Source: Salinispira sp. (GTDB taxonomy: Bacteria > Spirochaetota > Spirochaetia > DSM-27196 > Salinispiraceae). From it: a DNA stretch of 64,000 nt. The DNA lies in the NCBI GenBank assembly GCA_965602015.1, contig OZ271918.1:2528001-2592000 (forward strand). Reading direction: 5' to 3'. Shown in pieces: positions 1 through 64,000 of the stretch (positions are counted from its first letter, which is position 1; each line of letters begins with the position of its first letter). The translations under genes were made by a program, and so were the position numbers. The notes beneath the pieces were generated by a model. The model ran no database searches. It was not told the DNA's origin and worked only from the letters and a program-made list of their open reading frames with translations.

Positions 1-1162
1 GGTTAAAATCCAGGAATGATGCTGAGATCTTGGTCATGACGTGATTGATGCTCCTGGACTCGATGTCCATTTGGTGCATAGAAGATTCCAGGTCCTTGGC
101 GACCTCATTGGAGTTCTCCAGAATAGAGGTGATCTCAGAGGAAGCGGCCTCCATTTCGTCCATGCTTGCGGTGGTCTGACGACTAATATCCCGCAAATTA
201 TCAGTGCTTGCCTTGACGTCGTCGGCGTTGGCAGAAAGCTCGTCTGTTTGATCCTTGATATCTTCGAACGCGTGATTGATATCGCCGACGCCCTGTTCGA
301 TTTCAGAAAATGCCCGGCCGCTTTCACCACTCATTCGGCTCGCAGCGGTAATCTGCTCTACCAGGGCAGTAAGGGTTTCGTCGATGATCCGGGCGTTCTC
401 CGCGGTGGACTCAGCGAGCTTTCGAATTTCCTCTGCCACCACTGCAAATCCGCGGCCCGCATCTCCCGCATGGGCAGCTTCAATTGCCGCGTTCATGGAG
501 AGCAGATTGGTAGTCGATGCAATGTCATTTATGACCGTAATGAGGTCCATGACGTCCTGTACCTTTTTCTGAATCGAGCTTATTTCCGCATCTGTTTCGG
601 CGATCTTGTCGCTTCCGAGGGCAGTCGTCTGAACCAGTTGGCGGATGTTTTCTACCCGGGCGGAGGCGATATCGGCGATGTGGCGGATCCGGTTGTTGAT
701 ATCGGTAAATGCCTCGCCTGCGGACTGAATGGTGCCGTCCTGTATTCTGAGCTGATCTTTTAGACTGCCGATTGTCGCATGAATTTCCTCAACGGCAGCG
801 GATCCCGTACTCACCTCCGCCGCCAGGCGGTTCGCCACATCCAAATTGGTATGGCTCGTAAGGGAGATGTTCGCTCCGGAAGACAGTGCTTTCTGAATAT
901 TTCGGGAGAGCCGGGTACTCGAGCGTTCGCTCTGCTGAACGATGAGTTGGTTAGAGCGGAAATAGTCGCGCACCGTGGTCAAAACCCTGGTTAGCGGGGA
1001 AGATTGGGATAATTCCCTCCGGTCTTCGGGTAGGGCGCCGCTACTGGTAAAATCATCCAGCACCCGGGCATCATCGGAAGCCGAGTTTTTTCTTACCAGC
1101 AATACAATGACAAGAGCTTCGATTAAGGCGACGGCAATAAACAATGCGGCGATAATTCCCAT
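1..1162 (-). CDS. Methyl-accepting chemotaxis protein, 3' end outside window
   Basis: Read by hand on minus strand: N-terminal TM ([23 protein letters not shown]) and MCP hairpin signature [41 protein letters not shown]; no stop seen before the window edge. Confidence 0.9.
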
Positions 1163-1219
1163 AAGGCTTCCTGAAATCGTTTTTTTTAATAATTCATCAC
1201 GTACAGCCTTTTTTCAAGT

Positions 1220-2977
1220 TCAAATATCTCCACTTTCAACCTCAATGATAAGCATAACAGGGTCGGAAATCAGATGCCTCGTTGTGCCGTACATTAGGGA
1301 ATCGAGGTTTACTCCATCGGGCGAGCGAAGGGCAAATGTAATTTTTATTCCGTTGGCCAGAACCAGGGAGATTGTAGCGCTCGCCCGAAGCTCGGTTTCA
1401 TAGATGGACGGTAAAAAGCCCGACCCCATGCTTCCTGCCGCATCGGCATGGGTTTTCATGCCAAGACCGAACGACAGCGGATGGCAACGGCCGGAGAACA
1501 TAAGTGAGACGTCCGATAGCCAGGGGGCCGGAGTTTTCCTGATCCTGACTCCAAGTGAAGCCCGAAGCGGCGGAGGAGAAAACCTGAGCTGAGTAAGAAG
1601 GTAAAACCGGGGGGCGGCGGGTTGCCGTAGGAGCTCCTCGACGCTCTGGACCTCGCATTGAACTAACCAGGCTCCCAGCGGCAGATCTGCCTGTATATTC
1701 GAGGAAAAAGCGGGTGAGCGGCCGTCGCCGAGCTCCCAGTCACAGCTGCCGCCAAGGGAAGCCTCACCGGCCCCTGTGATCATGGCATGTACTGTGCAAT
1801 CTCCTTCTGGCGGGAGGGTTTCGAGCATGCCCTCTGCTGCCGTCCAGCTCGCATATTCTGACATGATGCGGCGGTAATGTGCAGATAACTGTATCCCCGA
1901 CGGAAGCAGCGGGCCGCGGGCCCGGGGCAGCTGGAGACTGAGGCGGTATCCTGCCCGGATGCTCCAGGGGAAGTCCTCCGGCCGATCGGCATACCATTGG
2001 GGGCCTCCGTCAAACAGGTATGCCCTCCGCGAGAGGCCGAGAGCGAGGTAGAATTCATCCCGGGCGAAGACCTGCGGTCCGCTCTGACCCTCACTCCCCA
2101 CTCGTAAAACCAATGCGCTTTGAAGCAGCGCCCCGGAAACCGCGGTTTCCCCGAAGCTGCTATGGACCTCCGCCTCCGGGTCGTCGAGCTCCGGTTCTTC
2201 AAACTCCGGTTCTTCAAACTCCGGTTCTTCAAACTCCGGTTCTGCAAGCGCCGGTTTTGCAAGCTCCGGATCCGCGACAGGGTAACGGGGTTTTACAAGG
2301 ACGGGATCAAAGCCAAGGAAGAGAGTCCCCAGGCCGAGGGTTAACCCCTGCTCGACCGAAGCAAATACAATGCTTGCAAAAGCGACCGGGGAAACAATCC
2401 CGTGACTTTCCTCCTCCGGTTCCCCGCCCGGGAGCGGGCTGCCGGGCACCATGGCGGCCAGCGAAACCTCCAGCCCCCGTTCCAGGTTCCCGGCTGAAAT
2501 CTGGCACCCCGGATGTACCAACTCATCTGACCACAGGGGAAGCCTGAGAAAATCGCCGGGGGCCTCAACGGCCGCCATGTTCCCCGACAGGGGCCGGCGA
2601 AGCAGATTCGCTCCGTAATCGAGGGCAAGCATTCCTGCCCGAACCCTTAGTATGGGGTCATCATGGTTGCCCTGATAAATACCGTCATTTCTAATAGACC
2701 CGATTATGCCCCCCTCAACCGCAGGGTAGGCAACAGGCGTCTGAGCGCTGCGTGAGGACACCAGCAATCTCAGGTCAAACAGCGGATTATGGAGCTGAGA
2801 GAACCAGCGAAGGTCCCCGGCGCTATCCAGCCTGCTTCTAATGCCGCTGGAGAGCCCCAAACACTCGTTTTGGGATGAACTCAGGTGATCTTGGGCACTC
2901 AGAGCACATGGAGCGATAACACTCAGGAGCGCCGCAAAAACTAATGTTGGCCCCACAAAAAAAACGCGGTGTTTCAT
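1220..2977 (-). CDS. Hypothetical exported protein with acidic PEFEE pentapeptide repeats
   Basis: 585-aa ORF with signal-peptide-like N-terminus, co-oriented between DJ-1 gene and MCP; no family recognised. Confidence 0.6.
   Translation of the reverse strand: MKHRVFFVGPTLVFAALLSVIAPCALSAQDHLSSSQNECLGLSSGIRSRLDSAGDLRWFSQLHNPLFDLRLLVSSRSAQTPVAYPAVEGGIIGSIRNDGIYQGNHDDPILRVRAGMLALDYGANLLRRPLSGNMAAVEAPGDFLRLPLWSDELVHPGCQISAGNLERGLEVSLAAMVPGSPLPGGEPEEESHGIVSPVAFASIVFASVEQGLTLGLGTLFLGFDPVLVKPRYPVADPELAKPALAEPEFEEPEFEEPEFEEPELDDPEAEVHSSFGETAVSGALLQSALVLRVGSEGQSGPQVFARDEFYLALGLSRRAYLFDGGPQWYADRPEDFPWSIRAGYRLSLQLPRARGPLLPSGIQLSAHYRRIMSEYASWTAAEGMLETLPPEGDCTVHAMITGAGEASLGGSCDWELGDGRSPAFSSNIQADLPLGAWLVQCEVQSVEELLRQPAAPRFYLLTQLRFSPPPLRASLGVRIRKTPAPWLSDVSLMFSGRCHPLSFGLGMKTHADAAGSMGSGFLPSIYETELRASATISLVLANGIKITFALRSPDGVNLDSLMYGTTRHLISDPVMLIIEVESGDI
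2176..2265. repeat. 15-bp in-frame tandem repeat, 6 units
   Basis: CCGGTTCTTCAAACT exact at 2191, 2206, 2221 plus degenerate units at 2176, 2236, 2251. Confidence 0.95.
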
Positions 2978-3048
2978 ACGTACAACACCGCAGTTTAGGC
3001 CAAAATGCTTTAGATCACGTAAAAAAGGCGCTTGGCTCCCGAAAAACC

Positions 3049-3621
3049 TTATTTTTGAAGAGTGCTTCGATGGACCCTGTCCGCCGCCTCGTCGCCGGCC
3101 AGCTGACGGATTACTTCCACGGCGAACTCTGCGGCGCTTCCGGCTCCGATGGATGTAATGAGCTTCCCGTCCACCATTACCCGGTCATGAACATGCTCGC
3201 CCTGGCCGGCCTGTTTCTCGAATCCCGGGTAACAGGTGAATTTTTTGCCCTCGAGCAACCCGGCGCCTCCGGCGCCCAGGACGACTGCAGGCGCTGCGCA
3301 AATTGCGCAAATATGGGCTCCGCCCGCATGACCTTTCTTTAAAAGCGAAAGCAGATCCTTGTCTGCAGCCAGGTTGCTGGCACCGGGCATTCCCCCTGGA
3401 AGTACGAGGGCATCATACTCGCCGTCGAGCAGATGGAGATCTTTCATAAGCATGTCCGCCACAACCGTAACGCCGTGACCGGCGGTAATCTGCTTGCTGT
3501 CCCCGCTGCCCACTGCCACGGTCCGTACTTCGACCCCCGCCCTTCTGAGAAAGTCCACGGGAGTCAGTGCCTCGACTTCTTCGAAACCCTCGGCCAAAAA
3601 AACGAATGCTTTTGCGCTCAT
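3049..3621 (-). CDS. DJ-1/ThiJ/PfpI family protein (YajL-like)
   Basis: GFEEVEA, LPGGMPG, AICAAP (nucleophile Cys), TCYPG motifs. Confidence 0.92.
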   Translation of the reverse strand: MSAKAFVFLAEGFEEVEALTPVDFLRRAGVEVRTVAVGSGDSKQITAGHGVTVVADMLMKDLHLLDGEYDALVLPGGMPGASNLAADKDLLSLLKKGHAGGAHICAICAAPAVVLGAGGAGLLEGKKFTCYPGFEKQAGQGEHVHDRVMVDGKLITSIGAGSAAEFAVEVIRQLAGDEAADRVHRSTLQK

Positions 3622-3654
3622 GTGGTTCTCCTCTGTGTCTGTTTGATATTTGGC

Positions 3655-3687
3655 AAAAAAACGGCCTCCCGGCTGTCGGGAGGCCGT
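3655..3687 (-). terminator. Intrinsic terminator after large OmpA gene
   Basis: ACGGCCTCCCG-loop-CGGGAGGCCGT followed by T-run on minus strand. Confidence 0.75.
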
Positions 3688-3693
3688 AAATCA

Positions 3694-6600
3694 TCAGCGC
3701 TCGAGTATGAATTCTACCCGCCGGTTCTTCCAGCGGTTTTCAAGATCGCTATGCGGCACCACAGGTTCGGCGCCGCCGAGGCCCATGATGCTCATCCGCT
3801 GCCAGTCCACGCCGAGAATGGCCAGAGCCTGGCGCACCTCGTTAGCCCGGTTCCGGCTCAAAGGAATTAACACGTTGGTCTGCTCGCGCCGGGCGGCCTG
3901 TCCGCTGAGAAGCTGTACCGCATGACCCTCGACGGTGATGGAATACTCACCGAACTTGTTGAGAATATCCGCAAGCCTTCGGAGGGTCTGGAAATTCCGG
4001 TCCTGTTCTTCCCTGCTTACCCCGAAAAGGTCGGCGGTATTGCCGGCGAAGTATATGCTGGGAACATTGATTCTGAACTGGTCTCCGTCGGCAATGACCA
4101 GGATATCGATGGTGACCACGTCTGTGGCTATGCCCCGGTTGCGAAGATTGTCTTCCAGGGTGAATACCACGGTGTAATCCGCCGCCGACTGAACCAGTTC
4201 GCCGTTATCGGCCAAACCGTCCCACTCAAGGGTTTCGGGAGGCAGTCCTTCCCCGGACCAGTTCCGGAACGTATTGCCCCGGGGGTCGAGGATTTCCACC
4301 TCCCAGCCGGTGATGGGCCGGTCGGCAGCCCGGGCATCCAGGCCGATGGTCAGGCTGTCATTCTGACCGTCTCCGTCGGGACTGAAGGGAGTATCGTTTA
4401 TGTTTACGAAGCCCTGGGGAGGATTGGTCACCAGAATGACCGTATTGTCGGCCTCACGTTCGGTGAAATTTCCGTTTCGGTACTCTACAAAAAAGGAAAC
4501 GCTGTACTCGCCGTCTTCCACGGTGCGGGCGTCGTTTTCTCCCTCCCAAAAGATCTGCTCCGGAAGATTGCTGCCCCCCTGGAAAGTTTTGGTGATGAGT
4601 CCGTCGAGATTTTCAATCTTGATCTCCCAGGCCCTGAGGTTTTCCGGTATGGCCACCGAGGGAATGAGGGTGACAAAGTCGCGGTACCCGTCTCCGTTGG
4701 GGCTAAATACCTCCTGGTCGGCGACGATGCTGATGGTCGCGCTCAGGTTGTCAATTCGCAGATTTACCAGACTGGCCGAGCCGATGTTTCCGAAACGGTT
4801 TTGCGAACGGATCGTGTATGTGTAGAAGCCGTCGGGAAGCACTTCTCCGTCATCTCCCGTACCGTCCCACACGAAGTCCTCAACCTGTCCTTCCCAGGTC
4901 AGGGTGCGAACCGCCTCATCCTGTTCGTTGACAAAAACCCCGGTCCACAGTTCCTGTTCGCTCGAACTCTGGCTGATGGCAATTGTGTCCCGGTCGCCGT
5001 CGCCGTTGGGGGTGAACAGTCTGCGGTCCACCGTCACGTCCACTTCGGGCCTCGATCGGCCGACGAGAATCGATTCTTCACTGGCGGCAAAGGGGTTATC
5101 CCCGTTGAGATACATGATATTGAGCTCGACCCGATAGCTGCCATCGGGCACCGGCGTATTGTTGTTTCGCACTCCGGCCCATTCAATGTAGTCGATTGCC
5201 TGACGGACCTGACGGCTGAAATATGGCCGTCCGTCTTCCTCATTGACTACGGTGAGAATAAAATACTCGATGCCTTCGGTTACCGGTACCACTGGGGTGA
5301 TGCGGACCACTTCCAAGCCCTCGTCGCCTCCCGGAGCGAGAATGGTACCGGAAAGTTCGATGGAAGTCGCCGCCCGGCTTTGGGTGTCCTTGATAAAGCG
5401 GGCCACATTGCTGGTTCCCGTATTGCCCGCCTGGTCGCTGCCCTGCAGGAAGAGCTGATAGTTTCCGTCGGGAAGTTCCTGACCGCTGACCGGATCGACG
5501 CCGTCCCAGTTAAAGGGAAAGCTTACACCGAGATCGAGAATGTCCTGAAGCGGTACCACGAGCTCGCTTTCGCTTTCATCGATGAGCACCATGTCCCAAT
5601 CGATTCCCTCTTCGTATTCCGCCGTGAAGCGGATAAAGGGCTTGGCCTCTCCTCCGAAATATATGGGGTTGCCCAACTCCCGCCCTTCGGGAGCCGAGTC
5701 CGCAGTGAGAAATGCGACGGGCGCGGTGCTGTCAATGACAACCGGAACGGTTTCCGAGCGGGACAGGTTACCGTTGCTGTAGGTCGCTGAGAAAACAGCG
5801 GCGTATTCCCCGTCTTCGAGAAATACCGAAGCGGAGGTCGGTCTGCCGGGGTTTCCCCTGCCGTCGAAGACAATGCTCTGAGGCAGGTCATCGGCGCCGC
5901 CCTGGAAACGGCGGTAGACGATACCCTCGATGTCTTCAATTTCGAGCTCCCAGCTGTCGAGCCCTTCTGTTTCATTCACCGAAATGAGAAATTCCATGCT
6001 TTCACGCTGGAATCTGCTGAAAAAATTATTGCCGCCGGCGACATTCATCTCGATGTTTGCCGGCTGATAGCTGAGGATGATGTCCAGGCCTTGCTCCACC
6101 CGGTTTCCCGCCCGGTCGACGCCGGCGAGGGCGAAGCCGTAATCCCCCTCGGCCTGCAAAGTTCCGGACTCGTCGGTGCCGTCCCACGAAAAAGACGCGG
6201 GAGCCAGAACATCGCTGGCGGACGTGTCGCCCTGGGCCTCGCGGGTCTGGGTAACGATGGTGTTGCCCGATGCGTCCCGAACTTCGAGGGTCCAGATTCG
6301 GGCCGGTCCGGTTTGGACGTCGAAGGTCACCACGTCCCGTTTGCCGTCGTCATTTGGGGAAAAAATCCCGAAATCAAACTCCAAGCCGACGATTTCCGGC
6401 TCGACGGTATCGACCACCACAGATAGCGGTGCGGTGTTTCCCCGTTGATTAAAATTATCACGGACGTAGAGCTGATAAAAATACTCGCCGTCGGGAACGA
6501 TGTCCCCGTCGGAGTTTCGGCCGTCCCACACCATTGACTCGGGAACCGTCACCGAGGGTCTTTCGCCTACCCCGAGCGTCTGGGCGATGATGTTTCGTTC

Positions 6601-6876
6601 CTCCAGATCCTCCTCGACGACGCTATAAATAACCTCTCCCCGTTTGTTAAAAATACGGAGTTCATAGCGCTCAATGCGGGCGTTGCCCCCGATGCTTAAT
6701 TCGATATTTTGAATCTGAAGCACATCGCTGCCGGTTTCGGGATTACCCGGGCTGATGTACTGGGGACTCTGGCTCAGAAAAATGTCCGTATCCTGTTCCG
6801 GACGGCCACCGGCAAACAGCACCGACGGCAGAACCATTGCCACAATCAGCAATACATACAATGTTCGTCTGTTCAT
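3694..6876 (-). CDS. Exported protein with tandem FlgD-Ig-like (FSPNGDG/WDG) repeats and C-terminal OmpA peptidoglycan-binding domain
   Basis: Signal peptide; repeated FSPxGDG..D, WDG, DGxY motifs; OmpA C-terminus VEGH...LSRNRA...NRRVEF. Confidence 0.9.
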   Translation of the reverse strand: MNRRTLYVLLIVAMVLPSVLFAGGRPEQDTDIFLSQSPQYISPGNPETGSDVLQIQNIELSIGGNARIERYELRIFNKRGEVIYSVVEEDLEERNIIAQTLGVGERPSVTVPESMVWDGRNSDGDIVPDGEYFYQLYVRDNFNQRGNTAPLSVVVDTVEPEIVGLEFDFGIFSPNDDGKRDVVTFDVQTGPARIWTLEVRDASGNTIVTQTREAQGDTSASDVLAPASFSWDGTDESGTLQAEGDYGFALAGVDRAGNRVEQGLDIILSYQPANIEMNVAGGNNFFSRFQRESMEFLISVNETEGLDSWELEIEDIEGIVYRRFQGGADDLPQSIVFDGRGNPGRPTSASVFLEDGEYAAVFSATYSNGNLSRSETVPVVIDSTAPVAFLTADSAPEGRELGNPIYFGGEAKPFIRFTAEYEEGIDWDMVLIDESESELVVPLQDILDLGVSFPFNWDGVDPVSGQELPDGNYQLFLQGSDQAGNTGTSNVARFIKDTQSRAATSIELSGTILAPGGDEGLEVVRITPVVPVTEGIEYFILTVVNEEDGRPYFSRQVRQAIDYIEWAGVRNNNTPVPDGSYRVELNIMYLNGDNPFAASEESILVGRSRPEVDVTVDRRLFTPNGDGDRDTIAISQSSSEQELWTGVFVNEQDEAVRTLTWEGQVEDFVWDGTGDDGEVLPDGFYTYTIRSQNRFGNIGSASLVNLRIDNLSATISIVADQEVFSPNGDGYRDFVTLIPSVAIPENLRAWEIKIENLDGLITKTFQGGSNLPEQIFWEGENDARTVEDGEYSVSFFVEYRNGNFTEREADNTVILVTNPPQGFVNINDTPFSPDGDGQNDSLTIGLDARAADRPITGWEVEILDPRGNTFRNWSGEGLPPETLEWDGLADNGELVQSAADYTVVFTLEDNLRNRGIATDVVTIDILVIADGDQFRINVPSIYFAGNTADLFGVSREEQDRNFQTLRRLADILNKFGEYSITVEGHAVQLLSGQAARREQTNVLIPLSRNRANEVRQALAILGVDWQRMSIMGLGGAEPVVPHSDLENRWKNRRVEFILER

Positions 6877-7018
6877 ATGGAACTCCTGTCTCCTTACTTC
6901 GGCCTATCGGCCTCACAAAATGTCTAGAAATTCGGAGATAATTCGCAAAATCTCCTGTTCCCCCACTCCTGATAGTATACGTCATTAACTGTTAGGAGGT
7001 AAGCCGAAATTCGCGCCT

Positions 7019-8278
7019 TCAGCCCGATCGGGAAAGAAGGGAAATGTCATAACTCCCCGGTTGCTGATAAATGCGCAGATCGAATTCCGGCGCAACCGCC
7101 AGCAGATGGTCGAAGATATCCGCCTGAATGCTCTCATACAGCGCCCAGGCGGTTTGCCTGCTAAACACATAAATTTCGATGGGCAGACCGGTGGGTCCGG
7201 GAGGAAGCTGCCGTATGAGAAAGGTCATTTCATCGCTGATTTGCGGGTGGGCGCTGAGGTAGGCGGCGATGTACGCCCGGAAGGTACCGACATTGGTGAG
7301 CCGGCGGGCATCCGCCCTCCCTCCCTTGGGGTTTTCGCCCCGTTCTTCGGCAATGTCTTTTCGCCTTTCCTGAAGGTAGGCGCTGATAAGCGGCATGTTC
7401 TGAAGGTCATCCAGCTCTTCTTCCCCCAGAAATTTTATGGTGTTGATATCGATTGAAAGGGAGCGTTTGATGCGCCGCCCCCCGGCCTCCGCCATACCTC
7501 GCCAGTTTTTGAAACTGGAGCTGGTCAGGGCGTAGATGGGGAAGGTCACCATTGTTTTGTCGAAGTTCTGTACTTTCACGGTTTGCAGGGTTATGTCCAC
7601 CACATCGCCGTCGGCGCCGAACTGCGGCACTTCGATCCAGTCACCGATCCGGATCAGATTATTGGCAGTCAGCTGGATGGATGAAACCAGGCCGAGAATG
7701 GAATCCCGGAACACCAGCATGATCACCGCAGACAAGGCGCCGATTCCCGACAAAAGCCCAAGAGGCGACCGGTTTAGAAGGGTCGTGACCATCAGGGCGA
7801 GGCCAACGGCATAGAGCACAATCTTTCCAACCTGGATGTAGCCCTTAATCGGCCTGTCGCGGGATATCTCATAGCTTTGATAAATATCCTGCACCGCACC
7901 CAGGAAAGAATCGATGACCAGAATCGTCACGCCAACCATATAGGTCAAAATGCCCCGCTGAAAAAATACCAGAAAATCTCCGGCCTCGGGAAAGATCAGC
8001 GGGAGCAGAAAATACAGAACCAGAGCCGGTGCAAAATGGGCCAGATTGCGGAAGACCCCTCGCCGGACAATTTTATCGTCCCAGCTGCCGGCCGTGCGCT
8101 CTGCGAGATCGGTGAGAAGCCGCAAAAGCAGTTTTTTCGTAACCAAGTCGGCAATCCAGCTCAGCAACAGCGCCACAGCCAGAAAAATGCCCCGGCTAAT
8201 CACCGCAATCGTGCCGGGATTCTCAAAGCCCAGACCCCGCAAAAAATCCATCATCAGCTCGTTTACATTCATTGCCAC
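7019..8278 (-). CDS. MscS-family mechanosensitive channel (YbdG/MscM-like)
   Basis: IGDWIEVP..GADGDV, FKNWRGM..GGRRIKRS, TNVGTFRAY, GLPIEIY motifs; multiple TMs. Confidence 0.9.
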   Translation of the reverse strand: MAMNVNELMMDFLRGLGFENPGTIAVISRGIFLAVALLLSWIADLVTKKLLLRLLTDLAERTAGSWDDKIVRRGVFRNLAHFAPALVLYFLLPLIFPEAGDFLVFFQRGILTYMVGVTILVIDSFLGAVQDIYQSYEISRDRPIKGYIQVGKIVLYAVGLALMVTTLLNRSPLGLLSGIGALSAVIMLVFRDSILGLVSSIQLTANNLIRIGDWIEVPQFGADGDVVDITLQTVKVQNFDKTMVTFPIYALTSSSFKNWRGMAEAGGRRIKRSLSIDINTIKFLGEEELDDLQNMPLISAYLQERRKDIAEERGENPKGGRADARRLTNVGTFRAYIAAYLSAHPQISDEMTFLIRQLPPGPTGLPIEIYVFSRQTAWALYESIQADIFDHLLAVAPEFDLRIYQQPGSYDISLLSRSG

Positions 8279-8651
8279 TCCTTAATCATGGGGACTTCCC
8301 AGCATACGGGATGGGAGATGGGGAATCAATGCAGGGCACGCAGGCGGCGTCCACCGCCGGATGTTGCGCAAAAGTCCAGTTTTTACCAAGCTTCGGGGCA
8401 CTGCATAAGCTACAGACAAAACCTTGTTTCCCGGTGCACGGGGCTCTATAATCATAATGATGGGACTGATAAAAATCAGGTGAATGCTGCCCTGCTGACT
8501 GTATGGAAAAGCAAAGGCTTTCACCTGGAAGTCATCCTTTAAGTCCGATGCGAACATGAACTTCTTTTGGATATCAGCTGAACTTCGCATTTCACATTGT
8601 ATGCATGCCTGGCAGTGTGCTGGCGTGGAACTATACCCTTAGGAGAAGGCT

Positions 8652-9899
8652 ATGATTGCAAAGACTCAAAGATTGTACGGCGGATTTATCATCCTGATTT
8701 TGCTGGTGATGAGCATTACATCCTGCGAGCTTCTGGGATTATTTCAGGGGGATGAAGATGAAGTTCCCCCGGAAATTGTCATTTGGACAATGGAGTCCGA
8801 GATCGATTTCACCTGGATGAGAGAAAAAATTGAGTCGGAACTCTCTTCTCAAGAGGGTCTTACCGTCAGTTTCGAATACTACACTCCCGATCAAATAGTT
8901 CCCGCATATGAATCTGCCATTCAGGAAGGATCGGGGTTACCAGACATTGTGTTCACCGTAGCAGATCACATGGAAACCCTGGTTCTCACCGACACTCTCA
9001 TGACGACAACGGATCTTTTTCGCCCCGCAGACCTCGTTGAGTTTCCCACTTATGGAGGCGACTACTGGGCCTTGCCGATAACCAGCGGCAACCATCTAAT
9101 GCTGTATTACAACAAGTCACTCATTTCCATGACTGACGTTCCCCAAAACACAGATGAGCTGCTTGCCCTGGACCCCTTGAGCATGCCGGCTGGTGTGGAA
9201 TACTGGATTCAGTCGAACTGGACCGAGCCATTTTTTACTGTTCCCTTTTACCTCGGTTACGACGGAAGCATTTTCGCCGCCAACGGCCGAACCGTAAGCT
9301 TCGATATTACCGCAATGGCTAACACACTCGAGATAGTGCAGGCAATGTTTGATGCGGGAGTATCCACCTACGTGGACGGCAATGGAGATCCTGCAAATTA
9401 CGGTTTCATGGACAGCGGCTTCAAGAACGGAAGCATAGCGATGATAATAAACGGGGACTGGGCCCTTGGTGAATACCACAGCGTACTCGGCGATGACCTG
9501 GGTATAGCGAACATACCCACCATCAGCGGAGCCGGCGATCCCAGTCCGTTTACTTCACCAAAATTCTTGTTTCTCACGGAGAACAGCAATGCTGTTGAAG
9601 CATCGATTATCAGCGCTGTTGCTGAGCACCTCATAAGCTACCCGGTTCAGGCGGACATGGCAGCGGGCTGGGGTCGACTACCGGCACTGGTGACCGCCGC
9701 AAATGACATTACCGACCCCTTTCTGCAGGCATCGGCCCAGCAGATGCTCCTGGGTACCCCGATGCCCACAAATGTTGAGTTGTCCATATTTTGGGACGCG
9801 TTCAAACCCAATCAGAATGATTTTTTTGCCGGCGGGGTTTTTACCGATGCCACAGAAGCCGCTCAGGCAATGCAGGCTGCCGCCGATCTGGAACAGTAG
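8652..9899 (+). CDS. Sugar ABC transporter substrate-binding lipoprotein (maltose/maltodextrin-binding-like), orphan
   Basis: RBS AGGAG, lipobox ITSC, YYNK, F..G..AMIINGDW, PMP motifs; no permease genes adjacent. Confidence 0.85.
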   Translation: MIAKTQRLYGGFIILILLVMSITSCELLGLFQGDEDEVPPEIVIWTMESEIDFTWMREKIESELSSQEGLTVSFEYYTPDQIVPAYESAIQEGSGLPDIVFTVADHMETLVLTDTLMTTTDLFRPADLVEFPTYGGDYWALPITSGNHLMLYYNKSLISMTDVPQNTDELLALDPLSMPAGVEYWIQSNWTEPFFTVPFYLGYDGSIFAANGRTVSFDITAMANTLEIVQAMFDAGVSTYVDGNGDPANYGFMDSGFKNGSIAMIINGDWALGEYHSVLGDDLGIANIPTISGAGDPSPFTSPKFLFLTENSNAVEASIISAVAEHLISYPVQADMAAGWGRLPALVTAANDITDPFLQASAQQMLLGTPMPTNVELSIFWDAFKPNQNDFFAGGVFTDATEAAQAMQAAADLEQ

Positions 9900-9915
9900 C
9901 ACAAATGTTGGCAGG

Positions 9916-9949
9916 GTGGTCATTTGTCAAAAATGACTACCCTGTCCTT
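9916..9949 (+). terminator. Hairpin after SBP gene
   Basis: GCAGGGTGGTCATTT...AAATGACTACCCTGT inverted repeat; no clear U-tract. Confidence 0.45.
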
Positions 9950-9963
9950 ACATTGGTCTGCCA

Positions 9964-10365
9964 ATGAAAACCCTACTCATAATAGATGCAGCAATTAATC
10001 TTTTTCTGGGAGTTGTGCTCCTTGTTTTTACTCCGGTCCTGCAAGGATTTTTCGGCTTGCCGCCTTCCTCAACCTCGTTCTACCCGAATATTCTCGGTGC
10101 AGTGTTCATCGGCATTGCCCTTGCCCTGCTCATCGGATCGGGCGTCCGTCAGGCAAACGGTTCTTGGGGATTAGGTCTTCTCGGCGCGATAAGCATAAAT
10201 TTATGCGGCGGGGCTGCCCTGGGATTGTGGCTCATATTCGGGAATCTCGACATTCCCACCCGTGGGTATGTTGTTCTCTGGTCGCTATTCTCGGTGCTTG
10301 TGGGGATCAGCGTCTTCGAAGCCTTGAGCCAGCTTGCCCTACGGCGCAAAAACCGAGTCTCCTGA
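9964..10365 (+). CDS. Small 4-TM hypothetical membrane protein
   Basis: 133 aa, four hydrophobic segments; stop codon lies inside an IS-end-like sequence. Confidence 0.8.
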   Translation: MKTLLIIDAAINLFLGVVLLVFTPVLQGFFGLPPSSTSFYPNILGAVFIGIALALLIGSGVRQANGSWGLGLLGAISINLCGGAALGLWLIFGNLDIPTRGYVVLWSLFSVLVGISVFEALSQLALRRKNRVS

Positions 10366-10396
10366 GGGGCGGAAAATCAGCTGTTTTGGGGGCACT
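10361..10396 (+). mobile_element. Orphan right end of the IS at 28217-29468
   Basis: CCTGAGGGGCGGAAAATCAGCTGTTTTGGGGGCACT matches 29433-29468 at 34/36 positions. Confidence 0.85.
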
Positions 10397-10409
10397 CACA
10401 AAAACAACC

Positions 10410-12110
10410 TTATTCATCCAGGCGGTATTCGGCGATAATCGCCGAGAGCCGGCTTGATTGCAGGGCCAGCTCCTGGGACGCCGCGGCGCTTTGCTCGGCG
10501 CTTGCGGTATTCGATTGGGTGGTGCTGTCGATCTGATCGAGTCCTACGGATATCTGGGAAATGCCGTCTGCCTGTTCCCTGCTTGATGCGGTGATTTCCG
10601 ACAAAAAGGCCGATATTTTGCCGATTGAGCCGGCGATTTCGTTGAGCCGCGATTCGGTTTCCGCTGAAGCTTCATTTCCCTTTTTTATCGAACCTACCGC
10701 CTTTGCCACCATATCGCCGGTGGTGTTAACCGCCTCGGCGCTGCGGTTAGCCAAATTCCGCACCTCATCAGCTACGACCGCAAACCCTTTTCCGTATTTC
10801 CCCGCCCGGGCGGCTTCCACATTGGCGTTTAGGGCCAGCAGGTTTATTTGAAAGGCGATGTCATCAATGAGCTTAACCACGGTCTTTATCTCTTCTGCTG
10901 AGGCGTTTATTTCGGTCATCAGGCTGCGCAGGGACTTCATCTGGTCCAAACCCCGCTCTACCAGGGTATTCGTCTGGTCAATTAATCCGCTTGCCTTGCC
11001 GGAGGACTCGGCGTTGGTGCGGGCCTGGGCGCTGATTTCGGTGGTGGCGCTTGAAATCTGTTCGAGGCTGGCGGCCTGCTCGGTGGCGCCTTCGCTGAGG
11101 GTCTGACTGGCTATGCTCACCTGCTCTGCCCCGGAATGCACATTGCGGGAGGCTTCGCCGGCAACCCGGATGAGATGTTTTAGTCCTTCCAGCATGTTCT
11201 CGAAGGATTTTCCCAGTTCATCTTTGTCGGAGCTGAGGCTGAGGCTGACATCGAGGTTTTTATCGCTAATTTGCCTGGCGAGGGTGGATTTTTCAGCCTG
11301 GTACTCGAGCAGCCGTGAGAATGCAGCGGATATGGAACCGATTTCATCGCGCCTTCGCTCCAGCCGGCTCAATGCGCTCTTTTCGCTGTCGCTCAGGATA
11401 ATATCCCCCATTGATAAGCGCAGCGCATGTTCCCGAAGGCTGTTGATTGGCCGCGAAAGGGAACGAGAGAAGCCGATTGCAATGATAAATGCCAGCACAG
11501 CCAGACCAAGCCCGCTGAGTACCTGGAGAATGATATTGCTGTTCGCCGAATCATCGATTATCTGGAAGATTTCATCTTCGGGAATGCCAAGGTAGAGAAT
11601 GCCTATAACCGATCCCCGCGCATCAAAGATAGGATCATACACCGTCAGGTAGGGGATGCCGAGAATGTACGCCTCGCCGTAAAAGGTTTCGCCCCTGTCC
11701 ACCGTCGAAAACGCCGCCGAATCGGTTCCCAGCATGGTGCCAACCGCCCGGCTGCCGTCGGCGACACGGATATTGGTGGTTGAACGGATGAAGTCCCTGC
11801 CGTTTCGGGCAAAAATGGTCGCGGTAATTCGGTAATCATCGAGGATTTGATCGACGAAATCGTGTTCGTTGCCGATGCGCTCCCCGCGTTCATCCACCAA
11901 TGCCCCATCAATCAGGCTGACCTGACCGAAAACCCGGAAAAATTCTCCCCGCAGAGAGTGAATATCACCCTCGAGTTTCCAATTGAGGGCGATGTGTGTC
12001 ACTTCCCTTCCGGTGGCGCGGATTCCGTTTCCGGCAATAAGCAATTGAATGCCTATGAGGGTGCTGACAATTAGGGCAATAAACAGAATGATTTTTCCGC
12101 TGATTTTCAT
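10410..12110 (-). CDS. Methyl-accepting chemotaxis protein (Cache-type sensor, HAMP)
   Basis: 2 TMs, ATIFAR..DFIR..TN..G.RAVGT Cache motif, IAFQINLLALNANVEAARAG..GFAVVADEVR. Confidence 0.95.
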   Translation of the reverse strand: MKISGKIILFIALIVSTLIGIQLLIAGNGIRATGREVTHIALNWKLEGDIHSLRGEFFRVFGQVSLIDGALVDERGERIGNEHDFVDQILDDYRITATIFARNGRDFIRSTTNIRVADGSRAVGTMLGTDSAAFSTVDRGETFYGEAYILGIPYLTVYDPIFDARGSVIGILYLGIPEDEIFQIIDDSANSNIILQVLSGLGLAVLAFIIAIGFSRSLSRPINSLREHALRLSMGDIILSDSEKSALSRLERRRDEIGSISAAFSRLLEYQAEKSTLARQISDKNLDVSLSLSSDKDELGKSFENMLEGLKHLIRVAGEASRNVHSGAEQVSIASQTLSEGATEQAASLEQISSATTEISAQARTNAESSGKASGLIDQTNTLVERGLDQMKSLRSLMTEINASAEEIKTVVKLIDDIAFQINLLALNANVEAARAGKYGKGFAVVADEVRNLANRSAEAVNTTGDMVAKAVGSIKKGNEASAETESRLNEIAGSIGKISAFLSEITASSREQADGISQISVGLDQIDSTTQSNTASAEQSAAASQELALQSSRLSAIIAEYRLDE

Positions 12111-12318
12111 GATGGACTACCTCCGGACCTGATTCGTTTATAAAAACGGAATGAGAGGCGACATTGCCCCCATTCGCGGATTGACTCGGAAAGCAGTATG
12201 ACAATGCGGGTACACTGGTGCTTGTTCAAAATAATAGTATATCTATAAGGTATTTACAAATCTTCACCGTTATTCGTACAAGGCAAAGCAGGATGCGAAA
12301 AGTTCCGGTATAGGAAAT

Positions 12319-12996
12319 ATGAACAGCAATTATACTCCGGCCCCGCCCTCGGCCAATGATCGCCCGCGGGAAAAAGCCGGCAGGTCCGGTATTGAATCAT
12401 TGAATGATACTGAGCTGCTTGCCCTTCTCATCGGTTCGGGTAACCGCTCGGCCAGCGTGTACCAACTGGCCGAGTCCGCCAGGCTCATTTTAGAAGACCA
12501 CGTCTCCTCGCCGGATGAGGCGAGAAAACCGCTGGAAAACCTCAGGGGCATGGGTGGGGCGAAATCATTAATGCTGAGCGCGGCGATGGAGCTGGGCCGC
12601 AGGCATTACACCGTGCGGGGTGCCCGGAAAATTTCCGGGCCGGAGGACGCCTACGAGGTTCTCAAACACTACGGCGACCGCAGCCAGGAGCACTTTTTTG
12701 TGTTATGCCTGAACGGCGCTCACCAGCTTACCCGGAGCGAACTGGTCACAATGGGTCTTCTCAACCGTTCCATGGTGCACCCGAGGGAGGTTTTCGCTCC
12801 GGCAATTGAAGCCCGCTCTGCGTCCATCATCATTGCCCACAACCATCCAAGCGGCAATCTTGAACCCAGCGATGAAGACCGGGCCGTCACCCGTCGCATC
12901 GCCGAGGCCGGCGAACTTTTGGGCATAGGGCTTCTTGACCACATCGTCTTCGGCGCCGACGGCTGGGTTAGCATGCGGGAGCTGGGACAGCTGTAG
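12319..12996 (+). CDS. radC: RadC-family JAB domain protein
   Basis: RPREK, ELLALLIGSG, VHPREVF, AHNHPSG..PS.ED, LLDH. Confidence 0.93.
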   Translation: MNSNYTPAPPSANDRPREKAGRSGIESLNDTELLALLIGSGNRSASVYQLAESARLILEDHVSSPDEARKPLENLRGMGGAKSLMLSAAMELGRRHYTVRGARKISGPEDAYEVLKHYGDRSQEHFFVLCLNGAHQLTRSELVTMGLLNRSMVHPREVFAPAIEARSASIIIAHNHPSGNLEPSDEDRAVTRRIAEAGELLGIGLLDHIVFGADGWVSMRELGQL

Positions 12997-13060
12997 AATC
13001 CATTGCCAGGCCAATAAAATCCGTATACCCTCTGTTCACGTCGATTATGAAGAGGTGAGC

Positions 13061-13579
13061 ATGACGCGTGAACCCGGCGGCAAGGCCGATGGACAATCAG
13101 ATTCAAAACCCGCGAGCATAAAAATTTCTCCCATGACTCTCAATGACATACAGTGGGCTTTCGATCTGGGAGAACGGGTGTTCACCGCGGACCGTTGGGT
13201 CAACCTCTACCGGACCTGGGAAGAATACGAACTGCTTTCCGCGTACCTGGAGGACGTAGAGTACTGTCTGGTGGCGAAAATCAGGAGAAAACCCGTCGGT
13301 TTTGTCCTGGGGACGACTATCGATAAAAAAGGAAGCCGTTGGAAGTACGGCCACCTGCTCTGGCTCGCCGTCGAACCCGAGCATATGGGAAGGGGCATCG
13401 CCGGAAAGCTCGTCGAACAGCTCACCGAGCGGTTTTACGAGAACGGCATAAACATCATGATGGTGGACACGGAAAAAACCAACACCAAGGCCGTCTCGTT
13501 CTTCACAAAAAACGGCTTCGCGAAGCAGGAACAGCACGTCTACATGTTCAAAAACATAAAAAAAACCGACAGAAGATAA
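13061..13579 (+). CDS. GNAT acetyltransferase
   Basis: RBS GAGGTG before ATG 13061; motif A (LAVEPEHMGRGIA) and N..A..FF.KNGF. Confidence 0.88.
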   Translation: MTREPGGKADGQSDSKPASIKISPMTLNDIQWAFDLGERVFTADRWVNLYRTWEEYELLSAYLEDVEYCLVAKIRRKPVGFVLGTTIDKKGSRWKYGHLLWLAVEPEHMGRGIAGKLVEQLTERFYENGINIMMVDTEKTNTKAVSFFTKNGFAKQEQHVYMFKNIKKTDRR

Positions 13580-13580
13580 G

Positions 13581-13648
13581 TCCCTGCCGGCCAGCTGCGG
13601 AAGGAGATCTCCCTGCCGGCCAGCGGCGCAAGCCGATCTCCTTGCCGG
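13581..13648. repeat. Intergenic 29-bp tandem repeat, ~2.3 units
   Basis: Units at 13581 and 13610 are 25/29 identical (TCCCTGCCGGCCAGC...GATC); partial third unit at 13639. Confidence 0.75.
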
Positions 13649-13726
13649 TAGATCCATCGCGGCGGCAAATACGATCCATGGCGCTTCCACTTCTTTGGCT
13701 CGGCGCTTTCTGCTACTATGGAATCC

Positions 13727-14563
13727 ATGGCCGCGCTTTTCGCCCTCATGTCAGCTCTATCATTCGGAACCGCCGATTTCCTCGGGGGATACTCCTCCCG
13801 AAGAAACGCCACCACTGCAACGGTCGCCTGGTCGCAGGCTGCGGGACTGGCGGCGGTGCTGATAGTCGCGCCGATAATCGGTGCGGAAAATGTCCGGGCT
13901 GGAGACCTCATTTGGGGCGCCCTGTCAGGGGTATCCGGAGCATTGGGGGTAATGGTACTGTTCAAGGGGCTATCCACCGGCTTGGCTGCGGTGGTTTCTC
14001 CTCTGGCTGCCCTGGTGGGAGCGGCGGTACCCGTGCTTTTCGGAGTAATCTGGGGAGAGCGGCCGCCTCTGCTGACCTGGGGCGGCGTAGCCCTGAGCCT
14101 GCCGGCCATCGCCCTCCTGTCCATGGAACCGGTAAAAACCCGGAAGCAGGTACTGCCGTCGGTGGAACTGGGCCTTGTGTCCGGGCTATTGTTCGGTGGC
14201 TTTTTTATTCTTATATCCCAAAGCTCCGGCGAGTCGGGAATGTGGCCGCTGGCTTCAGCCCGAATAACCACAGTCCCCCTGTTTCTCGTCATTACCCGCA
14301 TTCGCCGCTCTCCCATTGCACTTGCTCCGGGTAGCAGGAGAATTACCATACTCAGCGGAGTTCTCGACATGGCGGCGAATGTATTTTACCTCCTGGCTTT
14401 CCGCAGCGGATATCTGATTTATGCGGTAGTTCTCTCCGCCTTGTATCCCGCACCCACCGTGGTGCTTCAACGGGTTTTTATACAGGAACGGCTTTCCCCG
14501 CCGCGTATTTTCGGCATGGCGCTGGCAATCGCCGGGGCAGTGCTAATAGGCATCGGCGGCTGA
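13727..14563 (+). CDS. EamA/DMT family transporter
   Basis: ~10 TMs, GTADFLGG, VVSPLAA, LSALYP, ERLS motifs; start taken 7 nt after TGcTACTAT (alternative 13718). Confidence 0.85.
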   Translation: MAALFALMSALSFGTADFLGGYSSRRNATTATVAWSQAAGLAAVLIVAPIIGAENVRAGDLIWGALSGVSGALGVMVLFKGLSTGLAAVVSPLAALVGAAVPVLFGVIWGERPPLLTWGGVALSLPAIALLSMEPVKTRKQVLPSVELGLVSGLLFGGFFILISQSSGESGMWPLASARITTVPLFLVITRIRRSPIALAPGSRRITILSGVLDMAANVFYLLAFRSGYLIYAVVLSALYPAPTVVLQRVFIQERLSPPRIFGMALAIAGAVLIGIGG

Positions 14564-14582
14564 TACCGTTCGGGGAGGACAG

Positions 14583-15521
14583 ATGATTTTCTCACACAGA
14601 AACTATGAATACGGCGAAAATTTCGGCGGTGATTACCGCGCCGTACGGAATTTCCTTGTGGCGGTCAACGAACCTGCCCTGCGGGAGTACGACTTCGAGT
14701 GGGGCCGGTGGGAATGGGCCCACTGCCTGCAAAATTTCAACAAGGAACGATCGGCTGACATCGGGTTGTGGACCCGTGGAGGTCGGATAGTTGCCGCCAG
14801 CCTGTTTGAAATCGGTCCCGGGCCGGTGTATCCGGTCATTGATCCGGTTTTTGAAAATGATCCGGATTTGCTGGACCTGATTTTTGAACACGCACAGACA
14901 AGATTGACTGATGACCGGGGAGAGGTAAAAATCCTCATAAAAAACCGCCTCCGCGGCATGCAAAAGGCCGGCCGCGTCCGCGGATTCGTCCCGAATTCGG
15001 AGTACGAAGAAAACTCCATCCTGGATATGGAAGCCACCGCGCCGGCCTACCGACTGGAAGAGGGGTTTCGCATCCGCAGTCTGAGCGAGGGTTTTGATAT
15101 TCTTCAATACAACCGGGTTCTCTGGAAGGGATTCGAACATGATGGCCCGGCGCCGGAGGATCCCGCATCGCTTGAGCAGCGGCGGCGGCAAATCAGCTCC
15201 CCGAACTGCGACCCGGATTTAAAGATCGCCGTGGAATCCCCCGAAGGAGAGTATGTGGCCTATTGCGGTTCCTGGTATGACCGGTCAAACAACTACCTGC
15301 TCATTGAACCGGTGGCCACGGTTCCGGAATACCGGCGGCGGGGATTCGCTGCGGCGGCAGTTCTGGAGGCCGCTATACGAGGCCGGGAAAAAGGCGCAAC
15401 CTGCGCCATAGTCGGTTCGGCCCAGCAGTTTTACTACTCCATCGGCTTTGATCCCCTGCCGCAGGCGACATTCTGGAGCTGGAAAGCCCCGTCCCCCCGG
15501 CGGATATCCGCTAATCCATGA
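14583..15521 (+). CDS. GNAT acetyltransferase (two-domain)
   Basis: RBS GGAGG; EPVATVPEYRRRGFA and FYYSIGF motifs. Confidence 0.85.
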   Translation: MIFSHRNYEYGENFGGDYRAVRNFLVAVNEPALREYDFEWGRWEWAHCLQNFNKERSADIGLWTRGGRIVAASLFEIGPGPVYPVIDPVFENDPDLLDLIFEHAQTRLTDDRGEVKILIKNRLRGMQKAGRVRGFVPNSEYEENSILDMEATAPAYRLEEGFRIRSLSEGFDILQYNRVLWKGFEHDGPAPEDPASLEQRRRQISSPNCDPDLKIAVESPEGEYVAYCGSWYDRSNNYLLIEPVATVPEYRRRGFAAAAVLEAAIRGREKGATCAIVGSAQQFYYSIGFDPLPQATFWSWKAPSPRRISANP

Positions 15522-17367
15522 ATTCCTCGAGGATGACGGCGCTGAAATCTTTGAACATTTTTTCGTCCGACTCCCGATTATCCGCCAGTACCCGGTCTCC
15601 ATCGACCACCGATATGTCGGCATGCAAGGGATATTCCCGGGGGGCCGGACGGGAGGAAAGATCCTCAATTTTTGCTTTCTGAATCTCCCAGGCCTCTTCC
15701 ACGCTCATGGTACAGACCTCCGCAAGATACCGGGCGCTGAATCCCTCTCCGGTGAAGCTGCGGAGGGTTTCGTCATGGGTCTTGCTGTTGCCCGGGTGCC
15801 AGTAATGCTTTGCCAACAGGGGCCCGACCTTCGGATTGTCGCAGATGTAGTGGTGATTCTTAACAAACCAGGCCCTGGTCTGATACACCGCCATGTGGGC
15901 CAACAGATAGCCCTGGTATGAGCATGCCGACTCGTTGTCCAGCAAATGAGGGATGGCGAGCAGGGGGCGGGGGCTGACCTCAAGACCGAGGATGCGTTTT
16001 TCCGTCTCTCTGGCCAGGGCGATGACCATATCGGGGGTAAGATCCTCTTCAGACAGGGCGTACAGCGCCCGTTCAAAATAGGGAACAACCAAAATTGAAC
16101 GCTCGGTAAATGCCCGGTACGGCTGGGAGCTCTCAATGAACTGACGAATGAGCTCACCGGGAATGCTTTGGCCGTTGAGATTCTGTGCGTAGAGGGTCAG
16201 CCAGTCGGCGTCTTCGAGAATCGAGTCGCAGAACATCGATTGGGTTTCTGCATAGGCCATGGAGGTCGGGGCGAACTCCTGGGAGAAGCAGGGGGAGTTC
16301 ATTTTTACATTCGCGAAGTGGGCCGCATGGCCTCCCTCGTGAAAAAACGTGTTAAGGCCACGGTATCCGCTGCCCACCTGGGAGGGCCGGGCGTTGGATG
16401 TGAAGTTGATTTTCCCCGGCACCCATTTTCCGTTGTCGTAGAACGCGGGTATCGGACCGTGGCAGAATCCGTTCTGATACTTGCCCTTCCTGTCCAACAG
16501 GTCCAGGGTTAACTCGGCTCCGGAATAATCGATGTTCAAGCGGGAGAACGACCGGACCCAGCGCTCAAGGGATTGGGAAAACGGAAAGTAGGGGTCCATC
16601 TGACGTTGAACGTCGCCGGAAATAAAATAGGAAAAATTATGAGCGAGAATCGCCGCATCGCCCCTGGCCTTTTGAAGCTCAGCAATGCCCGCCTGATTGC
16701 GCTCGCGGGTGCGCTCTTCAAAATCGTCGAGGATGATAAACAGCTGATCGGCGCTCATGTGTTCGGTTTTTTGCACCTTGTAGGCGAAGTAATTATCGTA
16801 ACCCTGACTTTTGGCAAACTGGTTTCGCAGCTTCACCATGTCAAGAAAGCCGTTATCACACACCCAGGCTTCCAGTTTGAGCAGGGCGTCGTGGGCGCTC
16901 TTGCGTTCACTCTCGGACTCGGCGGTGCGGATGGCGGTAAGAAGACTGGGAAGGCTTCCGGACTGCTCCCGCCCCTGACCGTCAATCCAGCTCATCGCGT
17001 AATGACCCCGCTCTTCGAAGAGGGCCGCGGCGCCGTCGATACACTGTTGCCAAAGCCCGGCAGATTCCGCCGAATCGATGACATTTGAGGAAAACAAGGC
17101 GCGCCAGCCCTCCAGGCCACGACGGATATCCTCAAGCTCTGCATCCCCGTTTACTCCCTCCAGGTCCGCTAAAGCTTCCCGGACCGTATCAAGACGGGCG
17201 GAATCAGAAATGTATGCGTTCCACCGGGCCTCGGCTCGGGCAAAATCCTCGCGGGTGCCCCCGGTTCCCATATACACCGACCAGAACAGGTCTTCTTTTT
17301 TTACGTGAACTTCCAGATACTCATGGTTCAGCCGGGACAACAGGTCTCGAGCGGATTCAGTGGTCAT
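15511..17367 (-). CDS. M3-family metallo-oligopeptidase
   Basis: RKGKYQNGFCH, HEGGHAAH (HExxH), AETQSMF; RBS AAGGAG. Confidence 0.88.
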   Translation of the reverse strand: MTTESARDLLSRLNHEYLEVHVKKEDLFWSVYMGTGGTREDFARAEARWNAYISDSARLDTVREALADLEGVNGDAELEDIRRGLEGWRALFSSNVIDSAESAGLWQQCIDGAAALFEERGHYAMSWIDGQGREQSGSLPSLLTAIRTAESESERKSAHDALLKLEAWVCDNGFLDMVKLRNQFAKSQGYDNYFAYKVQKTEHMSADQLFIILDDFEERTRERNQAGIAELQKARGDAAILAHNFSYFISGDVQRQMDPYFPFSQSLERWVRSFSRLNIDYSGAELTLDLLDRKGKYQNGFCHGPIPAFYDNGKWVPGKINFTSNARPSQVGSGYRGLNTFFHEGGHAAHFANVKMNSPCFSQEFAPTSMAYAETQSMFCDSILEDADWLTLYAQNLNGQSIPGELIRQFIESSQPYRAFTERSILVVPYFERALYALSEEDLTPDMVIALARETEKRILGLEVSPRPLLAIPHLLDNESACSYQGYLLAHMAVYQTRAWFVKNHHYICDNPKVGPLLAKHYWHPGNSKTHDETLRSFTGEGFSARYLAEVCTMSVEEAWEIQKAKIEDLSSRPAPREYPLHADISVVDGDRVLADNRESDEKMFKDFSAVILEEFMD

Positions 17368-17426
17368 TGTTTCTCCTTGGTTTTGTGCCTCAGGTTATCG
17401 GTTTGGGCAGACGGCAGCTTATCAGG

Positions 17427-18578
17427 TCACCGGGCCTTCAGCAGTTTTCGATTATACAGCAGAACCGGCAGACTCACAGCGGTAAATCCCGCCATAAGGA
17501 GGAAAACCGCAGTCAGAGAAATACCGGAAAGAATGCCGCCGATGTTTGCGGCAAAAAAGATGCCCAGATTAAAGACAAACTGAAATAGCAGGGCCATTCT
17601 CCCCCGGAATCCCTCGCCGGCCCGGTTTATCAGTTCCGCCTGGATTACCGGAAAGAGCACGCCGTGGGCAGTGCCGTAGGCAATTCCCGCAGCCACCAGG
17701 CCAAAAGACCCCTGCAGACCGGCGATTATTAACAGGGCGGTGGGAATCATGGCCAGGGGGACAGTTAACAGCAGCACCGGCGGCACCCGATTAAACCAGT
17801 GGCTGGCTATGAGCCTGAGCCCGATGACCGCCGCGGGATAGGCGATGTAATACGGCTTCACCACGGCAATTCCCCTGCCGAGAACCAGATCGGGCAGGAA
17901 ACTCAAGGTGGTGCCGAAACCGGTACCAAGAATAAGCCCGAGAAACAACAGAAGCAGAACCGAAGGATTTTTGCCAAGAATTGCGAAATCCTTTACTCCT
18001 CCGCTTCCTGCGTGGTTTTCCGGCGGATCTTCGGGGAACAAAAATGCCGCCAGAGAGCCGAGGGACAGGAAAACCGATGCCAGCAAAAACAGCGAACCGA
18101 AGCCCCGGGCGTCGAACACGAGCTCGCTGAAGGCGACACCGGCCATGGCTCCAAGTTGACCGAGGACGCCGATGAGGGCATAGCCCCGGGAGCGGTCCTT
18201 GGCGGGAAGAATATGGCTGGCGGCGGTCACCGTGCTGGTCATTGCCAGAGTCATTACCGCGCCCTGCATCATTCTGGGAAGAGCGAAGAACCTCGGATCA
18301 GCCGGCTGGGCAAAATAGGCCAGGGAAGCCAGCAGGTACAGAAGCCAGCCCCCTCCGATAAAGTACTTTTGCCGGTATTTGTCCATCACCAGGGCGAGCA
18401 GGGGAAGAAAGAGCATGCCGCCCAGCCCGGTGAAACTCATTACGAATCCCGACACCCCGGGACTGATTCCGATGAGGGAAAAATGCTTGGGAAGCAGAGT
18501 GAAGCTCTCGTGTCCCGCCACGCCGGCGAACAGGGCAATAAGGAGAAAAACCGAGCCCCTGCGGAAATGCTGTCTCAG
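17427..18578 (-). CDS. MFS transporter (probable CTG start overlapping the cyclase stop)
   Basis: ~12 TMs, motif-A-like MDKYRQK; frame extends open to CTG at 18578 with GGAGG 7 nt upstream. Confidence 0.8.
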   Translation of the reverse strand: MRQHFRRGSVFLLIALFAGVAGHESFTLLPKHFSLIGISPGVSGFVMSFTGLGGMLFLPLLALVMDKYRQKYFIGGGWLLYLLASLAYFAQPADPRFFALPRMMQGAVMTLAMTSTVTAASHILPAKDRSRGYALIGVLGQLGAMAGVAFSELVFDARGFGSLFLLASVFLSLGSLAAFLFPEDPPENHAGSGGVKDFAILGKNPSVLLLLFLGLILGTGFGTTLSFLPDLVLGRGIAVVKPYYIAYPAAVIGLRLIASHWFNRVPPVLLLTVPLAMIPTALLIIAGLQGSFGLVAAGIAYGTAHGVLFPVIQAELINRAGEGFRGRMALLFQFVFNLGIFFAANIGGILSGISLTAVFLLMAGFTAVSLPVLLYNRKLLKAR

Positions 18579-19975
18579 AGCGGCGCCTCCGGCGGAAGCA
18601 GGGAGGGAAACTCGTAATACAGCACCCCTTCTTCGCTGAAATTCTGTTGTACCCAGTTCCTGCCCGAAAGCCGGTCCAGTTCCTTCTGGGCCTCATCCAT
18701 CGAAAAGCCCGTGCAATGGGCGAGCTGGACCACCGTGAGCCGGCCGCCGTTTTCCCTGGCGCACTCAAGGGTTTTCTTTTCGATTTCTTCAAGGCGTTTT
18801 TTCCGTCGGCGGCTTTGCTTGGCGAAGGCCTTTATCAATTCGCCGCTGCCGATCAACAGGGGCAGGACGCCCATGGCAAAAAAGAGGAACCAGAACCAGC
18901 CCGAGCCGTTCAAAACAATGCCGATCTGAAACCCGATTGTGGAAATCAGCCCAAAAAGCACCGTTGGCAGCTTGTCGACGGGGCTGGCGTCGTCGGCGGT
19001 GGACGAGCCGTCACCGGCGATGTGAATCGGGGAGCCTCCCAGATTTATCGAGACGGACTTGTCGTCGCCGGATTTTTTAATGGATAGGGTCCCGTCGGCC
19101 AGCCGGTCCTGAACCTGGCCCGACAGCGAACTGCGGATTTTCCCTTTAATTTTCCTGGCCAGCGGACTGTCGTCGGGATCCTCTTCCAGATCCACATACC
19201 AGTCCTCCTTTCGGATTTCGTCAAGAACCTCGGTTTTTACTTCCTTTGGAGTATTATCCCAGGCGCCAAGGGCGACTTCGATGGTTTTTTCAACAAAATT
19301 CCCGATGCGCTCTTCCAGCCGGCTGCCGAAATCGTCTCCGTCATCGGCCTCCGAAGTTCCGGCGTCGTAGGTTGTTGCCGGCTTTTCCGCCGGAACGGCG
19401 TCCCGGGGCGATGGGGCGGCGGGAGCTGAGGAATCTGAAACACGGTCGCCCTGAGCCAGCTCGCGACCGGTAATGAGGTGGAAAATTCTCATTTCCCTGC
19501 TGATGTTTTTCAGACTGGGGCTGGGAATCTCCTCGACGCGGATTACTTCCTTGTTTTTCACCTGATAATACACATCCTCGGAAATGCAGATTCCCCCGGG
19601 GCGCGCCAGGTTTTGAATTCGCGATGCGATGTTCACCCCGTTGCCGTATATCCGGTCGCCCTCCACCCAAATGTCGCCCATATGGATGCCGATCCGCAGA
19701 TAAAAACTGTTGTCTTCCGCCTTCTCATTGCGGGCCGCAACGGCATTCTGAATGTTCAAGCCGCAGCTCACCGCCGACAGCACTGAATCAAAGGTGACCA
19801 AAAGACCATCGCCGATGGAATCGATAACCGTGCCGGTGAAGTTGGCTATCAGAGGCAGGATGATCTGGTTGTGCTCGTCCAGCAGATCGATGGTACCCTT
19901 CTCGTCCCGCTCCATTTTCTCGGAGAATCCGGCAATATCGGTGAACATCACCGCGGCCAGTCTGGTTTCCTTCAT
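18575..19975 (-). CDS. Class III nucleotidyl cyclase with two TMs and C-terminal winged-helix-like domain
   Basis: MFTDIAGF, SIGDG, RIGIHMGD, GVNIASR catalytic motifs; TM pair; GGRLT...YYEF tail. Confidence 0.88.
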   Translation of the reverse strand: MKETRLAAVMFTDIAGFSEKMERDEKGTIDLLDEHNQIILPLIANFTGTVIDSIGDGLLVTFDSVLSAVSCGLNIQNAVAARNEKAEDNSFYLRIGIHMGDIWVEGDRIYGNGVNIASRIQNLARPGGICISEDVYYQVKNKEVIRVEEIPSPSLKNISREMRIFHLITGRELAQGDRVSDSSAPAAPSPRDAVPAEKPATTYDAGTSEADDGDDFGSRLEERIGNFVEKTIEVALGAWDNTPKEVKTEVLDEIRKEDWYVDLEEDPDDSPLARKIKGKIRSSLSGQVQDRLADGTLSIKKSGDDKSVSINLGGSPIHIAGDGSSTADDASPVDKLPTVLFGLISTIGFQIGIVLNGSGWFWFLFFAMGVLPLLIGSGELIKAFAKQSRRRKKRLEEIEKKTLECARENGGRLTVVQLAHCTGFSMDEAQKELDRLSGRNWVQQNFSEEGVLYYEFPSLLPPEAPL

Positions 19976-21498
19976 TCCCCGCCTCCCGGGCCGTGGTAGA
20001 ACTCCTTCATATCAGCGAAAAACTGAGCCCGGCTTTCATCCCAGGTGTAAAACATATGGCCGCCGCTGTAGTGTTTGACCGTCATGCGCGTGCGCTGCTG
20101 GTCGCTCAGCTTCATAAGATTGCTGATCCGCTCTGCGGAGAAGTAGGGAGTAACCAGATCGAATATACCGTGGGTAATAAACACCTTCATATGGGGGTTA
20201 AGGCTTATGCCGAACCTCAGGTCGTCGGTGGCGCCGACCTGGCTCTGGAGAGCATGGCTTCGGGTATCGATCTTCCAGCTTTTATTCACCGTCATGCTGA
20301 GGAGATTGTATTGACGCTCGCTTTCAAGACCGATGTTCCGTCGGAGCTGGGTGTTGATGCCCGAGGCGAATATCCGCTCGACAACATGAAGCGTCGGGTC
20401 CGGCCCGCTGTAGCCGTCCCGGTCAGGATAAGGATCTTCGACGGTGAGCGACGCATCGTACAAACCCAAATGCCGTCCCTGCTCCCGCAGGAGGTTTTTT
20501 ACGAAATAGCTGATGGGGATGCGCCCGTTGCGGTTTTTCAGGGTATCACGGGGAAGACCGATAAAATCCGCCGCCCTCGCCAGTACCCGGTTTTTCGCAT
20601 CCCGGCCGTACATGTCCCCGGAGGCCAGCACCGGAAGCAGCTCTTTAATGGCGAAATCGCCGGCCCGCCGCATGTAATTCCGGAGCCCCTCGCCTTCCCG
20701 GGCCTTTCTCGCCTTCTTGTGGACACAGGCGGCCCCGGCCATGGTCGGGAAGGTGTCCAGCCACATCAGGACGTCGTAATCCGAACCGTCGAGCAGGGTG
20801 AACTCGAGAGCCGGGGAAATAATCACCGCCCCGCTGAGTCCCACCCCGAAATCTTCCTGCAGCATTTTGGTGAGCTTGGCGGTCCGGAATCCCCCGTAGC
20901 TTTCGCCGGCGATGTACACCGGACTTTCCCAGCGGTGGTGACGGGACAAATAGGCGGAGATAAACTCCCCCAGAGATTCCAGATCCCGTTTTAACTGCCA
21001 GTACTCGGAACTCTCGGGTTTTTCATCCGTCTGCCCGGAGTCGGCTTTTTTCTCCCCGTCCTGATCGATCATACGGCTGAAACCGGTGCCGATGGGATCG
21101 ATAAACACCAGGTCGGTGAACGCCAGCCAGCTGTGTTCATTGTCCTTCAGGCGGGCTGGCATCTCAACCGGCTCGCCGTGAGGACCGAATACCGCTCTGC
21201 GGGGTCCCATGGCGCCGAGATGGAGGTATACCGATGAGGCGCCGGGTCCGCCGTTGAACACGAAGGTCAGCGGCCGGTCATCGGCTCCGGTGGCGGTATA
21301 GCTGACGTGGAACATTTCGGCCTTCGGTTTTTCCCGTTTTCGAAGGAGGAGCCAGTCAGCCGATGCGCGGTATGTCATTGTGTGGCCGTCGACGGTGAGA
21401 GAATGCTCTCTTGAGGCTCCGCCTGGGGGTTGGTAATCGCTGCCCGGTGCTTTCTCTGATTTTGCTTCCTGTGTCTTGTGGTTTTCGGCGTCTGCCAT
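19972..21498 (-). CDS. S10-family serine carboxypeptidase
   Basis: FNGGPG.SS, IDPIGTGFS, GESYGG, D-TPY, GGHM motifs. Confidence 0.92.
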   Translation of the reverse strand: MADAENHKTQEAKSEKAPGSDYQPPGGASREHSLTVDGHTMTYRASADWLLLRKREKPKAEMFHVSYTATGADDRPLTFVFNGGPGASSVYLHLGAMGPRRAVFGPHGEPVEMPARLKDNEHSWLAFTDLVFIDPIGTGFSRMIDQDGEKKADSGQTDEKPESSEYWQLKRDLESLGEFISAYLSRHHRWESPVYIAGESYGGFRTAKLTKMLQEDFGVGLSGAVIISPALEFTLLDGSDYDVLMWLDTFPTMAGAACVHKKARKAREGEGLRNYMRRAGDFAIKELLPVLASGDMYGRDAKNRVLARAADFIGLPRDTLKNRNGRIPISYFVKNLLREQGRHLGLYDASLTVEDPYPDRDGYSGPDPTLHVVERIFASGINTQLRRNIGLESERQYNLLSMTVNKSWKIDTRSHALQSQVGATDDLRFGISLNPHMKVFITHGIFDLVTPYFSAERISNLMKLSDQQRTRMTVKHYSGGHMFYTWDESRAQFFADMKEFYHGPGGGE

Positions 21499-21528
21499 GG
21501 AATGCTCCTGATGTAGAAGGGGGCGGAA

Positions 21529-22014
21529 TCAGGAACGCTGGGGCCTCCAGATATCCTCGTCGGCCCGGGTGAACTTGCGCTCCATAAGTTCCACTAAATT
21601 ATCCCGGGCTGGCCCCGGTGCGTTAACCAGTATATTACCACGGCTGTCTAAAAGAAAGGTGCGGGACTGCACCTGACTGGGAGTCTTGGTTGCCCGGAGA
21701 AATGCGGCCACATCGGTGAAGATGGGATAGGTCCGGGACTTTCGCGCGGGATCGGCGATGTACCAATTGAGGCTGAGGTGAATGGATGCCCGGGAGGCAA
21801 AATCAAAGGCGGGAAGCACCGGGACTTCATAGTATGAGAAAGACGGCAGTTCGGCCTCCCAGCGCTGCACTACGGGCAGCCAACTGTCGATGATTTGCTG
21901 ATGCTCCATGAGAAAGCCCGTGAGTACTACGTTCCAATGACCCGAAAAATCCGCGGGGAAGACCGCCTTCTCGCTGTGTAAATTCTGTCCGATCAACTCA
22001 GGAAATCGCTGCAT
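21529..22014 (-). CDS. Hypothetical protein (possible thioredoxin-like fold)
   Basis: 161-aa ORF in operon-like context; FP.L.G..L, Q..IDSW, YEVPV, FLLD..G pattern. Confidence 0.6.
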   Translation of the reverse strand: MQRFPELIGQNLHSEKAVFPADFSGHWNVVLTGFLMEHQQIIDSWLPVVQRWEAELPSFSYYEVPVLPAFDFASRASIHLSLNWYIADPARKSRTYPIFTDVAAFLRATKTPSQVQSRTFLLDSRGNILVNAPGPARDNLVELMERKFTRADEDIWRPQRS

Positions 22015-22054
22015 GACTAAAAACTACCCACCCTCCGGTTGAAAATCAAGCAAC

Positions 22055-23107
22055 TCATGCCTTTCCCTCAGTGGGTTCAATGTCTTTTTTAGAAAAAGGA
22101 TAATGCCGGCCTCCGCCGTCCCCCACCAGGGCATCGGCCTTCGCAAGACTCCGGACGATGCGCTCCACATGAATGTGGCTCGTTCCCACGAAAATACCGT
22201 ATGAATCCCGGGCTCCCCCGGCTGCTGTTCCGGCAAGATAAGCACCGGGAGCCGAGGTCTCCATGGTCTCCTCGCTGTAGTCCGGACTTCCGTCGGCATC
22301 CAGCTCAATGCCGAGCTGCTCGAACATGGATGTGTCCTTGGCGAACCCCAGGCACAGCATGACGAAATCGGTTTTAATCGTTGCCGGCGCTCCGTCCCGA
22401 AGAAAACTCACCTCATCGGTCCGAATTTCCTTCAGTCGGGACGACGGCAGGAACGCGATCTTACCCTTGTCGATGAGTATGGAGATTTCCAGATGATAAC
22501 GGCTGTTGAGCCGGTTTTTATCAAGGGAAGCCCCCCGGTGCATGAGGGTCACCCGGGCTCCGGCCCGCCAGCAGCGAATGGCGGCTTCCACCGCGGAATT
22601 CCGTCCGCCGACGATAAGCAGGTCTTTCCGGAAATAGCGGTGCACATTCCGGTAATGCAGGTCTACGTGTTCCCCCTCTTCGCCGGGTACCCCGGGGAGC
22701 CGGTGGGCATGCATGTTTCCGTGAGCGAGTACAATATTTTCAACCCGGTGTAGGCTTGCGGTCCCCCGAAAGTCGCTGCGGATTTCAAAGCCCCCGGGAA
22801 TTTTTGCTATCCCGGTTACCCGTCGATAGGTCATGATGTCCAGGTCATAGTACTCAACCACAGCCCGCAGGTAGGCCAGGTACTCTTCACCGGTAAGCAT
22901 GTTTTGATGGACCGTCTGCACCGGTATGCCCGCAATGGCAACCCGCTCGGGACTGGAAAAGAACGGTGTTTCCGCCGGCCAGTTGTGGATGGTTTGGCCC
23001 ACCTGTCCCGAGTCAAAATGGAGGTAGCTCAGGCCCAGCCGCTTGAAGTTGGCGGCGATTTCAATTCCGATGGGTCCGGCTCCGATGATTGCTGTGTTGG
23101 CGTCCAT
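22055..23107 (-). CDS. YpdA-family FAD/NADPH oxidoreductase (putative bacillithiol-type disulfide reductase)
   Basis: IIGAGPIG, FFSSPE, EYLAY, GGRNSAVEAA, MET..PG.YLAG; RBS GAGG before ATG 23107. Confidence 0.8.
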   Translation of the reverse strand: MDANTAIIGAGPIGIEIAANFKRLGLSYLHFDSGQVGQTIHNWPAETPFFSSPERVAIAGIPVQTVHQNMLTGEEYLAYLRAVVEYYDLDIMTYRRVTGIAKIPGGFEIRSDFRGTASLHRVENIVLAHGNMHAHRLPGVPGEEGEHVDLHYRNVHRYFRKDLLIVGGRNSAVEAAIRCWRAGARVTLMHRGASLDKNRLNSRYHLEISILIDKGKIAFLPSSRLKEIRTDEVSFLRDGAPATIKTDFVMLCLGFAKDTSMFEQLGIELDADGSPDYSEETMETSAPGAYLAGTAAGGARDSYGIFVGTSHIHVERIVRSLAKADALVGDGGGRHYPFSKKDIEPTEGKA

Positions 23108-23237
23108 ATTGTTGTCCTCTGTTTTTCCGTTACTCGGTTTCATTTGGGCGGGATAAGAAGGAAAAGCCGATGCAAACTCCCCTCCCGGGCCCCGATGCAT
23201 TAAGATAATAGGCGAGGAGTACCGTGAAAACCGCATC

Positions 23238-24290
23238 ATGAGAATATCCGAGGCAGAGCTGGTCACAATTGAGAAAAAAAAGCCCTCATACCCCATCGGA
23301 GCCCGCCTGGGAGAATATCTGAACGAGTACGGCAGGCTCTTTTCCCAACCCCTATACTATGAGGAGCTCAGGGATTTCAGCGAGCAGATCCCCCTCTACG
23401 ATGCCGAAGGCATAGACAGCTACTGGCAGACTGTGCTGTACGGCCCGGCGGAACGGAGCGTTCTCGAAGACCGTTTGCGGCAGGTGTATGCCGAATTAAA
23501 AATGGAGGGCAACCGCTCCTTTCTCAAGCATCTCTACATAGACCGCATTGATTACTGCGAGTTCGGCAATTCCCAGCCGTTCAGAATCAGAGTGATGAAC
23601 CGCTACAATGACAACCACGATTACTACTATGTGAAAAAAGCCGATTCAAGCCGGATTTACGGACTCGAGCTTGAACACATACTCTCCCCGAACAGGATCA
23701 ATATCCTGGTCTACGGCGACACCCTCGTCGAAGAGCATATCGCCGGCATACCGGGGGATTATTTTATCAAGCGGCAATTGGCCGAAGACCGGAACATCAA
23801 TAAAATCAGGGTTTCAAAGGAGTTCGTGAAATTTTCCGAGCGCTGTTTTGTCAAGCTCCTGGGGGATATGCGCAGCTACAACTACGTGCTGGTCCTCACA
23901 CAGGATTTTGACGCCCAGCAGTATCGGGTGCGGGCCATCGATTTCGACCGCCAGTGTCACGAGGGTAACCTAAAAGTCTACATGCCCCAGTTCTACCGGG
24001 AAAACCAGCCGGTGGTTGAGATGGTCTGGGATTCCCTTCCGGCGGAAACCATTCGGCAGTACCAGTCGGAGGAACGGTCTCTTATGAGGCGCCGGGCCCA
24101 ATCCGCCCGTTTGCGGCTGGAAGATCTGTTCGCCGCCATGTCACAGGACCCGATAGCGCCCCAGGAAAACGTCGATGAACTGGGGATGCAGCTTGGGGAG
24201 TATCACCGGGATCGGGCCTTCGCCCGCTGCGCGTCTATGGGAGATCTGACAAGAATGCATTTGTTTGAAATGCTGGAAAAACGGGATTAA
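23238..24290 (+). CDS. Conserved hypothetical protein, probable atypical (HipA/PI3K-like) kinase fold
   Basis: Gly loop FGNSQPF, YVKK, E in LELEH, LGDMRSYN, AIDFD in kinase-like order. Confidence 0.65.
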   Translation: MRISEAELVTIEKKKPSYPIGARLGEYLNEYGRLFSQPLYYEELRDFSEQIPLYDAEGIDSYWQTVLYGPAERSVLEDRLRQVYAELKMEGNRSFLKHLYIDRIDYCEFGNSQPFRIRVMNRYNDNHDYYYVKKADSSRIYGLELEHILSPNRINILVYGDTLVEEHIAGIPGDYFIKRQLAEDRNINKIRVSKEFVKFSERCFVKLLGDMRSYNYVLVLTQDFDAQQYRVRAIDFDRQCHEGNLKVYMPQFYRENQPVVEMVWDSLPAETIRQYQSEERSLMRRRAQSARLRLEDLFAAMSQDPIAPQENVDELGMQLGEYHRDRAFARCASMGDLTRMHLFEMLEKRD

Positions 24291-24292
24291 GC

Positions 24293-27262
24293 ATGGAAAC
24301 CCTGTTTCTCGCCCTGAGCATGGTTTTGACCTTCGCCCTGCTGATACTTGTTCTCAGGCGACGGGCGGAGCGTCGGCAGACCGGAGGCGCTCCCGGTCAG
24401 CCCATGATAACTGATGATTCCCCGGAAAACCGTCTGTACCGCAACAGTATTTCCCTTGAGATCCTCGGCATAGCTGATAGAGCTGATAGCAGGCTCAGCC
24501 CGTCAGAGCGGAACCGGAAAATCGTATCCTCCATGATGGCTGCTGTGCAGGAAATGCTTGCATGCGCCTATGTGTATGTGCGCATCGGTTCTCCGGGCAA
24601 TGCTGATGAAAGCCTTTCGGGCGCCTGGGAGTACCGTTCCGGTTCATTGGAAGCCGCTGGGGATTCTCCGTCTCCCGAGGAACTCTACCGCCGCCTCATC
24701 GGACGGAACTTTCCCCGTTCAACAGGCTGGCAGCTTGTTGCCCCGCAGGCCCTGACCGCGTCGGCCCTGCCCCGATTAACTCAGTGGCCGGGCGAGGAGA
24801 GCCCCCGGTTCGCACTTATCCGCACCAGCGAAGGGGACTGCCGGGCCGTGCTGCTGGCGGCGAACCGTCAGCAGGACCTCGTTCCGGAAGCCGTAGCCGA
24901 CGCAACCCTGGCGTTCGCCGGATTCATCGGGCGGCTCGAGCGGTGGAGGATACTGCACATAGCCAACCAGCGGGACCGGCAGATCCGACTGCTTTTTGAT
25001 CAGACCGTTACCGGGGCTGCGCTGCTATCCGCCAATGGAACCATACGGCGGGTCAATCAGCGATTTGCTGAAATACTCGGCGAACCTGCGTCCGCATTGG
25101 AAGGCAGGCTGATTCAGGAATACTTTGACCATGAGGGAAAAGAGCAACTGGAAGCCGCCCTGACGAGCCCTTCCCTTCCCCTGTCGTTTGAAACTTCAGT
25201 CACTGCTGCAGACCGCTCGAGCTGCTACCTGATGATTCACGTCAGCGCCGAGGCGGAACCCATGGATGCGGACCGCGAGCTGATGATGCTGGCGGAAAAT
25301 ATCAGCGAACGGAAGTCCATGGAACGCTCCCAGAAAGAAATGAGCGACCTGCTGGAGTTAAAGGTCCTGGTGCGAACCGAAGAGCTCGAAATCGCCATGG
25401 AAAAACTCCAGGAGCGGGAGATCGCCCTTCGGGAAAGCGAGCAGCGCTTTAAAAATGTCGTCGGCGCCATGAATGACATGATATTCACCACCGACTCCCG
25501 GCACTACATTACCGGAGTATTCGGCAGCTGGTACGAACAACTCTGCGCCCACAGCGATACGGACATAATCGGCGAAAGCATTGCCGCTCTGTTCTCCCTC
25601 CCGGACGATCTCATCGAACGAAGCTTCATGAACACCGAAGGCCGGGAACGCGGTATAGTTGAATGGGAAATTTCCGACAGGACCGGAGTACGGCGGACCT
25701 ACCTTATTGCCATCAGCAAACTACACGATCAGAAAGAGCTGATCATCGGGTACTTGGTGGTGGGCAGGGAGATTACCCGGCGGATCAGCGCAGAGCGGGA
25801 GCTGGCCGCCGCAAAGAATGAAGCTGAGAGGGCGAACCAGGCAAAATCTGAATTCCTGGCAAACATGAGCCACGAGATCCGCACGCCAATGAACGCGGTA
25901 TTGGGCTACACTCAAATCCTCCAGGGGATGATAACAGACACAAAACAGCTGAACTATATCGGCATCATTGAGCGTGCGGGCAAGAGCTTGCTGCAGCTCA
26001 TCGACGACGTTCTGGACCTGTCGAAAATTGAAGCGGGCAAAATGCAGGTGGCTCCCGCCCGTTTGTCCCTCAGAAGGCTTATCAGCGACATTGAAAATAT
26101 TTTCCGGGTTCGGGTGGAGGAAAAAAACCTCTACCTGGTTGCGACCATAGACGACGACCTTCCGGAAACCCTGGTGACCGATGAAACCCGGCTCAGACAG
26201 ATCATGGTCAATCTGGTGGGAAACGCAGTGAAATTCACCGATACCGGGGGGATCAGCATCACCGTTTCGTCAAGTCAATTGGATGAGCAGCATCTCCGCC
26301 TCTCAATTTCGGTTAAGGACACGGGCATCGGCATTGCTGAAGACCAGAAAGATCTTATCTTCGAATCCTTCAGTCAGCATGAAGGCCAAAGTTCGAGAAA
26401 GTACGGGGGCACCGGCCTGGGACTGGCGATTAGCCGCAAACTGAGCGGCCTATTGGGTGGCGAGCTCACGCTGAACAGCATCAAGGGAGAGGGCAGCACC
26501 TTCACGCTCACTCTGGATGCGGTAAAATTTCATCGGGAAGATGACTCTCAGCAGATGCCGGCGGGAACCGAGACGGCGGTTAAATTCAACGGAGAAGTTA
26601 TTCTGGCGGTGGATGATGTTCAGACCAATCTGCTGCTGCTTGAGCACATTCTGTCCGATGCTGGCGCCCGGGTAATCACTGCAGACAGCGGCGAGTCGGC
26701 CATTGAAGCCGCGGAGAGCCAGGAGGTCGATCTCATAATTATGGATATACGAATGCCCGGAATGGACGGCCGCACGACGGCATCCAGAATCCGGGAAATA
26801 CCCCGCTACCGCCATGTGCCCATAATCGCGCTGACGGCTTCGGTGAGCATTGCCCGGGAAAAAGTGAAACAGCGGCAGTTCGACGGGTGGGCTTACAAAC
26901 CGTTCAGAGCGGCGGATCTCTTAAAAACCATCCATGGTTTCCTGAATAATAAAAGCGACGAGCCCGCTCCCATCAGTCTGCATACCAGGCTATGGGAGGA
27001 GTTCCGTCAGATGCCCGCGGATACCCGGGAGCGCTTATTGCCCCAAGTCCGCAGCGAGCTGGTCGATCCGGCAATCAGACTCGGCTCGTCCATGACCCTC
27101 ACGGAGGCCCGAAGGTTTCAGGCGGAAATTGAAGAGTTCAGCAAGCGGATTGAATGGGCATCCCTGCGCCAGCTCAGCGAAGAACTTGCACTGGCGGTTA
27201 AAACGTATAGAATTGATATTGTGCGGGAGAAACTGAGCAGTCTGATTGGGGGCATTGAATGA
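24293..27262 (+). CDS. Hybrid sensor histidine kinase (TM, 2 PAS, HisKA, HATPase, REC)
   Basis: FLANMSHEIRTPMN, NLVGNAVKFT, DTGIG, GGTGLGL, MDIRMPGMDG. Confidence 0.95.
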   Translation: METLFLALSMVLTFALLILVLRRRAERRQTGGAPGQPMITDDSPENRLYRNSISLEILGIADRADSRLSPSERNRKIVSSMMAAVQEMLACAYVYVRIGSPGNADESLSGAWEYRSGSLEAAGDSPSPEELYRRLIGRNFPRSTGWQLVAPQALTASALPRLTQWPGEESPRFALIRTSEGDCRAVLLAANRQQDLVPEAVADATLAFAGFIGRLERWRILHIANQRDRQIRLLFDQTVTGAALLSANGTIRRVNQRFAEILGEPASALEGRLIQEYFDHEGKEQLEAALTSPSLPLSFETSVTAADRSSCYLMIHVSAEAEPMDADRELMMLAENISERKSMERSQKEMSDLLELKVLVRTEELEIAMEKLQEREIALRESEQRFKNVVGAMNDMIFTTDSRHYITGVFGSWYEQLCAHSDTDIIGESIAALFSLPDDLIERSFMNTEGRERGIVEWEISDRTGVRRTYLIAISKLHDQKELIIGYLVVGREITRRISAERELAAAKNEAERANQAKSEFLANMSHEIRTPMNAVLGYTQILQGMITDTKQLNYIGIIERAGKSLLQLIDDVLDLSKIEAGKMQVAPARLSLRRLISDIENIFRVRVEEKNLYLVATIDDDLPETLVTDETRLRQIMVNLVGNAVKFTDTGGISITVSSSQLDEQHLRLSISVKDTGIGIAEDQKDLIFESFSQHEGQSSRKYGGTGLGLAISRKLSGLLGGELTLNSIKGEGSTFTLTLDAVKFHREDDSQQMPAGTETAVKFNGEVILAVDDVQTNLLLLEHILSDAGARVITADSGESAIEAAESQEVDLIIMDIRMPGMDGRTTASRIREIPRYRHVPIIALTASVSIAREKVKQRQFDGWAYKPFRAADLLKTIHGFLNNKSDEPAPISLHTRLWEEFRQMPADTRERLLPQVRSELVDPAIRLGSSMTLTEARRFQAEIEEFSKRIEWASLRQLSEELALAVKTYRIDIVREKLSSLIGGIE

Positions 27263-28215
27263 GCGAAGAGAAAGATCTTGTCCTTATTGTGGACGACAAC
27301 CCGCAGAACCTGCAGTTTCTCGCGGAGATTCTCGACAACAAGGGTTACGAACCGGCGGTGGCCCTTAACGGCCGGGAAGCCTTGGAATTTATCAGGGAGC
27401 GGGAGGCCATCGACGCCGTCCTCCTGGACGTCATGATGCCGGAAATGGACGGGTACGCCACCTGCCGGGAGATCCGAAAAATGCGTTCCAAGGACGAACT
27501 CCCGGTAATCTTCCTCACTGCCCTGAGCGACCGCAAGGATATTTACCGGGGCTTCGAATCCGGCGGAGTGGACTACATAACCAAGCCCTTCGACAGCGAA
27601 GAGCTGCTTCACCGTTTGGCAATACACATACAACTGTCCCATGCGACCCTCGAGCTAAAAAAAACCAATTCGGAGCTCGAAGAAAAAAACCGGCAGCTGC
27701 AGCGGCTGCAGCAGAACCTCGAGCTCCAGGCTTCAACCGATCCGCTGACCGAAACCCTGAACCGGCGATCCATGCGGGTCAAAATAGACGAAGAAATCAG
27801 CAGATCCGCCCGCTATCAGCAGCATTTTTCCCTCATTTTTCTGGACATTGATCACTTTAAAGGCATAAACGACAAATACGGGCACGACAAGGGCGACCTC
27901 GCCCTGGTGCAGGTTGCGGAAATCCTAAGGAGCGGAATTCGGGGGGGAGATGCGGTCAGCCGTTGGGGCGGCGAGGAATTCCTGGTGCTCCTGTTAAACA
28001 GCGACCTGGACGGCGCGAAGCAGTTCGGCGAACGGCTTATGGATGATCTGAGAAATCACCCCTGGAGCGAAATAAGCGAAGGGTACCAGCTCACCGTAAC
28101 CGCCGGAGTCGTGGCGCACAAGGAAGGCGAAAGTTTCGAATCGCTGATAAAAAGGGCAGACACCGCGATGTACCGGGGCAAGGAAGAAGGGCGAAACCGG
28201 CTGATTGCCGGTTGA
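27259..28215 (+). CDS. Response-regulator diguanylate cyclase (REC-GGDEF)
   Basis: VDD, LDVMMP, KPF; DIDHFK.IND.YGH..GD; RxxD I-site (RGGD) and GGEEF. Confidence 0.95.
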   Translation: MSEEKDLVLIVDDNPQNLQFLAEILDNKGYEPAVALNGREALEFIREREAIDAVLLDVMMPEMDGYATCREIRKMRSKDELPVIFLTALSDRKDIYRGFESGGVDYITKPFDSEELLHRLAIHIQLSHATLELKKTNSELEEKNRQLQRLQQNLELQASTDPLTETLNRRSMRVKIDEEISRSARYQQHFSLIFLDIDHFKGINDKYGHDKGDLALVQVAEILRSGIRGGDAVSRWGGEEFLVLLLNSDLDGAKQFGERLMDDLRNHPWSEISEGYQLTVTAGVVAHKEGESFESLIKRADTAMYRGKEEGRNRLIAG

Positions 28216-28216
28216 A

Positions 28217-29468
28217 AGTGCCCCCAAAACAGCTGATCGAATCAACATAACTCTTTTGCCAGTAGTCTTCTATGACACGATTACCAGTTCATAGGAGATT
28301 ACCATGGCATTTCACCCCCGTTTCTGTCCGTACTCGGACTGCTCTCAGCATCATCGCGACAAAGCATCAAGCCGGTGCTGGTTTGTCCGAAACGGCCACT
28401 ATCACTGCCGCCGCCTCGGTTCTTCACAGCGCTATCGCTGTAAGCATTGCCGTCGATACTTCTGCGAAAGCGCGTTTCACCTCGATTATCGCGCACATCA
28501 TCGCCTCGATTACCGGCGCATCTTCTCTTCGATCAATTCGGCCTCCGGCATCCGCGACATTGCCCGGGAGTTTTATGTCACCGACAAGGTCATTCTCAAT
28601 CGGCTGAGCCGATTGTCCCGTCAGGCAATCGCTGCCATGGCCGAGTTATTGAATGATCATACAATCGATGAGGATATCGCAGTTGATGGGTTTGAAAGCT
28701 TTGTGTATAGCCAATACTGGCCGAACAACTTCACCCTCGCGGTAGGTTCCGACAGCCAGGTTGTCTATGCGTGCGACTATGCGCAGATGCGGCGCAAAGG
28801 GCGGATGACCCCCGCACAAAAGCGCCGGCGCGATGAGCTCAATCGCCGGTATCCTATTGCAGGGGGACAAATTGCGCGATCTTTCCAGGATGTGATAAAC
28901 ACCATTCTTCCCCGGTGGAAGGCCTATTCATCGAAGAAGCCATGCTATCTCTTGAGCGATGAAAAACTCGAATACCGCCGTGAGCTGTTCGCTCACCGGG
29001 ATTGGGCGGCGTTGGAAAATGCAGGGAAGGTACTCCATCACCGAACCTCATCGAGGGTGGTCAGGACCACTGAAAACCCCCTGTTTCCGGTGAATTACCT
29101 GGACCGGGAGATACGAAAGGATCAATCCTGTCATGTCCGCCAGAGCGTGCAGTGGTCAAAATCGGTGAACAACAGCATGGAGCGGATGATGATCTACATC
29201 GCCTATCATAACCTGCTCAAGCCGTACCGGATAAACGGACGAAACGATATCAGCCATGGTGAGGTTGCCGGGTTTGACCGAAAGCGGGTACTCACGTTGG
29301 CAAAAAGGATGTTTACACAGCGGGCCTTCGTTCATCATCTGGTGCTGGACATCAGCCAATGGAAGACCTGGCACCGGATCTGGAAGACACCGGTGAGTGC
29401 GCTGAAGATCGATCTTCCCGATTATGCGGTGGCCTGAGGAGCGGGAAATCAGCTGTTTTGGGGGCACT
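28217..29468 (+). mobile_element. Insertion sequence, ~1.25 kb, 21-22 bp terminal inverted repeats
   Basis: AGTGCCCCCAAAACAGCTGAT at 28217 and its exact reverse complement ending at 29468 flank a single transposase-like ORF; no TSD seen. Confidence 0.9.
28304..29437 (+). CDS. Transposase, IS1/IS1595-like (Zn ribbon, HTH, DD-E/N core)
   Basis: CP..C...QRYRCKHC zinc ribbon; GIRDIAR HTH; acidic motifs AVDGFES, LSDEK, and LFPVNYLDREIR; RBS AGGAG. Confidence 0.8.
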   Translation: MAFHPRFCPYSDCSQHHRDKASSRCWFVRNGHYHCRRLGSSQRYRCKHCRRYFCESAFHLDYRAHHRLDYRRIFSSINSASGIRDIAREFYVTDKVILNRLSRLSRQAIAAMAELLNDHTIDEDIAVDGFESFVYSQYWPNNFTLAVGSDSQVVYACDYAQMRRKGRMTPAQKRRRDELNRRYPIAGGQIARSFQDVINTILPRWKAYSSKKPCYLLSDEKLEYRRELFAHRDWAALENAGKVLHHRTSSRVVRTTENPLFPVNYLDREIRKDQSCHVRQSVQWSKSVNNSMERMMIYIAYHNLLKPYRINGRNDISHGEVAGFDRKRVLTLAKRMFTQRAFVHHLVLDISQWKTWHRIWKTPVSALKIDLPDYAVA

Positions 29469-29477
29469 TCAAAAGCC

Positions 29478-30518
29478 TTACTCGGTAAAAACCCGGTTTT
29501 CCTGCTCTGCGACCCTGATAAAAGTTGTCCTCTTGCTTAGTTCCTTCAACCGGGCGGCTCCCACATAGGTGCAGGTCGACCGTATGCCTCCCAGAATGTC
29601 TTTGACGGAGTCTGCAACATCGCCCCGGTAGGGGATGCTCGTCACCTTTCCCTCGCTTGCCCGGTACTCAGCCACTCCGCCCGAGTGTTTTTCCATGGCC
29701 CTGGCCGAACTCATGCCGTAGAATTCAACGAATTTTTTTCTGTCTTTCTCGATGATGTCTCCGCCGCTTTGAGTATGGCCGGCAAACATTCCCCCGAGCA
29801 TCACGAAGTCGGCCCCGGCGCCGAACGCCTTTGCCACTTCGCCCGGGCTGGTACAGCCTCCGTCGGCGATTATATGGCCGCCTAGCCCGTGGGCAGCGTC
29901 GGCGCACTCGATAATGGCAGAGATTTGCGGGTACCCCACGCCGGTCTTTACCCTGGTGGTGCATACCGATCCGGGTCCGATTCCGACCTTGATGATATCA
30001 GCTCCCGACAGAATCAGTTCCTCAACCATTTCGCCGGTCACCACATTTCCCGCCGCAATGGTGATCGACGGGAACTCATCCCGGACCTTTTTCACGAAGT
30101 TCACGAAGTGCTCCGAGTAACCGTTGGCCACATCGATGCAGATTGAAGAAATTCTGGAGTCCAGGGCCATAATCTCGCCCAGTTTTTTCTTATCTTCATC
30201 CCCGGTTCCAGAGCTCACCATAAATCGCATAAAAAAATCATCGCTCCTTTCGTCGAGAAAAGATTTCCAGTTTTCCACCGTGTAATGCTTGTGAATGGCG
30301 GTTAGCAGGCCGTGCTCTCCCAGGGCTTCAGCCATCTCGAATGTGCCCACCGTGTCCATGTTTGCCGCAATAACAGGTACCCCTCGCCATGAGCGCTCTG
30401 AGTTGCGAAATGTGAATTCCCGATTCAGGTCCACCTGGGACCGGCTTCGAAGAGTGGAACGCTTCGGTCGGAACATAACGTCTTTGAAGCCGAGCTTAAT
30501 TTCCGGTTCGATTCTCAT
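29478..30518 (-). CDS. guaC: GMP reductase (E. coli-type)
   Basis: [56 protein letters not shown]. Confidence 0.96.
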
Positions 30519-30582
30519 GGGATGCCTCCTGTTGACAGGGTTCAATACTAGTGAAGCGTTCAGTTCATGTAAACCCGTTCTT

Positions 30583-30728
30583 AGTGCCCCCAAAACAGCT
30601 GATTAATTTGATGTAAATGCCTTTGCAACAAAAACTAAAGGACTGATCTGAAGTTTTATTTCAACTCTACTTGTATTTCCATTCAAGATTGATACTTAGC
30701 GCGCTAAATCAGCTGTTTTGGGGGCACT
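30583..30728. mobile_element. 146-bp MITE sharing the IS terminal repeats
   Basis: 22-bp perfect TIR AGTGCCCCCAAAACAGCTGATT at both ends; AT-rich non-coding interior. Confidence 0.9.
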
Positions 30729-30776
30729 GCAAAAGCGTCCTGGACATATGGTTTTCGCGAAGCTATGTTTAAACCC

Positions 30777-31817
30777 ATGAAATACCGACCGGTTTTCCAT
30801 CGGCTCAGCCTTTTGCTTGCGGCCTTGCTGCTTCTCCTGCTTTTCGGAGGGTTCCGTCTCCTGGGAATGCCGGATAACGGCAATCCGGATTCCCGCCAGC
30901 TCAGCGTCAGTTCAGAAGAAATCGAGGACAGCAGGCCCCGGGGCGGAGCCGAATCGCTTTCGCATACGGAAAATCAGGATCTTTCCGCAACGTTAAACGA
31001 ACCCTGGAATGACCCCGAACAGGTTATCAGGGCATTCTCCCGGGCATATCCCGACCGGGTCAGCGCCATTGCATTCAGGAGAGACGACTGGGCGCTTTTG
31101 GTCGACGGTCAATGGTTTTACCATGCCGGGGGCAGAATGCTGCCCGAGGAGCTCCTGGATGAAGCAGAGCGCTACGCCCCATACTCCTTTTATCCTTACA
31201 CACCGGAGCTGCGGGCGCTTCGGGAGTACAGCGACGAAGAGGTCGCCGAACTGGAAGCCCGGGTCGAGTCCCAGGCTAGTTCGGGCATAGGACGGCATCC
31301 CGGTCTGACCGACGCATTGTGGGGAATATCGGATTTTAACTCCAGCGACCGCAAAGTAAAAACCCTTTATCTTTTCAGGAGACAGGTAAATGTTCACCGC
31401 TACCTGCTTGAAGATTTGGCAGAGGTTGAAGAGCGCATCTACGAGCTGGCCCGGGACAACAGTGAGATTCGCGGGTATGTGGATTCGATCAGTACGGTGA
31501 CAGGGCACAGTTGGCGCCCTATTCTGGGAACGTTCAGCCGCAGTCTGCACTCCTACGGCATAGCCATAGATATTTTGCCCGGGAGGTTTACCCAGGCTCA
31601 AGTGTACTGGAGATGGGCGAGGCAGCTCGGACTGCCCTGGTACAACCTACCCTATGATCAGCGGATGATGCCGCCGATGGAGTTCGTCAGAGAGTTTGAG
31701 AAAGCGGGATTTATATGGGGCGGGAAATGGCGAAGATTCGATACGATACACTTTGAGTACCGGCCGGAAATTTTTGAATTAAACAGGGAGTCCTGGGAGC
31801 ATATGTCAAGGGGATGA
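30777..31817 (+). CDS. M15-family (LAS) cell-wall peptidase
   Basis: N-terminal anchor; SLHSYGIAIDI, GFIWGG.W, DTIHFEY; start follows TGGACA-17-TATGTT. Confidence 0.88.
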   Translation: MKYRPVFHRLSLLLAALLLLLLFGGFRLLGMPDNGNPDSRQLSVSSEEIEDSRPRGGAESLSHTENQDLSATLNEPWNDPEQVIRAFSRAYPDRVSAIAFRRDDWALLVDGQWFYHAGGRMLPEELLDEAERYAPYSFYPYTPELRALREYSDEEVAELEARVESQASSGIGRHPGLTDALWGISDFNSSDRKVKTLYLFRRQVNVHRYLLEDLAEVEERIYELARDNSEIRGYVDSISTVTGHSWRPILGTFSRSLHSYGIAIDILPGRFTQAQVYWRWARQLGLPWYNLPYDQRMMPPMEFVREFEKAGFIWGGKWRRFDTIHFEYRPEIFELNRESWEHMSRG

Positions 31818-31835
31818 TATTCAGCGCTGGTGTGA

Positions 31836-32105
31836 TCACAAGCCGCAATCCCTTCGGTCATCCATTATCCTGATAGCCTGCTCGGGAAAAAGCATATCCA
31901 TTCGCCGGCTGTGTTCGCTGATAAATTCCTTCTCGGGTTCCCGGGAAACCCGAAACCAGACCCGGTAAAGATGGGGAACATTGTCTGCATTGGGGCAACG
32001 GGGAAGCCGCTCGCCGGCCTCCATACTTACCACCCTTCCGCAATCAAGACACTGATAGTACCCGCTGCTCACCGATGTGTGACTGTGAAAAAGCATGGAT
32101 TTCAT
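31836..32105 (-). CDS. Small zinc-ribbon protein
   Basis: RBS GGAGG; G.YQCLDCG...LPRCP motif. Confidence 0.7.
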   Translation of the reverse strand: MKSMLFHSHTSVSSGYYQCLDCGRVVSMEAGERLPRCPNADNVPHLYRVWFRVSREPEKEFISEHSRRMDMLFPEQAIRIMDDRRDCGL

Positions 32106-32149
32106 ATCATCCTCCGATAGTCAAAAGATTGCATTTTCACTGTGGGTAT

Positions 32150-32218
32150 TCTATGGCGAATTCTAGCTATTTTGGGGTCGATTATCCATTATCTCTATAG
32201 CAACTTCTAGCTATTTTG
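32150..32218. promoter_or_regulatory. Two 25-bp direct repeats 44 bp apart, each with an ATAGC-N8-GCTAT dyad; putative operator pair
   Basis: TCTATGGCGAATTCTAGCTATTTTG (32150) vs TCTATAGCAACTTCTAGCTATTTTG (32194), 22/25 identical. Confidence 0.75.
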
Positions 32219-32287
32219 AACCCCGACCCGCCACCTCATTATATAGAAGGTGTATTATCTGGATAGAATGATTACGGGAGGAAAACC

Positions 32288-32893
32288 ATGAACGAATCAT
32301 CCCTTCACTTAACTGACAGCCTGGCGAACCTGGAAGAACTGGATTCGCGGCACCAGGCCGATAACTATGAGGCGCCGGATCTCTATATCTGGCATCAGCT
32401 GGTGGACAGGCTGGTAGTACTGTTCAGACTCTCGGCAGAGGAAGAGCGGCGGATCAGAATCAATCAACTGCTTCGCATGCTGAGCCTGCTCCCCCGCTTC
32501 GCCGGATGCAAAAATCCCGAAGGTACGGGGCTGTTAATGGCCTGCACCTACATTGCTGAGCGCCGGGTCGCCCGGGACCTCTTTGCCCATAAACCGGAGA
32601 ATGACGACGACGTACTGAGCCGTCTGGAACCCTTTTCCCGGCTGCTCGAAGGCGGGGACCCTGAAATCATCGAAAAAGGGCTCAACCTTGCAGCCCTCAC
32701 AATGATAAAGGACTATGCCGCCGATGCCGACGATGACCAGTCCAAAGGCAAGTACAACCCCGTGGCGCAAAAACGCTGGGACTGGCGCAAAATTGCCGCA
32801 AGCATCATCCGCCGGAACGATGAAATTACCCATCCGGTAATCGACGGGATTTATGGGCCGGATATAGCCTTGAAGAGCTGGTGGGTTATATAA
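32288..32893 (+). CDS. Hypothetical protein with Asp-rich motif (DYAADADDDQSKGKYNP) and C-terminal WW; possible prenyltransferase/peptide-signal precursor
   Basis: RBS GGAGG; 201 aa; ORF well supported, function is inference. Confidence 0.75.
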   Translation: MNESSLHLTDSLANLEELDSRHQADNYEAPDLYIWHQLVDRLVVLFRLSAEEERRIRINQLLRMLSLLPRFAGCKNPEGTGLLMACTYIAERRVARDLFAHKPENDDDVLSRLEPFSRLLEGGDPEIIEKGLNLAALTMIKDYAADADDDQSKGKYNPVAQKRWDWRKIAASIIRRNDEITHPVIDGIYGPDIALKSWWVI

Positions 32894-32914
32894 GTATCAT
32901 TATATAATCCAGCA

Positions 32915-33694
32915 ATGGAGAAACGCGTAAACTGGCTTTTCATTTTTTTTGCAGCATCTGTCGGCGTTGTTAACACAATAATAGCTTTAATTCGTGGAAG
33001 CGGGGATGTAGCTGCCCTGAATGATTCAGCGATTATTATACCCGTTATTGGTACTGTGCTTTTTATGACGATCCAGCGTGCGAAACCGAAGTATGTCCGC
33101 ATTGCCCATACTGTGTTTTTATCGATTGTTGCAAGCATTGCAATTCTCGATGATTATTCATCGGTTTTCGGCCTCGGTTTCGCGCTCATTGCCCTGTATC
33201 TGGCGCAGAAATACGGCTATTTCGTTCGAAACACCATCGTCAAATCCGTAATCTCGTTAATCGCCATAGTCATTTTTGTTGAGATATCTGCTATTGCAGA
33301 AAGCGCCACCGGCGCGGGCCTGGACGTAGCCCTCTTTGTCTTCTTCTTTTTCGCGATTTTTTATTTCGGGGACCGGGAGACCTTCCTGCGCTACAAGGAA
33401 CAGGAGGAGGCCCTCAAGGAACGGGTTCGCAAGGAGTACGGTTCGGGGGTTGACCTGAAAGAGATCGGCTTCACTGAGCGGGAAATCGAGGTGGGGGCCG
33501 TCCTCTGCCAAACCCTGGGGACCGACAAGGAAATCGCCTACGACCTCAATATCTCGAAAAACACGGTTATAAACCATCTTCGTTCCATGCGGGACAAGGC
33601 CGACGTGCGGGACCGTCAGCATCTTATCGAGGCCATCCGCCGCTACTACATAACCCGGGATGACGCTGCGGAAACCGACACCGAAAATATGTAA
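32915..33694 (+). CDS. Membrane-bound LuxR-family regulator (5-6 TM plus C-terminal HTH)
   Basis: Hydrophobic N-terminal ~150 aa; FTEREIEV...TDKEIA.DLNIS.NTV..HL...K LuxR HTH; no receiver domain. Confidence 0.85.
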   Translation: MEKRVNWLFIFFAASVGVVNTIIALIRGSGDVAALNDSAIIIPVIGTVLFMTIQRAKPKYVRIAHTVFLSIVASIAILDDYSSVFGLGFALIALYLAQKYGYFVRNTIVKSVISLIAIVIFVEISAIAESATGAGLDVALFVFFFFAIFYFGDRETFLRYKEQEEALKERVRKEYGSGVDLKEIGFTEREIEVGAVLCQTLGTDKEIAYDLNISKNTVINHLRSMRDKADVRDRQHLIEAIRRYYITRDDAAETDTENM

Positions 33695-33818
33695 ATAACT
33701 TTGTAACAGCATACCCCGGGCGATGTTATTTAGCGAACGGATTGAATTTCCGTCCGCTGCGGGATGCCCCATATCCGGCGAATCCGGAGGCTTGGACCGC
33801 AGCACACAAGGAGGGCTC

Positions 33819-35069
33819 ATGTCCCGTCCCACCACGCTGCTGCTGGCAGCAATTGTTTCCGTCATTGCGTTGGCTTCCTGCAGAACCGCACCAGAAATCG
33901 TTGAATTCGATCCGGACCAGGAACTGGTGCCCGCGGTGGTAAGTCCCCAGGCGCCCGATGAAAGCATCGCTCCGGGAGTCACCATCCAAAGCGCCCAGGA
34001 TCAGCTAGTATTCACCTACGAGAATCCCATTCTCACGGTTCTCAGCAACGCCTTTTCGCCCAACGGCGACGGCTATCGGGACGAACTGGGTTTTTCCGTC
34101 GCGGTCCCCAGCACCGAAGGTTTCGCATCCTGGGAACTGATACTGCTCAGCGAGGGTCACCGGGAGATTTTTAAGATCCGCGGAAACCAGCTTATTCCCG
34201 GCAGCTTCAGCTGGGACGGAAACAGCCCCACCGGCCGACCGGTGGCCGACGGCTGGTACTACGGCCGCCTTCATGTCAACTACGAAAGCGGACAGCGGCT
34301 CACCGCCCACTCCTCGGAATTCCTGCTGTGGAGGGAGGGACCCCGGGCCCGTATCTCGGTTCCCGACGGATACTTCTCGCCTGACGGGGACGGAGTGAAC
34401 GACACGATTACCCTGAGCCTTGCGGTAGAGAATCGCGACGACATTGTGGCATATCAGGTAGCCCTGTTTAACAGCCGGGACAGCCTTTTCGAGCTCTACA
34501 GCGCACCGGGAGCGCCTCCTGAAGAATTCACCTGGGATGGTACAAACCGGCATGGAGAAACCGTTGAAAGCGCAGAAGATTACCGGGTGGAACTCCGGCT
34601 CTGGGATGACCTGGGCAACGTGAGCGTCACCGAAGCGACCATACCCGTCGATATTCTGGTGTACCGCGACGGCGATCAGATAAAGATCCGCATTTCTGCG
34701 ATCAACTTTCTGCCCTTCTCGGCGAACTACATCGATCTGCCCCCGGAAGTCCGCAGTAAAAATCTGCAGACCCTCGACCGGCTCGCGGAAATCCTCAACC
34801 GTTTCCCCGGTTACGGAATCGACATTCAGGGCCATGCGGTGCAGATTTACTGGAACGATCCGGTGCGTGGAGCCCGGGAGCAGTCGGAGGTACTTATTCC
34901 TCTGAGCAGTGCCAGGGCGGAGGCTGTGCGGGAAGCTCTGGTCGCCCGGGGTATTGCCGGCGGCCGAATGACTACTTCCGGCGTGGGTGCCATGCGTCCC
35001 TTGGTGCCTAACAGCGATCTGGAAAACCGCTGGATGAACCGTCGGGTTGAATTCATTCTCGAGAGGTAG
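33819..35069 (+). CDS. Lipoprotein with two FlgD-Ig-like repeats and OmpA domain (short paralog of 3694-6876)
   Basis: RBS AGGAGG; lipobox LASC; FSPNGDG, FSPDGDG; IQGH...LS..RA...NRRVEFILER. Confidence 0.88.
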   Translation: MSRPTTLLLAAIVSVIALASCRTAPEIVEFDPDQELVPAVVSPQAPDESIAPGVTIQSAQDQLVFTYENPILTVLSNAFSPNGDGYRDELGFSVAVPSTEGFASWELILLSEGHREIFKIRGNQLIPGSFSWDGNSPTGRPVADGWYYGRLHVNYESGQRLTAHSSEFLLWREGPRARISVPDGYFSPDGDGVNDTITLSLAVENRDDIVAYQVALFNSRDSLFELYSAPGAPPEEFTWDGTNRHGETVESAEDYRVELRLWDDLGNVSVTEATIPVDILVYRDGDQIKIRISAINFLPFSANYIDLPPEVRSKNLQTLDRLAEILNRFPGYGIDIQGHAVQIYWNDPVRGAREQSEVLIPLSSARAEAVREALVARGIAGGRMTTSGVGAMRPLVPNSDLENRWMNRRVEFILER

Positions 35070-35110
35070 AAATGTAACCTTTCCCCGCTGTTATGGGGGC
35101 ATTCTGCGCC

Positions 35111-35152
35111 AAAAAAAACCGGCCGGGGATTATCCCGACCGGTCTTTTTTTT
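35111..35152. terminator. Bidirectional intrinsic terminator
   Basis: A-run, ACCGG-CGGG...CCCG-CCGGT stem, T-run between convergent genes. Confidence 0.8.
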
Positions 35153-35159
35153 GAACGCC

Positions 35160-36329
35160 TCAATCATTCAAAAAAGCAAAGCGGTTGCTGTCAGTGTTGA
35201 GCCCGGCAATTGCCGAGGGAGACAGGGTGAATGTAATCCCTTTGGGATCGCCATTGAGAAAGGAATCTGCCTCGCTGCCGTTGCTTTCATAGCCTCCGGA
35301 GCTGGTATAGGCGATATTGTTATCCAGCCCCGTCACAAAAAAGAGATCCGGGTTGTTTTCCACCAGCGCCGGATCATTGGCGGCAGCAACATCGAGGGCC
35401 GACCCCAAGCCGGATCCTGACGTTATTGTACCCGCAGTCTGACCCAAGATAGCGTCCAGGTCCCCTGGATTTACCCCTTCAATCCACTCAAAGAGAATAT
35501 CGAGGTAGCTGCTTTTTATGTCCATGCTCTCGTTTACATTACCCGAGACGATGACGTCCGCTTTTGGAAAATACAGCGCCACCTCCGAGCGTTCGCCGTC
35601 CGGGCTGCCCAGGGCCTTGAACATGTACACATGCTCCGCCTCGTAGGGAACCTCAAAATCCGAATTGCCGGGAATCACGTAGTGGTAAGCCACCCCGCCC
35701 TCAAACTCGTACTGGCCTTCGGCGTTGCGTGTGCCTTCGAAATACAAGGCCTGGGCTTCGGTTTGTCCGCTGCTGTCGAGGTTGTTGATGTTGGCATAAA
35801 CCGTCAAAACAGGAGAGGCGCCGGTTTCGTCATAGCTGATAAATATTCGGTCGAGCTGCCGGTCGGCTGCTTCTGGCTCATGGTAGATAATGTTTCCCTT
35901 GACTTCGCCGGGCTGATAGTTGAGCTGCATGTAGCGCTGGCCTGCGGAAGTGCGCCACTCTATGCGCTTGGGAAGTGACCGGGCGTCGGAGGTGCTGATA
36001 ACCACGCTTTCACCGTTGTTGTAGTCGAAGGTGCCCTCGTTGGGAATAAAATTTTCATTGATTCGCCGGATGATTTCGTCAACCGCATCGAGGGCGGTTT
36101 CCGCAAGTCTCAGGGACGCCCTAAACGGCTCGAAAACATCCTCCGGGCTCTCACCGACGCTTCGGGAGGTAATACTGGCCTGAGAGTTTCCCGCAGTGAG
36201 GGCCGGCGGAATGGAAATGCTCCGCTCTGAGATATCTCCCCCGGAAAGGTCGGGCAAGAGCGCCTGACAGGAGCCAAGCAGTATCAAAATGGCAGGAAAG
36301 ATTAGTGCGGTTTTTACAGTCTGTTTCAT
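35160..36329 (-). CDS. Hypothetical lipoprotein
   Basis: RBS GGAGG before MKQTVKTALIFPAILILLGSC (lipobox). Confidence 0.8.
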   Translation of the reverse strand: MKQTVKTALIFPAILILLGSCQALLPDLSGGDISERSISIPPALTAGNSQASITSRSVGESPEDVFEPFRASLRLAETALDAVDEIIRRINENFIPNEGTFDYNNGESVVISTSDARSLPKRIEWRTSAGQRYMQLNYQPGEVKGNIIYHEPEAADRQLDRIFISYDETGASPVLTVYANINNLDSSGQTEAQALYFEGTRNAEGQYEFEGGVAYHYVIPGNSDFEVPYEAEHVYMFKALGSPDGERSEVALYFPKADVIVSGNVNESMDIKSSYLDILFEWIEGVNPGDLDAILGQTAGTITSGSGLGSALDVAAANDPALVENNPDLFFVTGLDNNIAYTSSGGYESNGSEADSFLNGDPKGITFTLSPSAIAGLNTDSNRFAFLND

Positions 36330-36424
36330 ATCGCCCTCCGGTCTTTCATTAATATATATAGTACTCCCGTTGATGAGAAAAAACAGGCTTAACAGATGCA
36401 AAGTAGACGGGTACAATCCCCGGC

Positions 36425-37315
36425 ATGGAAGAGAAGGAAGCCGCCGGCAAACAGGGCCCTGGCAGCAATGACAACAATGGCGTCGATGCGGGAGAGCGGG
36501 ACACCATTTATGCAGACCCGGTGAATCCCGTGCCCCCATTTCGCTTCGACAGAAAGGTGGCCCGGGTGTTCCCCGACATGATCAAGCGCTCGGTTCCGGG
36601 CTATCAGGACATCATCGAAATGATCGGGCTTTTCGCACGGCATTTCGTTCAGGCCGGGAGCATCTGCTATGACCTGGGAGCCAGCCTGGGAGCCGCAACC
36701 CTGGCAATGAGACGGAATATCATTGCGGAGGATTGCCGGATTATCGCCGTGGACAATAGCAGGGACATGCTCGCTCGCTGCGCCGAGAACCTGGCCTGGG
36801 ATCAGTCCAGAACCCCGGTTGATACCCTGCTCTCAGATCTGGAAGATGTCCGCATTACAAACGCCGGCATGGTGGTTTTGAATTTTACCCTTCAGTTCAT
36901 TGCGCCGGAGCGCCGGCAGAGAATTATTGATAACATTTACCGGGGTCTGCGCCCCGGCGGCATTCTTATCCTCTCGGAGAAGCTCAACTACGGGGATAAT
37001 CCGGTTCAGCAGGAGATAATGACCGATCTGCACCTGGATTTTAAGAGGATGAACGGCTACAGCGACCTGGAAATCAGCCAGAAACGGCAAAGCCTTGAAA
37101 ATGTGCTCATTTCGAACAGCCACAGCGAACTGACGACCATGTTCCGCAACGCGGGATTTAACGAATATTTCGAGTGGTTCCGGTTTTTTACCTTCAGTTC
37201 AATGTTTGCCCGGAAGGGAAATGAACCGCCGCATACCGCGACGGGAGACCGGCCAGAAGACCGACGAGAATACCGGGCGGAACATCAGGCGGATACCCCC
37301 GCGGAAGAACAATGA
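36425..37315 (+). CDS. cmoA: Carboxy-SAM synthase
   Basis: F.FD.KVA.VFPDMI.RSVPGY, YDLG.SLGA, LNFTLQF, NGYS.LEISQKR..LEN. Confidence 0.93.
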   Translation: MEEKEAAGKQGPGSNDNNGVDAGERDTIYADPVNPVPPFRFDRKVARVFPDMIKRSVPGYQDIIEMIGLFARHFVQAGSICYDLGASLGAATLAMRRNIIAEDCRIIAVDNSRDMLARCAENLAWDQSRTPVDTLLSDLEDVRITNAGMVVLNFTLQFIAPERRQRIIDNIYRGLRPGGILILSEKLNYGDNPVQQEIMTDLHLDFKRMNGYSDLEISQKRQSLENVLISNSHSELTTMFRNAGFNEYFEWFRFFTFSSMFARKGNEPPHTATGDRPEDRREYRAEHQADTPAEEQ

Positions 37316-38340
37316 AATCCATTTCCGACTCCCGTATACTGAGTCCATCCGCCTACTCCGGTTTTTTCGCGCACCCAAAATGCGAATTTCTGACAGGTAT
37401 TCGGGACTATCTCAATGAGATTCTTATCAGAAATCTCGATCCGCTGAGAAATAATCAGATGGAGCTGTGGAAGCGGGCCATCGCCGCTCTTCCGGCTGAG
37501 GTGCATCAGGATCAGTCCGCAGGGGCGATGCAGCCTGAGCCGACCGTAGCCAATGGCCGGGTCAGGGTTGGCGGGGACGCCGGGGCCGCGTTGGCCGCGG
37601 AGATCGAACAGGGGCTTAGGGAACTGATGCCCTGGAGAAAGGGGCCCTGGGATTTTTTCGGCATCCATGTGGACACCGAATGGCGTTCCGACTGGAAGTG
37701 GGACCGGGTTCTGCCCCACATCGCCGAGTTGACCGGACGCCGGGTTCTGGACATCGGTTGCGGAAACGGATACCACCTGTGGCGCATGCGCGAGGCCGGG
37801 GCAGATGCGGCAGTGGGCATTGAGCCCCACCTGCTAAATGTGGCCCAGTACTCCCTGATGCAGCGCTGGTTCCCCGACCTGCCGTTGACCGTCCTCCCCA
37901 TGACCTTGGAGGAATATCCGGTGAACACCCGAATCTACGACACGGTGTTCAGCATGGGGGTGCTGTATCACCGTAAAAGCCCGGTGGACCACCTGATTCA
38001 CTGCAAGTCCTGCCTCAGGGAGGGCGGCGAGCTGGTGCTTGAAACCCTGGTGGTACCGGGAGACGTGAACAGCGTGCTGGTGCCCGAGGACCGCTACGGA
38101 AAAATGCCGAATGTGTGGAATATTCCCTCGGCGGAACTCGCAATGCGGCTGTTGCGGCGGGTCGGTTTCCGGAACATACGGCTTGTCGACGTAAACCGGA
38201 CCAGCGTGGAGGAACAGCGCTCAACCGACTGGATGCGCTTTGAAAGCCTCGCGGATTACCTCGATCCGTCAAATCCCGATCTCACGGTGGAGGGCTATCC
38301 GGCGCCCCGCCGGGCGGTAATTATCGCCGAGAGTCCTTAG
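37312..38340 (+). CDS. cmoB: tRNA U34 carboxymethyltransferase
   Basis: LMPWRKGP, DTEWRSDWKWDR, FSMGVLYH, EQR.TDWM, EGYPAP; ATGA overlap with cmoA. Confidence 0.95.
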   Translation: MKSISDSRILSPSAYSGFFAHPKCEFLTGIRDYLNEILIRNLDPLRNNQMELWKRAIAALPAEVHQDQSAGAMQPEPTVANGRVRVGGDAGAALAAEIEQGLRELMPWRKGPWDFFGIHVDTEWRSDWKWDRVLPHIAELTGRRVLDIGCGNGYHLWRMREAGADAAVGIEPHLLNVAQYSLMQRWFPDLPLTVLPMTLEEYPVNTRIYDTVFSMGVLYHRKSPVDHLIHCKSCLREGGELVLETLVVPGDVNSVLVPEDRYGKMPNVWNIPSAELAMRLLRRVGFRNIRLVDVNRTSVEEQRSTDWMRFESLADYLDPSNPDLTVEGYPAPRRAVIIAESP

Positions 38341-39464
38341 CCGGAAGCGTTCCCGGAAGCTGGCCCGGAGGCGCCGTTCTTCCCCTCGACAATGGATTGC
38401 CAAAGGAGCCGGGGGACGGTGATGCTCCGCTTCTCTAAGGCCCGCTTTCTGCGGTTTTGGCTCTGCTGCCCGGGATAATACACCCGGTCAAACCCCTCAC
38501 GGGGAGCCGATGAGCTTAAGGCGTTTAACAGGCGGGAAGATTCCTCTTCCAGGGATTGCGCGTCATCCCGAAAAACCGTCGGCCTGATAAGCATATAGGT
38601 TCCGCCCCAGCCTCCGTCTACCACGGTGCCGACCCTGCTGCCGGTAAGGGCCCCCGCCATGAGCTCGACCATCAGGGCTATTCCCGAGCCCTTGTGTTCG
38701 CCCATGCTCAGCAGTCCGCCCTTCATTCCCTCCCGGGGATTAACCGTGGGTTTTCCCGCCTCATCCAGGGCGACGTTCGCCGGCAAATCCCGGCCTTCGC
38801 GCTTGCAGTTCATCATTTCGCCCCAGGTAATCACCGAGCTGGCCGAATCGTGGATTACCGGAATGCCTCCGTCAGCTTCCCGCCGGGGAAAGGCGAAGGT
38901 AAGCGGATCGGTTCCCCACTGGGGTTCCCGGCTTCCGTGGGGGATGAGAATGGGCGGAGAATTAAAAAACGATATAAAAATGAGGTTCCGCTCGGCGGCC
39001 AACCGCGCAAAATCGCCGATGTATCCCGAAGCATATGACATGTTTCTGATTCCCACCATCAGTATGTTTCTGTCGGCATTATCATCAAAAAAGGCAAAGG
39101 CGTGCGTCAGACTCCGGTACAGGGCCACCGACCCGCTCATATAACCCGCGTCGAAATAGAGAAAATCCGGGCCCTGCCGTAGGGGTTCGAGGGATTCGGT
39201 GCCGGTGACTATGTCTCCCGAGGCCTGAAGAGCCCGCAAATCCGGCAGCCTGATTATCCCGTGGCTGGCCTTTCCGGCAAGCTCGGCTTCGAGAAGGTTT
39301 TTAACGGTCAGCTCCGCCTCTTCCGGAGTAAAGCCGCTGTGTAGCAAATAGGATGTAGCGGTCTTATTCAGATCATCTATACCCACTTCAATGTGATCGG
39401 TGTCGAACTGGGTAACTTCTTCGTTCAGGGCCTGGGAAACCCCGCCGGCTTTCTTTTTCCACAT
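38337..39464 (-). CDS. Ldh_2 (malate/L-lactate/sulfolactate dehydrogenase-like) oxidoreductase
   Basis: AEL.G..SHG..RL, GT.P, HKGSG...VE..AG.L, YYPG; start uncertain. Confidence 0.85.
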   Translation of the reverse strand: MWKKKAGGVSQALNEEVTQFDTDHIEVGIDDLNKTATSYLLHSGFTPEEAELTVKNLLEAELAGKASHGIIRLPDLRALQASGDIVTGTESLEPLRQGPDFLYFDAGYMSGSVALYRSLTHAFAFFDDNADRNILMVGIRNMSYASGYIGDFARLAAERNLIFISFFNSPPILIPHGSREPQWGTDPLTFAFPRREADGGIPVIHDSASSVITWGEMMNCKREGRDLPANVALDEAGKPTVNPREGMKGGLLSMGEHKGSGIALMVELMAGALTGSRVGTVVDGGWGGTYMLIRPTVFRDDAQSLEEESSRLLNALSSSAPREGFDRVYYPGQQSQNRRKRALEKRSITVPRLLWQSIVEGKNGASGPASGNASG

Positions 39465-39565
39465 AGCACCATTAGTACACGCCACCGGCGATATGCACAA
39501 GCAAAATCATCTCTGCTGTGGTCGGATGTATTCCCCTCGGTTTCCCGCCCTGCTATAATCCGGCC

Positions 39566-41266
39566 ATGGAAAACAGCGAAGCAGAAAACAGCACCGTCAA
39601 AAATGACTTTATCCGCACAGCCATCCGCGAGGATGTGGCCGCCGGCCGTTTCCCCTATCCGGTTCATACCCGGTTCCCGCCGGAGCCCAACGGGTATCTT
39701 CACATCGGCCATGCCAAGAGCATCTGCCTGAACTACGGGCTTCCGGAAGATTTTCCCGGGGGGAGCTACAACCTCCGCTTCGACGATACCAACCCAACCA
39801 AGGAAGAACAGGAATTTGTCGACTCCATCATGGAAGATATCCGCTGGCTAGGCTTCGACTGGGAAGACAGGCTCTATTTCGCCTCGGATTACTTCCCTCA
39901 GCTCTACGCATGGGCGGTCGATCTCATAAAAAAAGGTCTGGCCTACGTGGACAGCCAGAGCGCCGAGGAAATCAGCCGCGGCAGAGGCACTCCGACCCAG
40001 GTCGGGGTGGACAGTCCCTTCCGAAACCGCAGCGTGGATGAAAATCTCGAGCTCTTCGAGCAGATGAAAACCGGCGAACATCCCGACGGATCTCACGTAT
40101 TGCGGGCCAAAATCGATATGAAGCATCCCAATCTCAATATGCGCGATCCGGTAATGTACCGCATCAAGCACGCCCGACATCACCGCACCGGGGACGAGTG
40201 GTGCATATACCCTATGTACGACTGGGCCCATGGTCAAAGCGACGCCCTTGAAAACATCACCCACTCGATTTGCACCCTGGAATTCGAAAACCACCGGCCG
40301 CTGTACAACTGGTTCCTGGAGAGCATCGGGGTGGAAAATCCTCCCCGGCAGATCGAGTTTGCCCGTTTGAACCTGACCCATACGGTTATGAGCAAACGCA
40401 AGCTGCGCCAGCTGGTGGAAGAGGGCCATGTGGCTTCCTGGGACGATCCCCGGATGCCGACGGTGAGCGGTATGCGCCGCAGGGGCTACACCTCGGCGGC
40501 AATCCGCAAATTTGCCGCTGAAATCGGCGTTACCAAAACCGAAAGCATGGTCGAGCTCAATCTCCTTGAATACTTCGTCCGGGAAGATCTCAACCTTAAG
40601 GCAAACCGGGTGATGGCGGTTCTCGATCCGGTAAAACTGGTACTAACCAACTATCCGGAAGATGCCCAGGAGGAATTCGACGCGATTAACAATCCCGAAG
40701 ACGAAGGGGCGGGCAGCAGGAAAATTCCCTTCAGCAGGGAGCTGTACATCGAGCGGGAAGATTTCATGGAAGATCCGCCGAAGAAATTTTTCCGCCTTGC
40801 CCCCGGTCGGGAAGTGCGCCTGAAGCACGCGTACTTCGTAACCTGCGACGACGTTGTCAAAGACGAGAACGGTACCGTTACCGAGATACGATGCAGCTAC
40901 GACCCGGAATCCCGGGGAGGCAATACCCCTGACGGCCGCAAGGTCAAGGGAACCCTGCACTGGGTAAGCGCCAGGCACGCCATCGATGCGGAGGTTCGGC
41001 TGTATGACAGCCTGTTCACCCGGGAAAACATGACGGTTCTCGCCGACGATGAGGAAATGACCGACTTCATCAACCCCGATAGCCTCAAGATTATCAATGC
41101 GAAGGTCGAGCCCTCCCTCGCTATGGCGGCACCGGAAACCGGCTTCCAGTTCATGCGCCAGGGGTACTTCACCGCAGACCGAAAGGACCACAGCAGCGAG
41201 CATCCGGTGTACAACCGCAGCGTAAAACTCAAGGACAGCTGGTCCAAAATCCAGAAAAAAGGCTAA
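39566..41266 (+). CDS. glnS: Glutamine--tRNA ligase
   Basis: [17 protein letters not shown] (HIGH), [20 protein letters not shown]. Confidence 0.97.
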
Positions 41267-41298
41267 AACGCCGGGCCGGACTTCCGGCCCGGTTTTTT
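41265..41298. terminator. Terminator after glnS
   Basis: CCGGGCCGGA-CT-TCCGGCCCGG followed by T-run. Confidence 0.8.
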
Positions 41299-41872
41299 AT
41301 GCGCCGCCGCTCGCTGTGTTCAGCAAAGCCCATATCTGATCGCCGAGCATCCCGGCAGCGCAGCGGATGTCGCAGCCCAGGCGTTTGCGCACCAAGGCGT
41401 AACCCTGAACATAAGGCAGAAGCAGGGACGCCGCCCGGTGGACCGACGGAGAATCCGGATCGACGCCTCCTATTGCCCCGAGGGCCGCGCGGAAAATATC
41501 GTATAGGCCGCCGAAATACTCATCGAGTTTTTTGGTCATCCGCTTCTCATCCGCCAGGATGATAAGGGCCCGCATAAAGGGAATCTCCTCCTCTCCGGAC
41601 TCCTCTTCCAAAATATTGTGGATGAGAACGCTCAAGTCAGCTGCATCCCGAATTTCGACTGATTGCATTTCACCGAGGTCACGGGTGTACTCATAGCTAA
41701 ACCAGTCAAGCATGCCCTCCAACAAATCATCCCGCGTTTTGAAGTGATACTGAAGATTTCCCAAACTCATTCCGGCGGCCGACGCCACCTTCCTCATGGA
41801 AAAATCCCCGGCCCCGCCCTCAACAATTAATTGCCTGCCGGCGGCGATAATCGCCTGCTTCGTACTATCCAT
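41297..41872 (-). CDS. TetR-family regulator
   Basis: FSMRKVA..AGMS.GNLQYHF.TRDDL HTH. Confidence 0.92.
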   Translation of the reverse strand: MDSTKQAIIAAGRQLIVEGGAGDFSMRKVASAAGMSLGNLQYHFKTRDDLLEGMLDWFSYEYTRDLGEMQSVEIRDAADLSVLIHNILEEESGEEEIPFMRALIILADEKRMTKKLDEYFGGLYDIFRAALGAIGGVDPDSPSVHRAASLLLPYVQGYALVRKRLGCDIRCAAGMLGDQIWALLNTASGGA

Positions 41873-41899
41873 AAAAATATCATAATCTACTTGATTAAT

Positions 41900-41935
41900 T
41901 AGGTCAATCGACCTATATTTAGGTCAAGTGACCTA
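41900..41935. promoter_or_regulatory. Tandem palindromic operators between TetR and GNAT genes
   Basis: TAGGTCAATCGACCTA (41900) and TAGGTCAAGTGACCTA (41920), 20-bp period. Confidence 0.85.
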
Positions 41936-41946
41936 AGGAGGGTACT

Positions 41947-42618
41947 ATGACATATCAAATCGATTCCTATCGAAAAGAATACTTTCACAGCTGCGTGGGA
42001 ATAATGGGCGACACCTGGAATTTCAATGAGTACTTCCCGGATTTACAGGTTGATAACCTGATAAACGAGCTGTTCTTTCAGAGCGCCATTATCGGAATGA
42101 ATTACTCCCAAGTCATCATCGATGAATGGGGGAATATTCACGGCTACCTTTTCGGAAAGCTGCCGGGCAGGAAATTCCGGCCGGTACGGACCTTCCTCAA
42201 TAATCTCCGGCTCGGCGCCCGGATACTCTACCATTACCTTGCGGGGAATTTCGGGAAGCGACGGGAGGCAAGCCAAATCCTCAAGAAGCTGCTGGAAGTC
42301 GAAGAGCGACTCAATGCGAAAAAATCTCCGGACCATGCCTACGTCGGATTATTTTTTGTCAGTTCGAGCCTGAGGGGAACGGGCTGGGGAAAGCGTCTGA
42401 TGGGGAATTTCGAAGAGGCGGCTGTACAGACCGGTTCATCGGGACTGTACCTCTGGACAGACCTTGGCTGCAATTACGGATTCTATGATCATTACGGGTT
42501 TTCCAGGGTCGTTGAGCTGGCGTCGCCGCTGCTGTCCAAATACACCGGAGGCATAAACGGTTTTGCCTATGAAAAACCCGTGGAGAGTAATTCCCGCGGG
42601 CTGCAGACAGGAGCATAA
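41947..42618 (+). CDS. GNAT acetyltransferase
   Basis: FFVSSSLRGTGWGK, WTD..CNYGFYD..GF; RBS AGGAGG. Confidence 0.88.
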   Translation: MTYQIDSYRKEYFHSCVGIMGDTWNFNEYFPDLQVDNLINELFFQSAIIGMNYSQVIIDEWGNIHGYLFGKLPGRKFRPVRTFLNNLRLGARILYHYLAGNFGKRREASQILKKLLEVEERLNAKKSPDHAYVGLFFVSSSLRGTGWGKRLMGNFEEAAVQTGSSGLYLWTDLGCNYGFYDHYGFSRVVELASPLLSKYTGGINGFAYEKPVESNSRGLQTGA

Positions 42619-42647
42619 CGCCGTCCCGAATACGGGAGCAGCGGGGG

Positions 42648-43178
42648 CTAATTGGTTCGGGGCATATACGAGCCGGTGCTCGCTGCTCCCAGCTTGGGAA
42701 AACTCATGATTTCTTCAGTAGTATAGAGATTATCCAGGGGCTCGGGGCTTGGGACATAGTCCCGGCTTATTCCCGGGGAAAGCTCCCGCCTCCAGACATT
42801 TTTCTGATGAGTATCCTCGTAGGGGATTTTTTTTACCAGCTCGTAGGTCTTGCGGCGGTCTTTTACCTGTTCTTCGATAATGCCGAAGTTTCCGGCCCCG
42901 ATATATGCAACCCGTTGATTGGCCGCAAGCTCTTCCCGTTTGCTCAGGTGTTCTATCACCTTGTCGAATCTGCTGGGCTTGCCGCTGTCCGGGTCGGCTA
43001 TGGCCACGTAGATGTTGTCGATGGGCTCTCCGCTCAGGGGACAGGACTCGTATTCCCGGGGTTCGGGCTCAGGGGGCATGTAGACCCGGATTTCCCGGGG
43101 GACCTTCGGCATTTTCCGGGATTCGTTTCTGCCCCGGCGGCGCCGTCGGCGCGGTTTGTTGTTGTTTGATGAACTCAT
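42648..43178 (-). CDS. Hypothetical protein with Arg-rich N-terminus
   Basis: RRRRRR tract, CP..GEPI, YIGAGNFG; co-oriented with upstream genes. Confidence 0.7.
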   Translation of the reverse strand: MSSSNNNKPRRRRRRGRNESRKMPKVPREIRVYMPPEPEPREYESCPLSGEPIDNIYVAIADPDSGKPSRFDKVIEHLSKREELAANQRVAYIGAGNFGIIEEQVKDRRKTYELVKKIPYEDTHQKNVWRRELSPGISRDYVPSPEPLDNLYTTEEIMSFPKLGAASTGSYMPRTN

Positions 43179-43259
43179 AGTCTTTTCCTGATCAGCGCCC
43201 GGCATACGCTCCGACGGAATGCACTGCACGCCTTCGCCGTACGCCGTGGCCGCCTGGCC

Positions 43260-44165
43260 CTATGCCTGAGCGGCCTTTTCAGCCAAAATAAGGGCTCCGG
43301 TGATTCCCGCCTGGTCTTCCAGCATGGGCGGCACAATGTAATCTTCACCGCCGTTTTTCACCGCGGGATGGTCTACATAGCCGTTTAATAAGCTGACGAC
43401 TTCCCGGCGGATTTTAGGAAACAACTGGCGCTGATGCATCACTCCGCCGCCTAAAATAATACGTTCGGGGCTTAAAATCAATATGTAGGCCATGAGGGCC
43501 TTGGCCAGGTAATGGGCTTCGATATCCCAGGCCTGATGATTTTCCGGAAGATCCTGAGCGGGACCCCCCCATCGCTTGAGGATCGCCGGCCCCGAGCACA
43601 TGCCCTCCACGCAATTGCCGTGATATGGGCAAATGCCGGGAAAATCATCTCCCTCCATGCGGTCAAGGAGCATATGCCCCACCTCCGGATGCACCAGCCC
43701 GTGTACCGGCGCCCCGTTGACGATAATGCCGCCGCCGACCCCGGTTCCCACCGTGATGTACATAAAAGTGCTCAGACCCTCGCCGGCTCCGTGCAGTCCC
43801 TCGCCCAGGGCCGCGGCGTTCACATCGGTGTCGAATGAAAGGGGAACCGACAGGGCCCGTGCGAAGGGACCGAGCAGGTCGACGTTCTGCCATCCCTTTT
43901 TTGGGGTGCTCGTAATATAGCCGTAGGTTTTTGATGAGGGGTGAAGATCGACGGGTCCGAATGCGCCGACCCCGATGGATGCCAGATTGCCGTGCTCCGG
44001 TGAAAAATCCCGCTGTGCCCGTTCAAAGAACTCGATGCTTCGGGCGATGGTCTGTTCGGGGTCAGTGGTGGGAAAGCGCTCTTCCCTGAGAATCTTCTCC
44101 GGCGAGCTGCCCACTGCGCAGACAAATTTTGTTCCCCCCGCTTCAATAGCTCCTAACATTGCCAT
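43260..44165 (-). CDS. ROK-family sugar kinase (fructokinase-like)
   Basis: GAIEAGGTKF, DTDVNAAA, GTGVGGG, HPEVGH, CPYH..C.EG. Confidence 0.93.
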   Translation of the reverse strand: MAMLGAIEAGGTKFVCAVGSSPEKILREERFPTTDPEQTIARSIEFFERAQRDFSPEHGNLASIGVGAFGPVDLHPSSKTYGYITSTPKKGWQNVDLLGPFARALSVPLSFDTDVNAAALGEGLHGAGEGLSTFMYITVGTGVGGGIIVNGAPVHGLVHPEVGHMLLDRMEGDDFPGICPYHGNCVEGMCSGPAILKRWGGPAQDLPENHQAWDIEAHYLAKALMAYILILSPERIILGGGVMHQRQLFPKIRREVVSLLNGYVDHPAVKNGGEDYIVPPMLEDQAGITGALILAEKAAQA

Positions 44166-44238
44166 GTATTATCCTCCAGTACATCGCGAATCCCGCCTCT
44201 TCTCCGGCGTTCCAATCGGCCGGCCTTATCTGCCGGCC

Positions 44239-45198
44239 TTATCTGCCGAGCACATCCAGGAGCACGGAGGGTTCGCTGGTCATAATTCCGTCAATTCCCA
44301 AATCCAGGAGCCAGGTCATTTCCTGTCTGTCATCGATGGTCCACGCATGGACCAGAACGTTGTTCGCCTCGGCTCCGCGCAAAAACCCCTCGGTGATTAC
44401 CGGCAATCTGCCCATGTCTATGGGCACCTGGAAAAACTCAGCGGCGGACGGGTATGCGCTGCCGAATCCCAGGAGATTCATAACATAAAAAACCGTTACT
44501 TCCCGCTGGCTGGCCGCGGTGGCTATTTCAGGATAGAGATCCCGAAGCAGTTTTAAATTGGAATCGTGGAACGAGGCGATAATGCTCAGGTTTTCCTGAT
44601 TGTAACGCCGAAGCAGATCTCCCACGGCCCGCACCGCTTCTGGGCTTTCGGGCTTGATTTCGATAATCTTGGGAACCTCGGGAAACTCGGCAAACACCTG
44701 CTCCAGCGACGGGATGACCAGCCCCTGCCGCCTGAAGGGAAACTCATCATCGCCGCGCTCGGCGCAGACCTCGCAGTCGGGTTTCCGTTCAAAAGGCCAC
44801 CACCAGCCGGCGTCAAAGACCTGCAGTTCCTGAAAGCTGTACTCCGACACCGCCCCTTCCCCGGAGGTCGTTCGGTACACATCCTCGTCGTGAATGACCA
44901 CCGGAATTCCGTCGGCGCTGAGGCGGACATCCATTTCGATGGCGTCCACGCCGGATTCCACCGCAGAGCGAAAGGCTTCCAGGGTATTTTCGGGATATTC
45001 GGCCTTACCGCCGCGATGGGCGATGACCTTCAGATTCAACTCTTGCACAGGATGGGGTTCCACCGGCGGCACCAACAGTCCCAGAATACCCTGAAGGAGA
45101 AAGTAGGCCGCCAGGACGATGGCGACTATTCTGAGCAGGCCCCGGGCCCGCTGCTGGGGGCTTTTAGCCGCCGGCGCGTCGTTCTGATCTTCACTCAT
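44239..45198 (-). CDS. Glycerophosphodiester phosphodiesterase
   Basis: IAHRGG, PENTL, EMDV, VIHD, EIK, AWT motifs. Confidence 0.93.
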   Translation of the reverse strand: MSEDQNDAPAAKSPQQRARGLLRIVAIVLAAYFLLQGILGLLVPPVEPHPVQELNLKVIAHRGGKAEYPENTLEAFRSAVESGVDAIEMDVRLSADGIPVVIHDEDVYRTTSGEGAVSEYSFQELQVFDAGWWWPFERKPDCEVCAERGDDEFPFRRQGLVIPSLEQVFAEFPEVPKIIEIKPESPEAVRAVGDLLRRYNQENLSIIASFHDSNLKLLRDLYPEIATAASQREVTVFYVMNLLGFGSAYPSAAEFFQVPIDMGRLPVITEGFLRGAEANNVLVHAWTIDDRQEMTWLLDLGIDGIMTSEPSVLLDVLGR

Positions 45199-46118
45199 TC
45201 CTGAGGCTCCGGGGTTTTCTGAAATTTGGATTTTCTGTCGCTGCCGAGAAAAAACGCCGCGGCAAACCCGACGATCAGGGCGAGAACCGAGGTCAGGCCG
45301 GACATATCAAAACTGAAGCCCGGCCACAGAACTGCGGCTGAACCGAGAACCAGTCCCACTATGCCGAAATACGCATGGCCGTGAAATCTATCCAGGAGCC
45401 AGGCAATGACCTTGGAGACGATGAGCAGACCCAAAAGCGCGCCGACCATAAACACGGCGATTACCGGAAGATTCCCCTCGGTGAACATTTTAATAAAGGT
45501 GGCGTACATGCCGATGAGCAGCATCAGAAAGGATCCGCTGACTCCGGGCACCACCATGGTACCCACGGCAATCATCCCGACGAAGATGAGGATGAAGGCA
45601 TTAGACAGGCTCACCTCGCGAATGACCTGCTGGGTGGCTATGAGGCTGTCGCGGTTGCCGATTTGGGCGTTTACCACCGCCATCCAGATAAGCAACGCGG
45701 CTCCGAGAATGAGCGGGATGACATAGGTCCAGCGGAATTCGGTTTTCCCGCTCTGCTTTATGAGAAACGGCAGACTTCCGAAGATCAGTCCGATAAACAG
45801 GAATTGGGTCTGCATGGGGGCCCGCTCGGAAAGGGATTCAATGATGTTGGCAAAGCCCACCAGTCCCAGAAAAAGTCCGATAACAACGGGAACCAGGATG
45901 GGCAGGGCGGAGGCAATGCGCTGCTTCCAGCTCTTGTCGCGGGTAAAAATCGAAGCGATTCCGTCGCCGATTGCCCCGAATGCGCCGATAAGGGGCTCGT
46001 AAATACCAGTTATTACCGCAATGGTTCCCCCGCTTACTCCGGGGATTGCATTGGCCATTCCGATGAACATGCCTTTCAGGCCGTTAATCAACCAGGACAA
46101 CCCGGTTTTTTTACTCAT
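45195..46118 (-). CDS. DUF368 membrane protein
   Basis: Two PGVSG motifs, multiple TMs. Confidence 0.9.
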   Translation of the reverse strand: MSKKTGLSWLINGLKGMFIGMANAIPGVSGGTIAVITGIYEPLIGAFGAIGDGIASIFTRDKSWKQRIASALPILVPVVIGLFLGLVGFANIIESLSERAPMQTQFLFIGLIFGSLPFLIKQSGKTEFRWTYVIPLILGAALLIWMAVVNAQIGNRDSLIATQQVIREVSLSNAFILIFVGMIAVGTMVVPGVSGSFLMLLIGMYATFIKMFTEGNLPVIAVFMVGALLGLLIVSKVIAWLLDRFHGHAYFGIVGLVLGSAAVLWPGFSFDMSGLTSVLALIVGFAAAFFLGSDRKSKFQKTPEPQE

Positions 46119-46178
46119 GTGCCACCTCTTTCTGTGTGTATGCTAAAGGCCCATTGTACATGGAGAGCGGCGGCTTTG

Positions 46179-47159
46179 TCAGCGTTGGCGGTCAAGCAGG
46201 TCCTTTACCTTGTCCGCGAAGCTCCGGGATACATTGCGTTCGAGAAAAATCAGAGAATCTGCGGGTCCCCGCAGGGTTCCCTGGATTCCCCCGTCCTGCT
46301 CGGCCATTTCCAGGCGCCTGAGGGCCAGCAGGGCATATTCCTCTTCAAGCTCCCCGCCGCAGAAGGGTCTGCCGAGCTTTTTCGCCACCGCGGCGGTGGT
46401 TCCCGACCCCAGGAAGGGATCGAATACCAGGCCGCCGGGCCTGAGGGAGGCGAGAATAATCCGGGCAAGGAGCTTTTCCGGTTTTTGAGTGGGATGCTCG
46501 GTATTTTCCCTCATGGACCAGAAGGGAACCGTCAGATCGTTCCAGAAATTCCCCGGATAGGTGAGCCGCCGGGCAATGCCGCCCTCCTCAACCCAATCCT
46601 TCGGCACTCCGCCGCTTCGGTAGGGAGCCCTGACTTCCCGGAGAATTTTAACCGCTTCCACGTCAAAAAAGTAATCATCCCGGACGGTGGCGAACCAGAT
46701 ATCCTCATGGCTGTTCTTCCAGTTGCTGCGGGCTCCCCTGCCCTTCTCCCGCTCCCAGCATATGCGGTTTTGAATGATAAATCCCTCATTCAGGAGCTCC
46801 TGAATAATCGCCCCGCCCCTCCAGTCTCCGCAGAGATACAGGCTGCCGCTGTCGGTCAATATCCGTCGGAATTCGGTGAGAAACGGCGCCAACCACTGCC
46901 GGTACTCCGCAGGATCGTCAATGTTAAACAGGCGGCTCCCGTATTGCTTGCGCAGCCCCGCATAGGGCGGATCGGCGAAAATCAGGTCCGCCGATTTATC
47001 CGGCAGGGACCGGCACAGGTCCAGGGAATCGCCGCGGAAGATCCGGTTTTCAAAGCTCTCCCGACGGCCTGCCTCGACCTCCGCCGCCGTCCGCAGCTGT
47101 GCCTTCAGGCGCATACGGTCATCGTCGGAAAGAGTGATGCTGCGGTTCCGGTCAGCCAT
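46179..47159 (-). CDS. Orphan N6/N4 DNA methyltransferase (beta-class order)
   Basis: DPPY precedes HPTQKP and DPFLGSGTT; no restriction enzyme adjacent. Confidence 0.9.
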   Translation of the reverse strand: MADRNRSITLSDDDRMRLKAQLRTAAEVEAGRRESFENRIFRGDSLDLCRSLPDKSADLIFADPPYAGLRKQYGSRLFNIDDPAEYRQWLAPFLTEFRRILTDSGSLYLCGDWRGGAIIQELLNEGFIIQNRICWEREKGRGARSNWKNSHEDIWFATVRDDYFFDVEAVKILREVRAPYRSGGVPKDWVEEGGIARRLTYPGNFWNDLTVPFWSMRENTEHPTQKPEKLLARIILASLRPGGLVFDPFLGSGTTAAVAKKLGRPFCGGELEEEYALLALRRLEMAEQDGGIQGTLRGPADSLIFLERNVSRSFADKVKDLLDRQR

Positions 47160-47952
47160 CGAGGGTTTTTCCCCTGTAAGTAGCAGCAACCATGTGGCGT
47201 TTTCTGCCATAGCCCGGCCGGCGGGCGACAAAAAAATCCGCGGCGCGCAGCCCCTGTTTTACCTGACCGGCGGCGCTGTAGGTCGCCAGGCTGGTTCCGC
47301 TTCGGCTGAGCGAAGCGCAATGGGCGAACACATGGGTGGTCCACATGTCCGGATTACGCGAAGGGTTGTGACCGTCCAGGTAGATGGCGTCGGCGCTGAT
47401 GCCCCGTTGGAGCAAATCGGAGAAAAAATCCATGACATCGCCGTAATACACCTGCAGGTCCATGTTCAAGCCCCCCCGGCTCCATTCAGCGCCGTACCAG
47501 CGGCCCTGGCCGGCGGGAACCGGCAGAGTCGGCAGCAGCTCCCAAAAAGTCTCGACAAATTTATTGCTAATCACCTCGTCGGCATCACCTCTGGCATCAC
47601 CTCTGGCATCACCTCTGGTATGACCTATGAGGTCTGCACCGGCGCGGCTTATCTCATCGCCCAGAAGAATAGCAGCGTCCCCCGGCATCGGCGGATTATT
47701 GTCCACCGAGAAAAAGCGTATTGTGCCCTGAATACCCTCGGAGAGCCGGCGGGCAAGGCAGAATGTCGTCAGGGCGTTCAAGCCGGTGCCGTAGCCGGTT
47801 TCAATGATGTTGAACCGGGAATCCGGTGAGTTCAGGTCCGCCGGAAGCCGCCGGTGAAGATCATTCCCGTAGAAAAAGACATGCGCGCTTTCTTTTATCC
47901 CCTCACCCGGAGTAAAATAACAGTCGGCATAACGGGAATTCCAGTTTTCCAT
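47152..47952 (-). CDS. mnmD: Stand-alone MnmD (MnmC methyltransferase-domain) tRNA mnm5s2U methyltransferase
   Basis: S.Y.D.YF, ETGYGTGLN, YLDG..P..NPDMW, ATYSAAG.V, GYGRKR.M. Confidence 0.85.
   Translation of the reverse strand: MENWNSRYADCYFTPGEGIKESAHVFFYGNDLHRRLPADLNSPDSRFNIIETGYGTGLNALTTFCLARRLSEGIQGTIRFFSVDNNPPMPGDAAILLGDEISRAGADLIGHTRGDARGDARGDADEVISNKFVETFWELLPTLPVPAGQGRWYGAEWSRGGLNMDLQVYYGDVMDFFSDLLQRGISADAIYLDGHNPSRNPDMWTTHVFAHCASLSRSGTSLATYSAAGQVKQGLRAADFFVARRPGYGRKRHMVAATYRGKTLDG
47581..47616. repeat. 12-bp in-frame tandem repeat x3 in mnmD
   Basis: GGCATCACCTCT x3 (RGDA repeats). Confidence 0.95.
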
Positions 47953-47997
47953 CAGACCATTGTAGCCCTCCTGTCCGGAGTGCACAACGGAGGTATC

Positions 47998-48198
47998 ATG
48001 CAGAAAGCAGCCATCTACGTCCGAGTCGTAACCGAGCAGATCCCCGAAGCGCAGCGAGAGAAACTCGCCTTCCGTGATGACCGGAACTACCTGGTCATCG
48101 CCGTGGATTCGGAGAAAAACCGCATGCTGCTGCCTGATGACTATAATAAAATGGTGTGGATTCCCATGTCGGTTCTGCGTTTCGTAAAAATCAGTTAA
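47998..48198 (+). CDS. Small hypothetical protein (66 aa)
   Basis: GGAGG RBS before MQKAAIYVRVV. Confidence 0.7.
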   Translation: MQKAAIYVRVVTEQIPEAQREKLAFRDDRNYLVIAVDSEKNRMLLPDDYNKMVWIPMSVLRFVKIS

Positions 48199-48269
48199 AT
48201 CCCCTCCCTCCAGACCATATTCTCTTCCGACTGAACTACACTTGAAGTATCCATGCCACAGGAGGAAAT

Positions 48270-48944
48270 ATGGACCACAAGATTGAAAACGGACCGGTGT
48301 TCAGCACCCTGCACCTCACACTTCACACCGGAGAGTCGGTAATCGGCGAGGCCGGTTCGATGATCGCCATGACCCCCAGCGTAGAGCTCAAGGCGAAAAC
48401 CACGGGAAAAGGCGTTTTCGGCGCGGTTAAATCAATGATTGGCGGAGAATCGCTCTTTTCCACAACCTATACCGCCACGGAGAACAACTCGGAGGTGGTA
48501 CTCGCCCCGTCCAGCCCGGGGGATATAGTCCATTTCTCACTGAGCGGAAAGAAGATTTTTGCCCAGGGTGGAGCCTACCTGGCCGGCAGCAGCGGTCTTG
48601 AACTGGGAACCCAGGGTTCGCTTCGGGGGGCGTTGATGGGCGAGGGCCTCTTTCTCCAGACCATCAGCGGAAACGGAGACGTCTGGCTGTCGAGCTACGG
48701 CGCGGTATTCGTCAAAGAACTCGGTCCGGGCGAAGAGTACTCGGTGGATAACGGAAACCTGGTGGCCTTCGAGGACGGAGTCAGCTATACCATCAAAAAG
48801 GCCGCCAAGGGACTATTTTCAACCTTCGCAAGCGGTGAAGGCTTTGTCAGCCGGTTCAAGGGACCGGGCAAAGTCTGGCTGCAGACCCGAAGCATTCAGG
48901 GCTTTGCCGCAGTGCTCATGCCCTTTATCCAGAAAAAAAACTAA
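48270..48944 (+). CDS. TIGR00266/AIM24-family protein
   Basis: EAGSM, GGESLF, GEGLF, VDNG..VAF, GEG....F.GPG.V..QTR. Confidence 0.9.
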   Translation: MDHKIENGPVFSTLHLTLHTGESVIGEAGSMIAMTPSVELKAKTTGKGVFGAVKSMIGGESLFSTTYTATENNSEVVLAPSSPGDIVHFSLSGKKIFAQGGAYLAGSSGLELGTQGSLRGALMGEGLFLQTISGNGDVWLSSYGAVFVKELGPGEEYSVDNGNLVAFEDGVSYTIKKAAKGLFSTFASGEGFVSRFKGPGKVWLQTRSIQGFAAVLMPFIQKKN

Positions 48945-49498
48945 AACTCATCCCCGGCTGAGCGAACCATGCGGGAAAACGTGGAGCGCAGCAGTCCCGA
49001 GGAAAAGTTCCGAAGGGCAAATGCGGTAAGCCGGTTCCGGCCGTCATAGACGGTTCGGGACCGGTATTCCACCCGGGAACCCGTCGGCCCCTCGGGGTAG
49101 ACGTGGTAATGCCCGTCATTGGACAGCACCTTCCCGTCCAAAGACTCTTCCAATCCCCAGCGCAATTCCAGACGCTCATCAGTCCTGCCTTCGGTATAAG
49201 AAATCACCATATCGGTGTAGTCCGTCAGGATGGAAAACCCCACCCCGTAACGGTGGCGTACCAGCCAGGAATCGCCGTTGTCTTCCAACACTTCGACCTC
49301 CCTCAGGGTCGGATCTCCGTCCATCACCTCACGCGTACTGCGCCTCAGGGTCCGATACATGGTTTCAGGGCTCACATCAGAGGTAAAAATCAGGGTGAAT
49401 TCACCGGCCACCGAATTTTCCAGGGATTCGACATCGACGCGAACATCGTGCATGGTAAAAGCGGGCAGTACAAAGAGGGCTAAAAGTAGAGACTTCAC
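48941..49498 (-). CDS. Exported SRPBCC/START-like hypothetical protein
   Basis: Signal-like N-terminus from GTG 49498; beta-rich pattern; family call tentative. Confidence 0.5.
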   Translation of the reverse strand: MKSLLLALFVLPAFTMHDVRVDVESLENSVAGEFTLIFTSDVSPETMYRTLRRSTREVMDGDPTLREVEVLEDNGDSWLVRHRYGVGFSILTDYTDMVISYTEGRTDERLELRWGLEESLDGKVLSNDGHYHVYPEGPTGSRVEYRSRTVYDGRNRLTAFALRNFSSGLLRSTFSRMVRSAGDEF

Positions 49499-49551
49499 AA
49501 TGCTATACTCTATGCCATTACGATCAGCGATACAAGCAATAGGGGATATGG

Positions 49552-50787
49552 ATGACAACTGCACAACTGGAGCGCTATGCCGAACTGGTTCTGTTCGGAG
49601 TGGGATCGGTCAAGGGTCAAAACGTGGTAATTCAACTGGAGCTTCCGGGTCTGGAGCTCGCAAGAGCCCTGGCCGAGCTTTGCTACCAGCGCGGAGCCCG
49701 ATTGGTCGAGTACCTTTTTCAGGACAACTATCTAAAAAAGGCCCGCATTCTTCACGGCGGTGAGGATGCCCTCGGCGCCCTGTCGCCATGGACCGCTGAG
49801 ATGATGAAGCGCTTTGCCGACGGCAGCTGGACCCGCATTAATATCCGGGCAAGCGAGGACGATTTTATCAACCGGGAGCTCCCCGCGGACAGGAGCGCGG
49901 TATACGCCAAAGCCCTGGCCGGGGTGAGCGGGAATTTACGGAGAAAATCCCTTACCTTCCGCATACCCTGGATCATCGTTCTGGTGCCCACCCGGGAAAA
50001 GGCCCGGGAAGCATTTCCAAATCTCGACGTGGAGGAGGCATTCCGGCGGTATGAGAACGGAATTATCAATGTGCTCAAACTGGACGATGATCCGCTGGCC
50101 TATTGGCAACGCAGTTTTGCCGAGCTGGACAGGCGCAAACGCCGCTTTAACGAGCTTGGGTTAACCAGCCTGCGCTTCCGGGACGGGGACAGCGATTTGA
50201 GCATGGACCTGATTCCCGGCGGAAGCTGGGCCACCGCCGAACAGCGGCTGCCCGACGGTTCGCCGGTGCGGGTGAATATTCCCAGCTGCGAGATATACAC
50301 GAGCCCCCGGCGCGAGGGGGTGAACGGGAGAATCACGGTAACCAAACCCTTTATTCCCGTGCGAATTCCCGGCGAGGTAATTCGGGGCGCCTGGTTCGAG
50401 TTCCGCGAGGGCAAGGCAGTGGATTTCGGGGCGGAAAGCGGAAGGGAAACCCTGAAGGCCCTGGTGGAAATGGACGATAACGCCGGCTATCTTGGCGAGG
50501 TGGCCCTGGTGGACCGCAGTTCCCCGGTTGCCGCGCAAAACTTTCTGTTTCACAGCATCCTCTACGATGAAAACGCCGCAAGTCACATAGCCATTGGGGG
50601 AGGTTTTCCCAGTCTTGTAGAGGGAATGTCCGAGGCCTCGGAAAGCGAGCTGATAGCCGCCGGAATAAACCAGAGCATCCAGCATCAGGATATGATGATC
50701 GGCAGCACAACCATGGAAGTGACCGGAGTTGACCGCTTTGGGAAGGAAATTCTGCTTATGAAAGACGGGAGCTTTGTGGAGGCATAA
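49552..50787 (-). CDS. M29 aminopeptidase (AmpS/PepS type)
   Basis: NIP..EIYT.P, GEVALV, LYDENAA.HIA.G, N.S..H.D. Confidence 0.92.
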
Positions 50788-51997
50788 TTTCGCCCTCAAG
50801 GAGCCTGGGCCCCAGGGCACGAATGCCGATGAGTCCCAGGGGAGCGGTTACCACAATGGCCAACACCGCCAGGGCAAGCATCTGTTCTCCTCCGGGCACC
50901 CCGGCGGCAAGGGGCACGGCCCCTAAGGCGGCCTGTACCGTCGCCTTCGGCACATAAGAAACCACCACAAATGCCCGTTCGCGGAGGCTCAACGGACTCT
51001 TGTATAATGCCAACAATACTCCCGCAGAGCGCATGGCCAAACCGGCGGCCAGAATTGCCAGCCCATTAAATCCCGCATCAAGGGCCGTGGGAATATCCAC
51101 CGCCATGCCGATGAGGACGAACAGGATAATTTCCGCGAACACCCAGGCCTTGCCGAGCTTTGCCGCCAGTTCCCGGGCGGCCGGAGGATGACGGTACAGG
51201 AGGACGAAGCCCACAGTCATTACCCCCAGGAGCGCCGCCGTATGGGCCGCCTGTCCGACGGAAAAGAGGGCGAATGACAGGCCCAGCAGCAGCAGGGTTT
51301 TCTCCGTCGCCCTGATGCGCTGATGGTAACGCCTGAACAGCCAGACCAGAAGCGAACCCAGCAGAATCCCCGGCAGTATTCCCATTCCGACGGATAACAA
51401 AAGCCTTCCCGCACCGGCAAGCACATGGACTGCCGTAAATCCCGAACCATTGCCAAGGCCATAGCTGTTAAGCGCCATGGTGAACAGGGTTATGGCAAAC
51501 ACATCGTCCAGGCTAGCGCCTGCGAGAACCAGGGTCGGCACGTCATTTTTCTCTCCCCTGCGCAGCTCTTTTAGCTCGAGCATTGAGGGAACCACAACCG
51601 CCGGGCTCACCGCCGCCAATAAAAAGCCCAGCATCATAGCCTGGCCAGGCTCCCAGGAAAAGAGATTCATGGCGAGGAGGGTTACCGCCGCGGCCTCCAG
51701 GGTCATGGGAAGAAAGGACAGCAATAGCGCGCTTCGGCCCACCTTTCTCAGGGTCCTAAAGTGGATGCCCAAGCCCGCCCGAAGCAGAATAATGACCAGC
51801 GCCAGTGATGTGAGCGATGGCGCGAGCTGCCCCACCAGGGGCGACATTTCTCCGCGCGGCAGCCAGGCTTCAAGGGCTGTAAGGGCAATGCCGAAGATCG
51901 TCATACCCAAAACCGCAGGCAGGCCGATGCGGCCGGACAGTTTGCCCAGACCGTAGCCTCCCAAGAGAATGAGTATCAGGCTTAATTCAAGACTCAT
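50756..51997 (-). CDS. Cation:proton antiporter (CPA family)
   Basis: ILLRAGL, AVSPAVVVP, LDD, PKATVQAA. Confidence 0.9.
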   Translation of the reverse strand: MSLELSLILILLGGYGLGKLSGRIGLPAVLGMTIFGIALTALEAWLPRGEMSPLVGQLAPSLTSLALVIILLRAGLGIHFRTLRKVGRSALLLSFLPMTLEAAAVTLLAMNLFSWEPGQAMMLGFLLAAVSPAVVVPSMLELKELRRGEKNDVPTLVLAGASLDDVFAITLFTMALNSYGLGNGSGFTAVHVLAGAGRLLLSVGMGILPGILLGSLLVWLFRRYHQRIRATEKTLLLLGLSFALFSVGQAAHTAALLGVMTVGFVLLYRHPPAARELAAKLGKAWVFAEIILFVLIGMAVDIPTALDAGFNGLAILAAGLAMRSAGVLLALYKSPLSLRERAFVVVSYVPKATVQAALGAVPLAAGVPGGEQMLALAVLAIVVTAPLGLIGIRALGPRLLEGEIMPPQSSRLS

Positions 51998-52838
51998 GAG
52001 TCCCTTTGCTCTGTGCTGCCGAAGAAAACACCGGTTCGAATCCGCTATACAGCCTTGACGAGAAATAATCGACGACGAGGCTGGAAAATATCAGGATTTC
52101 CCCAAAAATGCGCAGATACATCATGAGCATGATGGGCGTGGCCATGGCGCCGAATATCGATATTCGCCTGGTCATCGATTGAATTATTGCTACACCGAGT
52201 GTGCTCACGCCCTCGAGAATTGCCCCGGAAATGAGGGCGACGAATACCGTGGGCCAGAAGTCGATGGTGCGGTTTGAGTATATGAAATAGAGGACGGTGA
52301 GAATCAGGGCTACTACGACGGCATCAAGGAGGGTGTCCGCCCAGAACATCATTCTCGTTGAAAAGGGAATAATGGCGGTGAAAATATCCAGCCGGTTTCC
52401 CAGAATCATCGATGCGTAGAACAGCAAGAGGCTGGCGGCAAGCAGGGTGAGAGATATGAGGTTATGCCGGGAAACCGTACTGCGCTTTCTCGAGAGGATG
52501 GTCCGCAAAACCCGCCCGAGCGCATTAAACAGGTTGAGGGAAAACAACAGGAAAAACACCAGGGTAAGTACGCTCAGGGAGCGCCAATTGCGGGAGAAAT
52601 CAACCACCCGGCTCAGGTAATTCGCGAGAATATCGCCGGGGATGAACTCGGAAAGGGCCTCCACCAGCCCGCTGTAGAGCTCCGGAGTGATATTCACCAG
52701 GTATGCTCCGGCGCTGAGGGCAATAAAAACCAGGGGCAAGAGGCCGAGAATGAGGGAAAAGCCAAGCCCTTTGGCCAGTAGTGGACCGTTAATTTTGTCG
52801 TAGCGCTTGAGCACATGGCGCAGAATATCCTGGAGCAT
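51987..52838 (-). CDS. YihY/BrkB-like membrane protein
   Basis: Six TMs with YihY-like spacing (LA..L.F..IL..P; IFG). Confidence 0.7.
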   Translation of the reverse strand: MLQDILRHVLKRYDKINGPLLAKGLGFSLILGLLPLVFIALSAGAYLVNITPELYSGLVEALSEFIPGDILANYLSRVVDFSRNWRSLSVLTLVFFLLFSLNLFNALGRVLRTILSRKRSTVSRHNLISLTLLAASLLLFYASMILGNRLDIFTAIIPFSTRMMFWADTLLDAVVVALILTVLYFIYSNRTIDFWPTVFVALISGAILEGVSTLGVAIIQSMTRRISIFGAMATPIMLMMYLRIFGEILIFSSLVVDYFSSRLYSGFEPVFSSAAQSKGTHES

Positions 52839-53000
52839 ATATTCAATTGTAATGCTCCGATATACGGTGGTAAAGTGCCGGCACTTCCTTCTTGTGAAAG
52901 CCCGTCTCTTGCCCTATTCTGATAGCTGCATACAAGGCCCCGCATCGCGTCAGCCCGCCGGTTCGCCGGGGGGAGAAGGCCGGCACATCGAGGAACAAAC

Positions 53001-53954
53001 ATGGATACAAAAAGTCAGATCAATAACCTCTATCAGCGGATCAGCGGCTCCCTGCTGTCGGTTTTCGTGGGAAGCGAGGCCGTTGTCCGGCCTGTGGTGC
53101 TGGGCTTGCTGTCGGGAATGCACGTGCTGCTTGAAGACATTCCCGGCGTAGGGAAAACCACCCTTGCGCTGGCGCTGGCAAAAAGCTGCGAATTGGACTT
53201 CGGCAGGATTCAGTTCACCCCTGATCTGCTGCCCGGGGATATTGTCGGCATGACTGTGTGGAACAGCGAACTTCGGGAATTCCAATTCAAACCGGGGGCC
53301 GTGAACCATCAGTTCATTCTTGGCGATGAGATAAACCGGGCCAGCGAACGCACCCAATCGGCCCTGCTCGAGGCGATGGCCGAAGGATCGGTCAGCGCCG
53401 ACGGCAACAGCTACCGCCTTCCCCAGCCGTTTTTTGTCATCGCGACCCAGAATCCCATTAGCTTTGCGGGAACCTTTATGCTTCCCGAAAGCCAAACCGA
53501 CCGCTTCGGCATATGCACCGGACTGGGCTACCCGAATCCGGAGAATGAACGGGAAATTCTCAGCAGGTTTCAGAACGAGACCCCTATGGAGACGATAAAA
53601 GCCGTCTGCGGCGCCGACGATATCCGCGCGGCCCGAGCAATCTGCGCCGGGGTGGAAGTAGCGGATGCGGTCAAGGATTACATCGTCGAAATCAGTTCGG
53701 CAACCCGGCGGGACAAACGCTTCCGCCTGGGCATCTCGCCCAGGGGCAGCAGACATCTTATGATGGCCGGTCAGGCTGCGGCCGCAGTGAGCGGGAGGGA
53801 TTTTGTCATACCTGAGGATATTCTCGAGGTCAGCGCGTACGTGCTCCCCCACCGAATCCGGCTCTCCGCCGACGCCCGCAATGAGAATCTTACTGAATCC
53901 ACGGTCATTCAGGAAATAGTCCGTTCGGTGCGCGTTCCCACCGGAATTCGATGA
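53001..53954 (+). CDS. MoxR-family AAA+ ATPase
   Basis: HVLLED.PGVGKT, RIQFTPDLLP.D, DEINRA, ATQNP, SPRG. Confidence 0.95.
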   Translation: MDTKSQINNLYQRISGSLLSVFVGSEAVVRPVVLGLLSGMHVLLEDIPGVGKTTLALALAKSCELDFGRIQFTPDLLPGDIVGMTVWNSELREFQFKPGAVNHQFILGDEINRASERTQSALLEAMAEGSVSADGNSYRLPQPFFVIATQNPISFAGTFMLPESQTDRFGICTGLGYPNPENEREILSRFQNETPMETIKAVCGADDIRAARAICAGVEVADAVKDYIVEISSATRRDKRFRLGISPRGSRHLMMAGQAAAAVSGRDFVIPEDILEVSAYVLPHRIRLSADARNENLTESTVIQEIVRSVRVPTGIR

Positions 53955-55144
53955 AAGTAAATCTCTCGGCGACCCTCATCTATCTTTTATTGCTCTACCT
54001 GATGAATCTGGCCCGGAACTCCGTCGGCGGATTTTTTATATATGTGTATTTTGCCCTGTGGACCATACCCCTGGCGGCGCTTATCCATCTGACAATTACC
54101 ATGTTCAGCCTGCGGTATATTCAGGACTTCAGCAGTTTCCACAGCGTGCGGGGAGATGAGGTGGACTATCGCCTTCGGGTGATTCAGGAAATTCCCCTGT
54201 TTTCAGCTGATATCAGCATCAGGTTTAAACACATCAACCCCCATATGAGGCAGATTACCGAAGACCGGAACATCACCCTGAAACCCGGACAGCGTCTGAA
54301 TCTGGAGTATTCCATACCCTGCCCCTACATCGGCATTTACACCATAGGCCTCGAAGGGCTATCGGTGAGCGACGTCTTCGGATGGATTACCCTGCCGCTT
54401 TCAGTGTATTTCTTTAACATGTACGTGTACCCCCGGGTTTTGGACAGCGCGGATTTTACTCCCCTGGCGTTGAATCACTGCCGGAAGGCGGGCAATCGGC
54501 TTGGAACCTCGGTGGATTACAGCTACTTCGAACGGCTGGAAGAGTACCGCGAGGGCCAGGACGTGCGCCTCATGGCATGGAAACGATTTGCCGCTCAAGG
54601 CGTTCCGATGGTCAGGGTCTACAACCGGGTCTCGACCCGGGGGGTTCGGCTATATCTGGATACAAGGCGGGACGGGGACGGCGGCGCCGGATTGATAGAG
54701 CGGGAGGATTTTTCACTTGAGCTTTTGGTGAGCCTGGCGTCGCTTATGCTCGAAGAATCCGTACCGGTGACGGTTCGGGCCTGGGGCATACCGGCGCTGC
54801 AGCTTGAACGGCGGGAACAGCTTCAGGACCTGATCAGGTCGAGCCTGGAAATCAGATTCTCTCCCGATGCCGATCTGTTCCGCATGTTCGGCGAGGACGC
54901 CGGGGTGTACAGCGAGGGCAGTTCGCTCATTATCACCCACGACCTGAGCCCCGAGCTCATCCGGATTCTCAGCCGCCCGAGGGAGGGGGGGTATACCACC
55001 GAAGCGGTTATAAATGAAACCGGCGCGGGGCAGGAAACACGGGAACTTCATCGCCGGCGGATAAATGTGCTGGGAAGCGCCGGCGGTCTGCTGCGTTTCA
55101 CCGACGCCGCAAAAATACAAGGGAAGCATTTGGTATGGCAATAA
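53951..55144 (+). CDS. DUF58 protein
   Basis: D.FG, VYP, EY..G.D.R...WK motifs; coupled to MoxR. Confidence 0.85.
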   Translation: MKVNLSATLIYLLLLYLMNLARNSVGGFFIYVYFALWTIPLAALIHLTITMFSLRYIQDFSSFHSVRGDEVDYRLRVIQEIPLFSADISIRFKHINPHMRQITEDRNITLKPGQRLNLEYSIPCPYIGIYTIGLEGLSVSDVFGWITLPLSVYFFNMYVYPRVLDSADFTPLALNHCRKAGNRLGTSVDYSYFERLEEYREGQDVRLMAWKRFAAQGVPMVRVYNRVSTRGVRLYLDTRRDGDGGAGLIEREDFSLELLVSLASLMLEESVPVTVRAWGIPALQLERREQLQDLIRSSLEIRFSPDADLFRMFGEDAGVYSEGSSLIITHDLSPELIRILSRPREGGYTTEAVINETGAGQETRELHRRRINVLGSAGGLLRFTDAAKIQGKHLVWQ

Positions 55145-57261
55145 GCGCCGCGGCTCCGCTTTTCCCCGAAATCCCGCGGCTCCCGCGCTGGGGTTACATC
55201 ATTATTTCCCAAGTAATTTCAGTGGCGCCGCCGGTGTTTTTTTACATTATGTACCGGGCGCAGGGACCGCTGTTGCCGGTGGCGGCAATTGCGTCGGCAC
55301 TCCCTCTGCTTGAGAGCCTGAGGCACCTCGCCGACGGCGGGTCCCGGGAAGCCCAGAGGCGGCCGGCATCGCGTATTTTCGCCTTGATACAAGGCGGCGT
55401 TCTTGCCGGTCTGGTCTTGCTTATAATAGCGCTGGTGAGCATCACATCTGCCGGAAGCTATGCTGCCTGGTTCTTTTACATCGCAAACCGGACCGGCAGC
55501 TCGACGATCTCGTATTATTTCGTGCTCAAGTTCCTCCTGTTCTCCGGCCTCGCGGGAATAGCCGTGGTGCGGGGGAATATCAGCGGTGCGCTCAGCGCCT
55601 TGGCGTTTGTCTATCTCACGGTTTTTTCAGTTATGTACTCCCTGCCCTGGCTGGGAGTCCTGGCCCTTTTGGCGCTGATCTATACGGTGGTTCAGGGGAA
55701 CCAGCGCAGACGCGGGGGATGGAGTTCATCTTCGGTTTCCGCGGGCCTAATGGTGACCGCTGCGGGATTTATCCTCGCCCTGCTGCTCATGGCCATGGGC
55801 CTTGGCCAGGCGGCTTCGATGCGCTTCAGACTGGTTCCGGTACAAATTTCCCAGGCCTTTTTTAGGATACTTCCTGATTTCCCCCTGGCAGTGGACATCC
55901 CCGGTTTCGGCGGATTCAACGGAACCCGGGCAATACACGGAAGGCCGACGCTGTCGGGCGCAACAGTATTTACCATTGAATCCAGGGATCCGGGCCCCCA
56001 CTATATCAAAACCCAGACCTTTGATCTCTATGAAAACTCCTCCTGGTCTTCGACCCGATGGCTCCGAGCCCGATCGGAGAGCGACCCGCCGATCAGCTTC
56101 GACACCCATGGATTTATCGCCTCCCGGCGTCCTCCCGGAGAACGGGAAATAAAAATCCGTTTCCAGACGGATTTCTACTCCTCCGTTCCCTACACCCTGC
56201 AGACCGCAGCCATTTCCACCAGCGAAGACCTGGGCCCGTCGGTCTATACCGGCCGGGACGGCGGGTACATCCTTGAGACTCCCTTCCCCGGATCGGTGGA
56301 TTTTATTCTGCGGGAAGATCCGGGACAGGCTGCCGGAGTGGACGGGATCAGCGAAGCCGCCAGGGATAACTACAGCGCTGTGTACCCGAATATCCGGGAG
56401 TCTGTGTACACTCTTGCTCGAGAGCTTCAGGGAGAAAATCCCGAAGCGAGTATCACCAACATTCAGCAGTACTTCAGTAATAACTACCGCTACCGACTGC
56501 AATACCCCTCCCTGCCCTCCGGAGTGGACACCGTTAGTCATTTCCTCGAAGAGGGCGAAGCGGGGTATTGCGTACAGTTCGCCTCGTCAATGGCGATTAT
56601 GCTCCGGATTCTCGGAATTCCAAGCAGATATGTCACCGGCTATTATGCGCGGATCCGAGCCGGTGAGCAGCGAAGCGAAGTGACGGGTCTGCAGGCCCAT
56701 GCATGGGTGGAAGCTTGGCTGGAAGACCGCGGCTGGATTACCGTGGAGGCAACGCCGCCCATGCTGTCCCTGGCGGGCGGCACCCTTGAATTCTATGGAG
56801 ACGCTAACGCGTACGGTGATTCTCTCACCGAGCGCCAACTGCTGTCGATTCTGGGCGTTGGCGGTGAGTCCTCCGGGCACACATCCGGGATCCAGCCTGT
56901 CGATACCAGGCGCAACGATATACAGTGGCTGGGGGTTGCAGCCATTGCCGGGGCATCCTTTGCTGTCATTGTAATACTGGGAATACTGGTTCTTATTATC
57001 CTTCCGGCGGACCTGCGCATACGGTTTTATCTCGCTATCCTGATCAGGATTTCAATCTGGAAAAAACTCATGCCGGTGGTCAGCGAGGGCTGGGCGGCAT
57101 TTCTCGACGCCCTTGACCAAATGGGCGTATACCCGCGGTACCCGGATTTCCGATCGGATCTGTTCCGTTTTCTCTATTCGTCTCAGGGGAAAACAAGCAC
57201 AGCGAACCGCCTTTTCGAGCGGGAAGTCCGCCGCATCACACGGTTAGTACTGCTCGGCTGA
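55135..57261 (+). CDS. Membrane transglutaminase-like protein
   Basis: GYCVQFA, GIP.R.V.GY, HAWVE triad motifs; multiple TMs. Confidence 0.9.
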   Translation: MAISAAAPLFPEIPRLPRWGYIIISQVISVAPPVFFYIMYRAQGPLLPVAAIASALPLLESLRHLADGGSREAQRRPASRIFALIQGGVLAGLVLLIIALVSITSAGSYAAWFFYIANRTGSSTISYYFVLKFLLFSGLAGIAVVRGNISGALSALAFVYLTVFSVMYSLPWLGVLALLALIYTVVQGNQRRRGGWSSSSVSAGLMVTAAGFILALLLMAMGLGQAASMRFRLVPVQISQAFFRILPDFPLAVDIPGFGGFNGTRAIHGRPTLSGATVFTIESRDPGPHYIKTQTFDLYENSSWSSTRWLRARSESDPPISFDTHGFIASRRPPGEREIKIRFQTDFYSSVPYTLQTAAISTSEDLGPSVYTGRDGGYILETPFPGSVDFILREDPGQAAGVDGISEAARDNYSAVYPNIRESVYTLARELQGENPEASITNIQQYFSNNYRYRLQYPSLPSGVDTVSHFLEEGEAGYCVQFASSMAIMLRILGIPSRYVTGYYARIRAGEQRSEVTGLQAHAWVEAWLEDRGWITVEATPPMLSLAGGTLEFYGDANAYGDSLTERQLLSILGVGGESSGHTSGIQPVDTRRNDIQWLGVAAIAGASFAVIVILGILVLIILPADLRIRFYLAILIRISIWKKLMPVVSEGWAAFLDALDQMGVYPRYPDFRSDLFRFLYSSQGKTSTANRLFEREVRRITRLVLLG

Positions 57262-58890
57262 TTCCTCTTCTGCGTAAATAACGGCGTTTCGGAAATCCGT
57301 TCCTCCAAGGCGGCTTCGTTGCCAGCCCTGTACCCGTGGATCTATCAGCAGCACATCGCTGAAGTGGTAAATCGGAATGATCGGAAGATCGGACATGAGA
57401 ATCTGATTAGCTTCATACAACGCTTCAAAGTATCCCGAAGGGTTTGACGCAGCCCTTGCCCGTCGGATCGCCTCATCAAACAGTGCATTTCGATAATTCA
57501 GATCGTTAAAGGCGTTATTTCTTTCAAAAAGCGAAAGCATGGCTCCAGGATCCAGGACGGGGCTGAGCCAGCCGCCCCGGGCGAGCACATAGTTGCCGAA
57601 TTTCCTGCTTTCTTCAAAAGCCGCCCATTCAAGACCGCGCAGGTCGACTTCGATTCCCAAATTACCTTGCCACATATCCCGTACCAGTTCCGCCGCCTGA
57701 CGGTGATGATCGCTGTTATTGTACATCAGCTCGATAGCAGGGAGTCCGTCGCCGCCCGGATACCCCGCCTCAGCCAGGAGAATCCGGGCTTCCTCGAATC
57801 CCGAATCGTCAACGGCCATGCCCTGGTGGCCGGCCACATCATGAAAGTCCCGTCCGAGATGATCGGGAAACCCCGGAGGCACAACGGCACCAGCGGGAAA
57901 CTGATGGCCGGACAGAGATTCGGTGAGGACCTTGCGGTTTATGGAGAGATTAAGAGCCCGGCGCACCAGAGGGTTACGCCAGACATCCTCAAGCATATTA
58001 AAACTCAAGTAATAGGTTCCGAGGCGGGGGAAAGAGTGCAAACCCGGCAGTTCGGTATACCCTTCGTTGCCTATGGTTTCGCCCAGCGCCTGACTTACAT
58101 GATATTCGCCTGCCGGGACGGTCTCATTGATGGAAGATGACTCATTGGTAAAGCTGATAGTGATTCCCTCGAGCAGGACTCCATCGGCATCCCAAAAATG
58201 AGGGTTTCTCTCGAGGGTCATTCCCCGGCCCGGCATGTACGTTCTCAAAGCAAAGGGGCCGTTGCTCACTGCCGACTCCGGATCCACGGCCCATTGGCCA
58301 TGGGGGCCGGCCTCCACGGCCTCACGTTTCACCGGCATAAAGGGAAACAGGGAGGTCATCGATACGAAGCGCCAGGACGGAGCCCCAAGCCTTACCGATA
58401 GCGTTCGATTATCCAATGCAGAAACGCCTAGAGAGTCCGGAGGCAATATGCCTTTCACAACGGAGGAAGCATGTTCAACGCCGCTGTATTCCCAAATCCA
58501 GCTGTATTGCGAGCCTAGTTCAGGATCCGCCGAACGCTTCCAGGCATATTCGAAGTCATGGGCGGTCAGCGCCGTGCCGTCGGACCAGTAGGATTCCCGG
58601 AGAAAAAACGTCAGTACACGTCCGTGGTCAGAAAGCTCCCAACGCTCGGCGATTCCAGGCAACACCCTTCCGCCGCGCTCCCGGACCAATCCTTCGAAGG
58701 TATTAAGTATAATGTCCCGGCCTTCGGCGGAACTGTTGAGTCCAGGATCCAAATGCGACGGTTCGTTCCCCAGGTTCCACGAGAGCAGCGACAATGATTC
58801 CTGGGGGACAGAAGCAGGGCCGCAGCCGCTAAAAAAAATGGACAGCAACAATACCGCGAGGCAAGAACGCCAAAGCGACAAGGTATTCAT
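57244..58890 (-). CDS. oppA: Oligopeptide ABC substrate-binding lipoprotein, orphan
   Basis: Lipobox FSGC; LDP, FEGL, WSDG..LTA.DF, SNGPF, VR.AL. Confidence 0.88.
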   Translation of the reverse strand: MNTLSLWRSCLAVLLLSIFFSGCGPASVPQESLSLLSWNLGNEPSHLDPGLNSSAEGRDIILNTFEGLVRERGGRVLPGIAERWELSDHGRVLTFFLRESYWSDGTALTAHDFEYAWKRSADPELGSQYSWIWEYSGVEHASSVVKGILPPDSLGVSALDNRTLSVRLGAPSWRFVSMTSLFPFMPVKREAVEAGPHGQWAVDPESAVSNGPFALRTYMPGRGMTLERNPHFWDADGVLLEGITISFTNESSSINETVPAGEYHVSQALGETIGNEGYTELPGLHSFPRLGTYYLSFNMLEDVWRNPLVRRALNLSINRKVLTESLSGHQFPAGAVVPPGFPDHLGRDFHDVAGHQGMAVDDSGFEEARILLAEAGYPGGDGLPAIELMYNNSDHHRQAAELVRDMWQGNLGIEVDLRGLEWAAFEESRKFGNYVLARGGWLSPVLDPGAMLSLFERNNAFNDLNYRNALFDEAIRRARAASNPSGYFEALYEANQILMSDLPIIPIYHFSDVLLIDPRVQGWQRSRLGGTDFRNAVIYAEEESAEQY

Positions 58891-58913
58891 AGCAGATTTC
58901 CCCGAACACACAG

Positions 58914-59504
58914 CTAAAAGCCTATGACAAACCGGCGCAGATTATGCAGGAATAGAAAAAGGCCCGGCGGCAGGGAGCGGTCTCCTATTTTGAACTCCAG
59001 GTGCAGGTGAGGTCCCGTCGCCCGCCCGGTCGCCCCTACATCTCCAAGGCTGGAGATTCCCGGGAAAACCAGGGCTCCCGCCCGGCTGTCGATGACCGAC
59101 AGGTGGGCATAGACAGTTCGCAGGCCAAAAAGATGGCGAACTACCACCACGTTGCCGAAACTGTCGGACCAGCCTGTACTTTCCACAATGCCCGGCGCGG
59201 AAGGACGAATAGGCGTGCCCACCGGTGCGGCAAAATCAACGCCCCAATGGAACTCAATATCAGTAACCAGGTTTGTTTCGGGACGCATTCTGAAAAAATA
59301 CCCGGAAGTCCGGCTACCGTTTATGGGACGGTAAAAGGGCGGCAGGGCTATGGCGACAAAGACCAGTACGGCGATGATCTTGACGACCCGGATAAGCATC
59401 CGCCGCCGGCGCTGCCCCCTCTCATCAAGCCCGTCTATCGCGTTCTTTAGGGCCTTTTCTGTAGCCTCGATCTGTTTCTCAATATCTTTAAGACTTCGCT
59501 CCAT
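58914..59504 (-). CDS. M23-family metallopeptidase
   Basis: HWGVD, YAHL, TG.ATGPHLHLE. Confidence 0.9.
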   Translation of the reverse strand: MERSLKDIEKQIEATEKALKNAIDGLDERGQRRRRMLIRVVKIIAVLVFVAIALPPFYRPINGSRTSGYFFRMRPETNLVTDIEFHWGVDFAAPVGTPIRPSAPGIVESTGWSDSFGNVVVVRHLFGLRTVYAHLSVIDSRAGALVFPGISSLGDVGATGRATGPHLHLEFKIGDRSLPPGLFLFLHNLRRFVIGF

Positions 59505-59555
59505 TCCGACCATCCTACCCCAACGCAGAGAGAATTGCAGCCCCAAAAACCATAC

Positions 59556-59585
59556 TTGACAGCCGGCTCCCAAAGCCTGTACATT
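59556..59585 (+). promoter_or_regulatory. Sigma70-like promoter of the tRNA
   Basis: TTGACA-18-TACATT. Confidence 0.65.
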
Positions 59586-59608
59586 CCCAGACAGCCCCAA
59601 AACAACCC

Positions 59609-59682
59609 GGGCCCATAGCTCAGTTGGTTAGAGCAGTGGACTCATAATCCATTGGTCGTAGGTTCAAGTCCTACTGGGCCCA
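59609..59682 (+). tRNA. tRNA with CAT anticodon, most likely tRNA-Ile2 (lysidine); CCA not encoded
   Basis: GGGCCCA/TGGGCCC acceptor stem, anticodon arm GTGGA-CTCATAA-TCCAT, GTTCAAGTC T-loop; resembles Ile2 rather than fMet. Confidence 0.93.
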
Positions 59683-59683
59683 T

Positions 59684-59729
59684 AAAAAAGTCGATGATTC
59701 GCCGCAAGGCGGATTATCGACTTTTTTTT
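59684..59729. terminator. Terminator after tRNA
   Basis: AAAAAAGTCGATGATTCGCC-GCAA-GGCGGATTATCGACTTTTTTT. Confidence 0.85.
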
Positions 59730-59734
59730 GGTCG

Positions 59735-59876
59735 GGACCCGGTAGGACTTGAAGCGTAGGCCCCGGCGCGAATACCTGGAGCGCGAAAAGCCATGGATGG
59801 CTTTTCAGGGGCCGGAGACGGCCCGGCGGAGCGAGGCACGAGGCCGAGCGACAGAGGGCCAAGTCCTACTGGGCCC
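59735..59876. repeat. Structured element bounded by inverted copies of the tRNA 3' end
   Basis: 59860-59876 = tRNA 59665-59681 (17/17); 59735-59753 = reverse complement of tRNA 3' end (17/19). Confidence 0.85.
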
Positions 59877-60030
59877 CTCTGAAAACCCTACAAGGATTTT
59901 TCTTTACGCTTTTCGGCGCTTCCGATTTATAAAATCTCATAGCACGTTTTGGAAGCTTCACATACCCATGGTTCGATATACTTAAAAAAAATTGATGGTA
60001 CTATCTAATCTAATTTGGGGTGTTACTGAG

Positions 60031-60578
60031 TTGCATTTTTCCATTAAATCTCTTTTATCGTTTTTTACCGGAATGTACATGCTCTTGATAACTGCATGTA
60101 CCAGTCTGGCACCACCCATTACTGAATCAGTTGGATATGACCTGACCGTTGCTGAGTGGCCTGTGCAGAAATTGACTGAGGCAAGAACCTTTCTTGAAGA
60201 AGAACGTCGAGGCATTACTGCTTCGGTAGTAAACACCTCTGAGGGTACTATACTCAGCTGGGGCGATTACACCACTCCCACAAATCTTCAATGCTGTATT
60301 CCAATGCTGACGACCACACCGGCTTTGGGTATATGTGGTGGATGCTCAGGAATACTGATGGTGTGTACATAGCCAGCGGTTGGGGAGGCCAAAGGCTGAT
60401 TGTTGATCAGCGGAATAATCTGGTTTTCGTAACCATGAACAACACTGGAACATCAGTTCTGAGTCATGTGATCTTCCGGCTCTTGGGTACAGCCGGAACG
60501 ACGAGTGAAACACTTTCTCTTCATAATTTGCTAGTTGAAGGCATTCCAGGTTTCCAAAGCCTAAATATAGAGAAGTGA
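60031..60578 (+). pseudogene. Internally deleted, frameshifted serine hydrolase (beta-lactamase-like) lipoprotein
   Basis: Lipobox ITAC and WGD..PTN N-terminus jump near 60290 into another frame with GYMWW..YIASGWGGQ..LV.V C-terminus; SxxK core absent. Confidence 0.7.
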
Positions 60579-60825
60579 AGATCCAATCAGGGGAATCTAT
60601 CTTACTCTGAGATGATTACCGGGGTATCCTAAGACATGGCATAAACGCTTAATTGGACCAGTATGAAAACATGGTAACACTGTCACAATATCGAAGCCTA
60701 TACATTTCATACCCATAATAATCGGACCTCCACGAAGAAATCGATATCGACCAGCGTCGTTGAATTAGTTCACTAACCGGCTATGGAAGGCCGCTTCCAA
60801 ACCACGGGGCAGATATTCTTGATCC

Positions 60826-60862
60826 ATGACATTTGTCATAAGCAGAGCATGACACTTTTCAC
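60826..60862. promoter_or_regulatory. Paired TGACA-N2-TGTCA-type boxes upstream of ABC exporter
   Basis: ATGACATTTGTCAT (60826) and ATGACACTTTTCAC (60849), 23-bp period. Confidence 0.65.
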
Positions 60863-60919
60863 AATAGCGTGTTTCTAGGAATGGCTATAGCTTGTCAGAG
60901 AATCAAAGAGGAGATGAGT

Positions 60920-61852
60920 ATGGTTGTGCAATTGGAAGGATTGGTAAAGCGCTATGCTGATATTGTAGCAATAGACAATGCCGAGATCAGTATCGAGACG
61001 GGTGAGATACTGGGTCTTCTCGGCCCTAACGGTGCGGGCAAAACCACAGCGATAAACGTAATCAACGGATTAACCACGTTCGATTCCGGAACGGTTCGGC
61101 TATTCGGCAAAATTCCTTCGAAGAATGACCATGCCCTCCGTGCCCGCATCGGTGTGGTGCCCCAGGAGATAGCGGTTTTCGAGGATCTTACCGCGGTGGA
61201 AAATATTTCGTATTTTGCCCAACTCTATGGTGTTCGAAGACCGAGGCTCAGCGAGGCTATTGACTTTGCATTGGAGTTTACCGGTCTGACGGAACGACGC
61301 AATCAAAAGCCGGAAAGTTTTTCAGGTGGCATGAAGCGTCGGCTGAACATCGCCTGCGCGATCGCCCACCGCCCGGAACTTGTGATAATGGACGAGCCCA
61401 CGGTCGGCATCGACCCCCAGTCGAGAAATCATATACTCGAGTCGGTGCGAGCCCTTAATGCAGCCGGAACTACAATCATATACACCTCGCATTATATGGA
61501 AGAGGTCGATGCGGTTTGCACGAGGGTTATCATTATGGATCGTGGGCGGGTAATCGCATCCGGTACACAAAACGAGCTCAAGCGGCTTGTTTCGGATAAT
61601 GAAGTAATCGATCTCGAACTTGAGCACATATCCCCCTCTGCAACTGATGCTGCTCGTTCGCTCTCAGGTGTGCTGTCTTGTTCAACCAGCGGCACCCACC
61701 TGCGGATAACCGCTCAACGCTCTGAAGTGCGGCTTGGCAGGCTGATCCAAAAGGTCACGGAAGCCGGAAGCGAAGTACTTTCCGCCAATGTGGAACGGCC
61801 AACTCTTGAGGGAGTATTTCTCACGCTGACCGGTCGAACTCTTCGGGAATAG
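60920..61852 (+). CDS. ABC-2 exporter ATP-binding subunit (LnrL/YfiL-like)
   Basis: [42 protein letters not shown]. Confidence 0.93.
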
Positions 61853-61860
61853 GGGAAAAA

Positions 61861-62979
61861 ATGAGAAACGCACTGACGGTACTACGTTACACGCTGTTAC
61901 GGAACATTCGCGATGTTCCGAGCCTGATCGAAATGATAATTATTCCTATCGTGATGGTACTCGTTCTCGGCAGCATCCTCGGCGGAAACTTCGAAGCAAC
62001 AGACATCCCTTCGACCCCAGTGGCCTACTTCGGTGATGCGGGCGACGAAGGCGTTGATTCGCTGGCAGCCTTCCTCTCAAGTTCGGCTGTTTCGAACTAC
62101 CTGGAGGTCACCCCGGTGTTCAGTGAGCAACGGGCATATGAACTTCTCAGAACCGGTGAAGTGGATGCAGCCATTTTGCGCAATTCAGCCGAACCAGAGA
62201 ATATTACCATCGCGAAAGGCGCAGTCAACCCTACCAGACTACAGATTGTCCGCTCACTCCTCGATGCATACGCTCGGGGTGGTGACGTGGCGCGGGTTCT
62301 CGGCGCGCTTGGGCATAGCACCCCCCCATATACCCCTCGTTCGGCGCGATTCGAACGCCAAATAGTAAGCCGAGACGGACAGGTGCCCGGGGCATTCGAC
62401 TTCTATGCTGTATCGATGCTCGTTATGTTTGTGAGTTACATAGCGCAGTATGCCGCACAAGGGGTTCGTGAAGATTTTCTGGATCCTATAGGAGCGAGAG
62501 CTCGAACAACGGCCGCACCATGGAGTGCCCAAGTTGCCGGTAAGCTCTCTGCCCATGTGGTCAGCGGACTTCTTCAAGCGGCGATTATTATTGCAGCGAC
62601 CGGCATTGCATTCGATGCGAATTGGGGCTCCCGTCCGCTCCTGCTGGCAGCCCTGATCTTTGCCCTTAGTATCTTCGTAGCGGCACTGGGAGCCTTCGTG
62701 CTCTCGATAACACGAGAGGGACCAAAGTCCGATGGGATACTCAATATGATAATAATCGCATCAATGGTGCTATCCGGCGGCGGAGCGCCGTTCTCAGCAA
62801 CAAGCCCCGGGTTTCGGGCATTCCAGGAGGTGCTACCCCACTTCCAGGGTCAACGGGCGCTCCTGGCTGCCATTTATGGCGGCCACCCGGAAGCAATCGC
62901 ATCTGCGTTATTCTATTTCTTAGGCGGCGCCGGACTGCTGCTCATCGCTACGTCAGTTTTTACCAGGAGGACGCTGTGA
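61861..62979 (+). CDS. ABC-2 exporter permease
   Basis: 1+5 TM topology, downstream of ATPase. Confidence 0.88.
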   Translation: MRNALTVLRYTLLRNIRDVPSLIEMIIIPIVMVLVLGSILGGNFEATDIPSTPVAYFGDAGDEGVDSLAAFLSSSAVSNYLEVTPVFSEQRAYELLRTGEVDAAILRNSAEPENITIAKGAVNPTRLQIVRSLLDAYARGGDVARVLGALGHSTPPYTPRSARFERQIVSRDGQVPGAFDFYAVSMLVMFVSYIAQYAAQGVREDFLDPIGARARTTAAPWSAQVAGKLSAHVVSGLLQAAIIIAATGIAFDANWGSRPLLLAALIFALSIFVAALGAFVLSITREGPKSDGILNMIIIASMVLSGGGAPFSATSPGFRAFQEVLPHFQGQRALLAAIYGGHPEAIASALFYFLGGAGLLLIATSVFTRRTL

Positions 62980-64000
62980 CAATTTTTTCCACATATGTTA
63001 AAAGAGTATACGCAAAGCCATGGATGATTCTTCTTACAGTCGCGGTACCAGCACTCATCGTCATCATCGCGAATATCAGCGCCGGCCCGTCAGGCTTACG
63101 GGTAGCGCTTTTTGACCAGGATGACAGTGTGCTTTCCCGGGCAGTTGTCCAGGCGATCGAACCAGTGTCCGTGTTTGTTGAGGTTGACCTATCCACCATC
63201 CAACGGGCCTTGTTCGAAGCCCGGATCGACTATGCATTGATTCTCCCGAAGGGCCTTCAAGAACAAGTCCTCCGCGGCGAACAAGCGGTGGTACAGAGCT
63301 ACTCGCTCCTCGGTATTGACAGTACTGGGGTCATCGAAGCGTCCGCCGACTCGGTCTTCTCAGCGGCCCACGCCATAGCCGCAGCAGCAAATGGCAGCTC
63401 TCGGGAGTTTGAGCAGTCACTCACCCGCATGATAGAGGGCAGAACTATAATAACCGTCGTTCCCGGACTTCCTGAGAGGCAGACCCTATCTACTGCAGCA
63501 GCGTCGGGCCTTGCGCAATTAGTGGCCCTTGTTACTGTTGCGATGTTCATCTCTTCATTCTTCCTCAGTCAGTACTTCCTCGAGGACCGGAAGGCAGGAG
63601 TTATTCACCGCACCCTCACCGGGCCGATATCCCTTGTGCGGTATATGTTTGAGACAAACGCAGCTTTCTTGCTGGTCACCGGGCTTCAGGCGACCGCAAC
63701 CGCAGCGACAGTATCAATAATACTCTATCGAGAGCTAACCCCGGCCACGGGGTTTCTCTTGGGACTTACCTTGCTTTTATGTGCCCTCGTCGCCGTATCC
63801 TTCGCTCTCGGGATCGTCGCTCTAAGCAAGACAATCCGGCGCTCTCAACTTCTCTACAATCTGATCTTATTGCCAATGGTATTCCTCGGCGGAGCATTCT
63901 GGCCGGTCGAGATTATGCCTCCGCTGTTCCAACGATTCTCCGCTTTCACCCCTATCAGGTGGACGGTAGACGCCACGGAGCAGATACTTCAAGGTGCAGG
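62976..64000 (+). CDS. Second ABC-2 permease, runs off window
   Basis: GTG overlapping previous TGA, RBS AGGAGG; ends ...LGGAFWPVEIMP..Q..S.FTP..W at window edge. Confidence 0.88.
   Translation, partial: MTIFSTYVKRVYAKPWMILLTVAVPALIVIIANISAGPSGLRVALFDQDDSVLSRAVVQAIEPVSVFVEVDLSTIQRALFEARIDYALILPKGLQEQVLRGEQAVVQSYSLLGIDSTGVIEASADSVFSAAHAIAAAANGSSREFEQSLTRMIEGRTIITVVPGLPERQTLSTAAASGLAQLVALVTVAMFISSFFLSQYFLEDRKAGVIHRTLTGPISLVRYMFETNAAFLLVTGLQATATAATVSIILYRELTPATGFLLGLTLLLCALVAVSFALGIVALSKTIRRSQLLYNLILLPMVFLGGAFWPVEIMPPLFQRFSAFTPIRWTVDATEQILQGA

Follow-up and report, generated by a model that had tools for sequence, protein, structure and literature searches.

The window, a stretch of 64,000 nucleotides from the genome of a Salinispira species, contains a two-gene module, ORF A and ORF B, preceded by a pair of dyad repeats (Table 1). 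The protein encoded by ORF A carries LTMIKDYAADADDDQSKGKYNP and closes with GPDIALKSWWVI, which places W198 at position -4 and W199 at position -3. ORF B begins 21 nt past ORF A and encodes a LuxR-type HTH (Pfam GerE; E 1.3e-8) behind an N-terminal domain modelled as six long helices (pLDDT 92.6), with kinase and receiver domains absent in the Pfam search. Each gene is present as one copy in the 3.87-Mb genome. The upstream region bears a 25-nt direct repeat (32150 and 32194; 88% identical, 44 nt apart), each copy of which contains an 18-bp dyad. A sequence-only reading of this DNA had described a protein with an acidic motif and a terminal Trp pair, a membrane LuxR protein 21 nt downstream that has no kinase or receiver domain, and twin dyad repeats ahead of the pair, and all of these elements proved to be real. 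A hairpin over the ORF A stop codon and the region before the ORF B start may tune translation of ORF B.

Table 1. Features of the ORF A/ORF B module, in positions of the window.
Feature	Position	Strand	Basis
Box 1, distal 18-bp dyad, predicted ORF B operator	32153-32170	.	Half of the 25-nt repeat; conserved in L004
Box 2, proximal 18-bp dyad, 44 nt from box 1	32197-32214	.	17/18 identical in L004
Ribosome-binding site of ORF A, GGGAGG	32276-32281	+	From sequence
ORF A (201 aa): candidate signal synthase with a predicted miniature isoprenoid-synthase fold	32288-32893	+	Family search, model, fold searches
Acidic motif D142-x3-D146-x3-D150-x3-GKYNP158, predicted Mg/diphosphate site	32711-32761	+	Column conservation
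Tail W198-W199-V-I-stop; W199 = candidate prenyl acceptor	32879-32893	+	W conserved in column 199
Hairpin over the ORF A stop and the region before the ORF B start	32879-32914	+	15-nt arms, 87% complementary, -16.0 kcal/mol
ORF B (259 aa): membrane sensor domain of six helices (~residues 2-161) fused to LuxR HTH (186-238)	32915-33694	+	Pfam GerE, model

Among the neighbouring elements of the window, a 377-aa ORF with a Cys-rich N-terminus (28304-29437, + strand) has no Pfam family above cut-off and lies inside a 1.26-kb element (28217-29474), of which the genome has 12 copies (96-100% identity) and which is apparently an active insertion sequence outside Pfam coverage. Two other long ORFs (23238-24290, + strand; 35160-36539, - strand) match no Pfam family at E<=1, the former of which, by eye, runs directly into a hybrid kinase and GGDEF response regulator. 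The gene closely 3' of ORF B (33723-35069, + strand) encodes a member of the OmpA family whose Ig repeats are CHU_C/FlgD-like; in the related loci examined, the neighbour differs.

Searches of Pfam, NCBIfam and PDB sequences gave no match to ORF A. Word-based searches returned five homologues; a four-sequence profile matched 21 of 61 genomes (its own and 60 relatives), and a 22-sequence profile matched 13 of 401 genomes sampled over the phylum and collected 360 family representatives at 50% identity. Scanning bacterial and archaeal genomes, one for each species, with a sequence pattern recovered 45 loci, 44 labelled Spirochaetota and the other an uncultured bacterium, a distribution to be read with the origin of the pattern in mind, since it was derived from a spirochaete subgroup and could miss distant members outside the spirochaetes. 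Column conservation was assessed in an alignment of 150 rows comprising ORF A, 129 database proteins (125 of 147 new identifiers from the profile search and four earlier matches, short fragments and three others being excluded) and 20 locus translations; the best 150 of the 360 representatives are 86-227 aa each. Across these rows D150 is invariant (150/150), followed by R112, N157 and W199 (148 each), P69 and P158 (146 each), G123 (141), D146 (132), D105 (117) and H101 (103), while the internal W35 and W164 are each Trp in 110/150. D146 and D150, together with R112, are predicted to bind Mg and diphosphate.

Some loci hold ORF A genes with internal deletions or missing 5' parts (L095:1336-1788, L097:3-275, L096 and L108:2811-3002), which retain the Trp tail immediately 5' of an intact receptor gene. 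The frame in L108, of 42 codons and equipped with an ATG and a plausible ribosome site, codes for the last helices and the tail only. These damaged genes are probably products of decay; they are possibly stand-alone precursors.

The structure model of ORF A (pLDDT 92.6) presents the tail as ordered, and fold searches with it gave near-uniform matches (49/50 and 50/50), which point to a predicted isoprenoid-synthase-like fold of miniature size. Like squalene/phytoene synthases, MoeN5, Ord1 and class I terpene cyclases (CotB2, pentalenene synthase), whose overall fold the prediction resembles, ORF A has an i/i+4/i+8 acidic motif and a Trp close to where the fold ends. ORF A is nevertheless about 100 residues shorter than these enzymes and has one acidic motif and no RY pair, where the terpene cyclases and their kin have two acidic motifs. 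The set of DDxxD, NSE and WxxxxxRY that marks class I terpene cyclases is not present in the family. The ORF A acidic motif finds its best local match in motif two of 29 squalene/phytoene synthases, over 22 columns and without significance (E 0.08); the Pfam search gave no profile match to PF00494, and the two acidic motifs of that family are not present. The features of ComQ-type enzymes are likewise lacking. DDxxD, the form of the FARM that binds Mg and the donor in those enzymes, occurs anywhere in just 9/150 homologues, and the end of helix 77-93 is without a conserved acidic column in the alignment. In a register set by hand, residues 142-143, in the place of the pseudo-SARM (NDxxx/GDxxx), whose second Asp is essential in ComQ-type enzymes, are DY, GY or DH, with [NG]DxxD in 12/150, and position 139, in the place of the Gln just upstream of the SARM, is Met in 117/150 and Gln in 4/150. 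Where the sequence-only reading proposed to look for an isoprenoid synthase or ComQ fold, the predicted fold is isoprenoid-synthase-like and the catalytic motifs of ComQ are missing.

The fold likeness could be generic or a relic, in which case ORF A would use no prenyl substrate and would serve ORF B as an accessory partner in ligand binding or regulation, with the Trp as its docking residue. Against this reading stand the near-uniformity of the fold matches, the enzyme-like appearance of the invariant D150 together with N157, R112, D146, H101 and D105, and a motif register that fits the known Mg-diphosphate motif, and we consider it improbable.

Without recourse to the alignment, a Trp falls within the last four residues of 126/150 homologues, compared to 138/2774 (5%) of the long ORFs of this genome, and within the last 12 residues of 142/150; its frequency exceeds chance. 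In the alignment, column 199 is Trp in 148/150, followed by 0, 1, 2 or 3 residues in 11, 15, 67 and 26 of the 148 and by four or more in 29, such that the chain stops 0-3 residues past the aligned Trp in 119/148. Position 198 is Phe, Trp or Tyr in 114/148 and the remaining flanks are variable. A near-terminal Trp with variable flanks, a check that the earlier reading had proposed, is thus borne out among the homologues. In one clade (L010, L013, L067 and L071; support 89) the tail is extended and holds a second Trp at -2, whereas the extensions of L022 and L023 lack it. Two tail Trp residues 8-9 residues apart are seen in these four loci and in the proteins P0007, P0016 and P0020. The two-Trp tails could be doubly modified or could mark a shifted core peptide.

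These observations bear on two readings of the enzyme. In the one we tentatively favour, at somewhat less than even confidence, ORF A would prenylate its own W199 in cis, and a lipopeptide pheromone released from its tail would be read by the six-helix domain of ORF B. In the other, ORF A would be a multiple-turnover autoinducer synthase producing a lipophilic terpenoid, a prenylated indole or prenylated free Trp; its terminal aromatic residues would line the pocket and not serve as substrate, and the product would diffuse into membranes and bind ORF B, like CAI-1 with CqsS. Ord1 offers a precedent for the farnesylation of free Trp (PMC12510300). The Trp of ORF A, however, has no RY pair or lid after it, the chain ending 0-3 residues later in most homologues, and W199 is never replaced by Phe or Tyr, unlike position 198, which freely is. 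The correspondence of the Trp with the fold matches is good to about two residues, as it derives from range end-points and not residue pairs. The receptor model finds its best match in a six-helix adenylyl cyclase anchor, at a Z lower than is safe where helical bundles are compared, which also weakens this alternative. On balance, a small-molecule product is rather unlikely, if the most serious competitor to the lipopeptide.

Other observations count against the lipopeptide reading itself: the tail does not track the receptor, its model is ordered, neither a protease nor an exporter was found linked to the ORF A/ORF B loci, and the catalytic features of ComQ are absent. Beyond the rest of ORF A, tail distance correlates with receptor distance at a partial r of 0.08 (57 gene pairs), compared to up to 0.40 for other segments, and in close pairs only, the correlation is 0.33 compared to up to 0.56. 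In 12 chosen close pairs, differences amount to 76/175 in the tail, 284/1480 in the core and 77/190 in helix 166-181 (p 0.6).

The pairing of ORF A with a membrane receptor is recurrent, as the earlier reading had proposed to check: a receptor gene directly follows ORF A in 66/72 loci, with LuxR or kinase output. The sensor domain of ORF B is homologous between LuxR-partnered and kinase-partnered receptors; it is common to the family, and its outputs (an HTH, a HisKA_2/HWE kinase or another kinase) are exchangeable. Intact ORF A is missing in 16/37 receptor-positive genomes, and additional receptor copies accompany a single ORF A in L039, L067, L071 and L080, a clustering that suggests expansion for the signals of other groups. 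Tandem arrays of three receptor genes occur in L080 and G055 (C1 2942084-2945574). This distribution weighs on a further possibility, namely that ORF A prenylates its own Trp and stays uncut, the lipidated whole protein docking on ORF B from the cytoplasm and reporting the cell's own prenyl-diphosphate pool. The evidence for W199 as the acceptor applies equally to an uncut ligand, and the ordered tail, the lack of any signal peptide seen in the ORF A sequence and the lack of a linked protease or exporter favour it, but the receptor-only genomes and extra receptors fit an outside signal better, and this possibility is the least probable of those considered.

The upstream dyads recur at related loci. 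Among the nearest LuxR-type loci, L004 has twin boxes 43 nt apart, and L006 and L007 have single related boxes; a matrix built from L006 and L007 only ranked box 1 sixth and box 2 76th among 3.87 million positions. The dyad of a second LuxR clade is another one, TGTAGAC-N4-GTCTACA, found as twins in L069 and L076 (43 and 42 nt) and singly in L028, L070 and L083. Strong upstream dyads were found in 8/23 LuxR-type loci versus 3/42 others (shuffles 5/115 and 12/210), counts in which kin are not independent. Since the dyads are conserved upstream and dimers of the LuxR-type protein ComA bind inverted repeats (PMC4797271), ORF B is likely to regulate its own operon through these predicted operators. 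A wider dyad regulon in this genome is unsupported by whole-genome matches against controls. Further close matches lie at 2964556, 1761408, 847072, 3214194 and 2865315 (G000 C1), with weak enrichment over controls; the genes behind them, judged by eye, include a Fur/PerR-like and Dps-like pair, a chemoreceptor and predicted lipoproteins. A zinc-ribbon-like ORF of 88-89 aa (31836-32105, - strand) is divergent from the module and has a homologue (59% over 78 aa) at the equivalent place in L004, and given the common upstream region the dyads could control it too.

Taken together, ORF A and ORF B are a real, widespread and apparently undescribed module of spirochaetes, with a predicted role in signalling. 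They likely form a signal synthase-receptor pair with feedback, a judgement that combines, in rounded form, the lipopeptide and small-molecule readings. Under the lipopeptide reading, W199 would be prenylated in a single turnover with GPP or FPP supplied by housekeeping enzymes, two such prenyl diphosphate synthases being encoded in this genome; the modified tail would be cut and exported by unlinked general machinery and bound within the membrane by the six-helix domain of ORF B; and an ORF B dimer on the twin dyads would turn the operon on, the positive feedback reporting cell density. Quorum sensing of this kind would extend over the Spirochaetota, with a 170-200 aa, single-motif prenyltransferase as its own pheromone precursor in a two-gene circuit whose receptor is here fused to a LuxR HTH, a proposal that we hold with the same tentativeness as self-prenylation. 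If true, it would provide a private signalling channel in several spirochaete families, on which receptor-only genomes could eavesdrop; a route to lipopeptide signals in which enzyme and substrate are fused; a minimal scaffold of the isoprenoid-synthase type, of interest for genetically encoded tags that lipidate themselves; and a six-helix receptor coupled directly to DNA binding. With a small-molecule product, ORF A would still be a new autoinducer synthase, of a terpenoid. In agreement with the earlier claim of novelty for spirochaetes, no description of the pair or of a self-prenylating protein was found in the literature searched, from which most subscription papers and supplements were missing.

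Several known systems resemble the module in part. CqsA-CqsS pairs a synthase with a six-helix receptor that detects a lipophilic signal, an arrangement that ORF A and ORF B may parallel. The synthase CqsA is, however, PLP-dependent, the likeness of ORF B to CqsS would be one of six-helix architecture, and the outputs in the ORF B family differ, being an HTH, a HisKA_2/HWE kinase or another kinase. Borosins undergo backbone N-methylation by a methyltransferase, and we know of neither prenylation nor a linked receptor among them. They carry enzyme and C-terminal core peptide on a single chain (PMC7878506), the architecture proposed for ORF A, and offer a precedent for the fusion.

The closest comparison is to ComQXPA, PalQXP of Paenibacillus alvei and StheQX of Sphaerobacter thermophilus. 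Prenyl-Trp pheromones appear in the portions of literature searched in Firmicutes and one member of the Chloroflexi; a 2014 comQXPA census names Firmicutes as the only phylum (PMC4008528), and the Com pathway has been placed in bacilli and clostridia (PMC8895600). As in ORF A/ORF B, an isoprenoid-synthase-fold protein (a fold predicted for ORF A) precedes a multi-pass sensor, a Trp with variable flanks lies 1-4 residues from a C-terminus, the output is a LuxR-type HTH on dyad sites (binding that would hold for ORF B) and no protease is linked. ComX is modified at the third or fourth residue from its end, and ComQ RO-E-2 accepts the second to fourth (PMC5331326); the PalX core ends in RFFW (PMC10853753), and StheX carries Trp residues at positions -3 and -2 (bioRxiv 10.64898/2026.08.29.745113). 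The earlier proposal of a two-gene ComQXPA analogue is partly supported: the receptor pairing, the near-terminal Trp and the dyads agree with it, and the FARM, pseudo-SARM and upstream Gln of ComQ-type enzymes are not conserved in ORF A. The ORF A family is also small (170-200 aa), where StheQ numbering in the same preprint passes residue 260. Whereas the ComQXPA kin have a separate short precursor gene, here the Trp is on ORF A itself and only 21 nt remain before ORF B, whose six-helix domain is other than that of the ComQXPA sensors and is fused directly to the HTH.
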